Positions 1 to 64,000 of a stretch of 64,000 nucleotides of DNA are shown in pieces (positions within the stretch are counted from its first letter, which is position 1; each line of letters opens with the position of its first letter). Location of the stretch: assembly GCA_964199315.1 (NCBI GenBank), contig OZ116703.1, positions 310,001-374,000 of the forward strand. The letters are read 5' to 3'. The stretch is from Orbicella franksi (taxonomy: Eukaryota). Both the position numbers and the translations under genes were made by a program. The notes under the pieces were generated by a model, which made no database searches, was not told the origin of the DNA, and saw nothing but the letters and a program-made list of their open reading frames with translations.

Positions 1-436
1 CAATATCGGCTGTGCTGTTTTCCAGTTGCAAACACGTGCATAAAATGTCTTAAATGAACATTGGTGTTTTGACCCAAAATGTCAGTCATTTGCGGTTCTT
101 ACACTAACTGGTCTAACCGGCCTAACTGGCCAAAACTGATGAGAGAAAACCAGCCTTTCGTCAAACCAAAGATGGTTTAAATATGAGCAAAATATCGCCT
201 TATATATGAAGATGGCTCTGAACCCTCTCCACAGCCTAATTACAATTACAAAACTAAAACAGGTGTCACCAGGCTTGTTTTTTTGTAAGGGTATTTTGAA
301 AAGTTTACACTGTTGCTATGGTAATCTATTACCAATGATTAGGCATTTGCTTGATACTTTGTAGCATAATCCGACTGATTCATTTTAACTAGTATAAGTG
401 ATAAAAAGAGCATCAAACTGTTGTCAGCCACCTTAA
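1..436. mobile_element. Probable end of a non-autonomous DNA element with GCCACC-TTAA terminus (Kolobok-like), truncated by the window edge
   Basis: Non-coding stretch ending ...CAGCCACC|TTAA at 425-436. A matching TTAA|GGTGGCT terminus occurs near 27470. The other end is outside the window and the classification is inference. Confidence 0.3.
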
Positions 437-540
437 ACGACAAAATACTACTCATAAATGTAATCTTATCTTTTAAAATTCCTCGCTGGCCACAGAATGT
501 CAACGAAATTCTTCATGTCACGTTAGAGATCCCTTCTTTA

Positions 541-1450
541 TAGGGTGTCACGAAAACTCAGACCCCGAAAACTCAGACCTCAGACCCCGAAAACTCAGAC
601 CCCTCGAAATTAAAAACTCAATTGTTATCACCTGAATTGCTCTACGGTCACGCAATGTTAATAGGCAACAGCCACGCTGGAGCGTAAAGGTAAAAACACG
701 TAAAAATTCAACACGTAGAAAACACGTAAAGGTCGAACCGATTGAACCGCCATGTCTGGTCTAGAAATGTGAGCGAACGAAAATTGAAAATTGGCGCGAA
801 GGCCCCGCCGCGAGGCAGATTTAATAAACTAAACCAGGCGGTATCATGAGAAAAAAAAATAGAAGTGTTTGGTTTTAAACTTACTGTTTCCTGTAAGAAA
901 TATTCACTATTCCCGTTATAAGTTGGAACGCAAACATGGCTATCTCTATGGACTCTTTTTTTCTCTTTTCTTTTTTTTTTTTTTCTCTAAATTTGTTAAT
1001 TTCTGCGGGTTGCGTGCCGACAGTCACGCAACGCACATAAAGTCAAAAAGCAGATTGCAATGAAATCTCCGTGTTTTCACTTTAAGCTCAAACGAGTATG
1101 TTTCAGAGAACAACAAATTTTTTTTGCTGCCTACGATTACATAAAAAAGGTCTGTTTTGAAGAACAGTGTCGGCTGCTGTTCTAAACCTTGTTAGTGTTT
1201 CACCGTTTGACCGACGCGAGAGCGATAATCCTGAGAAGTTAAATATTTGTTTTTCACTGTTCGATCGACGCGACCACATAGACCGGATAAGATAAAAATC
1301 TCGCCCCATTGTGGCCGTAAAGCAATTCAGGTGATAACAATTGAGTTTTTAATCTCGAGGGGTCTGAGGTTTCGGGGTCTGAGTTTTCGGGGTCTCAGGT
1401 CCGAGGTCTGAGGTCTGAGTTTTCGGGGTCTAAGCTTTCGTGACACCCTA
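541..1450. mobile_element. Non-autonomous TIR element (MITE-like, 910 bp) with long inverted repeats
   Basis: Left TAGGGTGTCACGAAAACTCAGACCCCG...GAATTGCT (541-~651) is the reverse complement of right AGCAATTCAGG...TTTCGTGACACCCTA (~1321-1450). The arms contain GACCCCGAAAACTCA sub-repeats. Direct repeat CTTTA flanks both ends (536-540, 1451-1455). No internal transposase ORF. Confidence 0.85.
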
Positions 1451-1529
1451 CTTTATGTCGCGTCGCCCAATAAACAGATTATATAACGCCTTTGTGATGA
1501 GAAAAATATTATTTACGAACTGATAGACC

Positions 1530-4500
1530 ATGAATCGCGTTAAACCAGGGAAAGCATTTGTCATTGGTGTTCTTACGGTTGGACTTTGGGTAATATTAGT
1601 CGTCGTTTATCTGTTTAGCCGTCAGAAAACCATTCCTAATGTGGCGTCTTTTCAAAATCAGTCCACATCTACAAGTGGGACAATTGTTGACCTGTTAGAG
1701 AGCAGCCGGTCGAAAGATCATTACAACATTAACAGACATTTCGAGCTCGAAGATATTCTGAAGGGTTTGAACAAGCATACTTGGGAAAGGTACTGTCAGA
1801 GCGGCTTAGAACAACTATGCAATTATCCAATTTTTCCTAAAGCGCCTGATAAAAGGAATTTTGTTCAGAATGTTAACATCATGTCTACGGTTAACGAAGT
1901 TGACGGCGCTGTTCGACTACTGGGCTACGTTCGACCAAATGCAACAGGAGAATATCAATTCTTGGTGACAACAAATGGCTTTGCTGAAGTTTGGCTCAGT
2001 CCCAGCATGAACTGGAAGGACGCTAAGAAAATTGCTTATGGCAAGCCTCAACATCTAAGATCAACGTTAAAGCAACTGTCCTTTGAAGCAATGAAATCCC
2101 AGATTTCGGAGACAGTGAGTTTATTAGCCAGACAGAAATACTATTTCGAAGTGATATATGTTAAAACTGATACGAAAAGTGGCGAACAGTTAATTCAAGT
2201 CGCTTGGAAAAGACCAGACAGAACTGAATTTGAACTAATTGAGGGAGAGTATTTCTCTTTGTACACAGAGGACAGTGACAAGGCTAAATTGAAAATCTAC
2301 GACGAAGAGTTGCCAGATGTCCTTGCTTGTGTGGAACTGCGGAGACGATTTGCGAACAAGTACATGAGGCCAGACACGCTTCCTTACTTGTCAAGAGCGG
2401 CAGTGGACAAGACGTTACCACTCTGTGAATATAAACCAAGTTATCTTCTTGATCCTGCGAATTTGCCGCGTGACTTAAAACTGTACCACGGTGTGAAAAA
2501 CGTTCAAAAAACATACACGTATCCATTTCAAAGCATAAGTGGAGTGTTACGGAGTGCAAAGGTTGCGCGGACAGTCAGGAAAACGTTTCTAGCTGAATTG
2601 CCGTTAAGTGATCTTGAAGCATTGTCAATTGTACGCATATACTGTAATGTTATGAAAAGGACGTATTCCAGGTAAGTGAAAAACAGAGACTATTGCGTTA
2701 GTCCGGTGAAAGGTTTTAGTTATGACATGCTGAGAATAACCCCGGGGGATCTCTGCAAAGCTTTTTAAGGGGAGGCCGCGCTCCGGGGCTCAACCCCATA
2801 TTCGTTTGTATGCTATTTAGACACTGCATCCCTTTTCTAAACCCTTGGAATGAAGTTGATGAACGATTTTACGGGAGAACATCAGAAATTACCGGATACA
2901 GCCACAAGGTGTGTCTGTTCGAAATGTATCTTAATTAAAGGCCCTTTTAAAAACATAACTGACAGATTTCCCTACCCTTTCGTATACCTAGCCTCAACTT
3001 ATGAAATCCCTGTCCTTTTATATACCTGAAGCCTGAAAAAGATACCCCTTTCGTGGGCAGCTTCCCCGTGTGGGCCATTATAGGGAGCACCGCCCGGGGA
3101 ATAACCCTATGATGTCATCAAGTGCTGATCAATGATATCCATCAGAACCTCTTATTTTTTTTTTAATTACAACGTATTTCGCTCTGTAAGTCTAGATAAA
3201 CTAAATAATTTATGTAATCAGAAGCAAGGTGTTTAGACTGAGATCCTATCGTACGAGGGGCATTTTGGTAGATAGCATGAGTCTTGGTATCATGCCTTTT
3301 TCTTCAAACAACAACAACAACAAAACAATAGAAAAGTATCAGGTCTGGAAGGAAAGACGACGAGAAAATAGGAGGGACGGTATACAAAACATGCGAGGAA
3401 GCTCCTGAAGGCAACCAACAACGCTCAACTTACATACGCGCACGCTAGATTGCTAAACTGAGTGCAAACTGCTTCACTGAAACAAAGGAAATAGTAACCG
3501 TCATGCGCACGCCAGCTGGAGAATTCTTTTAAGAATTAAAAGTAATATTATATTTTTCTGAAGTCATCTTTCTTCTGCAGGAAATACGAACTGCAGTCCA
3601 TTAAACGCGTAGAAAAGAAAGAAGATCCTGAACATGGAAGCAGATATCTCCTTGAGCTTGTAGTCAGAGATCTTATCAATGGCACCAACTATAATTTGGC
3701 AGAATATGTATTCCAACCGCGAGGTAAACACGATTCTTTGTGTTACCCCAAGGGCCTGCTGTGGGACAGGACAGCGGATGTTTATCTTATCCTCACGGCC
3801 AAGAACCTGGGTCGATGGGTTCATCATTTCATCAAGAACGTAGAACAAATTGTTCAAGAAACGAATGATGAACATTTACATGCGGTCATTTTTGACTTTG
3901 ATAGCCCCGATATTGATCTAGAACAGGCTTTCAAGAGGAGCACTCTGAAGAACTACCATTTTATCACACAGCCTGGAAACTATTCTCGTACAGTTTCCTT
4001 TAGCAAAGCGATAGAGTCGATAAAAAACCCTGACGCCATTATTGTCACCATAGACATGCATCTTGACATTGGAAGTCAGCTGATCAACGACATACGTAAG
4101 GTAACTTGTGGGGAAGGGAGAGAAGGTGACTCGGTAAAACATGTCCGGGAATTAAGGAAGAGAGCAAAAGGAACTAGCGTGATTAGAACGCGGTCAAAGG
4201 AATAACTTACATGGCAGGGACACCCCAGCCCTAAGGGTTGCCTTATTCAGAGCTGCCTTATAAAAAAGTATAAGTTTGTATGCACATCATTAGGAAATTC
4301 AGAAAAGTACTCTATTGTTTAAGTGATTAATGAAAATAAAAACGATCTTCCGTTGCCAGGATTGGCAAGTTCGAAAATTGCAGCCAAAACATCAATAATT
4401 CTACTAAAGGTCTAAAGAACATTGTCATAAATGACTAAGAGTCAAACTTCTTTTGAATTATTCACTCGAAACGAGGTTTTAATACATATAATTGGTAAGT

Positions 4501-4995
4501 TGGCAGCCATTTAAAAAAGGTTCTATAACAACTAAATGCTGGATGCCGCAAGTAAACATACGTGCTCGTGCATACAAGAATGTATGTCTTCTTGCGACAC
4601 TTTTTGTCCAGAGATTTGGTCATTCATTTTCCTTTTTTTTTTTGTAATTGACTTTTCAGCACTGCATCAAAGGAAAAACACTGTACGCTCCTCAAATAGT
4701 TCGTCTAAGTTGTGGCGGAAGCAGTGTCATTCCCAACGGCCACTGGTTCCATTATAGCTATGGAACAGTAGCAGTGTACAAAGCAGATTGGGAGAAATTT
4801 GGAGGATTTTCAACACGTTTCGACAACAAAGTCACGTGGGGAGGTGAAGACTGGGACATAATTGACGGTGCGGTCAAGGGTGGCTTGGAAATAGAACGGA
4901 AACGCTCTCCAGCTGTTTACCATTATTATCACACCAAAGCAGGAATGTGGCTGAAAGCAAAGAGGGCTACTAAAGGAACGTCAGGAAAAAAATAA
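1530..4995 (+). CDS. Beta-1,4-N-acetylgalactosaminyltransferase 3/4-like (type II TM, PA14-like domain, GT-A domain), paralog 1, 665 aa
   Basis: Exons 1530-2671, 3581-4100, 4660-4995 (phases 2, 0; 1998 nt). N-terminal TM AFVIGVLTVGLWVILVVVYLF. Motifs DMH (DxH), WGGEDW, ERKRSPAVYHYYHTKAGMW match the B4GALNT3/4 C-terminus (WGGEDW...HHFHSKRGMW). Confidence 0.85.
2741..3098. mobile_element. Non-autonomous element with CCCGGG termini in intron 1 of B4GALNT paralog 1
   Basis: Starts CCCGGGGG (2741) and ends CGCCCGGG (3098). Flanked by direct repeat GAATAAC (2734-2740, 3099-3105; extendable to 8-9 bp because of the C run). Superfamily not determined. Confidence 0.7.
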
Positions 4996-7560
4996 GAGTA
5001 GGGACTCTATTGTCTCATTTGTAATAAATTCAGTGGAGGTATAGCTCGTTAGATAGTAAAATAGATAGATGATTAATTTACAGTGGAACCTCTATTGTCC
5101 GTCCATTAACGTGCCACTTAATTCTCTCCAACGAGTCAAACCCAGTCAAACCAGTAGTGACTGAAATAACAAGGTGCGGTCATATAAACGAAGTGATAGA
5201 CAAAAGAAAGGGTTTTACAGTATTTATTTGCAATTCCTTCAATGGAGATCAGACTTGTGAACAACCAACTTGCGAGATGATTTAATTGTATTGCAGAGCC
5301 ATGTCACTTAGTGTGACCAGGTTACAGGGTCATTCGCATTTGATAGGATTGTCATCATTAACAAACCTGTTTAAGTGATTGAACACTTCCTAAGTCCTCG
5401 TCTAAAGTGCGTGTCAAGTAAGTCATTTAAGCTATAGAATTCTTTGTTCAATTGATAATACCCTTCCCGCCCCATCCACTACGTTTTGTTAGGCATAAAA
5501 AAGCATTCCTACTGGTTTCTGGTTTCGTGAGTGATCGATGTGATATTGGCGTGTTCCGTATTCCGTTTATTTCAGTCAAACGATAGCTCTTTCATCGTCA
5601 GCTCTTTCACCTTCACGTCCAATTTAACTTGCTTAAACTATCATGACAGTTGCACAACGCTTTCACATAACAGGTTTGGCCAAAAATGCTTTTTTATCTC
5701 AGTCATGCCAAATTTCTCGTGATCATCAAACAACATCGCATAATCTGACAGAGACGTAATAAATTGCCGCAGTTAGGAATAATGCATGAAATAAAGGATG
5801 CTTGTAACGGAACCCTGTTTATGATTATGTGCTGTGTTTTCTGCAGGGGCACGAAGAAACAGTACATGGTTTGGTAATTTATTGATTGATTAAATTGGCT
5901 CACAACATTAATTCAGGAGGTCAAGAGACCCTGCCTTCACTTAGGATTCTTACACAAGCGCACAAAAACGACCAAAATTTTTCCTTTGTCGTCTAAATGT
6001 TAATTTCTCAATGTTACTTTTTTGTTGATGAGCAATTAAAAACTATGGAAACCAACCAATCGAACATTTAAGGTCAAAGCAGACTTGTTTAGTTATGAAA
6101 ACCTCTAATGGGATAAATTATTTTGAGATTGTTAATATTAGCGGACTTAGTAAAAGACTAGTTTGAACAGACTGGGTTACAACAGGCTTTTGTTTGGAGC
6201 TTGTAGTTTGACTGTATGGTTATATACATAATTTCAGAAATCAGAAAACCTCTCCACCCTATTACCCATTTTTTTGCGTTAAACGCAGTCGCTGACAAAG
6301 TGCAATTTTTGCCATTATTTCGGATTCTTGCCTCGAGTAGATTTTTCATATTTTAGCATTTCACAGAAGTCGTTGCGAAGTCGATTGCACTATAAAAAGG
6401 CCAAGTCTCCAGTCTCAGGTAGACGTCACCTACAAGAGCTTTTTTGATTTTCTCCACTAATTATTTTAAGAAGCTTGAAATTAACTGAAAGCGATAAATT
6501 TGATGTGAGATTACAACTTCTGCTGTTTGGTGTACTTCATTTTATTCAGTGATGGTTAAAATTAATCCTTTCATGAGACGTCAAGCAGCTACCTTGTGTC
6601 CGAACTGCGCATGTCAGGGTCACGTTTCTCTAGCGGTGTCCTGATCCTTTAGACCACATTCCAGCTTTAGTGTGAAAATAATGGTAGACCCAGGGGCAAC
6701 GTTTTCTCTCTATTTCCAGGCCACTCTTGACCGCGCCGTCAATAATATCCCAGTCCTCGCCTCCCCACGTAACTTTGTTTGCAAAACGGTTTGAAAATCC
6801 GCCGAATCTCTGCCAGTCCTCTTTGTACATTGCTATTGTTCCATAACTGTAGTGATACCAGACACCTCTGGGTAAAGCGCTGCTTCCACCGCAATTTAGA
6901 AAGACGATTTGGGGAGCATACACCGTCTTTCCTTTAGAACAGTGCTGGAGAGAAAAATAAAAAGATAGTAGTGTAGTTGAATGATTCAGCTAACGTTAAT
7001 GTAAGTGTATAATCTGAAGAGAAGATGGAAGTCAGAAGTCAACACAATTGATAATGGCTAAGATGTGCGACTCTCTTTAGAATGGAATTAGCACCATCTA
7101 CACGTGGCAGCGATTTTATTATTTTGGATACCAGTCGACAAAGTTTCGACTTATCAGGGAAAATAAGAACTTGTCATTGATATCGGCATTGCCGCACAGG
7201 AATGGTGGCTATGTACTCACCTTGCGTATATCGTTAATCAGCTGACTACCAATATCTAGGTGTAGGTCGACAGTGACAAATATGGCGTCAGGTTTCCGTA
7301 TGGACTGCACTGCCCTACTCAAAGAAATTGTACGAGAATAGTTTCCAGGCTGTGTGATAAAATGGTAGTTCTTCAGAGTGCTCCTCTTGAAAGCCTGTTC
7401 TAGATCAATATCGGGGCTATCAAAGTCAAAAATGACCGCATGTAAATGTTCATCATTCGTTTCTTGAACAATTTGTTCTACGTTCTTGATGAAATGATGA
7501 ACCCATCGACCCAGGTTCTTGGCCGTGAGGATAAGATAAACATCCGCTGTCCTGTCCCAC
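3761..7560. repeat. Perfect 232-bp inverted repeat (3761-3992 vs 7329-7560) formed by exon 2 of the two B4GALNT paralogs
   Basis: Checked base by base: 3761-3992 equals the reverse complement of 7329-7560. First mismatches at 3760/7561 and 3993/7328. Confidence 0.95.
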
Positions 7561-7867
7561 TGCAGGCCCTTAGGATAGCATAAACGGGCGTTTTCACCTT
7601 TTGGTTGGAATACGTATTCTGCCAATATATAGCTCGCACCAGTGGTTAGATCTTTAACTTCAAGTTCAAGAAAATATCTGCTTCCTTTTTTGGGATCTTC
7701 TTTCTTCTCAACGCGAATAATGGATTTAAGCTCGTACTTCCTGTAGAGCAAAAGTAGAATTTGAGAAAAACAGAGAACAAAACCGGTTGGGTTTGGAATC
7801 CTTTTTCAGCCAATCGCGAACATTGTACAAAGCAGTCACGCCCCACTCAGGGGACTCCAAGCGTTTT

Positions 7868-7898
<31 letters not shown>

Positions 7899-9327
7899 GT
7901 AATCAAGGTAAGTGTTGTCAGTGCCATCTGCATCGCCTGATTGCACTTTACCTGAGTATTCTGGATATATCGAGAAAACTCATTCGTAATTGTTTATTAA
8001 CAGAATGGAGATATAGCCAAATAAAAAGAGGTAACAAAAACCCAAACTCGGTACTTATCTGTGTAAATGACAAAATTAATATATGAAAAATATACAAATA
8101 AATCCCCCAATAAAACGATAAATAAACAAACTATATAATTACCTAATTAGAACGAAAATCTTTGGTAGAATGGACAGCTTCAAAACTGTAACAATGTCAA
8201 AATTCTTACCCAGGGTAACTCTCCTCAATAGCTTCTATGTATCTCTCCACTACAGACCACGCCTCTTGTTCTTCTAACGGATTTTCAGCCCAGAAAACTG
8301 GATGGGCTTTTTGATTCCTTACGACGCCATCAATATTTGGATATGGGAAGCTTGTCGTTTGATGGACATGTTTTGTCACGCCATTATAGACTTGGAATTT
8401 AGATAGTTTATCGAAATTATCAGGTTCGAGAAGATAACTCGGTCTGTAATCACAAAAATCTAGCGTCCTGTTAACCGCTCTATTTTCTAAACTGGGATAA
8501 ATCGGTGGCCTCATGTACTTGTTGGCGTAGCCTTTTCGATATTTGGCACAACAATGAGCCTCTGGTAATTCATCGTCAAACATTTTGTACTGTGCCTTCT
8601 CGCTGTCATTTGTGTAGAGTGAAAGCGACTCGCCTTCAATAATCTCAAACATAGACTTCCCTGGTCTTTTCCAAGCGACCTGAAGAAAGCTCTCGCCTGT
8701 TTTTCGAGCGCCAACAGAATATATTATCTCAATGAAGTATCGCTTCCTCGCTTTTAAATAAATTCTCGTCGAAATCTGAGATTTTAAAGATTCAAAGTCC
8801 CATTTCTTGATCGTTGATGGTACATCTTGCGGGCTGATATAAGCAACTTGCTTTGCTGCCCTCCAACTCTTTATCGGGCTGAGCCAAACTTCAGAAAAAC
8901 CATTTGAAACAACAGCGAAATGATAATCGCCAGATAAATTGGGAAGCAAATAACCAATAAGTCGGTGCCCATCCACGCCACGATTTTTTGGAGCTATAAT
9001 TTCGGTTCGAAAAATGATTTGTCTTCTATCCGGTGCTTTTGGAAAGACTGGAAAATTACAAAGTGTCTCAATGGTCTTTACGCAGTTGTTTTCCCAAACA
9101 TGGTGGTTTAATCCCTTCGGTGAGTGAAGCACATTGTCCTCTTTGTCGGTGGCTGTATCTTCCAAGAAAGACAACCGCTCTAGAGAAACGACCAAACTGT
9201 TTTTGAGTTTTGTCGGATTTGGAAAACATTCTCGCCGGCCAAAAAGGCAAACATCTGTCAAAATTAGACCAAAACAGACAACAACTACGGCAACAACCAC
9301 CGCCAACTTTAACGTTGAAAGATTCAT
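6630..9327 (-). CDS. Beta-1,4-N-acetylgalactosaminyltransferase 3/4-like, paralog 2, 650 aa
   Basis: Exons 9327-8210, 7740-7221, 6944-6630 (phases 2, 0; 1953 nt). Same intron positions and same 520-nt exon 2 as paralog 1. TM LAVVVAVVVVCFGLIL; DLH; WGGEDW; HYFHTKAGMW. Confidence 0.85.
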
Positions 9328-9730
9328 TTCGTGAAGATAAAAAGCAATATTATCAGCTGGGATTGAAGCGAAGTAGCGAATGTCGAGTGTCGATCGAAAA
9401 TCACAGGAGCAACAGTGATACTAGCTCAGCTTCAAACCGTCACCGAATATTGAGTGTTTTGTATTTGCAACCAAGGAGTAACGGTTGCTAGTCGAGAAAA
9501 ATATATAAAATGAACACCAGCAGTAACTAAACCGTTGTATGAATGCTTGTCGGTTAGGACTAATCAGCAATGACGGATGAATTATTCCAAAATATTTCTT
9601 TAATCTATTTTATTCAGTTTAGTTACATATATATTATGTATTCCTCGCATACTCAGCAGAAGAAGACCTATTAAGTATAACTAAATAAATAAGTCACGCC
9701 CTTATTTTTGAATGATAGCACGTTCAGTCA

Positions 9731-9744
9731 GTTACCCGGGTAAC
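9731..9744. promoter_or_regulatory. Candidate RFX X-box (perfect palindrome GTTACCCGGGTAAC)
   Basis: Fits GTYNCY-N2-RGNAAC, about 400 bp upstream of the paralog 2 ATG. Function untested. Confidence 0.3.
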
Positions 9745-11210
9745 AGTGTCTCATCTCGGCAAAACAATTGCAAGCTCTGACAACAGAGAAGGTAGACGCT
9801 AGATAAAATGGTGTACAAAATACACACGTTCAGTTCATGCGGCACGATTTCGAGTTAGTTTACTGTTAGTTGATATTTTTCTACTGGGAGATTGACTGAA
9901 TCAACGTGATCAATATTAGGGGGTCAATAAAATTAAATGCATTTTGATTTAAAACAAAAATAGCTACGTATAGTGTCGATGAATTCTGTTGTATGAGTGG
10001 AAGGCAATTTATTCGTTATTTCCTCGAGGTCCTTTGTAAATGTTGTAGTTTACAGTGACTTCAAATCGAAATCAGCCCCCCTCTGAGTCATCCATCCGGG
10101 GACAATGATAATTTGGTCTGTTGAATCTGTTTTTTGTATTGGCTTTTGCAGAAGAATGTCATGTTACACACGAAAAGAGATGCTTTTCATAGGCTGAGTC
10201 CTCTCAGGCTATATTCTTTTAGGCTTCACTTACCTTCCCCTTTCTAAATTGTTTGTCTCTTAGTGTTACAGAGCCTGAATTAATTTTATTCTTACTCAAT
10301 TACAATCAGCTTCAGGTGAAAGTTAAGCCGTCGTTACACTTTGAGGAGAGACTAATTTGCCATGTGAAAGCTAGAATGGAGTCAAGAGGCAGTGTGAGAG
10401 TAGTCTAGTGCAGGTGTATATTCACTGTTCTATATGTTCACGGCATGTAATGATGGCTGACTAAATTACTTTGGCGCACTCAGGGGAATAAAAGAGAAAT
10501 TAACAAGGCCGAATAAACAATGGGACTCGAGAGCTGGAACAGGCGACGGATTTGCCTTTGCCAAGTATACTTTTATTTGCATATGAGAGTAAATAATCAG
10601 AAGCAATAATTACAAGGGAATGTGATATATCGTAGTCAACAGCAATCTTACAACAAGAACGTACATATCACTTAACACTGCGTTTTCAAAACTAAGTTAA
10701 CATACCCGTATACCTCGTCTCGCTTCAGCGTGTTTAATTTCACAGTCAAATTACAATTAATAGCTACAGTTTAAGGTCGGTGCAAGGTGTTAAAATTTGA
10801 CAACAACCTGCTAAAGATAAACCTGTTTGTTTAGTTAGTTAGCCGATTGCAAATGACCTATATACAAAATGTGGAAAAGTTTGTACGGTATGGAAATCAA
10901 ATGTGCACAACTTCAGGTGTGGTAACCATTTCAGAACTTGGCAAGATCACAATAGACAAGATTACAAAGGATATTGCGGGATATACTACAACCAATAGAG
11001 AAATCAATACCTAGACGAGTATAAACGAAATGCAAGCCTGAAATGCAGACAGCAAATATTCAAACACCGTAATTAATTCGATAATTTCGTGGATAAGAAC
11101 TCATCCGAGCCCTTGCGTCGTGTTCGTCACGGCTTTTCATTTTGAAATCTTATTACTACAAATTGATATACCACTGTAAGAGTTATCCAGGAAAACAAAA
11201 CTCTCTGGCA

Positions 11211-11672
11211 CTACTTATACGAGTTTGCCCTGTATTTCGCGATACCGTTTGAAACACCCAATCTTTTTTGGTATTCTAGCTGTTGTCTCTCGTAAAAATC
11301 TGTCGCTCCTTTCTTCAACAAGTACGCTGCACAATCAAGTCTGCCTTGTTTGATAGCTGTATGTAAAGGGGGCCAACCTTCCGAATCAGGCATGTTTACA
11401 TCTTCGTTTCCGTTTTCTATCAGCTCTTTAAGCAGTTCTACATTTCCTTCTGAGACCGCACGGTGAATTCTCGGCAGCCCATCCAGCCCTACGTCTAAAG
11501 GATTATCTTCCACGTATATCTTCGGTGGATCCGATTTGCTCGGTGAATGATTACTGTTGGCCAGGTCTTGTTCTAAGTTAGGCCCATCAATGATTCCTTC
11601 TTCTTCTTGAAATTTACACTGGAATTGTCTGAAAGACCTTTCTGACTTACTCAGCCGTCTGGAAAAAGGCAT
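11211..11672 (-). CDS. Small single-exon ankyrin-repeat protein (2 repeats, PPP1R27/MYPT-like), 153 aa
   Basis: DGLPRIHRAVSEGNVELLKELIENG and DSEGWPPLHTAIKQGRLDCAAYLLKKGA are ankyrin repeats of the MYPT/PPP1R27 type. An in-frame stop upstream supports ATG 11672. Confidence 0.75.
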   Translation of the reverse strand: MPFSRRLSKSERSFRQFQCKFQEEEGIIDGPNLEQDLANSNHSPSKSDPPKIYVEDNPLDVGLDGLPRIHRAVSEGNVELLKELIENGNEDVNMPDSEGWPPLHTAIKQGRLDCAAYLLKKGATDFYERQQLEYQKRLGVSNGIAKYRANSYK

Positions 11673-12751
11673 ACCAGAATATTCGTTCGGGTGAAATGAG
11701 TTTGAAGTAACTTCATGGCAACGAATTACCTGATGTCAAGCCTTCAAAGATCAATATTCACACGAGAAATTCTGTGGAACAAGCTTGATTTGCTTGATTT
11801 AAGACAAAGCTATAGAAAAGGTACACGTCACTTAGAGGTCTCTGAAAGGGTCGAGGTGTTAAAATTTAAAGAACTGTTAATTAGATAAAGTGTTCGTTAA
11901 CCCACCGTTCACTAATGACTGACGTTAACTGATGCGTGAGAAGATCTTTTGTCAGTTGCTCAACGAGAAAACAAGATTGAACCTTTGTTTTCTGATGAGT
12001 TTTGTCAATAACCCTTGAGATTTATGATTAAATTTCTGAAATAACACAAAACATACAAATATCACGGAGTAAGATTGGGAAAGTTCTACACTCATACCAT
12101 GCGCAAGGGTCGGTACGTGCTTAAGAATGCTTTAGACTTACATCAAACTCCATTCGAGCAAAAATAACCACCCTGTGACGTCCGTTTTTGTGTTTCTTTG
12201 TTAAACTCTAAAGAAAAAAAACTCCGCTTTCGTTGTTCAATGTAACTGAAAGTAACAAAGCAGATTGTCGTGCTCTCATAAAATGGTCCATTGTAAATCT
12301 CAAAAGAGAACTGAGACAAGAGGTGGTATAGCATTCGAGAAAGTCTCAGGATATCTGCTGCCGATAGCGATCCAGTGCTTAAGTGAATAAACAATGAAAT
12401 TCAAGCTGTTACCGAGTAATGATCTTTCTAGCGGCAATAGCAAAAATCAAATTATTTGCGTTTTTAATTTCTACTGAATGACGGAGGCGCACGATACTCC
12501 AGCGAAAATCTGTCAGAATTCGGATCGCAAAACGATTGAAGAATTCGGTGTATAGTGTTAAAGTAACAGAAACGGAAGACAGTCCAGTCAGTATAGCTAC
12601 ACCAGATAACATGCAGCCAAACTGAGGACTTCAGAAGCGTCTTTATGTGTTAGTAACTGAAAGGCGGCCCCAAAATGATGCTGGGTTAAGAATCTCAATT
12701 CTACGTTTAAACTTGTGGTGTGTACCGAAAAGCGTAATAATATACCGTAGC

Positions 12752-12950
12752 TTATTTAACAAATAAAGAAGCCTAAGCCGTGAATTACACTGTGATAAAA
12801 AACGACGGACATTTGAGAACAACATTTCTCGAGGAACAGAGGTAATGTGGCGAAAAACAACAAAACACGCTTTTCCTATGTTTTAAACTCTGATAAACAT
12901 GGGTTTCTGACAAATCACAGCGCGCGCAGGATCCTATCTATATTATGAAA
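12752..12950. repeat. Dispersed repeat fragment, same family as 31190-31666
   Basis: AAGAAGCCTAAGCC..TTACACTGTGATAAA matches 31441-31475 and the reverse complement of ~31600-31665. GGTAATGTGGCGAAAAACAA...CCTATCTATATTAT matches the reverse complement of ~31195-31302. Confidence 0.7.
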
Positions 12951-13002
12951 AAGTTTATAACATGTTTTCCACCTTTCCTTCATCTAAACAACGTCGACTG
13001 AA

Positions 13003-13290
13003 TTGGGTGCTTAAGCAATGACAACAGCGACCCCGAGGACAATGGCTAGTAAAAATGAATTTATATTTTACATTCCAATTTCGCAATTGTCTAGACCTGT
13101 TGAGTGGGCCTGTCGGGCTCAAAGCTTGCTCAAGCTAAAAGTGTAACGCCACCGGTCGGTTCCAAAGGAAATTACGAAAATTTAGCCGCCCTCGTTCGCG
13201 TTCTCCAAAATACGTAGAACGTGGTCATTTCACGTTGTTGTCTTACAGAGGTCGGCTAAGAAATGTACAAAGATTTATAACGCACGTGTC
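13003..13290. repeat. Partial dispersed non-coding repeat (TTGGGTGCTTAAGCAATGAC... type)
   Basis: Resembles abundant cnidarian non-autonomous repeats I recall. Only one end is recognisable and this was not verified by search. Confidence 0.35.
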
Positions 13291-14550
13291 GCATAGCCAC
13301 TGATTTGGAAACTAAGGCTATGAACTTTTGTTTACAATAAACAATTTTGACAACGCTGAAGATGAGTATAGCAAACAATTTACCACCAATCAAGATCAGT
13401 GTTACCAATAAACAATTTCCTTAAACTATTCAATCTCTTAAGACAAATAGTTCAGTGAGCTAGGCACATTTACTTATTGAACAGCAAAGCTTAGCATGTT
13501 TTCAGGAAGTTTTACTCCGTGCGATGAATATGCACAAAACCAAGCCGTGCCATTTGGCTTGAATTCTGTGGACATGCAGACTTGCAACACTCAAAGCCGA
13601 CCCGCGCTGCAAGCTTCGATGATATTACCCACCAAAAATCAGGCAAGGTTCAAACTTTACCTGACGCAGAAAAGTACTACTCGATAATTTCCATTTGAAT
13701 GCTCACAGGGAGTTTCATCAGCAAAAATATAACTGAATCACCGTCAACATCCCAGCTTCTGTCGAGGGCACAGCACAAGAAGGTGGAAGTTCAGTGGCAG
13801 ATGGCACTTAAGGATAACAACGTATTTAACGTAACCATGTAAATAATCAATATTGATGTCATGCAAAGACGTTGCTCGAAAGAATTATCGCTGCTATTTC
13901 ACTTCAGTAAAATCTTGTTGTAGATGTACCCTGTCGATTAAAAAAGTCGTCCTTCACATTACAAATCTCTACACTTTTGATTGCAGTGAAATCTATGACC
14001 TGTTGGTACGGAACGCATGATGACGTGTGTTGCCACACAGATCTAGAAGCGAACATTGGTCCATTAGTACGAGACATTCCACTGCTATGTCGTGTACTGA
14101 CAAGCCATTATTCAGATTGCCTTCCTTAGAAACACAAGTACCACCCAGTCATAAAGACGTGACATGGCGACATCACATGACCCGCCTTTTTTTTGCGGAG
14201 GATTCACTTACCGAGCCAAAACCAGCCGTTTTATGCGTGACCTGGACGCTTTGTAAGAGGTATTACTAAATTTGTGAACGCAAATCTATAAATAAAGAAC
14301 TGATTAGAACTCACGTGAATGATCTAACACAAAAGAATTGACAGCTGACGGGGTTATGAATTCCTTGAAAAGAATGTTAAACAATAGACCACAGAATGAT
14401 GTATGACCTGAACAACAAAAGACGGGACGTCAAGCACTCCAAACAAAGGAACCTCCCATGTGGAAAGTCGTGAATCTTTCGTAACGCGTAGGAGTTGATT
14501 TGTCTGGAGGAAAACACAGTCTTGTGCATGACCGAGCAGTTGTAAACTTC

Positions 14551-15219
14551 ATGGAGAAGGCAAACGGACTTAATAATCTGTGCGCTGAAGATAAAAATCC
14601 GAAAATCATGAAGTTCAAAGAAGGCATGTCATTTATTTGGAAGAGAACAAGAGAAGGGCAAAGTCTCCGGAGAGCTTGTTCAGAAAGTTTTCTTTTCAGC
14701 GGCGAGTGGCTGCGATTAACAAACACAAATAAGACAGGAAGAAGCAAAGAGGAAGAACAGAATGACGCAAGTTGCGGGACTCTTCGAAGAACTGTTAAAG
14801 TTGAACACACTGGTCCTGTGAGGACAACAAGAACTGAATTACTACCCGTGAAATCATGTCTTCGTCGAGAGCAACAGGGCTCACCATCGACTCCGTCTCC
14901 AAATTGCAGACGTGTCACATTTTCCATGTATGCTTTGATTCTTACTGCTGCGAGCCAGAACTCTGTATCTGAACTGGAAGACCTCTTGGATAAAAAGCCT
15001 TGGTATATTAATAAACCGAGTTCGTCTGGAGAGACCGCTCTTCACAAGGCCGCCGCTAAAGGAAGTTTAGACTGTGTTAAACTACTCGTACAAAGAGGAG
15101 CGAATGTTAACTTGGTTGACAAGCAAGGTAGAACTCCACTGCTTATAGCGTGGGAGAACGAACACCTCGAGTGTCATAAACACATGCTAACATCAGTGAA
15201 ATTAAATCACTGTAGTTGA
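14551..15219 (+). CDS. Ankyrin-repeat PP1 regulatory subunit-like protein (PPP1R27/MYPT family), 222 aa
   Basis: First in-frame ATG is 14551 (the track start 14500 is TTG). SILK-like SCLR at 14854-14865, RVxF motif RVTF at 14911-14922, followed directly by three ankyrin repeats (SGETALHKAAAKGSLDCVKLLVQRGANVN; DKQGRTPLLIA). A 5' exon spliced to AG 14490-14491 cannot be excluded. Confidence 0.8.
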   Translation: MEKANGLNNLCAEDKNPKIMKFKEGMSFIWKRTREGQSLRRACSESFLFSGEWLRLTNTNKTGRSKEEEQNDASCGTLRRTVKVEHTGPVRTTRTELLPVKSCLRREQQGSPSTPSPNCRRVTFSMYALILTAASQNSVSELEDLLDKKPWYINKPSSSGETALHKAAAKGSLDCVKLLVQRGANVNLVDKQGRTPLLIAWENEHLECHKHMLTSVKLNHCS

Positions 15220-16140
15220 GGTACACGAACTTAGAATGACAACTGCGCTAAGTTATTCTAAAAGTCTTACATTTTCTAAAGTTTATTTTGTCAGTATAGA
15301 TTGTATTTTTAGTATTATTTAACCCCAGATGATCAAGAATGTTTTAAAGAATTGTGAAAAATTGAATGCATGTAAATATGACAATCGCGACAACAGGTAT
15401 ATATCAATGTTTCTATTACTGCCTCCAAGTAGAAACGAATTCTGGGTTGAAAATCAATTGTTGGGGGAAGGAAATTCCAAGGATTCTCTAGAGGCTTGCG
15501 ACATTAAACAATTGAAATGTTTTGTTAGCTAACAATGTTGATATTTAATAAATTATTGAAACATTTTATTAATTCAGGTTTGGTATAAACTGTCTCATAT
15601 TTAACACACTGAGTAAGATAATTTCTCTTCTTAGTTAAACTTCACCCAATGAAAACAAATTGGTCACTAACATAACGGGCTTTTCTAGTGACCAAATTTA
15701 AATGGAGAAATTGGCCGTAGGGGAAACACTTCCAAAACTAGAAACTAACTAAGAATAGGTCTGTTCTTGTTTATATCTTTGCCTACGGAATCAATTTAAA
15801 GATATGTAAAGAGACAACGTTATCAGGATTAGGTTGTCGCCTGCTGAGAACCACACTGAGCTAACGTTGCTTGGAAATCACGGTTAATCTGAATACAGTT
15901 TCCTTTTATTCCATGATGAGTTTAAATTTTCAAGTCCCGAGAACACACAATCTCCGCTGTAGGGAGGCCGTTAAGAATGATCATCAAGCAAAAGCTTCTC
16001 AACATCTCTTAATGGCAAAGCGTATACTCACACTAAAATCGTGTGCCACGACTCGGAAATCAGTTTTGCGCAAAAATAAGTTCACGCGAAAAAACGGGTT
16101 CCCGCAATCGTCGCAAAAACTTATACCAGTGGCGAAAAAT

Positions 16141-17385
16141 TCTGGAAAACGCAATGATCCAACAAACTATTGACCAATATCAATAGTCCCAGTCGTGGCT
16201 AAAATATTTGAAGGGGTTGTGTATGACCAGTTACCCCACTATCTCACTGAAACTGTATTCTCTCTTGTTATCAATCTGGATCTCGTTCTCTACACTCTAC
16301 GGTTACTGCGCTACTCGAAGCTATGGATAGTTGGGCCATGAATATTGATCTCGGTTTCGTCAATGCCGTTGTTTTTCTAGATTTAAAAAAGGCTTTCGAC
16401 ACCGTCGATCACAAACTTGTCTAATGAACGCACTCAAACTTGTCTAATGAACTCCTTTATGTCTACTCCAAAATTTGTCAAATGTGGTGTCCCCCAGGGA
16501 ACAATTCTAGGACCTTTACTTTTTCTTTTATATATTAATGACCTGCTGGATTGTCCCTTTGTTTTTCACAACCTAGAATGTATGCATATGACACCAGCCT
16601 CACCTTCGCTAGCGTAGATTATAAACATACTGATGACTGTCTTAACTACGATTTAAACAGGGTATATAAATGGCTATCAGCCAATAAACTGACCTTGAAT
16701 TTAACAAAAACTGAGTTCATGTTAGTTACGTCAAGACAGAAGTTATCAACATTTCCTAAAATTCCTAATTCTTTCAGTATAAATGACCATTCAGTGAAGC
16801 AAGTGTCACCTACGAAATATCTTGGTCTGCACATCGACCGAAATATGAACTGCATGTGGCAGTGGTCTCTCTGAAAAGCTTCAGAAACTCCAAAATCGGG
16901 CAGCCCGAATTTTAATGTGGGCCAATTATGACGCTAATATCGATGAATTGTTCCGGGCACTGGCTTGGCGTAAACTCACATATCAACTGGATTTTAATCA
17001 GCTGCTTTATGATGTAGAAATCTTTACATGGGATGACCCCTGAGTATCTGAGTTCTAAATTTGTGTTTCGAAACACATAACATCATATCGATGAAGGAAT
17101 ACTGAAAATAAATTGGCACTTACGCAGCCCCGCACCAATTATTTGAAGAAGAATTCTCTTACAGCGGAGCCAGGTTGTGAAACAGCCTATCCAGTGACCG
17201 TCGTGCAGGCAACATCTTTACGGATTTTAAACTTAACATACGTCACCACAGAATGAGTTTTAACACGGCATCCTTTTAACGCAGCTTTTAGTATGTAGTT
17301 TAGGTTAGTTGGATAATTAGTCGATCTTTTATCATTTTATAATCTTTGCTGAAGGATTTACCATGTATAAATATAAATAAAATAC
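16141..17385 (+). pseudogene. Decayed 5'-truncated non-LTR retrotransposon (CR1/L2-type) reverse transcriptase and 3' end
   Basis: PTNY*PISIVPVVAKIFE, VFLDLKKAFDTVDH, CGVPQGTILGPLLFLLYINDL, MYAYDT (YADD degenerate, 16578-16595), WLSANKLTLNLTKTEFM, KYLGLHID. In-frame stop 16171-16173, frameshifts, an internal deletion and a TAAA-rich tail near 17370-17385. Confidence 0.9.
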
Positions 17386-17564
17386 CATTACCATTACCGA
17401 TATTATACATAAAACCAACACATGCAGAATCTTGGTGCGGTCCCATTTATTTAATTAAAACGTCTCTTTCGTTTAGAAACAAACCTCAAGGGGTATACAT
17501 CAAGAGGTACCGTAGCCCTCGGCCCAATCAGCCAGATGTAGTTGTAATGGAGTGATTCTGAGTA

Positions 17565-17831
17565 CCGTGTTTTACATCTCTTCATGTTGTTTCACTTGTC
17601 GATTGCAAGTAGTTTTCAATAAAAAAAAAACAAAACAAAACAAAAGGTCATAATCGAAGCAAACTCGACTTCCTTTGTGATAATCGCAAAAATTAATACC
17701 CAGCACTGAAGAAAGGATAGAAAGCAACTCCAAAAAACAGCCTTTCACAATCGCAAAAATTGCTTCCCGCAAAATACAAAAATTCGCCTATTGGCAAAAT
17801 TAAGCTGCTGCAAAATTTTCGTGCCACACTG
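17565..17831. mobile_element. Short non-autonomous element flanked by TA
   Basis: TA|CCGTGT... at 17563-17570 and ...CACACTG|TA at 17825-17833, with repeated AATCGCAAAAATT sub-motifs inside. Confidence 0.4.
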
Positions 17832-19492
17832 TAAGTCATTAGATGGAACAATTGAAAATGCCCGTGGGGTGGTTCCCTCTCAGTGCACCAGAAATGATCC
17901 CTCACAACTGTTCTTAGAACAACGTGAGATTAAACAAATATGAGCAATTTGCAAATATGAACTCGAGCCTTCGTACGAAGGAAAACAAAAACGAAAACAA
18001 AAACACCGTTCAATAGCCACGCCATCTTTAAATGAGCAATGCGCAATTGATCGGCCTTTATCGTTAACGAGAATTTCCAAAGCTAGGTTCGGAGGTGCTT
18101 CGCGACGGTTTGCGATGTTTTTGAACATTTCCCAAGCCTTCCGAAAGCCTTTCAGTCGATGGTCAACTTTTCCTCAGTAAAATGTAACGAGGCTCTTTGT
18201 TGGAGTGTGGTTCTTACGGTTAGTGGCCGATAGGTTGGCTATTTTACCGCCAACGGTAAATTACTTCTCATGCGGCTCACAGAAATCTTAAGGTGGATCA
18301 CATCTGTTTCTCAAAGTTTTCAGTGCTCAATTAATTAATATCTCCAAATTGTATTAAAAAAATTCCCGTAAACCCTTCTCGCCCACTTTCAAGCAAGTTT
18401 TTTTTCGCAACTCATTCTTTCTAATGCTCACGACCAGCCCCTCCCCTCCACTCAACTCCCCTCGCTACCCCGTAAAAAAATAAACAGTCCCTAAACTCTT
18501 AAATAAACAAGTCTGAAGAAAGTTAAGTTCCAAAGAAGCCTCAGAATTGAAAACAAATGGTCAATGGCAATATTCAAACATAGCTGTAATATAATATAAA
18601 AATCTCAGATCAGATCGGAGGGGATAGACTGGATAATCTGTGAGTGAAACATTCCTCGACCCTGGCGAGAGATGAAAAATACTCTTCGGGATGGGGAGTG
18701 ATAGCATTGTCTTCTCCCACATTTCGCGATTTCAAATCGTGTTGACGATTTCAGTGCGGAAAAGATAAGAGACTACTTTTAATATTTCCTAAATATTACA
18801 TAAACAACGCGGATGAAAATTCAAAGCACTTTATTCTACACATTATAAACTTCAATCTATTGGACTGTGGGAATTTTGGACCTATTTCTAGTGCTGGCTT
18901 AAGGCAGCTTTATTACATATTTACATCTGAATGAGACTATATTGATGATTGATCCTGCCAGTACCCGGATGAACACCAAGTTTATTTGCTAGTGTTCATA
19001 TCATCACCTCTCCTTGAATAATAATGACAGGAGCTTCGATAAATCAGCACTTTCAGCTTTTACTGAAGTAGCTTGTTATGACCAGAATTTGTTCATATCC
19101 TGGACTTTAAAACTCAAAACATACCAATAACTTCTTGTGAAAGAATTTTCAGGTTAGCTTATACAGTACCGTCTTCCACACTACAGCATTTTATTAATTA
19201 TCTTACGCTCTTTGAAATTTAAGTTGTATTTTTCTTCACGGGCAATTTGGTCTGGGTTCATATAATTTTAAAAACGGTAGCACGCAAAATCAAACTATCT
19301 TTCAGGATTTGTTTAAAGTTTGCTACAAAGCTCTTTACCGCGTAATCAACTAAAATAGTAAATGATCTAAATCTCAAATAACCCGTATTATTTCATCCTT
19401 AGGATTTTAAATTCGTTCTTAAATTGTTTCGTTTACTTTTTAGTGGCATTGAACTTAGGATGATATAACTGCCACACCTGATCATTGAGGTC

Positions 19493-22400
19493 TTATTGCG
19501 GATGAACAGAATTCGACTCCAGTCCATTTTGATCGAACACAGCTCGGTTACTCGTCACAGATTGCATCCCCATTAAGTTGCCCTGGTCGGCATTACTGAC
19601 TGGTGTTTGTTGAACCATTTCTCCGCTGTCGATGCGCTCTCTTGTTCCCTTGACAACGCCCGAAACTCCTGAGAAATCTTCGTCATCCACCATCTTGTGT
19701 GCCTCTTTAATCAACTCGCCCTTTTCAATCTGCTGCGTCGTTTGCTTGGCACGGCCGGACACACTTGAAAAATCTTCCTCGTCAACCATTTTAGGCGCGT
19801 GTTTCATTAATTCTCCTTTTTCTATTTGCTGAGTTGTTTGTTTTGTGACTCCTTGAGTCACACCAAAGTCCTCAGTTTCAACCATCTTCGGTGCTTGTTT
19901 GATGAGAGCACCCGACTCAATTTCTCGAGTGGTTTCCTGGGTACGGCCATGAACTGCTGTGAAATCTTCATCTGAAATGGTTCTTTTGGTTTCTATATGA
20001 GGCGCACCTTCCTTCTCGTAGCTTGACTTCACCGCTAGGGCTACACCGCGGGCAGCTTCCAGATCCTCCCGCTCGCTATCCATGGTTCGTCTTCTCGGAC
20101 CTTGGTTCTGGGCTGCTTCCTGGAACTGTTTCAGTTGCTCCTTGGTTGATCCAGGTGTCACAATAGGTTCCTCCCGCTCCACAGTCTTCTGGTCTTCAAA
20201 TTCTCCCTTTTCGAACCGACTTCTGGTTGCCAAAGCCTTGCCAGGGTTAAGAGCCTCGTCCTCGACTTGTGATTTCTCATAGCCTTTGGCAGCAGCTGCT
20301 TTTAGTGCTTCTTTAGTTGCGTGAGCAACGCCAGATGGAGGAAGTTCTTCCTTCCAAGAATCCTGAATATTTGACTCGGCGTGAATAACTTTATCCTGCT
20401 CAAACATTTGCCTGACCCCACGAGTGCTGCCGGGGGGCGGAAGGGCATCTTCCTCGTCCTGAGACTGATTCTTTCGTGATGAAACCTCCACGCTCTGCAT
20501 GTACATCGCTGTCCGGGCTTTAGCCTCGCCTTTGTCTGGTTCATAACTCAAGCGCCTTTGTGCCTTGCCTTCATCGTCGTTTCTTTGCTCAAATCTACGC
20601 CGCACGGAAGACGCAGCACCGGCTGAAGGCATTTCCTCGGAGTTGTTCGTCTCGCGTACGTGCCTATCTTCGGCGCGGATAACTTGACCAGATTCGATGC
20701 TTGCACGTGTTTTAGATGCAATTCCTGTGGCAGGTAAGTATTCCTCTTCTTCATCTTCCTTCTTGCTATCTACGTTGCGCGCCGTTCCTTTCTCGAATGC
20801 TTCTCTGTTCGAGGCGGCTATTCCACCTTGGATCTCATCAAGGCCCTCAAGTTCTCGCTGCTGTGAAGGAGTTTTTGAAGCTTGGTTTTCTTGGTACCTC
20901 TTCATACTTGCTTTAGTGACACCAGACAGTATTTGCAAATCAACCGGCGTTTCTTTTTCCGCTTCTTGAGGCTGAGATTCAAAAAGGTCCTTAGCTCGTC
21001 TCGCACTTCCACTTTTTGGTAGTTCTTCCTCTGCAATCTTTCCCCTTTCACGTTCCAGCTCCCGCTCCCTTTGAAGGTAGGAAAGACGGAGGGCACTTCA
21101 AGTAAGTTACACGAAATATGATTTGACTAAAGGAAAACTTAGACAACACATTTTTCAACAGTGATTGGGGGAATTTACATGTAATAATCATTTAAATTGA
21201 TTTTTCTACTGCTTAATTTATTCCTAAGGAAAGAGAGAGAGAAAGATTAAATGTAGAAAATGACAGCAAATGGCAGGAGCTCAAAACTCACTAATTTTCC
21301 ACAAATAATCACGTTTCTGAACGTGTTGACACTGATGGAAAGTGAAAAAATCAACTTTTTTACGTAAGTTCACTAAGCTTTGCTCCGATAATCCGGCAAT
21401 GAGTTTTTCAACCAATACTTCAGATATTACAGAAGTCTACATCCTGTTTGCCAGACAGTTGCCGGCTTTATTCGCCAAAACTTGCATAATAACCGCATCA
21501 AATCGACAAAATGTACGCCCAAAGGCGAGGCGTATTCGCAGTCAAAACTTAAATTCGAGGAAAAGAATCATACTCGAAGATTTTTATCGTCGGTGTAAGT
21601 GCAGCGACAATCGACGCGACAGTGGAGTTGAGTAGTGTTCTGTCATACGTATTATAAACATTTCTCAACCAAGAGTTCTATCCTTGGTTTAATTAAGAAA
21701 AGAGCCAAAAAATTGAAAAAGATGCTTTCATTTTTCACTTTAATACACAATGCTCTTCTGTTATATGAAAGAAACAGATTCTATCCCTTTAGGCCTGACG
21801 ATGGTTCGTTTGTAGCGAGAAGTTTCTACATTGTCGCTTTTTATTAAAGACGCGTTACCGAATTTGAGCTTTGTACTATTAAGCGACCACAGATACAGTA
21901 GAAGACGGATTATCGCTCGAGAAGACCAAAAACTGGTTTGCAACTACATCAAAAGCAACTGGCAGTAACACATACCTCAGCAGTGAAGCGAAATTAACCG
22001 GTTGATTAGAATACTCAACTGAAATCACTCTAGCAGGCGCGACGTGGTGGTGAATTCTAATGAACTACGATAGCAGCATTTGGCCACCTTGACTTTCGTA
22101 TCGCTTTAAGTGATAGCCAGCAAAACAACAATAAATCAACCAATACCATCACGCCATTCATAAAACAGCTTATTAAGGCACGACTTAATGGCAAAGTGCT
22201 TTCCAGTCTTTCCTCGCAGTTCGCAACAAAGGGTAAATGAAAGATTAAAGAAATACTGAACTAAAGGAAGCAGGTGACGGGAGATAATGTAATAAAGTTA
22301 TCAATGAAACACCACGCGAGATCCACCGTGTAATGCTCGACATTGTATCCCGGCCCTTTCGTTTTGTTCTTTGTATATTCCAGTGTTTCACGCCGTTGTT

Positions 22401-24562
22401 TGGCGAGTTTTCAACCATACAATAAAATGTCCTAATGACTTACACATGGAAGACTTATTAATAAAAAAATTCCCGCTTTGCGGGAATATCTTTTAAGATT
22501 TTTTGTTAAAAAATAAACTTGTCGTTCCAAATCAAAGAAATGGAAAATGGCCACTCAAGAATCTAGTTGTTGATTTACTGCCTGGTAAGTGTGTTCCTTC
22601 CTAATCCACCTCTTACAGTTCCGTAGTAATTCCTGGAGACCTGCGATTTTTCCCATCGCCTTTGTTGGCATTCGCCCCCACTGGCTGTCACGCTACAATT
22701 TCAAAGCGTGACAGGTTTCCATTCCGAGAACTCTTTTCCTCTCCTCACTGAAATCGTTCTATAATGTACTAAACGGGAATTTTCTTGACTGTTTAACTTT
22801 AAGACAAAACGTATGTTATTCTTCTCTACAAAAACATATAAATTTCAATTACAGTTCAACATATTTTCTTAACAATTATTATTATTTGGAGCTAAATTGA
22901 CAGTCGATAAACCTTCCGATTTTGCGGTTCTTAGGAGTTTTGGCCGTAGAAAAGCCATTTAAACAACCATGTTCAGATATTGAGGGCTGAAAACGTTCTG
23001 GACGTGTTTTACAGCGGTGAAAGGACTCCTCAGTTCGAAAAATATAGAAAGCTGGGCTTGTTACTGACAAACTTGCAAGGCTTGTATGAACTAAAGCTGG
23101 GTTTCGGAGACAAGTCCTATTTATATATGGAGACTGTGAAGTGACAAGATCCCTCATCTTCCCATGACAGATGACCTCAACGATTTGAAAATAACATGCT
23201 ATACTGTTATCTCCAGTATATTGCCTCGGCTTGTCTATGTGACAATTCTACTTTGGAGATCAAGATTAAAACTGTGTTACAGAAAACGTGCGATACTGTA
23301 AAATTTAAAAAAAATCGTTCGATAATGTTGGACATGACGCCTTTTCTTTCATCAGAAATCTTAAGAATTCCGACCTTTCACCGACACTTGGCAAAATATC
23401 TGTGCGATTCAAGATGTTTCCTCTTTTGACATCTATCGCTTGAAGAGAGAAGAGGATTTTGAAAGACTAACAAACATTTTTCATCTTCCTTCCCATATGC
23501 TACCCCAAATTACCATATTTGCTTAATTTTGACATGAGATTCATTCAAGTGCTTGCTTCGTCTCGACCTTCGATAGTAGTGTTCTCAGAACAAAGCAAGC
23601 TGTGGTAATCAGATGTTAGCGTTATTCATCGAAATATCGTAGACCCAGATAAATCAGCTGGGCGCGAGAGTTTTTATTGGCTGTGATCCATGTCTGTGTT
23701 ATTGCGTGACGATTCTCCGCGCGTAAATTAACATCTGTCAAAACTCAAGAAAGTCAGCTTTTTCCTATGAAGGTAAAGGTCATTTTTGTTGTAAGAACAC
23801 CGCGATATAATTTTACGACGTGTGCTTCAGTATAAAGTTCCAGAACCTTCTCAGCCAGTAGCCTTGGCAAGTTTTTGGGTCGTTTACTTACAAAGTTGTC
23901 ACAAAAACCACGTTGTTTGGCAGTATATATGACACAGTCGTCCAAACATTTTCCTAGTCTGTTTGCACAGAAGACATATTTCTGCATCCAGTTTGGGCCA
24001 TAGTAAACACGTACAAATACAGTGAAAGCCAGGATAATTAGCTTAATGTATATAATTCCAGTTAAGAAAAGCTATAAACAAGATCCTCGCCATCTCAATC
24101 GGTTGTTTTAGGGACACGACTTAATGTATGAAGTTCCCGACAAGGACTAAATTTAACTCTATAAACAAAAGCACAAAAGTTACCGATTTAGGCAATATCC
24201 AATCGACTAAACATCGACGCAAATGAGATAGCCATAGAAATATAACAAACTGCAGTAATATTCAGTTCTGAAGAGAAATTGTTCATGATAAGAATGGACG
24301 ATCGCTCAAACAAACTTGTAGTGCGGTCAGCATTTTATTATGTCAACATCACAGGCATCAATTTGCAAATTTTACCACTGATACCTCAGAAAGATCGCGA
24401 TGTTTCGGTGGAACCGAATAACATTTCACCGTACCTTCTTTCGCGTTCAATCTCTTCTTGATCGACTTCTTCCCAATAACTCGCACTCCTTTCTACATCC
24501 TCTCCATCACGGAGTACGCTTCCCTCCTCTGACAACTCTGCATCACCGTTGACTGGATCCAT
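19493..24562 (-). CDS. Two-exon acidic/charged protein with ~16 Xin-register repeats (putative actin-binding), 567 aa
   Basis: Exon 1 24562-24435 (MDPVNGDAELSEE...EIERER, donor AG|GTACGG, phase 2). Exon 2 21068-19493 (acceptor ctttcctaccttcaaag|G, phase 2). 1704 nt, open frame. Repeated G-x8-[FYIL]-[EQD] motif. Confidence 0.75.
19590..19900 (-). repeat. Coding tandem repeat, 96-bp (32-aa) unit, ~3-4 copies
   Basis: APKMVETEDFGVTQGVTKQTTQQIEKGELMKH / APKMVDEEDFSSVSGRAKQTTQQIEKGELIKE / AHKMVDDEDFSGVSGVVKGTRERIDSGEMVQQ. Confidence 0.85.
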
Positions 24563-25768
24563 AATTTTTTTCTCACAGCTAGATTGAGACCGTCTGACTC
24601 GTGCAGTGCTGATCCGAGTTAAAATGCCAAGAACGTCAAGGCTCTTATGCTGCAGTGCCTATACAAACACGCCCAGATAAAAGCTGACACGCATACTTGA
24701 AGAATGCTTTGTTGTTGATGATCCGCTTGCCTGATCTAGCCAATAGGAACGCTCAGATATGTAACAGCCGATTTCCTTACACTGGCTTGTTTTGGTCAAG
24801 TAGGACGTAGAAAATACGACACAAGCGACATGATGTCATTTCAAGTCAAGTTTTCTTTTGTGATTTCTAAATCTAGATCAAGTTAATTGCCACGCTAGCC
24901 TCGAAATGAATGTAAGAAGAGAAGTATTCATAGCAATCTAAAGAATCTAGTTTCTTTGTCTTAAAACTTTCTTCGGAACCCAAACATTGCCAAGGCAAAC
25001 AGATCAGCAGAGTCAATTTATTCATTGACAATTATGAACATGAAATCTACGGGATTTAAGCCAGGAAGTCTTTCTTTAGCTAGGAATGAGAACGACGTTA
25101 TGCTTTGGACCTTCATATTCTGTCATGTTTTTCTCCGCTTATATTAGGCAGCAACTCTGGTAAAATCCAAGGTCACACGCTTACAATACCAACTATGCTT
25201 GTCACGCAAACATGTCCTTTAAATTTGATCGATTAGTTGTCTTCGTATTTTAGCTCGACTAAAAATATTGTCCTTTTCTGGGCATTGTTTAATTCTAAGA
25301 TCAGCGACCGCAGCAGCTTGCTACGAGGTAACAAAAATATGTAAACTGTTTACCGACCAAGAGAGGCATGTTGCCACAATTTTCAACAACCACAAAAGAC
25401 TAAGCAAGGTATTAAGTGACGCTGCGATGAAAACAAAACTCGCTAAAGGAGTTTCGTGTAAAAGCTTTCGCTTTATCCCAAGGCGATAAGTTTAAAATAT
25501 CTGGCTTAAGTACCTTGGACATAGAAGCAGCAGGCTTCCAGGGAAAATGAATAAACTAATGGTCATTGACGGGTTAAACGTCTATATGAAAGAACCGAGA
25601 AAAATTCCAACTTGGTGCCAACTGGTACATGTTTATCAGTGATAAGATGTCTGCAGTGTTATAGCTCTAAGGTTTCTTCTCCTGAACGTCACAGCTGACC
25701 AGAGTTAAGTCAAATCTGATCTGCAGGCCTGCAATTTTTTAATAATTTATTCTTTGATTCAGTATTTA

Positions 25769-26175
25769 GACCCCGTCCATACGTATCCGGATATTTTTGA
25801 ATCCGCAACTTTTTCTTTCCGGATTCAAAAATTTTCCCGTCCACACGTAGCGTATTCAAATCGAATTCGCCTGTCCACACGCATCCGATGGTGATTCACT
25901 GTAGAGAAACTGGGCCTTCACGTCGTGCGGCCATATTGGTTTATTGTTCGGTAAGAGACTGGACACGATTTTGCTACGTCATCGGATCCGAAAATATCGG
26001 GATTCACCGTCCAAACGTTATCGGATTTGTTGCAGATTTATTTTTTTCCACACTGGAGAGCGGATTAAAAAATATCCGGGTTCACTGATATTCGTCGGAT
26101 GCGTGTGGACGGAAGCCATATCCGGAAAGAAAAAGTTGCGGATTAAAAAATATCCGGATACGTGTGGACAGGGCC
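25769..26175. mobile_element. MITE, PIF/Harbinger-like (407 bp)
   Basis: Left GACCCCGTCCATACGTATCCGGATATTTTTGAATCCGCAACTTTTTCTTTCCGGAT pairs with the reverse complement of the right end GGCCCTGTCCACACGTATCCGGATATTTTTTAATCCGCAACTTTTTCTTTCCGGAT (>50 bp TIR). Flanks TTA / CTA are a near-TWA TSD. Confidence 0.8.
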
Positions 26176-27630
26176 CTAGTCAAAACATCTCAAGTATGAT
26201 AACCAAAAGAAACATAACTTTAAGTAGAGAAATTGCTTTTAAACAAAGAGAAGGAATAAAGTCAAAAAGCGAAAGAAAAGCAGTTAAGATTTCATTTTCA
26301 TATACTTTATTTATTTTTTCCCCTAAAGTTTAAATCCTCCTCGAGAAGGCGGCCCATGTAACATTTCCTCAAAAAAAGCGAAAGCATGGCTAGACCAGTG
26401 CACTCATGAACGGTTGAAAAACAACACTTCACTTGCACATTCAAGGATTTTATTCCAGAAATAATCCTTCTAGCCAGCTGTCCACTTATCTAGAAGGTTG
26501 AAAAACGGCTCATTAAATGACTTTGGAAAAAAAAAGTGGCGTGGTTGCCTTCTCGTGCAACTAACACGTAGTTTGGTTCACGTGATGTTTCGTACTTCAC
26601 TGATTTGCTTGGTAGATTTTTAGTCTCATACCTTCCGGTAGGCAGTGAAACAGTTGACCTCATTCCAACTTATCTAAACACACATTTCAAAATGAAATGC
26701 ATGTGCTTTTGGAAGGGCTATCAGAAGGAGAAAACATATTTCATGAGGTCATGATTACTTCAGAATATATGAGGGCAAAGTACATGTAAGAATGAACTAC
26801 AAGTACAAGTAAGGTCACTGCTGTAAATTAAAATTAACCAGCTGCTTGACTTAGCAAGAAATTTCTTGATCATTCTTAAAGGTGCCATAGAATTCAGGAT
26901 GATCAAATAACATTAATTTTACGCAGTACAATGTAACATGGAAGAAACAACAAAATGCCATTAAAATGAATGCAATCCAGAAGAAAGCCTATAATAAAAT
27001 TGACAAAAGGAACATACAACAAACTTATGAATTGTCAAAGTTTGGCTAAGATGGACACAGAACTATAGAATGTTAGAAACCGTCTTTTACAGAGTATTAC
27101 AGATACTAGAGCATTCATGATTAGTGAACAATTAACTGTTTTTCCCAAAGTTTGATACATGTATTTTTTAGCAATGTCTGACAATTAGCCAAGAGTGAGG
27201 AAAGATACATACGTGATGGCATTCCACAATCCACTCCAAACGTTCACAATGGATAAAACAATGCATACTTAGTGCACCATAAATAACGAATCCACTCAAT
27301 AACTGAGTAAAAAATAAATTGCCTCTTGAAAAATTAATACTTTAAGCATTATTCACATTCATGACATCCTCAGACAATATGTGGAGACCTGATAAATCTG
27401 CATCATTATTTTATAATACAATTTTTAGTCCATATGTGCAACTTTAAAAATCTAATCTACATTAATATTAAGGTGGCTTACGACCTCCATGTGATTCGTT
27501 CCACCAGCAATTTCTGCTTCAAGTCAGCCTAATGTGAAAAATCACTTTGACTCCTCTTTGACAGCACATCAAAGCTGTAAAGCAGGGTGCATTTTACTCA
27601 ATAGAATTACAAACTGTGGCACTAAATGCA

Positions 27631-30600
27631 TCATGAGTGATCAGGGTCTGAATCTTGTAAAAGTGATGCATCTCTTAACTGATTTACTAAACTCTCCTCT
27701 TCTTTGCTATTTAATGTTGAACCAACTTGTATGCTAGGACTAATAAGAGGCTCTAAATGATCTCCATTGACCTGTAGAGAAACAAAGAAGAAACAAGGCA
27801 ACGTTTGTGAGAAAAATAGTCTTAAATACCTTATGGCAATAGAGTAAGTACATTGTACAACGTCATCAGGTTAAAAAGCAGACAAGCATGGGAACTGTTT
27901 TGTATTACAGAGTTAATAGAGTTCTAACAAACAGAACTCTCAAACGGAGTGCGGTGACATGTCTGGCAAGTGAATCATGGCAAAACATTCTCCTGTCTGG
28001 TTTAGAATAGCTTGGTCAAGAGCCCTTCCTTGGTCTTCGGTTGGTGATGCTGGTACATTTGCACATGAAGAGTTCTTAGTCAACATTACTCAGACTTTCA
28101 TTTAGAAAGAGGCAAAGAACGTTATGATTAATGCACTCCATTCCAATTTGAAAAATGAACCAGGATTTGAGTGGAGTCACTTCCAATCTTCTTTGGTTAC
28201 ATTATTTTATACTTTTTCTTCACAGCAACTAGCATCCCTTGCAGATTGATCCAAATAAATCTGACAAATACTGAAGTGTACTAACATCCAATTCATAAGT
28301 AGGAGAAACAATATTCTGATCACTTCATATAAACCTACAGTCTGTACAATGAATACTGTTATACATGGAGCACAGACTGGTATGCCCATAGGCTTAACAA
28401 ATTCAAGTTTCATTCTCCATTATTATCTGTACTTACCATGGAATTAAAAAGTGATCTCCTAGCTGGTGAAATGTGTAAGACTCCATTAGCAGGACTGTTA
28501 TGGGGAACAGAATAAATAGGTTGTGGAGAGGTTCCAATGGGAGTTGAAAGTCCAAAGGGATTAGCAGAGGGTGATGCAGGATTAGATCCTGGATATGAGT
28601 TCATTTCTCTTCCTAAGGTAGACAACTGCTGTGTCAGTCCTAAAAGTCCTCCTTCATCTACACACAGAATAACCCATATAACATCTGCAAAAAATTAACA
28701 GCACAATTTTTAAGATCATCATTGCAACCAAAGTAAACTTTAAAGTAACAGTAGCGTGGATTATTTCTTTGTTGATACAGTCGACCCTCCCATAAGCCAC
28801 CATCCAAAATGTCAAGCCCAAGTGGTTGCTTATGCGAGGTGGTTGCTTACAAGAGCTAATAGACCATACTGGGTCAAAATTTTACCTCATTAGCATATGG
28901 TAAGAGCAGAGACTCGCCCATGTTTTATTCAAGTGAAAAGTTAATCTAGAGAAAACTCTGGTACTTCCCACTGAAACAATTCTGTCTCTTGTACTACCCA
29001 GGAATGGGTTAATGTTACAACAACTTATTATCCAATTTTCATTCTATTATCTGTCAAGTGGTCGCTTACGGGAGGTTGAAAAGAAAAGAAAATGTCACAC
29101 TTTAAGTTCTAAAAGCGGTTGTGGTCACTTATGAGAGGTGGTCGCCTACAAGAGGTTCCAAATACATGTATGGTGATTTGACTCCGAAACTTTTGGTACT
29201 TTCAATTGGAAAACTGGTGGCTGAGGAGAGGTGGTTGCTTACGAAAGGCAGTCACAACTGGAGGTTTGATTGTACCCATATTTGCAATGAAACAAAAGCA
29301 TAAAAAGTGGCTTTAGTTCAAAGTTGAGCTAAGAAATGTTGAGCTTGACTGAGCCAAAATTTGTTGACCAAGGCTTCACTTCTACCAGGTAAAGTATATC
29401 TTAAATTTGTGATGCATTTCAATTTGCCAATTTTGGTCACTTTTCCTTACGTAGCCTCTGGTTCTGTTACTAATGACTATAGTTTCTACGTGTACATTAG
29501 TTAAAATTAACAAACTATAAAGACAAGTTTGCAGACTTGACAAAAAAGAATATACATGTAGCATGAACAAACCATGGCAAGGAGAGAAAGACACTGAATA
29601 GATTCATTTAACAGAACCATAAAATTTACTCACCCCCAAAATATTGTCCTGATGGCAGGCACATACGCCACTGCCCCTGATACATGCCTGGTTTCCCAGG
29701 TGAAATCATGTTGACACTTAGATCGTAATATTCACCAGCATCCAAAGGTTTAACAGACACCAAATTTACAGGACCCAGCTGATCTCCAGCTGTGTATTTT
29801 AAAAACACTCCAGATGGCCAAGCAGTATTTCCTAAAGACAAACATAAAGTTGTGTTAAACAGTTTATTTACTGTCCAAATATCTATCTATTCCACCTAAC
29901 AACGCCATTCATGGACCCTGAACTGTTTTCTATTACTTTCTGATTAACAACAGTGTATGTCGGATGACAAAAACTAACCACCATATAAAATGACATTTGA
30001 CTTGCAGGATGATCTCAAACTCCACAATTTGTGAATAAATTCTCTAATTATGTTTACCATTATTCTGAATTCTCCAGGTTTTCACAAAGCTTGTATTTGG
30101 TTGAACTGATTCCCCTTCTCCTATTGTCACATCTCGGATAAAAGACATAGTTGGAAGCTTGTCCTGAGAACCATTGAAATCATAATATGCGCCTACTGCT
30201 GCCTACAAACACAACAAAGGTTGATTGAATATATGTAATAAATCATTTTGAATTCACACCTTTATAGTATCTTTCAAAGTATTCTACACGGTTCTATTAA
30301 ATTTGAACAATCAAAAAGTCAGATGAGTAATGTTAAAGTTGAGATCAGGATAGGAGTATTGAACACTACATTGTTGAGGAGTTGAACACAATTTTCAAAT
30401 TAAATACTGTTAGCCTTCATTAGGCAATGAGTTCCTTGTTTTCAAGTCACTATTTGAACCCTGTTGGTTTCTTGTGATTGCTACATTTTGATCCTCATAC
30501 TACTCTGACCATTAGATGTCATTTCCTCATAAGTTCACTTTGTTACTGACTGGCTGTTGTGCTACTTGATATTTGGTATCCATGCTTCAGGAATTTCTTC

Positions 30601-32409
30601 ATGATTAGGACACCTTAAGTGGATGGCCTCTTTAACCCTATGAGTGTCAGTACCAGTTAGGATCATTTCACTGAATTAATAAACTCTATCTTGTTTGAAA
30701 TACGAAAGCTGACCTTTCAAGCTGTAGGGTCAAAGAGGCTATCTCCATGTTGCCATGCCAACATTGACCCCAACCCCAATCCCACCCCAACATATACTTC
30801 TGAAAATACAATTAGTAAAAGAAGAGAGATTAAAAAATACTCTTATAATATGCACAGACGTGGCATGCATATATTTTCCGTTAATTTTGTGAGAATCGTT
30901 TCTGTAATCTGGCTATAACATAAACACATGGGTTGGTTCAAAATTACAATTTGCCATTTTCCTTTGTTTCATCTACTGTAGATATGAAAGGAAATGTATG
31001 TTTTTATATATGTTATCATATATTACCACACACTAGAACAAATTAACATGCCAAATTGTACCACACAAAATGAACTACAATATATAATACAATGTACAGC
31101 TATGATACATGAACATAATTCAGCTACGAAATTGAACTTTTATGAATAATGAAAGCAAAGCAATTTTCTTGTCATGTAAGCTTATATTATAATATAATAT
31201 AGATAGGACCCTGCACGAGCTCTGATTGCCCAAAAACCTATGTTTTATCAGAGTATAAAACATAGAACAAGCGTGTTTTATTGTTTTTCGCCACATTACC
31301 TCGAGTCAATATTTTTGTTAGAGATGGCGAAAAACATTTTATTTGTTACATGTAGCACTCTTGTGGTATTAAATTGCATCAGTTTGTTGATCTGTGCACT
31401 TTGTTGTTTCTACTCTACCTGTATATCATAAAGCAAATGAAGAAGCCTAAGCCCTGTCTTACACTGTGATAAAACACTCCGGACATTTAATAACACTCGA
31501 GAAAGGTAGAAAACACTCACCTACAGCTCATGTTTTATCTTTTCTTTCTTTCTTTCTTTTTTTTTTCTTTTTTTCGTGTTTTCTACATTTCCCTCGTGTT
31601 CTCAAATGCCCATCATGGTTTATCACAGTGTAATACATGGCTTAGGCTTCTTTATTTGTTAAATAAAACCATGAATCAGTTATATTAAGTTCATGATTTT
31701 TGTATATGTACACAGTATTGTAAATTGACAATTAAATGAGCACGCACACAACATGTATGTTATAAAAGATGTCTCCCTACTGTCAAAAGATCCAAATACC
31801 CGTTGCAAGCCCACATAACACTAGCCAAGGTAAATGACGCGGTTGGTTGATGGTTGATGGTTGATATTAGATCACAAAATAATTATTTAAAGTTAGCTGT
31901 TACATGTACGGTACTAGTATTTAGAGGAGACAAAAACCTGGACATAAGCTTAATACATTACAAGCCAGTTTAGCCAAAAGTTAACACCCCAACTGAACTG
32001 AAAGTCTTCATTCTAAGCCAATTGCAATATTTTATGTATCGTGAATATCAACATGTAAGTTCAAGTATTAAAGTTTATTGAACTGAAGTGGAGTTTAATT
32101 TACATAAAGCTTACCTGGAGGTTCCTTGACACGAACATGGCGGAAAAAACAAAATCTCACATTAGCTACTCTTTCTGCAAATTATAATATCCACAAGAAT
32201 ATAACCTCACTCGCTAGAAAATAAATATAAACTTAAGTTAGAATTTAGAATTACCAGTTCGTCATGTCTAAGAAGAAAGCACATCCTGTCGGGTTGAGTT
32301 GAAAATCCAGTAATCTTTGAAGTTCACTTATAAGGACATCGTGATCAGTCGTTCCCAGACAACTAAATTTCGTCAACAAATCGCCATCTAACTCGCAGTC
32401 TACGTCCAT
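27631..32409 (-). CDS. ILRUN: Protein ILRUN (C6orf106 homolog; UBA-like plus NBR1 FW domain), 298 aa
   Basis: Exons 32409-32255, 32124-32115 (10 nt), 30202-30058, 29831-29634, 28684-28437, 27771-27631; 897 nt with consistent phases. KFSCLGTTDHDVLISELQRLLDFQLNPTGCAFFLDMTNWNLQAAVGAYYDF, DVTIGEGESV, FVKTWRIQN, PGMYQGQWRM, DVIWVIL match ILRUN. Confidence 0.93.
28778..29272. mobile_element. Tc1/mariner-type MITE (495 bp) in ILRUN intron 4
   Basis: TA|CAGTCGACCCTCC ... GGAGGTTTGATTG|TA, with several internal GAGGTGGT(C/T)GCTTA sub-repeats. Confidence 0.75.
31190..31666. mobile_element. Composite dispersed repeat with palindromic (MITE-like) portion 31426-31666 in ILRUN intron 2
   Basis: AAGAAGCCTAAGCC..TTACACTGTGATAAA (31441-31475) inverts to TTTATCACAGTGTAA..GGCTTAGGCTTCTT (~31618-31652). 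Homologous to 12752-12950. Confidence 0.7.
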
Positions 32410-32664
32410 TTTAAGTCTTCTAATTCTCTAAGAATGTCATAAATTTGATTCTAAACAACGCATTTCAAAAGCTCCGAACGGCCAAAGCCAAGCATGATGA
32501 CGTCATACATTTTAGTAGTAATCCCTGACCACGAATACTAAGGTTTCACAAATCTCAAACATTAGCACCCAGGCCTTTTTCTCAAGAGCTAAGGCCACAC
32601 ATTTTGAAATGGTGTTTGCAAAATCGCTTAATTTTTTGGTGTTTTTTTGTATGTTTCGAAAAGT
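32410..32664. promoter_or_regulatory. Bidirectional promoter region ILRUN/USH1C with CRE palindrome
   Basis: Only 255 bp separate the divergent ATGs. Contains ATGACGTCAT (32497-32506; full CRE TGACGTCA). Confidence 0.65.
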
Positions 32665-33976
32665 ATGAGGCGAGGATTTGAGCAGGAGAATCTATACACT
32701 TTGTCTAAACACGCTACAGAGTTTAAAAATAAGGTAACTAACCCTGTAATTTTGATTTAGTTTGAGGGGACTGCTCTGTATATCAGATGATATATGACTT
32801 AAAACATTCATCTCCAAATTCACGTACAAGCTTAGTTAATCCTTTACTCTTCAAGGTTAAAGTCTTGATTGAGAACGATGAAGAAAGAGTTGCCTTTTAT
32901 GAGGCTCTCCAGGACTATCAGGGGTAAGCGCCTAGTTATTTGTTCCAGCATTTAATTAGGCTTAAACACTTAAGCTTTATTGTTTTGATTGCATTAATTT
33001 GGAGTGCAGATCGACACACACATTTACGACATTCTTAAATCAATTCATTCATTTATTTATTCATTCATTCATTCATTCATTCATTTATCTATATTTACAA
33101 TTTATGGCAATCAGTTAGCAATTGCAAATCAATCCGTAAAAACATACATGTAGCTAAATGAAGGGAGGTCTTCCTTGGAAATAATCAAACCTGACGGAGA
33201 CTTACAATTTTGAATGAGAACAGTTTTTAGTTAACTGATTTATACCACTAATTATTTTTTGCTTAACATTTGAGTATAAATTTCTATCAACCTGACCCTT
33301 TACACAATATTTTTTCCATACACAGTTTGCACATGTTTTTGCTGGTTATTTTTATTAATGGTTAATTAAGCAATAAATAAATTATTGATTAAAATTATTT
33401 CACATCAGGTCCAACTCACTCCAAAAACTTGTGAATGATCTGAAGTCTGTCATCAACACTCCCAAGAGATATCCACTATTCAGAGAAGTGAAGTAGGTTG
33501 TACTTGATACATGTATGTTCCTGACTGCTTCCACTTAATTTATGGGGAACTTCTTCCCTTGAATTTGATTAAGTTGATCTTAGTCGCCAAATTTACACAA
33601 CAGTGCAACTGGCACTGTCAATAAATTATTCATTGTATGATATACTGTACTGAATTTGATCAACCCCTGGTAGTGTTGTATGTCAATTCTGTAGACTTGG
33701 GTTAGTTACATGCATGATGAAACAATGAAGTATAAGATTAGCATGCGGTTTAAAGGACAACAAAATACTAAATCCTGTTGGAATTGAGTGTAGCATAACT
33801 TATTTTTTAGGACTGATATCTACTCTAACTTATGACAGGTATTTGATAAAGCCAGCTGACACTACAGCATTCCTGAATTTGATTCCCAAGTTACCAAGGT
33901 GTGTGGGGTGTGACTACTCTCAATAAGTCCTGTCTGTCCTGTAACTAAGATCAAACTGTAATTCATCATCATCATT

Positions 33977-34014
<38 letters not shown>

Positions 34015-37000
34015 TATGTGACATTTCCAGTAACTCTTTTTCAGTGATGGAATACGGCTCATTAAGCTTGAGCACTTTGGAAACAGTGCCATTGGATTCA
34101 GTGTTCGTGGAGGTAAAATTTGCCTATGTGTGTGTGTTTCACAAAAAAATTCATACCAGGGAGGGAGGGGGGGTATTAAGTTCATACCAAACAACCCTCT
34201 GTAGAGGAGATCCGTATATTCTTACAGAACAATACAATCAGTTGAGGCATGATATTTGTAGCATGGTCAGTTATAGTTTTACCCCCATTCAGAAATCAAC
34301 AAGATGTTCATAAGTTTCCTTTGATTTTGTATTTGATATTTGATTTCTCAACATCTAAATTTTGCTATGATTAAAAAGTGAATTTTTGGATATATGCAGT
34401 TTAAAGAGTTTTCATTAGCTTCTAGCCATCATGTATAATCATGAGCAACTATAATATGCTCTACAAATATGGTAAAGCATAGGACTGGCATATTTTTAGG
34501 GCATTTTTATTTTTTGTCACTTTGGTTTTCTGTTTTTTTTTTGGGGGGGGGGTGGGGTGTTTTTAATAGAACAATTATTCCGCTAGTCTTGTTTTTATTA
34601 GATATGAGACGATTATAGCCAAGTTGGCAAGCTACACCCCTCATTAGCCATCTACATGTTATGGTAGCATCTCGCATCCAATGTGCATGTGGAATTATAG
34701 TTGTTGTATAATATGTAGGTGTCAGTACTGGACAGACACTGTATGAAATGACAATTTTTATTTAGGCCAAATGGCTGTGGCCCTTTCAGTACAAATTGTA
34801 CATGCTTTCAAGGTAGTTAGGGGATCTAGGAAGCTAATTAGGACTGGTTTTGTGTGGGTGAGCATTCTGGTACAATTAACAGAATTTATATGTGTGTGTA
34901 ATTTAACACATAGATCTGTAGCACGCTAACAGCATTTCTATTGTGGTAACCGTGTATATAATATTTATACTTGATAACACAACAGTGACATCTGACAACA
35001 GCTAATAGGTTCCTTATTGTTAATCTGTTACAGGGCGGGAGCATGGAGTTGGAATCTTTGTGTCTCTTGTTTCACGAGGTTCACAGGCAGACATTGTTGG
35101 ACTAAAGGTACTTTTCTGCTCAGATGTACGCTCTAAATCAGAACTTTGTCTTAATAAATTTTGTAATCAATACTTCAGTATTTAAATTATGTTGGAGTGT
35201 ATTAAGTTTAGCCTGTTTGATCTACATGGTGATCAGTAATTTCACCACTCACCAGTCTAAAAGGGAGTAACTGCCCCATGACAATTATTGTCATGGGGCA
35301 GTGAAGGTTACTCCAAACCTTCACGGGGCTACATTTGCCAAATTTTCTTTTTTTCAAGGAAATTAAAGTTCATTATTTAAGGTAACATTTTCCAAGAAAG
35401 TGAAAATAAAATATTGTAACGTGGGGGGGAAAAGAAAAAAAAAGAGATCAGGAAAAAGAAATTTGTTAATAAAAATTAATAAACCGTAAAGGTGTCATAA
35501 TCCCCAAAAGGCATGGACTCCTCAGTGACCTTTACGCGGAAAACGGCTTAATCCGGAGATCCTATATTGACTTCTTTCAATTCAAGATTTCATGCTCTTC
35601 AAGAGTGACTCCTCGTAATCACACTTCAGCAATTGCTCCTCAGTTTCGTTTTGTTTTGTGGCTTATCACTTTCCTTCTGTTTTGTGCATTATTGTTGACT
35701 ACTGGCCTAAAACATGTGCACCTAAAACATGACTGTAACACTATCGCTTTCCTGTGAAGCTCAAGTTTGCATACTGTGAACACTGGGAGGAAATCAATCT
35801 GCAAAACAGAATATAACATTATCGAATTCTACATATCGTTACCCTTCTATTGATATATAGTTTGTGGGGATCTCATCACAAAAAAAAGGCACATGCGCAT
35901 TTTTTTCCGGATGACACCCGCAAATGTTTGGAGTAACCTTAGTTAGTCATTGTATACATTGCCATCAGTTGAACCACCACAGATTGTATTCCCTTTACGT
36001 ATACTGTTCCTACTTTCTTGTTCTGTCTAGGCAGGAGATGAGATTTTAAGTATCAATGGATTGTACATTGCAGAATCAACTCATGGAGAGGTAGTCAACA
36101 TCTTGAGGTCTCAAAAAAATCTTCTTGTGAAAGTTAGAAGTAAGAATTTCCTTTGATTACACATTACAAATAGTTTATTTAAAAACATTATTATATATCC
36201 ACTTTAATAATGTACCAGTTGATTATTTTATTATGAAGACTACTCACTCAGTGAGTTTGATGATGTTCAATTCTCTTTTATTCACAGCCACAGGGAAAGT
36301 ACCATGCAAAATGTGAGTGCCTGGCGAACCATTAATTCATCACTCTACATGCTTCTTATAGTGACAATTAGTATATTAATATTATTACTTTTTTGTTCAC
36401 TAGCTATTGCTAAACGTGTGTTTATTTATAATAATATTTTATTTATTGACTTTTAAGTTATTAAATTTGTTTACTTATTAATTATAATTTTTTTCCAATA
36501 GAAATGATATCATCAGCTGGGAAACTGCAGAGGGAAAAGAAAATGTTTATTATCATCCTGATTTACTGGTGAGTAATTAAAACAATCTATAAAGAAACAA
36601 AATAGTGCATGTGAAACAGATCTGACTGGCAGTATGCGTACATAGCCTAATAGTCCCATGTATAACTGTAGACTTGTTCATACAAGTACAGTCGTATGCA
36701 TGAGAAGTTGCATGCCCATCAGTACATTATCATGTATTGCCTTGACTGCTTGTAGGATTATCTCATCAAAGAAGGAGACTTTGTAGATGAACCCAGATTT
36801 GAACCTGCTCCAGACGACAAGCAAGTGACATTGGTTGTTGGACCTAAAGGAATTGGTTGTAGGTAAGAACTGCCACTAACACCCCTGATTCAAGGTCTTA
36901 AGGTACATGTATGCATACCAAAGGGAGGTTACATTTATATGACATTAACAAGTCAAATTCCATAAGAAAACCCATGACTACTAGTGGTGTGAATAAAAAT

Positions 37001-40000
37001 TCACTGTACAGTTTCTTTTATGTGCGCATTATATTTTTTCCTTCGACAATGGCTTTTTTTATTGTAGGGTTCCTTATCAGTTTTGACTTTAATTGTAAAT
37101 ACATGTACGTTATTGCGTTATTGAGTACATGTACAGTACCTCCTGGCATTACAACATGAGTGACAGGCTATGCATTCTACAACTTAACAGGTCAGAGAGA
37201 TAAGTGTTGATGGCACAATTTTTGCTAAATTTCAAAGCACTTCAAGCCTATTGTTTTTAATTATATGAACTGTAATGATAAGAATTAAGTTGTAGTATAG
37301 ATATAAATAAGGTATATTTATTGAATTTGTAAATCCTGATGAATTTTCACGATGTTCAAAGAAAGATTAAGGAAAGATTAAAGATCATAATAATTGTAGC
37401 AGTTACAGTATTATCCTTGTTATCCAGGGATATTATATCCAATTTCGTTGATCCTAATTGCCTTTCTGTTTTATCTCTTTTCCTTATGGGTTTCCTGTCA
37501 TTTTCAAGATTCTACAAAATTTGATCCTGTTTTGCAGTTTTCAAAATGTTGCTCAAAGCACAAGACAGTGCCTGAGTTGAACTCATTTAGTTAGAGTAGA
37601 GCATCAGTCTTGTGAGCAAACCTGATTTGTCCTGTGTCATATTCTCTTAGTGTTCGGAATGGCATACCAGGCAAAGAAGGGCTGTTCGTGATCTCCGTCA
37701 CATCAGGCTCATTAGCTGATAAGACTGGTGTACGGGTAAGTTATCAACAACAACAACAACAACTCGCTCATAGAACATTCTGGTAGTTGTGGTGCTCACA
37801 TTCAGTTAGTAAAAAAACATTTTTTTTCTAGATCGGTGATCAAATAGTGGCAGTTAATGGAAAGAATATTATGAAACTAAGGTACTCAGAGGTAAGTTCA
37901 CTGAGATTTTTACTATTCACAAATTCACACCAGTGGGTGTGTTAAAAAGGCCATCCAGGAACATTGGGGATGAGGAAATACAGACAGTCCTCCAGTCTTC
38001 AGCATGAGTAGAATCAAGTTAAAACGGGCAAACCCACCCCCAACCCATCACCTGACAAACACACCCCACCTAAGTTTGTTCAGTTCAAACCTCTTTTCTT
38101 TTCTCTTTTTGATATAGGCGATATACTTGCTGAAGTCTTTCAAGGAATTACAACTTGTTCTCCGGCATGACAAGGTAACTGGTAATTTGTATTACATTTG
38201 GAGCATTAAGTAGGGGCCTGTCTTTCGCCAGTGGTGTAATACATTGCTTTTGTTCAAGCAAGCATTACATTTTTTGCAACAGGAAGCAGAACAGTTTATC
38301 ATGGAGGAAATTGCTAAACAGCAGAAGGACAAACTACCAGAATTTGCCATTAAAACTCAGCTGCTAACTCGAAAAGCGGAAGAAAAAGAAAGATTAGATA
38401 AAGCCAAAGAACAGATGCACTTCAAGCAGCTGCTGCAATCAAAACGTGAAGAGGATGATCAGGGGCATGAGAAATCTAAGGGAGCAACTGAAGGTACAGT
38501 TAAACCTGTTGTATCAGACTTGTCTTGCAACACTGTTGCATTGAAACTTGACAAACATCTTTGCTCGTATTTAACTACCAGCTATGTGGCAAGTTGCGGC
38601 AGTGTGAACTTTGTGCAACGTGATGCCACGATTAACAACTTGACTAGTAATACACGCTATGACGCTTTCAACGTTGTCGAGCGACAAGTTGAAAGATAAT
38701 CTTTCCCTTATTACTCCACGTTAATGTAGATTACAATATGGACAATTTATAAAATGCGAGTCTCATGAGAGATCTTTATCATTTGCTCGTTAATAAGTCC
38801 CAACTGTGGACTAAGATAGTACACAAAATAATAATCAACATGCAGTTAAGTTGTTTTAAAAGTCTTTCTCGTTAATTTCCTGTGATTTTCTGCTCAGGAA
38901 GGGAAGTAGAAAATGCAGAAGTCAGTCAGCTGTCCAACAAATCCCAGTGCTCAGAGCTTACACCCAACAGTCACAAACGAGCAGCGTTTTCAGAAACGTA
39001 AGTTCTCTGGTCACGGTTTCATTTCAGTTCAGTGCGAGTTTGAATGCATCTTGAAGACCCTTGAAGGATTCAGTTGAATGAGAGCTGAGATGTCTTTTCA
39101 TCAGTGAGTCGCAAACTGCGGCTTATCTTCTTGGTCTTGCTACTGGTTTCATGTTTGTCGTTTCCTGAATGCTGAGAGGATTATTAATTATAGTACTTTT
39201 AGTGTGAGTTAACAGAACTGTTCACTCTCAGAAAGCGACCTTATTTTTAAGTTATCATCCAAGAATTCAATTCGATCTGGTTGGGGGCGAACTTGATCAA
39301 GTTGAGTCAATGTGGGAGCGAACTCGGTGGGGGCGAACTTGCTATGAGGCGAAACCGGCAGCTACCATTAAAAATAACAAACAATGAATGAAGATTATGC
39401 CCTGAATTCTCCTTTACCCTCCTAAAACTAACTGCATCATAAGCTAAGAATGAAACGCAAAAAGGCATTGTGGTTGTAATCAGACATTGTAAGAACTTAT
39501 GCAAACCCGCAAACTTGACACTGATTAATAACACTGTTTTTTAGTTTAGTACCAGGTCACCTTGAAATAGACCCTCTGAAAAAGGATGGTATAAAATGTT
39601 TCAAGTTTGGCCCTCTTTTTTCTCTATTTCAGTGTACAAGTTGTTGTTGCAGGAACCAGTAAAAACTACCATGAAGAAACTGTGGTCAGTGATGTGCATC
39701 CCGCGTCTTTGCATCCCAGCAATGTACAGGTATTATATGAAGTCAACCGAAAGGCAGGGTACACAATGTTCCTTACATAAACGTACAAGAAAGTTCACTG
39801 ACCGGGGACTCACACCACATGTCACACTGTAAAGGATAGTGAGCCTAACTTAGTAACATAGCCTACAAGCAGGCTCAGGCACTGCGCCACAATCAAAGGT
39901 CAAACCCTCAGAGATGAGCCGGTGAAAATAAGAGCTCTGATTTTCATCGGCTCACTTTACTCGTCGACTCGTCTCTCGCTGCGTCACCTTTGCTCGTGCT

Positions 40001-42021
40001 GGAGCGCATTACAACCTGCTCGCAGGCTAAAAGTAACCCAGCGGTAACATATCAAACACGAAAGACCGTTTTTGACCACATTTCAAAACATCGAGAAGGG
40101 AGTTGAAAATACGATGCGCAGTGGAGTATTTTGATTTCTGACGAACCTCAAGGTGTTTGGAAATGTGGTCAAACACTGTCTTTAGTGTTTGATATATCTT
40201 CTCAATCGAAACTAAAACTAGGGAGACAACAGAGAAACAAAATTGTCAAAACCTACGCTAATTAAGACCGTCATGATTTCCGTTGTCGAAACTCGATGAA
40301 TTATTAATGAATTAAGAGGATTCCAGAAACTAAGTCGGATTATGTTACTTTGTTCACTCAGAGTACAGAACTCGGTTAACAACCAGAAACAACAGCAAGT
40401 GAATTGTTTAATACTATGATGATCATTTCCCGCTTGAATTTTCTTTTGTTATAGTTTGAAGATGACGTGCTTGAGGGGAGAGAAGCTCACTTTTTGTCAA
40501 TTGAAAAGGTAAATAATAGCTGACCTTTGTGAAATGTTAATGCCTCTGACCGGTGTATTTATCTTTTGAGATCTCTAATAAAATCCTGTTTATTGTACTT
40601 GGAACAATGCCGCGGCTACGGTTTTAAGGGTTCAATAGTACTTATATCCGCCAAGCCTATGCCACCCTACCTGAAATGAATCGTGACCAGTCACTCGAGC
40701 GTAGTCCCAAGCCTTTTTGCTAGTGAGAATGTCGGCTAAGTGAGTTTTCTACATTTTATGTCTTGACATTTTCTTCTTTCTTGGTTTTAAACTGCAGGTG
40801 TCAGAGTTAGGGCTAGAGTTGGAGGAACGCGATGGCGGAATTTACGTGACAGGTGTTCAAGAACATGGCTGTGTGGCTGTACACGGTACGTTTCTGTTTC
40901 CCTCGCTGATCCAATCACGTTTAAACTTCATGACTTACTAGTGCCCAGTTGAGTACATGGACTATTCTTCCCCAGTTTTCTGTTCATGAGCTCCTTCTTT
41001 TAGGCGGAGTATGTCCTGGAGATCAGTTGCTAAATGTGGAGGGCACCAGTCTCCTTGGAGTCAGTGTGCAACAAGCTCACGAGGAGTTAAACAAGGCCAT
41101 GAACAGAAACTCAGTAAGTTTGTATGTAATATACTTTGCATAAATAGCCATTGGAAAATAATTTTTAGAGGGGCAAATGCATTTAAATTTAACGGACTTT
41201 TATACGCGACAAAGGAACTGTCATCTTCCTATTCTCGTTGGATCTCGGTTTGGACTGAGTGATCGATAACTAATTTGACCTTACAATACCAGTGCATTGT
41301 CAAGAAGGTAACTTATGAGAGTACGCAGAATAATCAACCAAGGGACATTATCTTGATGCCAAATCAAGTTCTCAGAACTAACACTGAGGAATATCCATGG
41401 TAACAAGTTAGGAGAATTGATAATTTATCGAGCTTGAGAGTGAAGGTATGAGATCTAATAATATTGTGTCTTTGCTGTTATTGCTGCACTCAGGAAAATA
41501 TCGATCTCGTCGTGGCCATTTCTTTGAAAAGAGCGAGCCGGCGGCCAGTTCTGAGAAGTGGCAGTGTAGTGAGGAAACGAGATCCCGTCACTGGGGTGGA
41601 GGTGTAAGTAGTTTTGTATGCTAGGATCATTGACGCAGGGGGGTAGTAGAGGGGGTGAACACTGCGAGCTGTTGTTGCTGAGCTCAAGTAGCAGAGTTTT
41701 GATCGTACATAACAAGCGAAGAAATTCCTTGAAATATAAGAAAACACTCCTCACTTAAGGACCCTGGAAACTCTTTTTGGCTCACTTGATTTTTTTTACG
41801 TAACAAACTGACCCATCTTTTGACTGAATGTTAATAGTTTCCTGTGGAAGTCACGCAGTCGATTGATACACGTTATCACAAGAAAAGTGTCGTCACTTGT
41901 CGATTTGATTACGTTTGAGAACTGTAATAATGAAGGTGCTATGAAGTATAATTTTAACTACAGTTTATTCATTTAATATATTTCTGTTCGGTTTTCTTTC
42001 AGGTATGACACATGGCTTTAG
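32665..42021 (+). CDS. USH1C: Harmonin (NTD-PDZ1-PDZ2-coiled coil-PDZ3-PBM), 573 aa (595 aa with optional exon)
   Basis: Exons 32665-32733, 32856-32923, 33409-33492, 33839-33898, 34045-34112, 35034-35107, 36031-36139, 36288-36312, 36502-36568, 36756-36862, 37651-37735, 37832-37891, 38118-38174, 38283-38493, 38898-38997, 39633-39729 (alt donor 39758 plus optional 40362-40398), 40455-40508, 40798-40885, 41004-41113, 41494-41603, 42003-42021; all phases consistent. VLIENDEER, LVNDLKSVINTP, GFSVRGG, ENIDLVVA parallel harmonin VDFLIENDAEK, LVGDLKLVINEP, GLSVRGG, DWIDLVVA. Confidence 0.88.
33963..34015. repeat. (ATC)n microsatellite in USH1C intron 4
   Basis: About 17 near-perfect TCA units. Confidence 0.95.
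35270..35302. repeat. Perfect palindrome (16-bp arms, 1-nt spacer)
   Basis: ACTGCCCCATGACAAT-T-ATTGTCATGGGGCAGT. Confidence 0.9.
35306..35938. mobile_element. Non-autonomous TIR element (Kolobok-like?) in USH1C intron 6
   Basis: GGTTACTCCAAAC (35306) ... GTTTGGAGTAACC (ends 35938). Flanks TGAA / TTAG resemble degraded TTAA. Confidence 0.55.
39859..40029. mobile_element. Short MITE with TAGCCT...AGGCTA termini
   Basis: TAGCCTACAAGCAGG ... CCTGCTCGCAGGCTA. A related mini-copy lies at 59098-59159. Confidence 0.6.
40049..40195. repeat. Imperfect ~147-bp hairpin repeat
   Basis: ATATCAAACACGAAAGACCGTTTTTGACCACATTT versus the reverse complement of the right arm ATATCAAACACTAAAGACAGTGTTTGACCACATTT. 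Confidence 0.7.
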
Positions 42022-42795
42022 TTAATTCTCCCGTCGCACAAATAACGCTTTGACAGAGCGTTAGAAAAGGAAATATAAATGAAGACTTAGTTTAGATTCT
42101 TGTTGTTACTTATTTTATCACTTTTGAAGAAAGATATAGACTCACGAAGTTCATTAAGTCTTGTCAAAATTATCGTGAAAATTCTCACAATGATTAGAAC
42201 TGTTCACAAAGAAGTCTTTTCCTGGCTCGAAATAGATAGACCGCTAAACCGATGAGTATTCGTAAAGTTCTGTATCAAACAGAAAATAGGTGTTGTATCT
42301 TTTCAATCCATTACACAAAGTAAATTTGTTTCAAATCTAGAGTATTACTTTCAGACTGGAAAACACTGGAGGAAGAGTGTTGCCTGCCAAGACAAAAGGA
42401 GATATATGTTGTAGATATATTTAACAAGTATATTTATTTGTTTTTAACATTTGTATATCGAGATTTTATGCACAGTTATATTTATCATTCTTGTCTGAAT
42501 GTCAATAAAATGGTTGGACTCAACAGAACATATAGAACTGTTTGGTTCCTGGAGTGCTGATATATACATGTTCTGGTTCGTTTAGTGTGGTCACCTGGCC
42601 GAGGGAAGTTCTGAAAAGAACTGTTGTTGGTGATTTATGTATCGACAACCCGAGCGGAAGTCATCTTTCAGCACGTGAAAATCTGGGTAATATCCCCTTT
42701 CCTCCCCTCCCCTGTACTGAATCTATCCAGACTGTATCTAGATATATAAGTAAAAAAAATTACAAATAATCAATAAATTGATAAATTACTCAGGT

Positions 42796-45700
42796 TTAAG
42801 TTCCAAATCTTGTGTCCACTGCAAACACAGCGATAAGAGTAATAACGACTGAGATGAGAAACAGCCAAATAAAGAATCTGTTGAGGACATTCGCAGCTAG
42901 TACCCATTCCTCTCTAAGTTCATCCGTCTTATCTTGTTCTTTGACGTTGTCAGCTAGGATTTTGACCGCGCGGGACTCGGCTACAGGGAGTTCAGACTTC
43001 TTTTCTTGCAACGCTGTCAAATAAAGTAAACAATTACAGTTCTATAGATTACATTGGGGACGGTAAGTAACTGGTGATGATAAAAGTCATCTATCACAGG
43101 GACGATTTGCCGAAATTTAACTGGACGCAAGGTATACGCCATTAAGAGACTTTCAATCATTCCCCGTCATGCTAAAGTGATTGTACAAACAGTGATTAGC
43201 ATCTTACGTTTTCTCCACTTGTTCACTACTCTCCGTGCAACCTTCTCGTTTTCTTCATTCCGAGGGTTCGACTGTGCTTTTTTGTGTGACGTCGTTTCTT
43301 GTTCGGCCTTTTCTTGTCCGGTTTTGTAGAAAACAATTCGCGCCAAGTAGCCCAGTATGTATTTCTGAAAACGAATACCAAGAGTGAACCGTCGAGGAGT
43401 ACTGGTAGTTATTTTGAATTGCATGCTTGTCCATTACTGGTATATTATCTGTTTTCTTTACTCACCCGTTTCCAGACTGGCAATGCGCATGGCCGGTTGT
43501 GGACAAATCGCAGCACGTAACACATTGCAGCAAGTGACAGGGACACCTCTATTATTGTGGAGCAGTAGTATTTACCAATCAGTGGAAGGTTCTCAGAAAC
43601 TGGCATTTTTTCCTCCACCATTAAGAAAAATACCGCAAGAGAGAGCAGAATTGTTACTCCGACTGCCATCCGCTCGCCAGTATCTGAAATTGAAATTGAA
43701 TGACATCGTTACAAACCTTTGCTCCCAAAATAACAAAAGAGCGCCTATACGACCGACTAGCAAGTTAGCTTGACTGACTGACTGACGGACGAACGGACGC
43801 ACTGCCTAACAGACCGCCTGACGAACGGACTGACTGACTGGTTGGCTGATTAGCTTACTGGTCGACTGTCTGACTGTCTGACTGGCATACTGACTGAATG
43901 ATTGACTGTCTGACTGACTGCCTGACTGACTGACTGACTGACTGATTTCTGTCTCTGACTGATTGACTCACTGATTTACTGTCTCACTGACTGGTTAGCT
44001 GATTGGCTTACTGGTTGTATGGCTGAATACTGACTTATCAGAAAGGTGGCGCACACTATTTAGGAGCTGATGCAGGCAGTGGATATGAGGAAACATCCCT
44101 AACCTTCAGGCATTAGAAATACTAGAAGAGTCAACACAGCGATCAGTGCGCACGGTGTGATGAAATTCGTGACGTAAAATTGAGACAGCCGCCTGATGTG
44201 AAGAACATACGACACTCCAGACACCATCGCTTTGCAACAGAAATGCGACATGAGGCTTTGTTCAGATCGAGCATTGATCAGCTGCCATTCTCCGTTAGCA
44301 AGGTATTGCTGAGTGGAGACAGTGTCACTAGCTGCGTTAATGTTTAGCTTGGTAATGTCGTAGTTCCATGATCCGAATGTTAATTTGCACATCTGAAAAA
44401 GAGATTTGATTTAACCGTCAATGCTTCTTACTGCTTCTTAGTATTTTAAAATTAGTTTCGTCGAAGAAGCTGTCTTGTCAGTCAGTCAATCAATCAATTG
44501 ATCAGTCAGTCAGTCAGGCAGCCAGCCAGCCAGTCAGTCAGCCAGCCGGTCAGTCAGTCAGTCAGTCAGTCAGTCAGTCGGTCAATCAGTTAGTCAGTCG
44601 GTCATTTAGTCAGTCAGTCCGTCCGTCCGTCAGTCAGTTAGTGTGTCTGTCTATCTGTCTGCCTGTCATTCAGTCATTGAGGTTGGCAATCCTTGATTTG
44701 TTGACTAGTGTATATGACGTCAAGTCACTAACCTGTTCATCAAACGGAAAGTTCTCCACGCTTATTTGACAGGAGCTCATAGTAGTCATGGGAACAACCC
44801 ACGAAACATTCCCATCATATGTCACGGTAGCTTTGAAAGGATTTGTGTCCGAATCATCAAAGTCGGCACTAAAGAAGAAAAACTAAATCTAAAGTCTTTA
44901 TTGGGTTTGACCATGCAAGATTGGTTGGAAAATTCCGGTTTCTCCTGGTGTCAAAAGAAACGAGTGCAAAAAGTTGCTATTGATATATAGATAAGTACTG
45001 TATTCACTTAAGTTATTCAGTTGATACCTCAAGCCATATTTTAATTTCCACCGTTAATGCGGTGCATAAAACTTCTACTTCACTTGCGTCAGCTTGAATA
45101 GATACAGAACAAGTTAAGTGGGTGTAAAAGAAATTCAAGCGAAGACAGCGGCGTCCTAAGAGTCAGTCTACGTTTCAAGGATCAACAGCAAGTGCGTGAT
45201 CTCAGTCACAAGATCGGCACACTACCCTACATACATACACATACATAAACTTTATTTTTTCTCGAATTTAAGAGTAGCTATTATACATGCTAATTTTTCC
45301 AAGAGAAAAATAACAAAAGAATTTGTCACAAGGAAATTGGAACAAGATCTCGAACCCAAATCAAGCCTGTAGTCATAACCTGTGCGATGCAGATTATTTA
45401 CAGTGAGTGGGGTCTGGCTACTCTAAGCTACTCAGTAGCTGAAACGTTTTATACATGAAAGAAAAAGACAAAAAGAAACACCATCATCAGCCTATGGGTT
45501 TGTCATGTGCACCCAATCAAACTCAACTTACTTGTTGTATAAAATGATACGCGGTGTCCATATATCAGTATCATCTATGTTAATCTGTCTTATTTCGCCA
45601 TATTTTGAAGGAGTCCATCTCAGATGCATATCTCTCCAATGCTAAATAAAAAAAAAACAGTGAACTGAAATATTAAATATCCCACAAGACATTGTAAATG

Positions 45701-47307
45701 ATTAGTAATGTCTGGTAAATTATATTATGATATAAAAACACTTTCCAATCAAAGCAAATTAAGCCAATGGTTACACACATGAGATAAATTGATCATGTAT
45801 TTACTGCGATCAGCAAAAAGCCAAAAAAGAAAATCAATCGCATTTATCGTTAATTAATTTGTCCTCTTATAATAACATCCATATTATAATACATATTATA
45901 ATAACATATTAAACGAAAGAGAAAACGTTCATATGGCTTCGAATAAACAGGTCTACACACGTTAAAAAACTTACCATTTTAATTCTTACATCTAAATCGA
46001 TCTTCAGATGTTTTTCATCCTAAGGAACAGAGATAAAATAAAAATAATATTGATTAGCAAAAGCAAAAATATTACATCACATCAAACCACCAGTCAGTCA
46101 GTCAGTCAGTCGGACAGTCAGTCAGTTAGTCGGACAGTCAGTCAGCTGGTCAACCAGTTAACCAATCAGCCAACCAGCCAGTAAGTCAGTCATGTGCTAT
46201 TGGCCATTCTAAGGGATCAAACGTGTGGAGACTGGTGCGAAATTACTCCTGAGAGTGAGACTTCGAGCGCTTTACTTACTACTTTAACAATCCGGTGAAG
46301 AATCAAACTGTGCTTCACTTCTATGGTGTCATTATCATCTAAAACCGGTCTAAACTTGTTGCTGTAACGTGTAGTATTCAGAAGATATCTTGTTAGGTCT
46401 CCCTCTTGACAGTAGCAACATAGCACTCCTGTAAAGCACACAAAAGGGACATAACAACAATAATCTTTATATTCTTTCTTTCTTTATATTCTTTTTATTT
46501 GGCCCGCGGATAGCAAGTGTTAATTTATCGCCAATTAATCGAAAGTCGCGATGATATGAAGGAAGTACACAGTGATAACGTGTGGCTCCCCGGTACAAAC
46601 TCAACTCATTAGCTGGCTCATACTGCCCTCTCACTGTTTATGGTTCTCATTCCTCGTAACAGGCAGAAAACTTGGGCCCCGAGCGGGTTTTTGTTGCATT
46701 CAGTTCGGTTTACTGTGTATCGATTGGTCTGTTTGGCTTTCAAGCGATTTTTTGCTCACTCATTCAATTGAAAGTTTCAAGCTTAAGTGAAGTTTTCAAA
46801 ATGGTTATCATGTATTCATCTGGGATGATCAAGCAGCAATTATTTGGCTAGTCATCATGGCTGCTATGTGACGTCACAACAGATACATAGCTAAATATGA
46901 ATAAGACGCGAAATGAAAATGCCATCCCTTCATATTTAAAAAGAATAGTCACATGCGCTGTTACTACTCTCTATATGAACATACCTTTCTACTGTTTGAC
47001 AACAGGTTTACACCATGTTAATTCGTTGTCATTATTGCATATGGAAATTAATCAACCTTCCTTGCTAACGGTTTAGTGAAATTCTCAATGACGAATTGAT
47101 TGGTGTTAAGGTAGTCAGCCTTAGAAAGGAAAAGATGTTTGGTAGTAGACATTTTTCGCTTGCTGTTTCAGGGTGCGTGAAATAAACCACTATCTTGGCT
47201 TTGTAATAAAGAATGAATATTGATGGACAAAGTTTAACAGTAAAAACACGCTTACCTTGGAAGACGATTACAAGCCAAGCCGGATACATCTTGGTGAAAA
47301 TGTACAT
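42796..47307 (-). CDS. Nicotinic acetylcholine receptor-like (Cys-loop, cationic-type) alpha subunit A, 457 aa
   Basis: Exons 47307-47256, 46428-46280, 46019-45975 (45 nt), 45641-45532 (110 nt), 44868-44733, 44392-44104, 43683-43466, 43364-43208, 43013-42796; 1374 nt. Signal peptide, WTPRIILYNN, Cys-loop CQISVENFPFDEQMCKLTFGSW, vicinal CC, M2 GERMAVGVTILLSLAVFFLMVEE, M4. Confidence 0.9.
43771..44035. repeat. Degenerate (ACTG/TGAC)n tetranucleotide array in nAChR-A intron 6
   Basis: For example CTGACTGACTGACTGACTGACTGA at 43922-43945. Confidence 0.9.
44477..44676. repeat. Degenerate (CAGT)n array in nAChR-A intron 5, reverse complement of the intron 6 array
   Basis: For example TCAGTCAGTCAGTCAGTCAGTCAGTCAGTC at about 44550-44579. 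Confidence 0.9.
46091..46192. repeat. Degenerate (CAGT)n array in nAChR-A intron 2
   Basis: CAGTCAGTCAGTCAGTCAGT at 46091-46110. Segment 46149-46177 is an inverted copy of 43838-43866. Confidence 0.9.
46868..46877. promoter_or_regulatory. CRE palindrome GTGACGTCAC in nAChR-A intron 1
   Basis: Perfect 10-bp palindrome. A second TGACGTCA lies at 44715-44722. Function untested. Confidence 0.25.
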
Positions 47308-47845
47308 TTTTGCTTCAAGAATTCCGCCAAAAACACAAGCATTGAATGAAACATATTTTACTACAGTCGTGTTACGGAAATTGCTCAACGCCGCATGTTA
47401 ATGAACAGAATGGCTCGAGAGAGCTGTTCAGTGCAGGTGGCAAGCCACTATTATGGTTCACAAATAAATAGCAACGACCAAACGAGTGAAAACACGATTT
47501 ATTATTGATTAGAACTTGTTATTTAAATATTCAACGTACTCTGCCATCGCTTGTAACATTTATTTAATTAAAACTTAATATAAATGCCTTCATCTTTGAA
47601 TAATCATTGTCTAAACCCAAATTAAAAACATTAAGCTATTCGTTTCTGTATATTGTGTAATTCATGTTCATATGTCTACCCTAGGAATTGATAGCCGACT
47701 TCATTTCCCAATGTGATAGTGTTCAAATATATAACCGTTCTCCCAAATAAACACTGTTATTGTTGGGCCAGGTTCCATGTGTTTTGAGCTTCTCTAAACC
47801 GTCAGTGTCCAAGTTGGGTTGGCGAGAATCCGCTTTCCCGTTAAC

Positions 47846-47859
47846 GTTGCCGTGGTAAC
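47846..47859. promoter_or_regulatory. Candidate RFX X-box GTTGCCGTGGTAAC upstream of nAChR-A
   Basis: Matches GTYNCY-N2-RGNAAC, about 540 bp upstream of ATG 47307. Confidence 0.3.
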
Positions 47860-50195
47860 AATTTAATCTGTTGTTGTTTTTCGTCGGTGTTTGACATGTG
47901 TGAAACTTGGCACGTACTTTTCTCAAACTAACGTTTGTCCATGAAATTCAAGGTCAACTTCTTCATCCAACGATGTAATTAATATAACTCAATGAAACAT
48001 CCCAGATATCAGCTTTTTAATTTCTCGCCGATTCTCCGTATGATACTTTATTGCAAATATTGTAAACTTTTTCGTTCCATTACGAAGTAAAGCAAATAAG
48101 TTTTTTCTTCTATCTACTCAGCTTGTTTAGTTTTCTTACTATTCTGAGTAATTTGTTTGCTTAATCAAATTAGTTGTCTTTGTGCTGTTTTTTTATTATT
48201 TTCTTAGAAATCTGGCAAAATAAAATGGTTGGTTGTTGTTGTTTATTAGAAGCGAAAGCAAATTATGAAACGTGTTAATTCAATAATTGCATCATACATT
48301 GAAAATCAAAGGATCTAGCAACGGACAAATTTATTTTTTTCGGAATTAAAATCTACCCAATAAAAACTCTTATAGAGAAAACATAGAAACTGATATACCT
48401 TAGCTGTTTTCATCGGAATACAAAATGTTCGTGATATTCGAAGTTCCAAATCATACACTGTTAATGTATACAGCTTTGACCTTAATTATAGATTAATTCG
48501 ACATTTGTAATAATTTCTCACTCAATCTTCTCCAATCTTTAACATCCTTATTTGTTTTTTGCTGTTGTTGTTGTTGTTGTTGTTGTTGATGGGCTAACTC
48601 ATCTCCTGTGTCATGTTATCAAACAATTAACCGAGGGCTATCACGTTCATAGCTCAAGAGGTTTCTAAGTATTCCTACCGTCCGAAAAAAAAGCTCCACA
48701 TTAAGCTTAACCAAGCTCCAATTGAAAAGGATTAAAAATATAATGGACTGCCTTTATTTTGAATTATTGCACCTGCGAACCTTCAGTATACACAATAACT
48801 TAGTTCTGGTCTAACCAATTCAATTGATATTTGTCAATGTGTATTTTATCTGTTTCTAGAAATGAGGTATGCCAGTCGAATGTTAATATAACGTCAAGTT
48901 TTCGGCAAAGGAAAGTAAAAAAACCCCATGCAATGATTTCTTTCGAGGTCATCGTTCAGTAACGGTCTAAAATAAATTTTAGCACAGAAAAATACGATAC
49001 AATGACAGCTACCCACTAAGCTAATTAATCCAATATCAAATACTAAAGATATCAATCGTCAAGTTGATCGAGTTAAAAAAAAACAGTGTTTGTTTCCAGG
49101 AAAGTCTCTTTGATAACGCACTGACAATTATCAAGCCGTTTTGGGCCTCAATATTAGTTTTTCAGTCTCCTCAATTAGATGATAAAAATTGTCCAAATCT
49201 GGAAGTAATTTAAAATTAACGTTACATTGTTTTTTGGCAACAGTTGACATGGGAATGGAAAAACATCACATACAGCGAGAACTAAAATTAGTGGCCTCTC
49301 GTGTAAACAACACTCTGTTGTGTTTTCTCTTTATCCTTATAACAGTCAGTAGTGCCAAGATTCGCGGTAAATTCTTCTTATAAATTGTTTCGCGCATTCT
49401 TTCATATTAGTTTTAAGAAATTTGGTGGTAAGTATTTTAAAATGCTATCCTCTGTAGATGATTTCTTTTCTTATACCACCTTCTAATCGCCAGCGAATTA
49501 ATAAAGTTCTTGAAAAGTTTGGCGGACTGCTCAGTTCAAGCTTGTCACTCGATTAACCTAACTTTCACTTCCTATTGTTGTACAAGCGCTCTATCTTTAT
49601 AATCACAATGCATCAACATTCTTAGAGCACTCTTTACATGTTGCGCCACATGCTAGTAAGGGTTTCCACCTCATGTCTCTCAGCATTTGTAAACAGCGAC
49701 CAAACGGAAGCGTTGCGTTGGCAACAGGAGCTAAGCAACCTTAAGTGTTTGCCCAAAATTGCGACAAAGACAAAATATACACTTGAAGGTTCAAAAAGAC
49801 CGCAAGAGACACAGACAACATTTACACATCTACAATATTTTAAATGAGGGGACTTCATTTGGTTAACGCTTACTAAAAGAACTTCTTTAATGATCGGATT
49901 TGTACAGCTATCCCAGTCCTACCCCCTTCCAAAAAAAACAAAACGCGCGAAGAATTGATCCGTAAGACATTGATTATAGATAGCGAAATATCCTGAGAAC
50001 GGAATCAGAAATATCCAGGGGCAGCGGCAGTTATTACTTCACATCGCTACACACTTCAAGTTTTACAAGCAAGCCGGGAGCAGCGGAAATAATACTTGTG
50101 GCGAAAGACCTATACTGGCAAATAAAAACTGTCGTCTAATATCATATGCTAATTCCACATCACAAAAGCGAATCTAATTATCTTTGTTCTTCTCT

Positions 50196-50202
50196 TATAA
50201 AA
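50196..50202 (+). promoter_or_regulatory. TATA box candidate of SAARP
   Basis: TATAAAA about 30 bp upstream of a pyrimidine-rich TTCAC (50226-50230) and 45 bp upstream of the ATG at 50241. Confidence 0.4.
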
Positions 50203-50240
50203 GGAAGTAACTCTCATCCTTTTATTTCACCCTATCTGTC

Positions 50241-53200
50241 ATGGCTTTGGCTCAGCGATTCCGCAGCAGTTTGTTTCTGTGTATTGGTAAGTTTAACTAG
50301 TAGCACTGACACAAAAGTCGAGAGCGATGGTATAAAGTTTCGATCAAATTTGTAACAGTAGAGGTATCACATCAAATACGATTAGGATATTTTGTTCCTT
50401 TCAGTTAACGAATTGAACGGCGACCTAGCATTAAGTATATTTACCTCGCTTTTGAAAAAATAACTAACAGCAGAATTGAAGCATATCGTAAGAGTTAACA
50501 TTCATCTTTGCTCTGTGTAAAGAACTCATTCTAAGCGCTTGACGAATAAATATAAACGCAGTGTTCTCACAATAGGTTTATCGGCAACTTTATTTTGAGG
50601 CTTCCAGTGAACAAAAGAAAAGAATTGTGGCGAATGAACTCGGTATTAGGGTAACAAACGTCGATGAAATGGGACACAGAAGCTGCTGGACACAGAGAGA
50701 CTAGAGGAGGACAGAAGTCCACGTGGATCAGCCAGTCTGAGTTAGCAACTGTTGTATTGTAACGTAACTAGTATTTTCAGATGGTAAACGTCTTTCTACA
50801 AATGATCGGTGGAGAAAGCTTGAACTAAGAATGTTTCCTATTAACAGGTCCGTGAATTTTGTTGATCAAAAGCTAAACCAGGCAGATATATTAACGGTAC
50901 AACTTAAAATACGCAGAAAAAAAAAAATCCACTTTTAATCCTGACACTGTTTTTCGACTAAACTACCGGAATCATCTCACAGGTCTCTGTTTTGGAGAGT
51001 TCATATATTGTCAAATTACTAGAGGCCACCTTAGCAAATTTTCTGTTACTTTTCGCTCAGCGGTGTAGGTTCTGGAAGCGTTAAGAACAGCTGTGAATTT
51101 TAAAAAGAAATCACAAAAGCTGTATCAATAATGACACTGATGCTATCCCATGATCAATATTCCATGGAAATATTTCAGTCGTCCAGTCTGCTTTTTGAAT
51201 TTTATAAATTCTTGTTGCTAATATCTAAGGTAAGAAAAGTTCAACCTTTGTTATCGCAACAGCGTTGGAACTTCCTTAGATGTTTTGTCATCAATCATTC
51301 TGAAGACCGCTATCAGCAGAGAAATCTTTGGGGAAAGTGAAGAGTGTAGAACAAGCAAAGAAAAGTTGAAATACTGAAATTGTCGTAATTTTATGACTTA
51401 CTTTTGAGTAACTTATATTGGCCAGCTGCTTAAAATTTTGATGTCGATTTTGTTTTGTGGATCACGAGAAAATAAAACAAAAATAGACAGGAAATGGTCG
51501 AGGAAATGGGAAACACAGAATAACAAAACAAACTCGATCACGGATGTTTATAATATACTACATTCTCGTTAATTAGATCTAAAACTGTTAATTTTTTTTA
51601 AAAGATCGATATTCTTTTGCTCTTAAACATTGCCGCAAGCAGAAGCTGAAGGGAATGAAGAAAAAAAACCCACTCTCATCCTCCTCTGAGTAAACATGAA
51701 ACAAATTTGTGTCACTCAGCACTGAATAATTTACCGTTAAAAGATATTTACACTAGCCTTAGAATGGAATGTAGATTGGCCCTTGTTTGTCAATGTATAG
51801 TGCTTATAAATTAAACTGTTGTTGACCTAAGGAATCCATAATCATGCTACTACAACCATAACTTGAGTAAATCTCTTTTCTTTCAACAGCTTTATTTCTG
51901 ATGGTATGTTTGGCGGACGAGGTTATCAAAGACGATGAAGTGAAAACAATCCGAGGAAGTGATGTCTCGACTAGGATGCTGTCTCGGTCTGGCAAAATCA
52001 TGATGGTTCGTGATGATGATGATGACGATGATGACGACAATGATAATGACGACGATGATAATGGCGACACAGACGATAATGATGATAATGATGACGACGA
52101 AGATGACGATGAAGACTTTAGTGACAGCAATGAGGAGTTGCTATCATTTGAAGTGGAAAAAATAGAAGAGAAAGACGTAGATGGTATGGACGTTGGTAAA
52201 TTGGAGAAACATTTTGTGGATTCTCTCGACGATGTGAAGTTTACGTTCTCTCAAGTGGACAGCCAGTCAAGCTTACAAGGACTGCCTGCTATTAATGTCA
52301 ATATGTCAGCTTTCCTTGTCGAGCAAATGGCTACTCTTGACCTGATAGTCTACCTGTTTCGTCGTGGTGGTAGTATCACCTTTGGTAGCGAGACTTTTGC
52401 AGTGCAGAGTGGAACAGTGAAGTTCAACATTAAGGTAAGTGTTCTCACTTCAAGATCTTAGCATGGGTTATATGTGATACGTCCTATGATACTATGATTT
52501 TCATTTTCTGATTACGTTCATTGTTAACAGTGTTAAGGGCTCAGGATGTATAAACATTGCTCAAAATGCTTCTTCCTACCTACATTCTTACTCTGTAATA
52601 TCTTTGTCTACTGAAGTTGTTCATGAAAGCAAAAGCAATTAGTCACTTCGAAGTAGACCACCACTACATCTATGACTTTCTAATGACAGATTAGTGACTG
52701 GGATTTCTGTGACGGGACGCCTGCAGACTGCAGCGAGGGCAAAACTGGAGAATTTCTTGATCTTAAACTAAAAATAAAGAGCAAAGGATCACCAGAAGAG
52801 GTAGACGATGAGGACCGTAAAAAGGCAGCTAAACCAGCAATCTGTAAAGACAACGACAATGATGATGCTGACGATCAAAAGGATAGCAGTGATAATGATG
52901 ACGACTGCCCAGCAATATATGACATTGGTGGAGACTCCGAAATGGTTCTTAACAAATGGGTAGGATGAACGCATGTGCAAAAGGCTCTTTCTACTGTATT
53001 GCAGTGATGATAATCTGGATTCGTGTCCACACAGTCCGAGACCTCTTAAACTTCGCTGAAATATGTTCGAGTTATCTCAAATTGACTTTTGTGTTGGTAA
53101 CGCCCAGCTTTGTTGACAAAAAGTTTAAAAATTATGTTTTAGCGCCAATTTTATTTCCTCTCTTCTCTCTTTTTTTTCCAGGTCGTTACCGATGACGATA

Positions 53201-53418
53201 AATACACTGCCATGCCGCTGGGATTCCCAAAATTTGAGTTCGAGGATGGCGAGAAAAAGTTTGTTTTCCGCATTCCTAAATTCAACCAGAACGTCATGGT
53301 TGATCCAAGCGTGAATGTTGGTAGAAGTAAAAGCGCTGCCTCTTGGTCGCAGCTTAATACTGGCTTGGCGCTGTTGCTGGGTTTAACTGCCAGTTTGCAC
53401 TTCATATTTATTTCATAA
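50241..53418 (+). CDS. SAARP: Skeletal aspartic acid-rich protein (SAARP/CARP4 family), 365 aa, secreted with hydrophobic C-terminal tail
   Basis: Exons 50241-50286, 51890-52434, 52690-52959, 53182-53418; 1098 nt. Signal peptide; SGKIMMVR followed by an Asp tract (26 D plus 2 E in 35 aa, 52012-52116). [77 protein letters not shown] match Acropora SAARP1 as recalled. Exact paralog (SAARP1/2/3) not determinable. Confidence 0.9.
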
Positions 53419-54389
53419 CTCGAAGAATTTGAATTCCTTTTAGTCCGTAACATATTCATAGAATTTTTTATCGCCGTGTTAAATGTGCTTCTTTGATTGG
53501 CTGATAATATTTTCCCGCTTCTAAAAACAGTATATTCACGAAAAGCATTGGAAGCATTCCAACATAAGGTGAACGCTTCTCTTGTTATACACTTGGGCTT
53601 CTCATAAGGGCATATCTTATTAGGAATTTCGTCTTGCGTTACACGGAAGAAACGCAATTATAATATAGAGTATGACATATAAAAAAAACATGTCAACGGG
53701 GATCAGGTAGAAATTTTAGTAGAAACGAATTTTAAGTCCCCTCAACGATGCACTTAGCGATAAAGACTCTAAGTTGATGAGAACTATATAACCTAGGCAT
53801 CACATATATTTAAGGCTCATAGTGCTATATCGGAATTATGATTTTAGAAAATGCCATGGTTAGACTTAATAAATATCCAATAAATGACATTATGAATGTA
53901 ACTATTATCACTATTATTATTGTTATATCCATGCATATTACATTATTCAAGTATTCAATTCGGTATATCTGCTGTAAAGTTGTTAACAGGTCTTTTATTA
54001 AACTCAAAAAGGGAATCGCCTGTTGCATACAAAACAGAGTTGAGGCTCATGTTACTTTATATTAAGTACTGAGCGGCGTATCGATGTAAAACAAATCATA
54101 TGATAAATATAATTTCATGACATTTCTAACTTAGCTGTGCTGTTTTTTGCTTATGAGAAAATCTCCAAATATCAGAGATGTTAGGGCTTTATATTTGCCT
54201 CGTTAGCTTGAAAACATGAGTTCCTTCTCGAAACAAACCTAAATTTGCTCGTCTTAATAAATTTTTCTTTTTTATCGACAAAACATTTTTTGCCAAGCCC
54301 TGTTCATTGGCAAAATGTTCAACTGAGTCAGTTGCTATTAAGGAAGTTTGGCCGAGGCTTACTTGAAAGCGTTTAATTTCTTCTCTGTT

Positions 54390-57300
54390 TTACAACGGAG
54401 CCTGAAAAAATATGGCCATGAACGATACGACAACAGCAAAGAGAAACACCCAAATACAGATATGGTTCAACACCAGGGCTGCCTTCCTCCACTCGTCCCG
54501 CCTCGCTTCCAGGATCATTTGCTGTCGGACGTTATCAGCCAGGATCCTATTGGCGCTTTTCTTGTCCCCTGGCACGTGACCACCGTTCTTGCTGCTTTTT
54601 GATTGGTTAATTCCGTTTGTTTCCTTGGCAACCAGGATTTCCTTATCATTCACTGGAAAGTAAATTACATTGGTAATAAATTAGGTTGGCACAATGCTAC
54701 AGCAGATCGTTTTTTAAACAAATATTGCAAAAGCAAACGATATGGAATGCTGTCAGTCACGGAAAAATGTATGCGTAAGGCAATTATGATAAGTTTTTAT
54801 TTGCGAAGAACAAAATTCTGTTATTTCATACGTTGAATCACATTGTAAGGGCTTGTGTGGCACATAAGGAGCTTAGGAAGTGCAAAAAATACGGTTGTAC
54901 ATATTACATGCAATCAACTTTCCTTATTTAAAGCAACAGATATTAAGTAAAATCGATAAAAGCGTGGTAGATTAAAACACGACTCGTTTTTTTGCGTTCA
55001 CTGGTGCATATTATGAGTAGAATTTACTTCAGTGTTGGTAAGCTGCCGAGGATGTGCACACTTCTTTGGCTCAGAAGAGTTAAGCATTTTCTTAACATGG
55101 TTATTTGGATAAAAGGTAATTACGTTTTTGACCGGTGATACTTTCTGCTGAAGAAACGTCACTTTCCTGTGAAGCATCGCTTTGAGAACTACTGTTCCCG
55201 AAATTAAATCGACACAGTTTTGCTCCATAACCAAGAAGATAGACCTGTGGATTACAGAGTAAGAATGAATAAAATATGTAAACCAATGAGCATCAGGCAA
55301 TTTCTGGCGATGCTAGTAATCTAAATCTCAAGAAAAAGCTAGGTCCTTTGAACAAGATTATCCCACGAACGCACCTTGACCCACTTGGGAACCTCTCCCT
55401 CAGTTGGGTTCTGATGATGAAAACGTAAAACCCAGCACGTCATAAAGAATGCACAAGACACTTCAATCATTGTCACAGTGTAATACATTCCCACCAGCGG
55501 TACTGCTTCGGATGTGGCTGGCATGTTTTCAGCCACAAGTAGAAAGAAGAAGCTCAGGCCAACAAGAATCGCCATTCCTAAGATTAATAAACAGATCATT
55601 ATCAAACTGATTGCAATTCTGATGTAGGACAATCATTTGCAATACACCATCACTTCGTAATAATGGTGGCATTGCAATAAAATCGCATGTCTATGGTGCA
55701 TTTACGTTAACATTTTCTTGGCGAAATAATCTTTCATGTGTAGAGATTGTAATGAACTCGAGTATTTATCAGTTCTTTCAAACTCCCTCGTGTGTTTGCG
55801 TAACGTTATATTAACACAATGTGATCAAAGTTTCTTTTTATTGCTGTCAAACGTAGCCATACACAATAAAACTTCAATAAAGCTACTGAGCAGCCACTCA
55901 AAGTGTACGTTACATATTTACCATTTCATTACACACTACACAGCACAGCCTTACCAACTGTCATTCTCTCGTTGCAGTCTGGAGGTAACAGGAAAACCAA
56001 CAATGTTAAGACAGAAATCATGGCACAGGGTATTATCAAATACATGGCGTAATACAACGCCCGCCGCTTAATCTGCACTCTGTAGGTGACGTCATGATAG
56101 GGGTCAGGACAGCACGTGTAAATAATGGAATTAAATTCTCCGGGGACCCCCAATAGTTCCCACTCCACACTGGGAGAGTACTCGGTCAGGTCTGCTGACG
56201 GACTCTGACAAAATAAGAAATGATATATGGCACTTTAAGCCGGTTATGATATCAAACAGTTTGTGAAACAACAGGCGATATTCCTGGCTAGATGGCTTTG
56301 ATCCTGCATATACTAAACGCTGATTCAGAGATTAATTAAATCGATCAATCAATCGATCTTTGTTTATAGAGGGTAAAACACGTAATAGTTATACAACTAA
56401 TAAACTTGTGTTCCTCCAAAATATACAGTAATCAAAAATCTATTACAAAACCTATGTAAAAATCAACCTATTTTGCAAGAGTGTTTTCGTCCTCTCTAAT
56501 CTAAGGGAAACTCTCTCTCTCAAGTTACATCTATTAAATAAACATAATAGCATTTACTTGGGTAATTTACCTCCAAGGTCAGGGCTATTCCAGCTGCATC
56601 GTAAGTCCAGGAGCCGAATTTAAGCTCACAGTTCTGTTGGTCAAACGGATAATTATCCACCCGTATCTTACAGCTGCTTTCAATGATTGTGGGCACGTTC
56701 AGGCTGATCAGACCATTGTTTTTGATAACAGCTTTTGTTCGTGTCATGCCGTTGCCAAAGCCTTCTCCAGCACTGAAAAATGATTGGATGGATAAAGACA
56801 GACATGAACAGGATTAAAATGGATTTCGGAGTGATTCACTTCACGGATAATTTTCGACTGCACAAAATTCATCAGTGAAGTGGGAGGCGCGCAATGCATT
56901 AAGGGTGAAACTGGGCCTTTAAGATCACTTCATGAACAGCGAAATTCCCAGTAAAAGGTGAGCGCTTAAATGTATTTGGAAATATATAGTTTTAGAATGT
57001 TCGTTCATTTTAGGAGTTACGTTGTACAGATAGACACCAATCTTGACAGTACAACACTAGGTTGAAAAGACTATCAACAGGCGAAGTCAATTGAAACTAC
57101 CGAATGTTAAAATTCACTCACTTGTTATAAAGCACAATGTCAGGGATCCAAATCGTTTTTGGATCAACACTGATGTACTTCACTCCACCATACTCTGAAG
57201 AATTCCACCTCAAGAATGGGTCCACCCAATACTAAATAAAGATCGAATTTCATAATCAATTTATAATTAACTTCTTGTGCAGTCAATGAGCAAGAAGGTT

Positions 57301-58740
57301 TGGTCAAGAGCAAGGCACTTCACTAAATGATATTGCCTCAAACGACTCAATTGGGTAAGAAAAAACGGTAATGATAAATGGTATCGTCTTTAACAACTGA
57401 GAAATTGGTGGTCTATACTGAACAATGTCCGTTCTACAATTTCCATAAGCCGGTCTAAGGAGTCAATATTGTATCGTAGGATCTCTTTCATTTTGGACTC
57501 TTAAAGTGAGGTTTCATTTAATCAAAGACCAGTTTATATCTGACAGAACTGAAAGTGAACTTGAATCTGAAGATATTGTTCACGTGATGGTCGTTCTAGA
57601 TCTCAGTACCTCTCTTATTTCAGCTCTGGTGATAAGCAACTGGTTCTTGTCATCCTGTAAACGTAAATTTAAACAAAAGTTTTAATATGATGCCACCTAG
57701 ACAAGTTTCTAAAACCTCTCAATTAATATTATGGCTTAGTTTGAAGGCAAACAAGTATTTTAATTTACTTAAGCAATTTTGTTAAAAATGTGTTAGAAAA
57801 TGATGGCTTTAAATTGTTTTTTGCATGAGAAGACTATCAGTTGGCTTGAAAGTTTTTGTTATAAAGCCACAAGTGGGTCGTTGTTTTAGTTTAGTAAAAA
57901 TTTTTGTATCTTTTTCTTTGTTATTATTTTTTTTTGTTCGAATTTTTTTGACCAAGTACCTTATTTAGGCCGGATTATATATTGTCAGTAATTAGCGATT
58001 TTTGCGTCCGAGTTACGAACACATGCACAGATCAGTGCATGTTCTAAACACAATCACTGGAGCTAGGAATGAGACTACAACACAGACAACCGCTGCTTAC
58101 CAGATCTTCTATTTCTCTGACAACTAATCCAAACGTAACGATAACCGCGTCCTCGCTCCTAAGGACGGGTCTAACTCGTCTGTTGTACTTGTTAGCGTCG
58201 AGCAAGTCTTCTATGAGGGTTCGCTTGTTACGAGTAGCATTTGCTGCTTCAAAACCTGCAAAAAATAACATTCAATTAAATCATGGCGATGGTTTGGCTA
58301 CATTTTTGGAGGCGGCGATCTAATTTGTGTCTTCAAGCGGCGCTCTGAGGAACAAGGCCATAGATAGGGATGAATGCTCTTAGTAGTTCTTCAGTTGAAG
58401 GGGGATCGCCAGATCGTGAGAAAAACGAATATTTATCAAATGAACTAGACCTTTTCTCTACGCTGGTAATTTTTTGGCATTTGTACAACATTGATTTACA
58501 CAAAAACTGTCTTATATCCCTTGATATTAAATAACAATTCGAATAATGTTTTTCGCCTGATGGAACTTCAGCAACGTGAAAAAACAAAAAACAAAAACTA
58601 AGCATGGGTATCAGGGTAACTCTTTAGTTTCAGGGCAGGTATTTTCAATAGAACACTGCAGTAGACAAGCACAGCTTACCTTTGACTGTAGAACAAAACA
58701 ACAACATTAAAACAAGCACTTGTACAAATCGAGCATCCAT
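54390..58740 (-). CDS. Nicotinic acetylcholine receptor-like alpha subunit B, 469 aa
   Basis: Exons 58740-58680, 58255-58101, 57654-57610 (45 nt), 57231-57122 (110 nt), 56772-56571, 56204-55955, 55577-55375, 55244-55124, 54652-54390; 1410 nt. WIPDIVLYNN, CKIRVDNYPFDQQNCELKFGSW, loop C YTCCPDPY, M2 NERMTVGMAILVGLSFFFLLVAE. Confidence 0.92.
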
Positions 58741-59097
58741 GGTACTCGATCGTTCGCATTACGACAAAAATAAATATTCAGGTATATTCTCCCAATTCAT
58801 TCAAATATGCAGCGCGCATTTGGACTCTTGCCAGGCTAACAGGTGGGCCACCTTCAGTGATAATGATTTGGCTCGTGATTGAAAGCAGTATTTACTTGTC
58901 TGCCAGTCTGTAAATTGTTCAGTATATAAATTGTCCTTACTGGCCGACATACAGTTAAAATGATGTTTTTCAGAGAAATTTTTGGCACGGATAGTATTCA
59001 CTTAGTGAATGGTTTCTGTCGTTTATTCATAATCTGATGTCGATTGTAATCTTGGAGTTTAAATGTTAAATTCTCAACAGCTTAAGAGACCCACGTA

Positions 59098-59159
59098 TAG
59101 CCCGAGAGCGGGCTCACGTTGGAGCAAAAGTGCGCGCGGCGTAGCCTGCTCGTAGGCTA
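59098..59159. repeat. Mini inverted-repeat element related to 39859-40029
   Basis: TAGCCCGAGAGCGGGCT ... AGCCTGCTCGTAGGCTA. Confidence 0.4.
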
Positions 59160-59549
59160 ACCTATGTACCGTACAACTGGCTGACGAGTTAGTTTTACAG
59201 ACCAGTCCGAAAGATTATCGATTGGTACCGAACTTCACTTGATTCTTGACAGCGAATTAGTCTAAAACAGGTGCCCCCGCAGGTGGCAATGGAACGAAAA
59301 CGTCTTGTTTTCCTTCTACGGGTGTATCTACTGCGCTATAAACCTGTTTGTCAAGGGCGTATGAAACTCTTCCCTGGTAGCACTTATAAACGTGTGGTTA
59401 TCGTTCCGCCTGAACGAACCCGTGTTACACACTCGCCGAAGTACCAAAGACAGCGACCAGGAAAGAAATTTTAAAATGCGAAATCCTCTAAAGAATTTCT
59501 GGGTAATTCCGTGGTACGTATTGTAAAGAGTCGTTTATTTCGTTTGGAT

Positions 59550-61821
59550 ATGGCATCTGTGGAGGTCGAAAAACTATCAGAGCATCTTCTCAAGTGCCCA
59601 ATTTGCCTGGAAACCTACACGACGCCTAAGGTTCTTCCTTGTCTGCACACGTTTTGCCAACATTGTTTACAAGGACTAATCAACAGTGGAGAAAACACCA
59701 TTATATGTCCTACGTGTCGATGCGAGGTTTCCGTGCCCAAAGATGGCGTCGGTGCACTATCGACCAACTTCTTCATCAACAACATGCTGGACTTTCTTTC
59801 GGTTGCGAAGAGTAACTCGAACCCAGTTGTTTGCACAAACTGCGAGGAACAAAACAGGGCGACATCCAGATGTATCGAATGCATGGAGTTCCTGTGTTCG
59901 CAGTGCGTGGCAGCACATCGCAGGACTCGAATGACTAAAGAACATGAAGTTATTGCCTTAGGTGACTTGCAAGCGCAAAAAGAAGTCCAGGAGAAGCTTC
60001 ACAGGCCTCTGTTGTGCGCCGTCCACGAGCGCGATGTGTTGAAGTACTTCTGCGAAACCTGTGATGAGCCTGTTTGCCGCGAGTGCCTGATTATCGATCA
60101 TCGAGAGCATCATTATGGTTACTTGAAAGATGTGGATAAGAGACATCGCTCCGAGGTAGGATGGTCAGTTTTTAGTAGATAAAAAAGAATATTTCATATT
60201 TCTCCATAACTGGAGTACATATCTAAGCGGCGTCAACTGAATCTCTTCATTTTATTCCGCATAAAATACTTGGAAATGTAATAACTGGCGTGATCTAACT
60301 ACGCATTCAGTTGTGAAATATTGTAATCTTTCGTCCGAAAGCGCATGCAACGCCGGTAACCAAGGACTCTAATATATACACACTATAGATTGCTTTTTGA
60401 CATATCACCAGTAAAAAGAAATTGTGAGTTAACTGAGGAAAAATAGGTAAGCAGGTAGCAGGAGCTTGAATTTAAATCTGTCCCCAGTTGTTAAATTCGA
60501 CTCGAATTAGCATTCCCATGTAACTTTAAAATGTGAAATCACCTTTGGGTTTTGGGTAAATTATGTTCACTTGGTAGTTGAAGTTATTGCTTGTTTTCCC
60601 ATAGATTTAAAACATGATTTAAAGTTGTTAGTTGACATTCTTTGTTTTGTTGTTTGCTGCTAATTGTTTTTATATATTTTTCCCAGGTTGGAGTCCTCGT
60701 CATGAACACGAAAAAAAGAATCGGTCCATTAAAACAGGCCATCGAAAAAGTAGCCGAAACTAAACAGAAGCTCGATTGTAAACTGGAGGAAGTTCGGCAG
60801 CAAGTGATGCAAAACTGCAAGCGATGCAGAGAAGTCGTTTCAGAAAGAGAAGAAGAAATTCTGACACAAGTAAACAACATCTACCGTATGAAATCCAAAA
60901 CTCTGGAAATCCAACTCGATGAGCTAGAGATGATGCTGGGGAATCTAAACAGCAGTATTGATTTTACCGAAAGTCTCCTCAGGCACGGCAACGAGGCTGA
61001 AGTCATGCTTGTAAAAAAGCAAATGACTCAACGTTTGCAAGATTTGAACAACACGAAGCTAGAGCACTTGCCATTAGAGGATGATCTCATCGACTACACA
61101 TTCTCTGCTGACGAGTTTAGAAAGGCTATTGAGCATATCGGTGAGGTGAAGGTTTATCATGCTTATCCGCCATATTGTTTTGCCACTGGTGTCGGAATTC
61201 ATCGAGCCAAATCTGGATTGGAAGCAGTGTTTCTTGTTACTACTAAAGACAGAATGAACGAGATCTACAGCGGCAAAGGCGAACCAATCAGCGTGGAGAT
61301 TGCCCCACCCGAGGGAGATCCCGTACCAAGTAAGTAGAGCCCAGTTTCTCACTTTCGTTGCTTTCAGAGAAGTTCACACAACTTGCCAAATTTACTGCAA
61401 AGCTTTTTTTTTTTTTTTTGCTATGAGCTTGGTATGAAGAATCGTTCGAAATACGTTAAAAAGATATTTTCTAATTGTTTGATAGCGTACGTAATTGACA
61501 ACGAAGATGGCACCTTTACGGTATCTTACCAACCAATAGTCCGGGGAGCACACCAGATTAAAATCACCATGAGAAACATCAATATCAACGGCAGTCCCTT
61601 CACTGTTAACGTGACTGGAAGAATGGACTTTGCTAAGGTTGGGAAAGTCCTGGCATGCTTTGGCTGCGAGGGGTCTGGAGGAGGTAAGGAATAATGGGAC
61701 TGCAGAAACCTTAAGGAGTAGTTAAAATCTCAAGTCACCTGTTACTTTGACTTGATTTAGAGCTTAGTGCTCTCACTATCAGGTCTAGAGAAGAATCTAC
61801 TTTTAGCCCTTCTGCATCTTT

Positions 61822-61857
<36 letters not shown>

Positions 61858-63212
61858 TATTTATTTATTTATTTATTTATGTATTTATTCGTTTGTTTGT
61901 TTGCTTGTTTTCGCAAACGCTTAAACATGCTTTAAATTGTCCTGCGCTTCTAGGTTGTCACTGGTTAGAACATCAAATCGTAATTTGTTTGTCATTCTAT
62001 TTTGGATCTTTCCACATGTTTAGACTGTTACAAGTTGGACTGTCAACGTTTTATTGTCAGTTAGTTAGTGTGAAATGTTTTCTTAACAATGTTAAGGCTT
62101 GATTGCTGATTGTTTCCTCCAAATTACAGGTGAATTCAACATGCCCTGGGGCGTCGCCATCGATGATGAAAACAATCACCTGATTGTAACAGATTGTAAT
62201 AACCACCGAGTGCAGGTCTTTGACTTTGAGGGAACCTTCATGTTCAAGTTCGGCTCAGAGGGCACGGAGAAGGGTCAGTTTAAAAACCCGAAAGGCGTCG
62301 CCCGCGCTCGTAACGGCCATATAATGGTCGCAGATTGCAACAATCATCGAGTTCAAGTATTCAACGAAGACGGTCGATTCATCAGGAAATTCGGCGTGTA
62401 TGGGGTTGAGCGACCAGGCCTGTTGAACCATCCGTGCGGCGTGTTTTCCACTGCTGGGGAACTGGTGATAGTGACGGAACAGGATAATCATCGAGTGCAG
62501 TTATTTAACATGAACGGGGAGCCAGTGCGACATTTTGGAACCCAGGGCTTTTCTAAGGGGCAGTTTATATACCCGCATCACGTGTGTGTGAACCAGCGGG
62601 GGAGGATCATTGTCGCTGACTGCGTGAATGATAGGGTACAGGTGTTTGACATGGAGGGAAAATACTTATCCGACTTTGGAAAGGAAGGTGAACATTTTAT
62701 GCATCAGTAGCGTTAACAGAATGTTTATTATGAGGCTTCTCGCCCTTCTTCGTGAAGTTCTCCGTTCTAGTATAAGCTGCAGCCATTCTCCTTTATTAAT
62801 CGATAACAAGAGCTACCTTTTAAATATCTGACCAGGGCGAACCTCTTGTTCTCATCCCCTTTCCGATGGACCCCTCTTTTTTCCGTAAGGCCCCTGGTAA
62901 TCAAATTAGGCATTCCCTTATAGTTAATTTAACCAATAGCTATCGCATCGCCCTTTCTAACCTGCAGGATCACAAAACGGCCTGTTTGACGGTCCCGAGG
63001 GCGTGGCCTGTGATGATGAAGACAACATCTTAGTGTGCGATTACCACAACCACAGAATTCAAGTGTTTGATACTAATGGCGAATTTGTGAGTGCGTTTGG
63101 TACGTTTGGCGAAGATGAAGGCTGCTTTAAAAATCCTTGTGGTATCGCTGTAACTAAGGAGGGCAACATTGTTGTTGTCGATAGCGGGAACAACAGAATA
63201 CAAGTCTTCTAG
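59550..63212 (+). CDS. TRIM-NHL E3 ubiquitin ligase (RING, B-box1, B-box2, coiled coil, filamin, 6 NHL repeats; TRIM71/TRIM2/3-like), 749 aa
   Basis: Exons 59550-60155, 60687-61329, 61486-61683, 62130-62687, 62968-63212; 2250 nt. RING CPICLETYTTPKVLPCLHTFCQHC...CPTCR; two B-boxes; filamin DNEDGTFTVSYQP...GSPF; six FGxxG...F..PxG...D..NxR blades. Confidence 0.92.
61820..61910. repeat. Compound (TTTC)n(TTTA)n(TTTG)n microsatellite in TRIM intron 3
   Basis: Read directly from the sequence. Confidence 0.9.
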
Positions 63213-64000
63213 AAACACTGAACTGATTATAAGAGAGGCGTGCCCGGCCCCTGAGGCGAGAACTGGACTTGATATAAAGTGTCAGGTCTATGGTTAGCTT
63301 CAGCAACTTCAACAATATATTCAGCAACGTTGTAAAGTGGTCAAATTATTGAAGAAAGGTAGATTAGATTGTATCCTAGTTACTGAGATTTAAGAGATGC
63401 AGATATACAAGCGAACGATAATGAACTCTCCGAGTCAGCGATAAAACATATGAAGCGTGAACTGTTAAATTCCATACTGAAGAATAAAGTGTCGACTTTC
63501 AGGCTAATCTTCGAACATCTCAATACCAATAGGAAAAAAAACTCACGTGTACGGGCCTGTACAGCACGAAAGCAAGTGCTTGTGCGATTTTTCGTGGTTG
63601 GATGGCTCGTTCAAATTATTTCCCGTTCTTTTATGACAAGGCAAAATCCTACCAGCGTATTTTCCATAATTTGTCGGAACTTCCATCCTTGTAAATTGGA
63701 GTTTTTGTAAAAAATAATATGTTATCGAAAAATGTAGGTTAATTTGACTGTAAATTATAATGTTGTTAGTATCACCACATTTATCATAACAGAAAATCTA
63801 CATTTTTTAATACATGTTAACTTTCGGGAAAATTAGTATTCACATCGTTAACCCCTAATTGATTAGTTTCCATTGGCTCCCGACAGTTTAACCCATTGAC
63901 TTTTGGCTCTTAATTAAAATATCGTGTAAGGTTCTAGTTCTGAGCTAAACAAACTGACATGAACTGATAAATGAATGTCATCGCCAGCACCTAATGACCA

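Follow-up and report, generated by a model that had tools for sequence, protein, structure and literature searches.

How two neighbouring genes that have diverged to saturation can nevertheless share 232 consecutive nucleotides without a single difference is the question raised by one locus in the window, the whole stretch of 64,000 nucleotides of Orbicella franksi DNA that was analysed. The genes, called A and B here, are two intact three-exon paralogs with PA14 and CHGN/GT7 domains (B4GALNT3/4-like) in convergent (tail to tail) orientation. Their parts, in window coordinates, are the following.

1530..2671, plus strand: gene A exon 1, an ORF with a signal-anchor-like N-terminus and a PA14 domain (Pfam PA14, E 4.7e-9)
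2672-2673, plus strand: donor GT of gene A exon 1, followed by a phase-2 intron (junction set against the spliced homologue P0044)
3581..4100, plus strand: gene A exon 2 (520 nt; acceptor AG 3579-3580, donor GT 4101-4102), aligning with P0044 residues 368-540
3761..3992, plus strand: identity tract, gene A copy (232 nt, 77 codons plus one base)
3993..7328, no strand: 3336-nt spacer separating the inverted tracts, a segment potentially invertible by crossover between them
4660..4995, plus strand: gene A exon 3, C-terminal half of the catalytic domain, stop codon included (Pfam CHGN E 9.4e-12, Glyco_transf_7C E 4.5e-10)
5240..10763, minus strand: segment with the whole of gene B, found by BLAST as a duplicate, B', ~97% identical, on another contig (G000:C4:26764531-26769945)
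6630..6944, minus strand: gene B exon 3, stop codon included (Pfam Glyco_transf_7C E 1.6e-11, CHGN E 1.4e-9)
7221..7740, minus strand: gene B exon 2 (520 nt)
7329..7560, minus strand: identity tract, gene B copy, a 232/232 match to the gene A copy
8210..9327, minus strand: gene B exon 1 (PA14), an ORF (Pfam PA14 E 3.7e-7; donor GT 8209-8208, junction likewise set against P0044)

The spacer contains, in order, the right part of A exon 2, A intron 2, A exon 3, a 1.6-kb intergenic region, B exon 3, B intron 2, and the right part of B exon 2. Support for splicing comes from two sources, a cDNA contig from a relative (L032) and the spliced homologue P0044; the RNA contig runs contain 27-42% of the words of 3300-7900, words that cannot tell which of the two genes is expressed.

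By using domain searches and named homologues, we identified both genes as encoding putative beta-1,4-N-acetylgalactosaminyltransferases, B4GALNT3/4-like in sequence. The PA14 domain (PF07691) lies in the stem region of both proteins and scores above the curated cut-off in each, exon 3 of both matches PF05679 (CHGN) and PF02709 (Glyco_transf_7C), and the full-length homologue P0044 matches CHGN over residues 352-633; exon 2 searched alone against Pfam gave no match. Both exon-1 ORFs, as read from the sequence itself, show a hydrophobic stretch after a short basic N-terminus, which may point to type II membrane topology. The Acropora and Montipora homologues carry the NCBI name beta-1,4-N-acetylgalactosaminyltransferase 3-like, and exon-1 identity to the named acroporid proteins is ~45%. 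A predicted model of P0044, which at a pLDDT of only 58.7 served solely to place secondary structure and to confirm the GT-A family, had CHSY3-CHPF as its best match (E 5e-12), followed by many GT-A enzymes. Exon 2 of gene A encodes a beta-strand stem and then the N-terminal half of the GT-A catalytic domain, down to the DxH motif (4053-4061). Gene A reads DMH at this motif and gene B reads DLH; P0044 has DLH there too, within IDLHLD, and the motif aligns with DVD in chondroitin sulfate synthase 3. The pair resembles the LacdiNAc synthases B4GALNT3 and B4GALNT4, and the GalNAc-transferase domain of chondroitin synthases, in sharing PA14, a CHGN/Glyco_transf_7C catalytic domain and DxH in the place of DxD; unlike B4GALNT3 and B4GALNT4, it belongs to an expanded coral family, and the activity of A and B, transfer of GalNAc in beta-1,4 linkage to GlcNAc as acceptor, is putative.

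An earlier note on this DNA had described a perfect tract of about 77 codons, synonymous sites included, between two otherwise diverged inverted copies, and its description is confirmed. Once 7329-7560 is reverse-complemented, it agrees with 3761-3992 at every base (232/232), up to bounding mismatches at 3760 and 3993, and the tract consists of the final base of one codon followed by 77 whole codons (W D R T ... Y S R T). It lies in a wider inverted repeat (3569-4102 vs 7219-7752; 534 nt, 86% complementary) that has 75 mismatches, none of them inside the tract: 46 in the 192 nt to its left and 29 in the 110 nt to its right. Over the remaining exon 2 sequence A and B differ at 72/287 bases, and the flanking peptides differ as had been noticed (KRVEKKEDPEHG vs IRVEKKEDPKKG). 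Exon 1 is strongly diverged, with 44% protein identity, and BLAST of the introns and 3' flanks of A against those of B returned no alignment. The spacing given as 3.3 kb measures 3336 nt, and the tract does fall in the N-terminal part of the GT-A domain and end ahead of the DxH, whose codons lie 20 codons past its border.

Chance cannot explain this identity. When the 72 exon mismatches were permuted over 519 sites, the longest identical run in 200,000 permutations was 95, against 232 observed, and the analytic run-length bound is p <= 2e-19. Third codon positions differ at 0/78 sites in the tract and at 43/95 outside it (hypergeometric 2e-14). The low divergence is not a property of exon 2 as a whole: between A and B, NG86 dS is 0 within the tract but 1.06 and 2.39 in the parts of exon 2 that flank it, with values of 2.06 for exon 1 and 1.58 for exon 3, so that synonymous divergence is saturated everywhere outside the tract (dS 1.0-2.4). 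GC-biased conversion was considered and rejected, as third-position GC shows no rise in the tract (0.44 vs 0.40-0.45).

A mis-polish, in which the consensus of one paralog is overwritten by that of the other, could yield perfect identity with sharp borders, and the possibility of a collapse had been raised earlier. We addressed this issue with k=31 Logan contigs from three DNA runs (X1, X6 and X3) of three studies with differing organism labels, each of which differs from the window at other sites. In all three runs the contigs break exactly 30 nt inside the four tract borders; at the gene B copy, contigs of every run stop at 7358, and in X6 and X3 the next ones begin at 7531. The tract itself is a single 232-nt contig in X6 (96.5x vs 39-48x in the flank contigs) and in X1 (18.5x vs ~10x in the flanks). 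Borders and approximately doubled depth are thus reproduced in independent short-read contigs. Moreover, flanks at 25% divergence would not cross-map, and an island occurs at the same place in the long-read assemblies of three of four relatives. On the strength of the independent contigs we rejected the artefact, which has scarcely any probability left, and the tract identity is real in independent individuals. The X1 tract contig holds one ambiguous variant, 7416 G>A.

The comparison set consisted of the long-read assemblies of four relatives, each with the same convergent pair, together with our own genome. Paralog mismatches to the left of, within, and to the right of the tract number 43/0/29 in our genome, 31/2/24 in relative 1, 36/10/27 in relative 2 and 42/21/21 in relative 4, the last with a perfect run of 83 nt between its paralogs. 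Three of the four relatives therefore have a low-divergence island in this position, namely relatives 1, 2 and 4 (run-length p <= 3e-4); it was not found in relative 3, whose longest identical run is 25 nt (p 0.34). Its borders are 3761-3992 here, 3738-3997 in relative 1 and ~3762-3988 in relative 2. Two relatives carry species-specific substitutions common to their paralogs: in relative 1, each of three paralogs has 3809C, 3884A and 3890C, and only the convergent pair has 3780A and 3911C; in relative 2 five species-specific sites are common to the convergent pair. Phylogenetic analyses of the five species agree with this pattern. The A-type and B-type groups rest on exon 1 and flank sequence and were drawn up once the distance tables had been inspected. 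Flank trees separate the A-type from the B-type in 88% of bootstraps, and in tract trees the two are intermixed; AU tests reject a B-type clade for the tract (p 0.0006 and 0.0004) and species clustering for the flanks (p <= 6e-6). Within the tract, dS between paralogs (0-0.04 in our genome and in relative 1) is lower than between orthologs (0.07-0.16).

Could a single old conversion, in the ancestor of our species and relatives 1 and 2, followed by slow divergence, account for these islands, with perfect identity here as mere luck? Several observations point that way: the tract in our genome equals the consensus of all species and has no species-specific substitution common to A and B, the island borders nearly coincide across three species, and the duplicate B' retains the tract with 2 changes. 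The derived sites common to all three paralogs, or to the convergent pair, of relative 1, those of the pair in relative 2, and the nested island that relative 4 has of its own nevertheless require exchange after speciation. In addition, A and B show 0 differences here, where orthologs have accumulated 5-6 in an equal time (Poisson p ~0.004), and we consider a single event improbable. Purifying selection at the nucleotide level, acting on an RNA or regulatory element within the tract or through extreme constraint on codons, would dispense with exchange altogether. The tract does encode the most conserved part of the family, with dN 2-3 times lower than in the flanks, and the peptide NLGRWVHHFIKNVE is unchanged even in a distant paralog on contig C15. 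However, that same paralog differs from the tract at 83/232 bases, and because tract dS between distant orthologs (0.4-0.7) is comparable to that of the flanks, the synonymous sites of the tract are free to change. An Rfam search of 1000-10000 gave no family match, and constraint cannot produce species-specific changes common to paralogs. Synonymous constraint and an embedded RNA were rejected on these grounds, and very little weight remains for this alternative.

We therefore favor, with a probability of roughly 0.88, recurrent and non-reciprocal interlocus gene conversion limited to a self-maintaining island as the process that has probably kept the tract identical in two old paralogs. The earlier inference of gene conversion between inverted paralogs gains support from the dS contrast, the collapsed contigs and the incongruence of tract and flank trees. 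Of its wording, "very recent or recurrent", the second term is borne out by the independent homogenization of the same island in relatives, and the first is the less apt. The 232-bp island that the ancient tail-to-tail genes share inside exon 2 encodes the opening strand-helix-strand-helix-strand of that half of the GT-A fold which binds the nucleotide sugar. In the proposed scenario, when one copy suffers a break, the inverted copy 3.3 kb away would serve as the repair template, through synthesis-dependent strand annealing or a short heteroduplex. With flanks ~25% divergent, strand exchange would start and resolve only within the island, and every event would restore the identity needed for the next. 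Conversion would be harmless in the tract because the peptide is nearly invariant, whereas conversion of the paralog-specific flanks would be either impossible or purged by selection. The repair pathway and the cause of the borders, like the timing in our own genome, are what we infer from these patterns.

As to timing, the last conversion in our genome can only be placed after our lineage parted from that of the nearest relative sampled (0 differences vs ~5.5 expected), a statement that rests on counts because no derived site is common to A and B. The third copy offers a second reference point. The reading frames of B' are intact, and the copy adjoins a transposon end. A haplotig was rejected, as homology ends sharply on both sides within a 34-Mb contig and the C4 junction is found in two other individuals, runs X6 and X3, where a loose end marks it at 5240. 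The tract of B' is the same sequence with only 2 private changes, and the last A-B conversion may be older than the duplication that gave rise to B' (0 vs 2, Poisson p 0.13). For the direction of transfer, the hints point both ways: relatives 2 and 3 share four gene-B states absent from the B of our genome and of relative 1, which would fit A-to-B transfer, and site 3989 would fit the opposite. B had been proposed as donor from B', a proposal that was withdrawn because A orthologs in other species bear the same tract.

The earlier note had also suggested that the inverted repeat could act on the segment between its arms. The island would then be a recombination hinge, at which occasional crossover would turn the 3.3-kb spacer around and exchange the C-terminal catalytic halves of the two enzymes, and populations would hold both parental and chimeric enzymes. 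The arrangement is suitable, with two inverted tracts of 232 nt, uninterrupted and 100% identical, 3336 nt apart on the same chromosome. One contig, L036, joins a B-type 5' half, the tract, and an A-type 3' half with A-type intron, and would be one such product if this were true; however, it is a single SPAdes contig at 2.6x that crosses the repeat, and was set aside as unreliable. None of the five long-read assemblies departs from the parental arrangement; their halves are concordantly A-type or B-type. One X1 contig covers 3963-7358 in the reference order, in a set of k=31 contigs that span no whole tract. We regard such a hinge as unlikely.

Recurrent gene conversion between A and B can be set beside known systems. 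Human RHD and RHCE are tail-to-tail paralogs in which exon-scale, segmental and non-reciprocal conversion produces hybrid exons; they are young, about 97% identical throughout, and tracts can fall anywhere. The coral pair resembles them in convergent orientation, a distance of a few kb to tens of kb, and segmental non-reciprocal transfer, but in A and B only 232 nt would still be able to recombine. In Caenorhabditis, the inverted hsp16 modules and hsp70-7/hsp70-8 undergo interlocus gene conversion between adjacent inverted paralogs, and surviving tracts are typically 50-200 nt according to a review (PMC3966223). The likeness extends to adjacent paralogs in opposite orientation, short tracts, and recognition from runs of identity set between diverged flanks and from comparing species of the same genus. 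Unlike the Caenorhabditis cases (PMC3966223), A and B are far older, with saturated dS and unalignable introns, and exchange would be confined to one island within one exon, an island that recurs in the same position in several species. The GOT1 paralogs of the copepod Tigriopus californicus form a mosaic of homogenized and divergent segments, read as conversion opposed by selection for divergence (PMC3728101). These too are marine invertebrate paralogs with a mosaic structure, but the situation is reversed: GOT1 has islands of divergence in converting genes, whereas A and B have an island of identity in diverged genes.

As an instance of gene conversion, the A/B tract is clear-cut yet ordinary. 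A recent study that compared coral genomes concluded that conversion is very rare in corals (PMC10236652), and this tract is a clean, multiply tested counter-example to that rarity. The island of ~230 bp has been homogenized in at least four species despite saturated divergence around it, and therefore lends itself naturally to the study of how conversion borders are set, whether by a minimal length of identity, by mismatch-repair rejection, or by selection on residues specific to each paralog. For the expanded coral glycosyltransferase family, the exon 2 tract, when left unmasked, misleads both trees and duplication ages.

Bases 3761–3992 are the reverse complement of 7329–7560 at 232 of 232 positions, and the perfect identity that the earlier note had read between two inverted paralogs is correct to the letter, with mismatches at 3760 and 3993 delimiting the tract. 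The enclosing inverted repeat is 534 nt long (3569–4102 against 7219–7752) and 86% complementary overall; all of its 75 mismatches lie outside the tract, 46 in the 192 nt to the left and 29 in the 110 nt to the right. When the 72 exon mismatches were shuffled over 519 sites, the longest identical run across 200,000 permutations was 95, and the analytic bound for an identical run of 232 nt is 2e-19. Third codon positions differ at 0 of 78 sites in the tract versus 43 of 95 outside (2e-14). Each copy belongs to one of two convergent genes with three exons, in which every intron is GT-AG:

Exons 1530–2671, 3581–4100, and 4660–4995, forward strand: gene A, 665 codons, frame open
Exons 9327–8210, 7740–7221, and 6944–6630, reverse strand: gene B, 650 codons, frame open

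Exon junctions were set by comparison with P0044, a 637-residue spliced homolog from a transcript-like contig, and L032, a cDNA contig from a related coral, joins the three exons without interruption. The first exon specifies a hydrophobic N-terminus followed through by a PA14 domain, exon 3 matches CHGN and Glyco_transf_7C, and homologs show the PA14, CHGN, and GT7C architecture at full length; acroporid homologs are labelled beta-1,4-N-acetylgalactosaminyltransferase 3-like by NCBI. The closest solved structure by sequence is chondroitin sulfate synthase 3, whose DVD motif lines up with DLH in P0044, the counterpart of the DMH/DLH codons at 4053–4061, which begin 20 codons past the tract end. 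A predicted model of the catalytic region of a homolog (low confidence, pLDDT 58.7) best matched CHSY3-CHPF and then many GT-A enzymes. In this model the tract would encode a strand-helix-strand-helix-strand succession and the beginning of a further helix, in agreement with its proposed assignment to the nucleotide-binding half of a GT-A fold. Immediately upstream of the gene A start codon, nested inverted repeats at 541–651 and 1311–1450 (73 nt at 95%, 49 nt at 94%, and 32 nt at 94%) flank ~0.9 kb and look like the terminal inverted repeats (TIRs) of a small transposon.

We aligned to 3300–7900 the Logan contigs (k=31) of three DNA runs, X1, X3, and X6, which come from three studies with three organism labels and each carry other differences from the window. 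The X6 contigs cover 3336–3790, then exactly 3761–3992 as a separate contig, then 3963–5269 on the A side, and 6724–7358 and 7531–7856 on the B side. Their overlaps are 30 nt, or k minus 1, indicating that the de Bruijn graph merges exactly these 232 nt into one two-copy node. The X3 contigs among those listed break at the same four positions. Depth is 96.5 for the tract contig versus 39–48 for flank contigs in X6, and 18.5 versus ~10 in X1. An assembly artefact was rejected on these grounds, contigs of all three runs breaking at the tract borders and the tract contig having about twice the flank depth in X6 and X1; no paralog-specific base was seen within the tract in the contigs of the three runs. 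The 232-nt contig of X1 carries 7416 G>A (3905 in gene A). Two copies should give a mean depth of ~20, and the value of this contig would be compatible with the variant being in every copy, with a popped bubble, or with the variant being in only half of the copies, and the identity may thus not be absolute in every individual.

Outside the tract, the two genes have diverged extensively.

Divergence between genes A and B by region (Nei-Gojobori)
Region; dS; dN
Exon 1; 2.06; 0.50
Exon 2, left of tract; 1.06; 0.16
Tract; 0; 0
Exon 2, right of tract; 2.39; 0.15
Exon 3; 1.58; 0.16

Protein identity in exon 1 is 44%, and no alignment of introns or 3′ flanks was found at E 1e-3. The regional dS values and the unalignable introns and 3′ flanks indicate that the A/B duplication is old and the tract a single island; dS is not equally low throughout exon 2, a pattern that would have spoken against the conversion proposed in the earlier note.

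Searches with the proteins of both first exons recovered orthologs on long contigs of four other coral assemblies (relatives 1–4). The convergent pair of a B-type and an A-type gene was found in 4 of 4, with an extra A-type gene (A2) in relatives 1 and 2, and exon 2 has 519 coding bases without indels in almost all copies.

Mismatches in exon 2 between convergent paralogs of the same genome
Genome; left (179 nt); tract (232 nt); right (108 nt)
Window genome; 43; 0; 29
Relative 1; 31; 2; 24
Relative 2; 36; 10; 27
Relative 3; 42; 29; 30
Relative 4; 42; 21; 21

The low-divergence island spans 3761–3992 in the window genome, 3738–3997 in relative 1, about 3762–3988 in relative 2, and about 3753–3884 in relative 4, where it includes a perfect run of 83 nt. 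By run-length tests the identity is significant (p ≤ 3e-4) in relatives 1, 2, and 4; in relative 3 the test is not significant and exon 2 shows no low-divergence island.

An island that recurs in several species might be kept identical by constraint on its sequence rather than by exchange; no Rfam family matched the region. Against this reading, the dS between paralogs in the tract is 0 in the window genome and 0.02–0.04 in relative 1, below the 0.07–0.16 measured between orthologs of these species. Constraint also leaves unexplained the species-specific substitutions that paralogs have in common: in relative 1, 3809C, 3884A, and 3890C are common to all three paralogs and found in no other species, and 3780A and 3911C to the convergent pair only, while five such sites are common to the convergent pair of relative 2. 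Moreover, synonymous sites of the tract change freely over longer times, since dS among distant orthologs reaches 0.4–0.7, comparable to the flanks, and 83 of the 232 bases are different in the distant paralog of contig C15. Phylogenetic analyses agree. In the ML tree of the flanks, A-type genes are apart from B-type genes in 88% of bootstraps, and AU tests reject species clusters (p ≤ 6e-6); in that of the tract, the two types are intermixed, the three paralogs of relative 1 group together, and a B-type clade is rejected (p 0.0006 with all six, 0.0004 with the four closest). Gene conversion between the inverted paralogs, as first suggested from the sequence alone, is therefore upheld over constraint.

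Conversion would start with a break in one copy, for which the inverted copy, at a distance of 3.3 kb, would be the repair template. Strand exchange would begin and finish only within uninterrupted identity, so that the tract edges would be the first diverged bases and the tract would be renewed at each event. Converting it would cost nothing because its peptide is nearly invariant (dN 2–3 times below the flanks); the flanks hold residues specific to each paralog, and selection may act against converting them. GC-biased repair left no trace, as third-position GC is not elevated in the tract.

The tract of the window genome is the consensus of all species, with no derived site of its own, and timing thus rests on counts. 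Orthologs differ from those of relative 1 at 5–6 tract sites while A and B are identical there (Poisson p about 0.004), placing the last homogenization after the split from relative 1. Four states common to gene B of relatives 2 and 3 are A-type in gene B of the window genome and of relative 1, which on sequence comparison seems to point to A-to-B transfer; site 3989 would point in the opposite direction.

The window genome (G000) has a further copy of gene B, B′, at 26764531–26769945 of contig C4 (L003, L006, and L008), matching 10763–5240 (all of gene B and its flanks) at ~97% identity. Its reading frames are intact, with exon 1 showing 21 nucleotide and 14 amino-acid changes and exon 3 lacking 6 nt, and its junction was found in two other individuals. 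Its tract has two private differences from A and B, and the last A–B event could be older than the duplication that gave B′ (p 0.13). In the gene B contigs of X6 and X3 (5527–7783), differences from the window are mostly B′ states (12 of 13 checked); these therefore segregate as B alleles, and either B′ derives from a different haplotype of B or sequence exchange between B and B′ continues. The left border of B′ is the exact end of a young high-copy repeat with at least 270 candidate matches, of which the 40 scored are 96–100% identical; its inverted pairs ~4.1 kb apart suggest a DNA transposon with long TIRs. On the right, a repeat of ~190 nt, for which over 2000 candidate matches were counted, begins 10 nt past the border.

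In relatives 1 and 2 the two A-type genes, A and A2, follow one another in tandem, A2 being the convergent partner of B. Exon 1 of A2 is only 67% identical to that of A in relative 1, whereas exons 2–3 are 92–94% identical in both relatives, and the tandem genes may exchange sequence too. The single A-type gene of the window genome matches A of these relatives in its 5′ part and introns and the A2–B intergenic region beyond ~5106 (1437–6436 against L014, L017, L015, and L018); deletion of the sequence between A and A2 could have produced it. In relative 2, one contig (L016, ENA ERZ25067879 ctg69101, 21.9 kb, labelled circular) carries exon 3, a second exon 1, and then a full gene, all A-type, suggesting a tandem array or a loop in the assembly. 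In contigs from two samples, L025 (Ga0099801_1467996) and L035 (Ga0126338_10035352), a 75%-identical match to nt 1–352 of exon 1 lies next to exon 2 sequence that starts at position 200 (3780, inside the tract), with a 17-nt gap between the pieces in L025; the probable source is an additional, truncated gene copy in a relative.

If the inverted tracts crossed over, 3993–7328 would be inverted and the two genes would exchange their 3′ halves. The halves are concordant in 5 of 5 long-read assemblies; Logan contigs at k=31 do not cross a 232-nt repeat. Scanning metagenome contigs with one 29-mer from the tract gave 14 loci. A genomic contig of a related coral (L036, identical to L038; ENA ERZ1755870 NODE_8429, 3260 nt), a single SPAdes contig at 2.6x coverage, joins B-type intron 1 and left exon 2, the tract, and A-type right exon 2 and intron 2, as expected of a crossover product. 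An opposite-strand Sulfotransfer_2 (sulfotransferase) ORF occupies the expected exon 3 site, and the contig is at least as likely a mis-join at the repeat as a real recombinant.

Interlocus conversion among adjacent paralogs, including inverted ones, is well described, with surviving tracts typically of 50–200 nt (PMC3966223), and the A/B tract belongs to this class. Its interest lies in the age of the paralogs, in an island that recurs at one place across several species, and in the contrast with the published statement that corals very rarely show gene conversion (PMC10236652).

Follow-up and report, generated by a model that had tools for sequence, protein, structure and literature searches.

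The coral Orbicella franksi carries, on the minus strand of the 64,000-nucleotide window analysed here (contig OZ116703.1), a gene for a 567-aa protein built from 15-16 short helical motifs which, to judge from their sequence, resemble but do not fully match the actin-filament-binding motif of the Xin/EPLIN type. On balance, and with moderate confidence, we favour the reading that this is a LIM-less multivalent F-actin side-binder, a variant of the Xin/EPLIN kind paralogous to an EPLIN-class gene.

The gene has two exons and is expressed. Its coding sequence (1704 nt) begins with an ATG at 24562, with an in-frame stop 99 nt upstream, and ends at a stop inside exon 2 (21068-19493), the splice sites being a donor GT at 24434-24433 and an acceptor AG at 21070-21069. 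The original prediction had joined a missed 128-nt first exon across a 24435/21068 junction and had proposed RNA sequencing as the check. Assembled RNA contigs from four runs of four studies do carry this joint (21067/24434, cut +1), whose CT..AC ends read GT..AG on the minus strand, and two of the contigs (1926 and 2427 nt long) reach across both exons. The exon-1 peptide (SASYWEEVDQEE...ERER) is kept in three transcript-derived coral orthologues (P0012, P0014 and P0015). No further exon appears in the transcripts, and no LIM domain was found. Unspliced contigs of the gene are also present in two RNA runs. The coordinates are collected in Table 1.

Table 1. Features of the coral repeat gene (window positions) and, in the last row, the coral EPLIN-class LIM exons (genome position)
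Feature	Position	Strand	Sequence	Remark
5' UTR	24563..24670	-		transcript contigs ending at 24620 and 24670
Exon 1, coding part, 128 nt	24435..24562	-	MDPVNGDAELSEEGSVLRDGEDVERSASYWEEVDQEEIERER	plus 2 nt of next codon
Single intron, 3366 nt, GT..AG	21069..24434	-		joint in RNA contigs, 4 runs/4 studies
Exon 2, coding part and stop	19493..21068	-		524 aa plus 1 nt of split codon; all repeats inside
3' UTR	19200..19492	-		continues past 19200, in one transcript contig by 322 nt
Repeat 1 core	20972..21010	-	GSARRAKDLFESQ	most Xin-like copy (LFESQP)
Repeat 2 core	20885..20923	-	GVTKASMKRYQEN	
Repeat 3 core	20786..20824	-	GIAASNREAFEKG	
Repeat 4 core	20687..20725	-	GIASKTRASIESG	
Repeat 5 core	20582..20620	-	GAASSVRRRFEQR	
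Repeat 6 core	20492..20530	-	GEAKARTAMYMQS	degenerate, Y-M for F-E
Repeat 7 core	20393..20431	-	GSTRGVRQMFEQD	near-invariant in corals; fragment used in actin complex test
Repeat 8 core	20294..20332	-	GVAHATKEALKAA	degenerate, L-K
Repeat 9 core	20204..20242	-	GKALATRSRFEKG	compare XIRP1 repeat VQATSRKFE
Repeat 10 core	20114..20152	-	GSTKEQLKQFQEA	
Repeat 11 core	20009..20047	-	GVALAVKSSYEKE	
Repeat 12 core	19910..19948	-	GRTQETTREIESG	
Repeat 13 core	19814..19852	-	GVTKQTTQQIEKG	
Repeat 14 core	19718..19756	-	GRAKQTTQQIEKG	
Repeat 15 core	19622..19660	-	GVVKGTRERIDSG	
Degenerate 16th copy	19526..19564	-	QSVTSNRAVFDQN	without G
EPLIN-class LIM exons	G000:C10:27278976-27283674			chromosome other than that of the repeat gene

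Fifteen copies in the protein fit the pattern G-x8-[FYILM]-[EQDKM], at a spacing of 29-35 aa (about 32), and the strict form G-x8-[FYIL]-[EQD] occurs 13 times, against 1.17 ± 1.05 (maximum 6) in 5000 shuffles. All 16 repeat strings quoted at the outset were found, 15 of them in the G-x8 register and a 16th, QSVTSNRAVFD, lacking the G; the EE(L/M)P noted ahead of the repeats is recognizable as acidic residues, then L/F and P, ahead of the G. The consensus of the ~32-residue unit is [DE]3-4-[LF]-x-P-x-x-G-[VIL]-A-x-x-T-[RK]-x-x-[FIY]-E-x-G, and since no tandem repeat is left at the DNA level the copies must be old. By column, V, I or S stands at position 2, Ala (77%), Thr (17%) or Val (6%) at position 3 and mainly Thr (42%) or Val (19%) at position 6; positions 8-9 are variable, and position 13 is Gly. 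Position 10 is F, I or Y (34, 33 and 26%) and position 11 E (69%) in coral units, while sea anemone units show F and E there in 79% and 86% of cases; in repeats 12-15 Ile takes the place of Phe and the faces are polar (T/Q). Across 14 corals conservation peaks at G1, A3, T6, F10, E11 and G13.

The protein contains no Cys and has a pI of 4.9 and a net charge of about -34. As had been predicted, there is no LIM or other globular domain: no Pfam domain was found, and AlphaFold2 models the chain as disordered (mean pLDDT 47.5) apart from one short helix per motif, which in most repeats covers unit positions 2-11; the helix fraction ranges from 0.53 to 0.93 over these positions and from 0.2 to 0.4 over the others.

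The repeats had been described as sharing the G-to-F spacing of the Xin repeats of XIRP1 and XIRP2, and their register does equal that of the published consensus, GDV(K/Q/R/S)XX(R/K/T)WLFET(Q/R/K/T)PLD (PMC2478706). The register of the 16-residue Xin core (G1 ... [RKT]7 ... F10-E11), for which at least three tandem copies are required, is present 15 times in the coral protein. Both systems consist of tandem short motifs (15-28 of them) placed 30-40 aa apart, and their units have in common an identical G-x8-F-E register, a basic position 7, a small or aliphatic position 3 and an acidic-hydrophobic stretch ahead of the G. For comparison we used eight genuine Xin units taken from PMC2478706. A profile of 146 cnidarian units recognized seven of the eight in register (G-to-G, FE-to-FE) and above their own shuffles, and seven of eight also beat shuffles in which G, F and E were kept fixed. 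With hhalign, cnidarian units matched Xin with a Prob of 90.5% and a score of 20.1, against 5.7 ± 1.5 for column-shuffled controls. XIRP1 clusters also ranked first (0.76) in a protein-language-model search, which we take as a lead only.

The Xin models themselves did not recognize the coral protein. The Pfam Xin HMM (PF08043, cut-off 20 bits) matched neither the protein nor its 13 orthologues (E up to 10), nor the Nematostella, Actinia and crinoid relatives (E up to 1), and nothing rose above the cut-off in a six-frame translation of the whole coral genome, where the best score was 18 bits, away from the gene. An HMM made from the eight Xin units scored -2.4 bits on the protein, no better than its shuffles; the best domain of the canonical-Xin HMM falls, in register, on coral repeat 1. 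The Xin hallmark residues (D2-V3, W8-L9 and T12-x-P14-L15-D16) are absent from the coral units except in part from repeat 1, which alone keeps L9, S12, Q13 and P14. The coral unit further differs from Xin in its hydrophobic position 2 and its G at position 13, and the protein differs from XIRP in having no beta-catenin, filamin or Mena/VASP regions and in its length of only 567 aa. Thus the proposal of a Xin-type array, together with the HMM comparison suggested for it, stands in part: the register, the likeness between cnidarian profile and Xin units, the ties to the EPLIN class described below and the lack of LIM support it, but the Pfam Xin and Xin-unit HMMs and the Xin-specific residues do not.

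A 2026 paper counts both Xin repeats and the motif of LIMA1 among the short F-actin-binding helices of the Lifeact type, here called SFM (PMC13364712). Its VxxLxxxFE list includes Xin repeats (for example VQATSRKFE) and LIMA1 LNRLKMMFE, and tolerates T at P4, as in XIRP1 VQATSRKFE; no motif-positive cnidarian orthologues were reported for the proteins traced there. In SFM numbering, P1 is unit position 3 and P4 unit position 6. The coral units have the aromatic or hydrophobic P8 and acidic P9 of these motifs (Phe-Glu in the shared form), and in the AlphaFold2 model they are short helices in a disordered region, as SFM are. They depart from the rule of a hydrophobic P1 (V/L/I) and P4 (L), with Ala or Thr in place of Val/Leu at P1, mostly Thr at P4, and a hydrophobic residue one position earlier, and they form a long regular tandem array rather than one or a few copies. 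Because Ala and Thr occupy these other anchor sites, a single copy would be a weak binder.

We modelled repeat 7 with monomeric actin using ESMFold2 without alignments. Complex scores were 0.50, 0.50 and 0.47 (ipTM* 0.49-0.52, ipSAE 0.47-0.50), against at most 0.02 in three controls and 0.00 when actin was swapped for another protein; partner pLDDT was at least 46, and at least 54% of contacts were common between runs. The tool rates this as 'weak support'; by its own calibration, scores of 0.60 or less are wrong in the majority of cases except where there is a good prior. The pipeline of PMC13364712 asks for an ipTM of at least 0.6 in a multimer model on actin, with a pose like that of ITPKA. 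The pass may also reflect memory of solved peptide-actin complexes.

Alternatively, the protein may be a disordered repeat protein whose helices serve another partner, or a charged spacer or scaffold, with only a superficial likeness to Xin and Lifeact and no actin binding. In favour of this are the lack of a match in any curated family or with the Xin HMM, the small or polar residues at P1 and P4, the strong acidity and the weak grade of the complex; G/F/E-based motifs are, besides, short and easily formed, and PMC13364712 argues that short F-actin motifs arise de novo. We nevertheless regard it as rather unlikely, since the similarity to Xin units exceeds the G, F and E anchors, the docking signal is specific to actin (0.50 against 0.00 with actin replaced), conservation is highest at the motif positions, and the unit is common to EPLIN-class proteins, whose members bind and bundle actin. 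The Pfam Xin and Xin-HMM nulls, the weak P1 and P4 anchors and the Ile of repeats 12-15 all count against filament side-binding, as does the strong acidity (pI 4.9), which one would not usually expect in a protein that binds along the sides of F-actin, itself acidic.

Tandem G-actin binders of the WH2/beta-thymosin kind have a similar period and target the actin cleft that is proposed for the coral helices. Arrays such as those of Spire and Cordon-bleu sequester or nucleate actin. A protein of this kind would sequester or nucleate monomers rather than decorate filaments, and we consider this improbable for the coral protein: WH2 and thymosin profiles (Pfam) gave no match at E up to 10, neither the LL..I hydrophobic face of the WH2 helix nor a canonical LKKV following it was seen on inspection, repeats 1-11 have no basic patch, and the relatives Xin and LIMA1 are filament binders. 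In its favour are the 32-aa period and, in the C-terminal repeats, an amphipathic helix with a basic patch behind it, which together recall WH2 and LKKV (APKKV/KPKKL in sea anemones, IEKGELIKEAPKMV in coral repeats 13-14). Moreover, the actin of our complex test was monomeric, and WH2 occupies the same cleft between actin subdomains 1 and 3 (SD1/SD3; PMC13364712). Nebulin simple repeats, which share with the coral protein an elongated, non-globular form and a ~32-35-residue period fitting one repeat per actin subunit, were rejected as an identity: no nebulin profile matched at E up to 10, SDxxYK is absent, and the protein is acidic whereas nebulin repeats are basic.

Orthologues were found in stony corals and sea anemones, including Nematostella (E 1.9e-106) and Actinia (E 7e-78), the latter auto-named "XIRP2-like" by NCBI. 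Among 1.84 billion proteins the coral profile also matched a crinoid LIM protein (E 4e-6), one member of whose 90% cluster is NCBI-named LIMA1-like; no vertebrate XIRP or LIMA1 came up in the same full-library search. Ambulacrarian LIM proteins, read as EPLIN-class from an NCBI name and a Pfam LIM hit, contain a similar array, and in a unit-versus-unit hhalign comparison they matched with a Prob of 97.3% and E 2.4e-11. The EPLIN LIM class comprises LIMA1, XIRP2 and LIMD2, which bind and bundle actin and whose hallmark is a LIM domain followed by a 22-aa Eplin motif (PMC3305314). In the coral genome the unit occurs at only one other locus, a 540-aa frame on chromosome 10 with eight copies. LIM exons that bear the Eplin motif follow 5.7 kb downstream of it on the same strand. 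The frame, a candidate exon of the same gene as these LIM exons, is collinear with the coral protein from 'GKIA..E.P..G...K.LFE' (BLASTP E 3e-6). The human LIMA1 N-terminal motif LNRLKMMFE(KGE) also has the ..[KR]xxFExG form of the coral unit. Unlike LIMA1/EPLIN, the repeat protein has neither LIM nor Eplin motif and contains many more copies than vertebrate LIMA1. By sequence comparison, then, it appears to be a paralogue of the repeat region of the LIM-bearing EPLIN-class members with which it shares the unit.

Under the side-binding reading, the product would be a cytosolic, intrinsically disordered chain of tandem ~32-residue units, and by descent a LIM-less paralogue of the cnidarian EPLIN-class (LIMA1/XIRP2) gene carrying the same unit, an arrangement like that of XIRP1 (no LIM) and XIRP2 (LIM) in vertebrates. 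Each core (G1 to E11) would form a short amphipathic helix, with the conserved G as its cap and the second G terminating it. With F10 and E11 as anchors, this helix may dock on a filament subunit in the hydrophobic cleft that separates actin subdomains 1 and 3, the binding mode of Xin repeats, of the N-terminal motif of LIMA1 and of Lifeact/ITPKA. With about one copy per actin subunit, the 15-16 motifs could together give avid side-binding by which filaments would be stabilised, measured or bundled. The muscle or hair-bundle setting put forward at the outset is speculative. A hexacoral protein consisting almost entirely of Xin-like helices, with its nearest paralogue beside EPLIN-class LIM exons, provides an uncomplicated natural system that could show how many weak actin-binding helices sum to avid filament binding; being small, Cys-free and repeat-only, it should be simple to produce and to shorten for binding assays and cryo-EM.

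The data also contain hints that Xin-like repeat arrays predate the vertebrates. PMC2478706, which found no Xin outside vertebrates, presents Xin repeats as an invention of that group linked to the chambered heart. We put forward tentatively that Xin-like Lifeact-type helix arrays were already present on an EPLIN-class gene in the cnidarian-bilaterian ancestor, and that cnidarians have LIM-bearing and LIM-less forms, mirroring vertebrate XIRP2 (LIM-bearing) and XIRP1 (LIM-less). If so, the origin of this repeat type would shift back to early animals, and the Xin repeat would be a sharpened form of an ancient multivalent actin-binding repeat rather than the vertebrate or 'heart' innovation proposed in 2008. 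It is quite possible, if short of probable, that homology is confined to Cnidaria and invertebrate EPLIN-class proteins and that the likeness to vertebrate Xin is convergent, in which case a vertebrate origin of Xin repeats would still hold. The ambulacrarian units match Xin only marginally (14.5, control maximum 14.3), the coral units lack the Xin-specific residues, and the 2008 null and the reported de novo origin of short motifs agree with convergence. Against it, XIRP2 is itself an EPLIN-class protein (PMC3305314), tandem G-x8-F-E helix arrays adjoin an EPLIN-class LIM domain in coral, a similar array occurs in the ambulacrarian LIM proteins read as EPLIN-class, and degenerate Xin copies such as GDVQATSRKFEEGSF are nearly identical in pattern to the cnidarian unit.

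The window gene is real, expressed and found across hexacorals. Its two coding exons join into a CDS of 1704 nt that encodes 567 aa, with an in-frame stop 99 nt upstream of the ATG. The joint was exact in RNA contigs from four runs of four studies, where 3366 nt are skipped (CT..AC on the plus strand), and both exons were spanned by two RNA contigs (1926 and 2427 nt) ending at 24620 and 24670, which bears out the 128-nt first exon and the 24435/21068 junction of the original prediction. No further exon of the gene was seen in the RNA contigs, so that the predicted gene model stands, without a hidden LIM exon; with no Pfam domain in the protein either, the claim that it lacks LIM also held. The exon-1 peptide, SASYWEEVDQEE..ERER, is common to three transcript-derived coral orthologues.

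Coding exons of the window gene
Feature	Position	Strand	Boundaries
Exon 1 coding	24562-24435	minus	ATG at 24562; 128 nt; GT donor after
Exon 2 coding	21068-19493	minus	AG acceptor before 21068; open frame to stop at 19493

Wholly unspliced contigs of the 3.4-kb intron (21069-24434) occurred in two of the four RNA runs, at about one quarter to one third of the exon depth; they may derive from pre-mRNA or from genomic DNA carried in those libraries. Small indels of 4, 17 and 2 nt between the RNA contigs and the window mark other alleles.

The product is acidic (pI 4.9; D+E 117 vs K+R 83) and Cys-free, and Pfam searches of it, its orthologues and its relatives returned noise only, leaving the window protein without any domain. 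All 16 of the repeat strings originally listed were found in it. Thirteen copies match the strict pattern G-x8-[FYIL]-[EQD], against 1.17 ± 1.05 (maximum 6) in 5000 shuffles, and 15 match the looser G-x8-[FYILM]-[EQDKM] at a spacing of 29-35 residues; the 16th copy is without the G. We looked for a DNA-level tandem repeat in the gene and found none; the copies are therefore old and have diverged. A consensus built from 146 coral and sea anemone units aligned on the G reads [IV]-[DE]-[DE]-E-[DE]-[LF]-x-P-x-x-G1-[VIL]-A3-[KRS]-x-[TQ]6-[RK]7-x-x-[FIY]10-E11-x-G13, with A-P-K-K-[VTM] after it in the sea anemone units and the C-terminal copies of corals. Across 14 coral orthologues the most conserved positions are G1, A3, T6, F10, E11 and G13. 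AlphaFold2, run with the alignment of these orthologues, gave a non-globular, low-confidence chain (mean pLDDT 47.5, pTM 0.16) whose short helices coincide with the motif (helix fraction 0.53-0.93 at positions 2-11, 0.2-0.4 elsewhere); a unit thus consists of a G-capped helix, ~10 residues long, with flexible acidic linkers between units.

Close orthologues, at 64-95% identity, came from stony corals only and include a hypothetical protein of Oculina patagonica. A profile search of the family covering 1.84 billion representatives added Nematostella LOC5520918 (E 1.9e-106) and a protein of Actinia tenebrosa (E 7e-78), each with at least 20 units in a strict 32-aa period and without LIM; a search started from the Actinia protein returned sea anemones only, and a profile search against PDB sequences gave no match. 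The coral profile also matched a 950-aa crinoid protein (E 4e-6, over five stretches) and rotifer proteins (E about 1e-5). Used as query, the crinoid repeat region retrieved LIM proteins of starfish and acorn worm, together with very long LIM-less proteins of ~22 bipartite units. Aligned with hhalign, cnidarian and ambulacrarian units gave Prob 97.3%, E 2.4e-11 and a score of 33.9, against 6.7 ± 1.8 for column-shuffled controls. One orthologue is called 'XIRP2-like' by NCBI, and the family had thus been partly noticed already; our literature search, on LOC5520918 and on Xin in cnidarians, turned up no published description.

The original prediction had put these repeats in the register of Xin repeats, and the G-to-F spacing of the coral unit is indeed that of the Xin consensus, GDV(K/Q/R/S)XX(R/K/T)WLFET(Q/R/K/T)PLD (PMC2478706). 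The comparison set was eight short Xin units typed from Figure S1 of that paper, of which six are canonical and two degenerate. The cnidarian unit HMM, a profile of the 146 units, gave scores of 5-12 bits to seven of the eight units, in each case aligning G to G and FE to FE, and those seven outscored essentially all of their own shuffles. With G, F and E held fixed in the shuffles, the summed score was 49.9 vs -11.2 ± 9.4, so the likeness exceeds the three anchor residues; hhalign of the cnidarian unit against the Xin units gave Prob 90.5%, P 1.3e-6 and a score of 20.1 (column-shuffled Xin units, 5.7 ± 1.5, maximum 11.8). Degenerate Xin copies such as GDVQATSRKFEEGSF have the same appearance as the cnidarian unit. 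A protein-language-model search placed two XIRP1 clusters top among named clusters (scores 0.76 and 0.75), a lead and not evidence.

Other results speak against membership in the Xin repeat. The HMM built from the eight Xin units gave 16.3 bits on the Actinia protein (none of 300 shuffles as high) and 6.8 bits on that of Nematostella, both significant, and -2.4 bits on the full-length window protein, no better than its shuffles. Pfam Xin matched neither the window protein nor its relatives, with nothing above cut-off genome-wide. The hallmark W-L-F-E-T-x-P-L-D is absent from the coral units, save for a part in repeat 1. Ambulacrarian units matched Xin units only marginally. Even if the link to invertebrate EPLIN-class repeats is real, convergence may account for the resemblance to vertebrate Xin. 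Because of the Pfam, eight-unit HMM, hallmark and ambulacrarian results, we do not file the window protein as a Xin repeat. The original reading was partly supported: the cnidarian unit HMM and hhalign uphold a likeness to Xin repeats, and Pfam Xin and the eight-unit HMM on the coral protein, with the missing hallmark, argue against membership. We class the repeat as a Xin-like variant and group it with those of EPLIN-class proteins. The family would run counter to the published view of Xin-type repeats starting with vertebrates.

The EPLIN class, defined by LIM plus an 'Eplin motif', holds human LIMA1, XIRP2 and LIMD2 and one Nematostella member (Koch et al., PMC3305314). Across the 497-Mb assembly, unit profile A2 found two loci only, the window gene and G000:C10:27289384-27291003 on chromosome 10, first detected with the cnidarian unit HMM. 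The latter is a 540-aa open frame with eight units of the form [DE]x[ILV]D[LI]-S-G-[RK]-A-K-S-H-[KR]-x-x-F-E, and its start, EGKIAADERPRQGYASSSKSLFEKKAQEA, lines up collinearly with RGKIAEEELPKSGSARRAKDLFESQPQEA in the window gene (231 aa, BLASTP E 3e-6). LIM exons, 51-74% identical to LIM domains of ambulacrarian LIM proteins, lie 5.7 kb downstream on the same strand and are followed by KPHFKQLFKAKGNYDEGFG, which together make up the LIM-plus-'Eplin motif' signature of the class; the gap between repeat and LIM exons is filled with coding-like open frames. The window-gene repeats appear paralogous to the repeat region beside these LIM exons. If repeat and LIM exons form one gene, cnidarians have both LIM-bearing and LIM-less repeat proteins, as vertebrates have XIRP2 and XIRP1. 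The larger region G000:C10:27278976-27292583 (loci L108 and L112), probably the coral EPLIN-class (LIMA1/XIRP2-type) gene, runs from the 540-aa eight-unit exon through charged coding-like exons, which carry additional ..RFE/..KFE motifs, to a pair of LIM exons bearing the Eplin motif. Queried with the crinoid protein as a single sequence, the coral genome returned LIM exons alone; a search of the same kind gave no close paralogue of the window gene.

In ITPKA solved on F-actin, a short helical motif shared with Lifeact, VxxLxxxFE, occupies the cleft of actin subdomains 1/3 and contacts the D-loop of the adjacent subunit; a motif on its own binds at 2-12 uM (Paraschiakos et al., PMC13364712). 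Supplementary Table 3 of that study has eight XIRP1 Xin repeats as motifs (VQATSRKFE, VQCMRWIFE, VRAARWLFE and others), several XIRP2 motifs and LIMA1 194-202, LNRLKMMFE. The coral unit agrees with the motif at P8 (F/I/Y) and P9 (E) but differs at P1 (Ala) and P4 (mostly Thr), with the hydrophobic residue one position earlier, so that each copy would be a weak actin binder and the array would act through avidity; this fits the sufficiency of three Xin repeats for actin binding (PMC2478706). The poor P1/P4 residues and the acidity of the protein would also suit helices that serve a partner other than actin, as they may. Alternatively, the protein may bind G-actin in the manner of WH2, since the helix and following basic patch of the C-terminal repeats recall WH2-LKKV, but no profile supports this. 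Our preferred reading is a LIM-less array of tandem helices, Xin-like and of the Lifeact type, with a predicted role on actin. A 35-residue nebulin repeat spans the 5.5-nm rise of the actin subunit. The 32-residue coral unit (~1.6 nm of helix plus ~20 flexible residues) could span it as well, giving perhaps one repeat per actin subunit, roughly, over about 85 nm.

Repeat 7 (residues 200-245 of the exon-2 protein) was folded in silico together with an actin of metazoan type (376 aa, from a metagenome contig), 97% identical to the coral actin exon over the last 253 residues, which stood in for the coral's own because the coral actin gene has introns. The complex scored 0.50, 0.50 and 0.47, against 0.02 for the best of three controls and 0.00 with actin replaced; partner pLDDT never fell below 46, and the runs had 54% or more of their contacts in common. 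In the calibration, passes at or below 0.60 comprised five of 78 solved complexes and all four mismatched pairs that passed. The tool's own rating of this prediction is weak support, which raises the odds of actin binding a little and no more.

Among the more distant matches, P0029 (JGI/Logan, 1086 aa; coral-profile E 1e-6) probably matches by chance, in period and G position; it carries ~14 copies of another 32-aa repeat, HGINTAGAIRLQDPVRVTQKMNTINQEHYTNV, and weakly matches minor capsid protein P2 (DUF5899). The LIM-less giants P0057, P0059 and P0062 (ENA/JGI, 1500-1650 aa) have ~22 bipartite units of ~67 aa, GxVAENEPVRRSDVV plus RGITKNLRAQWMTKGSEEF, and these units share homology with the repeat region of LIM proteins from Ambulacraria, one copy of which is named LIMA1-like. 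Their PSP94 (28.1 bits, cut-off 22) and CIDE-N (26.1 bits, cut-off 23.5) calls look spurious, as no single stretch passes by itself. Pfam found no match in P0036 and P0037, which together with P0047 come from the bdelloid rotifer Didymodactylos carnosus. These three proteins contain 8-10 units each with a period of 31-34 aa, reading G-[AMIL]-[AT]-S-[ET]-[KR]-[KR]-x-[KR]-F-E-[KRH]-G-[ED]-F, and the unit is therefore present in a protostome too.

Follow-up and report, generated by a model that had tools for sequence, protein, structure and literature searches.

Three compound, degenerate (ACTG)n microsatellites occupy short introns of one Cys-loop receptor gene in the window considered here, a 64,000-nt stretch of stony coral DNA, with one of the three inverted relative to the others. 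They have probably spread locally among the introns of this gene as mutational by-products. An array in intron 6 appears to have come first, with arrays of opposite orientation added later, first in intron 5 and last of all in intron 2, all within intron DNA that would be tolerant of such change. The regulatory switch that a sequence-only reading of the same DNA had proposed is neither demonstrated nor conserved, and what the introns have is a predicted potential to form double-stranded RNA.

The host gene lies on the minus strand between 42796 and 47330, as delimited by Pfam matches, translation, and junction reads, and is, judging from its translation, a cation-type, nAChR-like subunit of a Cys-loop ligand-gated ion channel. 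Matches to Neur_chan_LBD and Neur_chan_memb fall on five exons, and the translation, which carries CQISVENFPFDEQMC, FCCK, and TGERMAVGV, shows the C-x13-C Cys-loop, the vicinal CC of loop C, and the GE(R/K) ring before M2. Exon 1 is an upstream ATG exon near 47300, with which the loose end at 46430 of exon 2 (46280-46430) agrees. Exons 3 (45975-46019, 45 nt), 4 (45532-45641, 110 nt), and 5 (44733-44868, 136 nt) are supported by continuous translation and by junctions in RNA reads. Exon 6 (44104-44392, 289 nt), which codes for the second Cys of the Cys-loop, the loop C vicinal CC, and M1, matches Neur_chan_LBD at E = 6e-10 and is joined to its neighbors by junction reads 44392>44733 and 43683>44104. 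Exon 7 (43466-43683) supplies M2 and M3 and is followed by exon 8 (43208-43364) and by exon 9, which contains M4 and ends at a stop near 42796. As the earlier reading had noted, exon 6 and exons 3-6 together (580 nt) are each 1 mod 3 in length, so that either skip shifts the frame. Paralogs proved uninformative as a comparison, the best being 51% identical and most being intronless.

All three arrays have a period of 4 in Tandem Repeats Finder (TRF) and the character of compound imperfect microsatellites, and they lie within 2.4 kb. The intron 2 array (46091-46192, minus strand, about 100 nt by TRF and pattern matches) occupies the middle of a 260-nt intron (46020-46279); on the plus strand TRF reports the unit CAGT at 46091-46145 in 13.8 copies, and a degenerate tail extends to 46192. 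The intron 5 array (44477-44676, minus strand, about 200 nt by TRF and inverted-repeat arms) lies in a 340-nt intron (44393-44732), is reported on the plus strand at 44477-44642 as 41.5 copies of GTCA with 82% matches, and has the longest run without mismatch (28 nt, 44551-44578). In intron 6 (43684-44103, 420 nt) an array of about 265 nt (43771-44035, minus strand, delimited in the same way) is reported on the plus strand at 43771-43993 as 56.5 copies of TGAC with 66% matches and is reverse-complementary to the other two. Because the gene is on the minus strand, the RNA reads (ACUG)n in introns 2 and 5, with ACGG, GCUG, and AUUG variant units in intron 5, and (CAGU)n in intron 6, with CCGU, UCGU, and CAGA variants. 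Exon 6 is thereby flanked by the intron 5 and intron 6 arrays, and introns 3 and 4, in the region 44733-46019, are without arrays. TRF and pattern matching thus confirm the placement and mutual complementarity that had been read from the letters, as well as the statement that the window holds no further arrays of this kind: when up to 2 mismatches are allowed, (ACTG)4 has 49 matches in the 64 kb, every one of them in one of the three arrays, against 0.05 expected by chance.

In the pre-mRNA these arrays are predicted to pair extensively. The inverted-repeat arms of introns 5 and 6 extend over 176 nt at 74% complementarity and those of introns 2 and 6 over 100 nt at 78%, and the longest perfect complements are 24 and 21 nt, respectively, against 7-9 nt for control intron pairs. 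A 906-nt fold gives -355 kcal/mol (z = -11), and the duplexes themselves have z = -21 for introns 5/6 and z = -11 for introns 2/6. According to these models introns 5 and 6 of the pre-mRNA can pair over some 140-170 bp in a long, imperfect duplex with a 24-bp perfect core, which bears out the earlier expectation of at least 24 bp of perfect duplex inside longer imperfect arrays. The further suggestion that two pairings compete for intron 6 fared poorly, as in a fold of the whole region intron 6 forms 139 bp with intron 5 and only 5 bp with intron 2.

This pairing is the main attraction of a different explanation, in which the arrays constitute a functional RNA-structure element: the intron 5:6 duplex would draw the splice sites of exon 6 close to each other, and a circRNA of 289 nt, a frameshifting skip, or a substrate for ADAR would result, lowering receptor output, while the intron 2 array would act as a lineage-specific competitor. 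We regard this as unlikely. In its favor are the strength of the predicted pairing, the shortness of the introns together with the 24-nt perfect core, and the presence of inverted complementary sequence in both introns flanking the exon, as is looked for at circRNA loci. In minigenes, repeats of 30-40 nt reportedly suffice for circularization (Liang & Wilusz 2014; Zhang et al. 2014). Against it stands the one-sidedness of the in silico competition, as does the occurrence of inverted array pairs elsewhere in the genome, which makes them a general property of these repeats. Low-level back-splicing of exon 6, or editing, could still follow from the intron 5:6 duplex, as a potential only. That this duplex may in fact drive circularization of exon 6 in a neuronal-type receptor transcript, or its double-stranded RNA editing or decay, with the intron 2 array tuning the outcome in one lineage, we hold to be decidedly unlikely.

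The available transcripts also count against a functional element, at low power. Read-level evidence comes from one raw run (X24), a polyA-selected library in which a junction was listed only if supported by at least three reads; another raw run, X22, contributed no reads, and RNA contigs from a further run (X1) were excluded, as they include unspliced pieces at exon depth that may be DNA or nascent RNA. RNA-seq junction reads support each intron of the gene. In the X24 reads the gene is spliced canonically, with seven canonical junctions only, each supported by 4-11 reads, and the circRNA, skipping, or editing output expected from the earlier reading did not appear at this depth. Neither a skip of exon 6, nor a skip of exons 3-6, nor a back-splice was present in this run, although a polyA library with 4-11 reads per junction is a weak test of non-canonical products. 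No A-to-G cluster was found in the same reads, whose depth over the arrays is zero, and the scattered T>C differences outside the arrays are SNPs, being either shared by every read or present in DNA contigs as well. Repeated CUGAC in the (ACUG)n arrays is similar to a branch point, and GUCAGU in (CAGU)n to a 5' splice site; as no junction in the X24 reads uses either, a splicing role for these words is unsupported. The precedent of insect nAChR transcripts, to which the earlier reading had appealed, does not apply to a gene of a stony coral; the RNA runs in which the stretch occurs are labelled coral metagenome.

Comparison with orthologous genes, taken from contigs of public metagenome and sequencing-run assemblies, shows that the arrays are nested in their distribution on the exon 6 tree. 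The intron 6 array is present in L048/L056, L063, L057, and L061, reaching down to 77% exon identity, and is absent in L055, the most distant ortholog. The intron 5 array has the same position and orientation in L048, L056, and L063/L064 and is absent in L057, L061, and L055; on the exon 6 tree it is confined to the clade of the window, L056, and L063, at about 92%. Both relatives that cover intron 2, L056 and L069, lack the array there and have unrelated AT-rich sequence between conserved intron ends that align cleanly; the age of the intron 2 array is judged from these two orthologs, a search with the exon 2 protein having given one relative. This pattern suggests that the intron 6 array is the oldest, that intron 5 followed, and that intron 2 was the most recent gain.

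Stepwise gain of this kind, with arrays absent from more distant orthologs that still have the gene, argues against a functional element and makes the three-array "switch" lineage-specific, so that the idea of an evolved system of competing pairings finds no support. Whether orthologs keep arrays in opposite orientation had been proposed as a check, and the answer is divided: the introns 5/6 inverted pair is kept in three coral lineages with perfect complements of 23-28 nt, a point in favor of a functional structure, whereas the intron 2 array, and in the more distant relatives the intron 5 array, are missing. Counting against the by-product reading, both later arrays are complementary in orientation to that of intron 6, for which the chance is 1 in 4. 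Array lengths and variant units differ among the orthologs. Outside the arrays, intron identity to L048 is about 82%; over the corresponding divergence of roughly 18%, retention of the arrays is expected under neutrality and needs no selection. Retention beyond neutral expectation, as would mark a conserved regulatory RNA structure, was not found among these orthologs. Slippage alone could explain the persistence of the introns 5/6 cores, as could selection for pairing.

Evidence for local spread among the introns includes a sequence variant embedded in the arrays. The earlier observation that a 29-nt, non-tetramer stretch of intron 6 (43838-43866, plus strand) recurs inverted in intron 2 (46149-46177) is confirmed by alignment at 25 of 29 identical positions, and a second intron 6 copy was found at 43991-44015 (plus strand), 153 nt from the first. 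The 25-nt form of the motif, CTGGTTRGCTGATTRGYTWACTGGT (intron 2 copy at 46153-46177, minus strand), has three matches at up to 1 mismatch in the 497-Mb genome, two in intron 6 and one, inverted, in intron 2 of this gene; just five weaker matches occur elsewhere when 3 mismatches are allowed. The copy at 43991-44015 stands at the same place as the single copy in orthologs L048 and L056. In block-shuffle tests, the intron 2 array and the reverse-complemented intron 6 array have unit order in common (p = 0.02), introns 5 and 6 do so marginally (p = 0.047), and introns 2 and 5 show no common unit order (p = 0.45). The earlier suspicion that the arrays were copied, not independent, is supported by a motif restricted, genome-wide, to introns 2 and 6. 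Copying from a local template is thereby indicated, beyond what in-place slippage alone would give. The intron 2 array probably arose when repair or replication used the intron 6 array close by as a template and produced an inverted copy, slippage reshaping it afterward; both this mechanism and the neutrality of the arrays are what we infer from the comparisons. Counting against copying, the intron 6 source and the intron 2 copy are just 78% alike. The ACGG/CCGT blocks common to introns 5 and 6 were dropped as evidence of copying because the unrelated arrays L038 and L041 hold the same blocks.

The same observations weigh on the proposal that three independent microsatellites happened to grow in one gene, each from its intron's own proto-repeat, which is very improbable. 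ACTG is an ordinary cnidarian motif, and intron 5 of L057 has a short ...ctgacgtatgg... at the site where the array begins, a possible seed; random placement, moreover, gives about 0.2 triplets per genome if, as the laxest definition, every perfect core of 12 nt or more is counted. The arrays, at 100-265 nt, are far over that threshold, however, and independent growth accounts neither for the genome-unique motif of introns 2 and 6 nor for the unit order that these two arrays have in common once that of intron 6 is reverse-complemented. In-phase genome matches number 12,043 for (ACTG)3, 4,529 for (ACTG)5, and 2,821 for (ACTG)6, counts for which the pattern read backwards, belonging to the reverse-complement repeat family, is no real control. 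From the places listed, there are about 1,000-2,300 (ACTG)n loci, or about one per 0.2-0.5 Mb. The repeat is accordingly not so common that three per gene would be expected, the circumstance that had been named as fatal to the switch, and chance is disfavored as the source of three arrays in one gene.

Three insertions of a microsatellite-carrying transposable element (a MITE, SINE, or Helitron) are hardly credible. Repeat-carrying MITEs exist in other marine invertebrates, DTC84 in a clam reportedly being one, and one DNA run shows very high word depth over a portion of the intron 6 array, but generic (ACTG)n words account for that depth. The three introns show no homology outside the tetranucleotide tracts, and hence none of the shared non-repeat flanks of transposon-borne repeats; the motif is without other genomic copies; and the intron 2 site has no target-site duplication when set against array-free orthologs.

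The arrays can be compared with several known systems. Reverse-complementary intronic repeats promote back-splicing, as in mammalian Alu pairs, the short inverted repeats of minigenes, and the reverse-complementary matches of Caenorhabditis elegans (Jeck 2013, Zhang 2014, Liang & Wilusz 2014, Ivanov 2015). The coral introns resemble these in having inverted complementary sequence in short introns on either side of an exon, with a predicted long duplex that loops the exon out and an upstream repeat that could in principle compete for pairing. They differ in that degenerate tetranucleotide microsatellites, and not copies of a transposon, make up the arms, in that no back-splice junction was seen in the low-depth polyA run, and in that the arrangement is young and limited to a small clade. 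A search of the literature on coral circRNA and on microsatellite-driven circRNA found nothing specific.

Long intronic double-stranded RNA is likewise a substrate of ADAR, and inverted repeats are sites of hyper-editing, which has reportedly been found across Metazoa, a coral included (Porath et al. 2017). The coral gene fits this description in that its pre-mRNA is predicted to contain an imperfect duplex exceeding 100 bp; unlike favored sites, however, the A of ACUG is preceded by G, a context that ADAR disfavors.

If the duplex is functional, slippage-prone repeats would be generating an RNA-pairing element in a cnidarian and altering it rapidly; if pairing does affect splicing, the gene would be an early cnidarian case of repeat-driven back-splicing, whose strength could shift fast by slippage. 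If the arrays are neutral, they offer a clean, dated example of a microsatellite array seeding inverted copies in neighboring introns. Such seeding supplies ready-made intron complementarity without any transposon and bears on the raw material for circRNA-forming intron pairs in genomes without Alu-like elements.

In their ACTG unit, in their ordinary density of a few loci per Mb, which agrees with the cnidarian mean of 3.1 ACTG loci per Mb (Ruiz-Ramos & Baums 2014, PMC4226868), in ACGG/CCGT variant units like those of other arrays in the genome, and in a length that varies between relatives, the arrays are like the compound and imperfect tetranucleotide microsatellites described from cnidarians. 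They are unlike them in that three arrays, one in inverted orientation, are packed into 2.4 kb and have a genome-unique variant motif in common. Clustering is seen elsewhere in the genome too: in a sample of 20 arrays, four had another array no more than 5 kb away, inverted in two of the cases, against an expectation of about 5%.

The arrays lie within a minus-strand gene whose exons translate continuously into a Cys-loop receptor subunit and match the Pfam families Neur_chan_LBD and Neur_chan_memb. In its translation the C-x13-C Cys-loop is divided between exons 5 and 6, loop C carries a vicinal CC, and a TGER ring stands ahead of M2, features that together mark it as an nAChR-like cationic subunit. 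Introns 2 (46020-46279), 3 (45642-45974), 4 (44869-45531), 5 (44393-44732), 6 (43684-44103), 7 (43365-43465), and 8 (43014-43207), all on the minus strand, are each backed by GT..AG joints in reads of a raw polyA RNA-seq run (X24). Exons 3 to 6 measure 45, 110, 136, and 289 nt, so that the lengths given in the sequence-only reading for skipping of exon 6 (289 nt) or of exons 3-6 (580 nt), each frameshifting, are correct. The insect nAChR literature cited there as context offers analogy only, as the host is a stony coral, the RNA runs in which the stretch occurs being labelled coral metagenome.

Three period-4 arrays are found in the window by TRF, and all 49 near-matches to (ACTG)4 in the whole 64 kb fall within them, against a chance expectation of 0.05; no further ACTG-type array occurs in the rest of the 64 kb, including the second receptor gene, nAChR-B. 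On the RNA strand, array 2 (46091-46192, intron 2) and array 5 (44477-44676, intron 5) read (ACUG)n and array 6 (43771-44035, intron 6) reads (CAGU)n. The presence, positions, and opposite orientation first noted are confirmed. Introns 5 and 6 share an inverted arm of 176 nt (74% complementarity, longest perfect complement 24 nt) and introns 2 and 6 one of 100 nt (78%, 21 nt), compared with perfect complements of only 7-9 nt in control intron pairs. Arrays 5 and 6, together with the sequence between them (906 nt), are predicted to adopt a structure of -355 kcal/mol (z = -11) that loops out exon 6. When the 2,596 nt spanning introns 2 to 6 are folded as a whole, the minimum-energy structure has 139 bp between arrays 5 and 6 and 5 bp between arrays 2 and 6; the latter pair reaches 90 bp only with array 5 blocked, at a predicted cost of ~100 kcal/mol. 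The competition once proposed between these pairings is therefore thermodynamically one-sided.

Exact in-phase matches in the 497-Mb genome (G000) number 12,043 for (ACTG)3, 4,529 for (ACTG)5, and 2,821 for (ACTG)6. Among the places listed, every 100 matches represent ~19 distinct loci for (ACTG)3 and ~35 for (ACTG)6, which extrapolates to ~1,000-2,300 (ACTG)n loci, or one per 0.2-0.5 Mb, a density in agreement with the 3.1 ACTG loci per Mb published as the cnidarian average (PMC4226868). Even under the laxest definition, a genome with randomly placed loci would be expected to contain at most ~0.2 triplets spanning 2.5 kb or less. A stronger argument against chance is the uniqueness of a 25-nt variant motif, CTGGTTRGCTGATTRGYTWACTGGT, whose 3 copies genome-wide are all in this gene, at 43838 (+), 43991 (+), and 46153 (-); allowing 3 mismatches adds just five weaker matches elsewhere. 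In a block-shuffle test that keeps unit composition and scrambles unit order, array 2 shares its unit order with the reverse complement of array 6 (p = 0.02), array 5 does so marginally (p = 0.047), and arrays 2 and 5 have no order in common (p = 0.45). The earlier view of the arrays as copied rather than independent holds, as local copying, on the uniqueness of the motif and the likeness of arrays 2 and 6. Variant ACGG/CCGT blocks carry no weight here because they are generic to (ACTG)n arrays of this genome.

Local clustering is not peculiar to this gene. Among 20 other (ACTG)n loci, sampled with 5 kb on each side, 4 have a second separate array within 5 kb, against ~5% expected from density, so that these repeats cluster as a general rule, inverted partners included. 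The partner is inverted in two of the four, at 3.65 kb in L038 (1200-5100; C1:10.23 Mb) and at 1.8 kb in L041 (4800-6850; C1:11.12 Mb). The first array of L041 begins directly after a donor-like site, ..TTTGGTAAGT, and inverted array pairs within introns may therefore recur in this genome. Internal duplication marks another array too, at C8:15116822-15117218, where two copies of a related variant motif, CTGGTTGACTGATTGACTAACTGGT, lie 372 bp apart. The intron 2/5/6 triplet is thus an extreme case of general clustering and not a different kind of object; the locus belongs to known kinds, the microsatellite cluster and inverted intronic repeats.

Orthologs, retrieved as the contigs of a graded series of open frames from an exon 6 search, suggest the order of gain. 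Arrays 5 and 6 are both present in L056 and L048 (92% exon-6 DNA identity to the window; array 6 with the motif) and in L063 (92%); array 5 is absent and array 6 present in L057 (87%) and L061 (77.5%), and both are absent from L055 (73%). Where present, the arrays have the same place and orientation as in the window. The exon-6 tree groups L056 and L063 with the window (support 89/88), places L057 as sister to that group, and leaves L061 and L055 outside. Two relatives cover intron 2: L056, and L069, a contig with exon 2 (89% identity) but not exon 6. In both, the first 83 nt and last ~25 nt of the intron can be aligned to those of the window, no array is present, and an unrelated AT-rich middle lies where array 2 sits in the window. 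The simplest history would have array 6 gained first, array 5 next, at the base of the closest clade, and array 2 in the window's lineage alone.

The best-supported account is mutational, one in which compound microsatellites spread locally among short, tolerant introns in inverted orientation; copying may have proceeded by template switching or by break repair using a nearby array. The main rival, that the intron 5:intron 6 duplex really affects exon 6, is physically plausible. In each of the three lineages with the pair, 23-28 nt of perfect complement form a core (duplex z = -9 to -21) that is lacking in L057 and L055 (z about 0 to 1). Core retention is by itself no proof of constraint because microsatellite slippage renews perfect runs. 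Outside the arrays, the introns of L048 are ~82% identical to those of the window, and retention of the pair over that distance does not need selection. In L063, intron 6 has expanded to >650 nt (L063:700-1296) in successive CAGT, CCGT, CCAT, CGTT, and CATT unit blocks on a single strand, so compound arrays change fast.

Canonical junctions in X24 have 4-11 reads apiece and a junction is listed with at least 3, so that an isoform below roughly 30% would escape. At this depth there are no joints that leave out exon 6 or exons 3-6, no cryptic splice site within the arrays is used, and no backward joint appears in a library whose polyA selection disfavours circles; given the threshold and that selection, the result for skipping and back-splicing is "no support", not refutation. 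Differences of the T>C type are either common to every read or found in DNA contigs as well, and are therefore SNPs between closely related corals; read depth over the arrays themselves is zero. DNA contigs of one such relative (run X19; <1% diverged, judged by the share of words in common) break at the perfect cores but include degenerate array parts. Of the sequence-only interpretation, structural potential and local copying stand; function is not supported, the polyA reads giving canonical joints only, at low power. With parts that differ in age and one dominant pairing, the arrangement lends no support to an evolved three-way switch. Transposon origin is opposed by the motif's uniqueness and by the lack of any similarity found between the introns beyond the repeats.

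The gene retains an ancient 45-nt/110-nt exon pattern and is without a close paralog, the best having 51% identity over exon 6; nAChR-B reaches only 36%, at 55983-56198. Most paralogs are single open frames of ~380-450 aa, and hence intronless copies, in tandem clusters (C1:24.45-24.61 Mb, C12:17.49-17.62 Mb, C3:6.61-6.67 Mb, and C6:25.41-25.45 Mb). A short ACATAC microsatellite in intron 4, together with flanking sequence (45226-45370), has a word depth of ~2,855 in X19, compared with ~200 nearby, and many loose ends, and resembles a fragment of a transposon or a dispersed repeat. Much of this intron is covered by X24 polyA reads almost as deeply as exons are, and those reads show fixed differences relative to the window.
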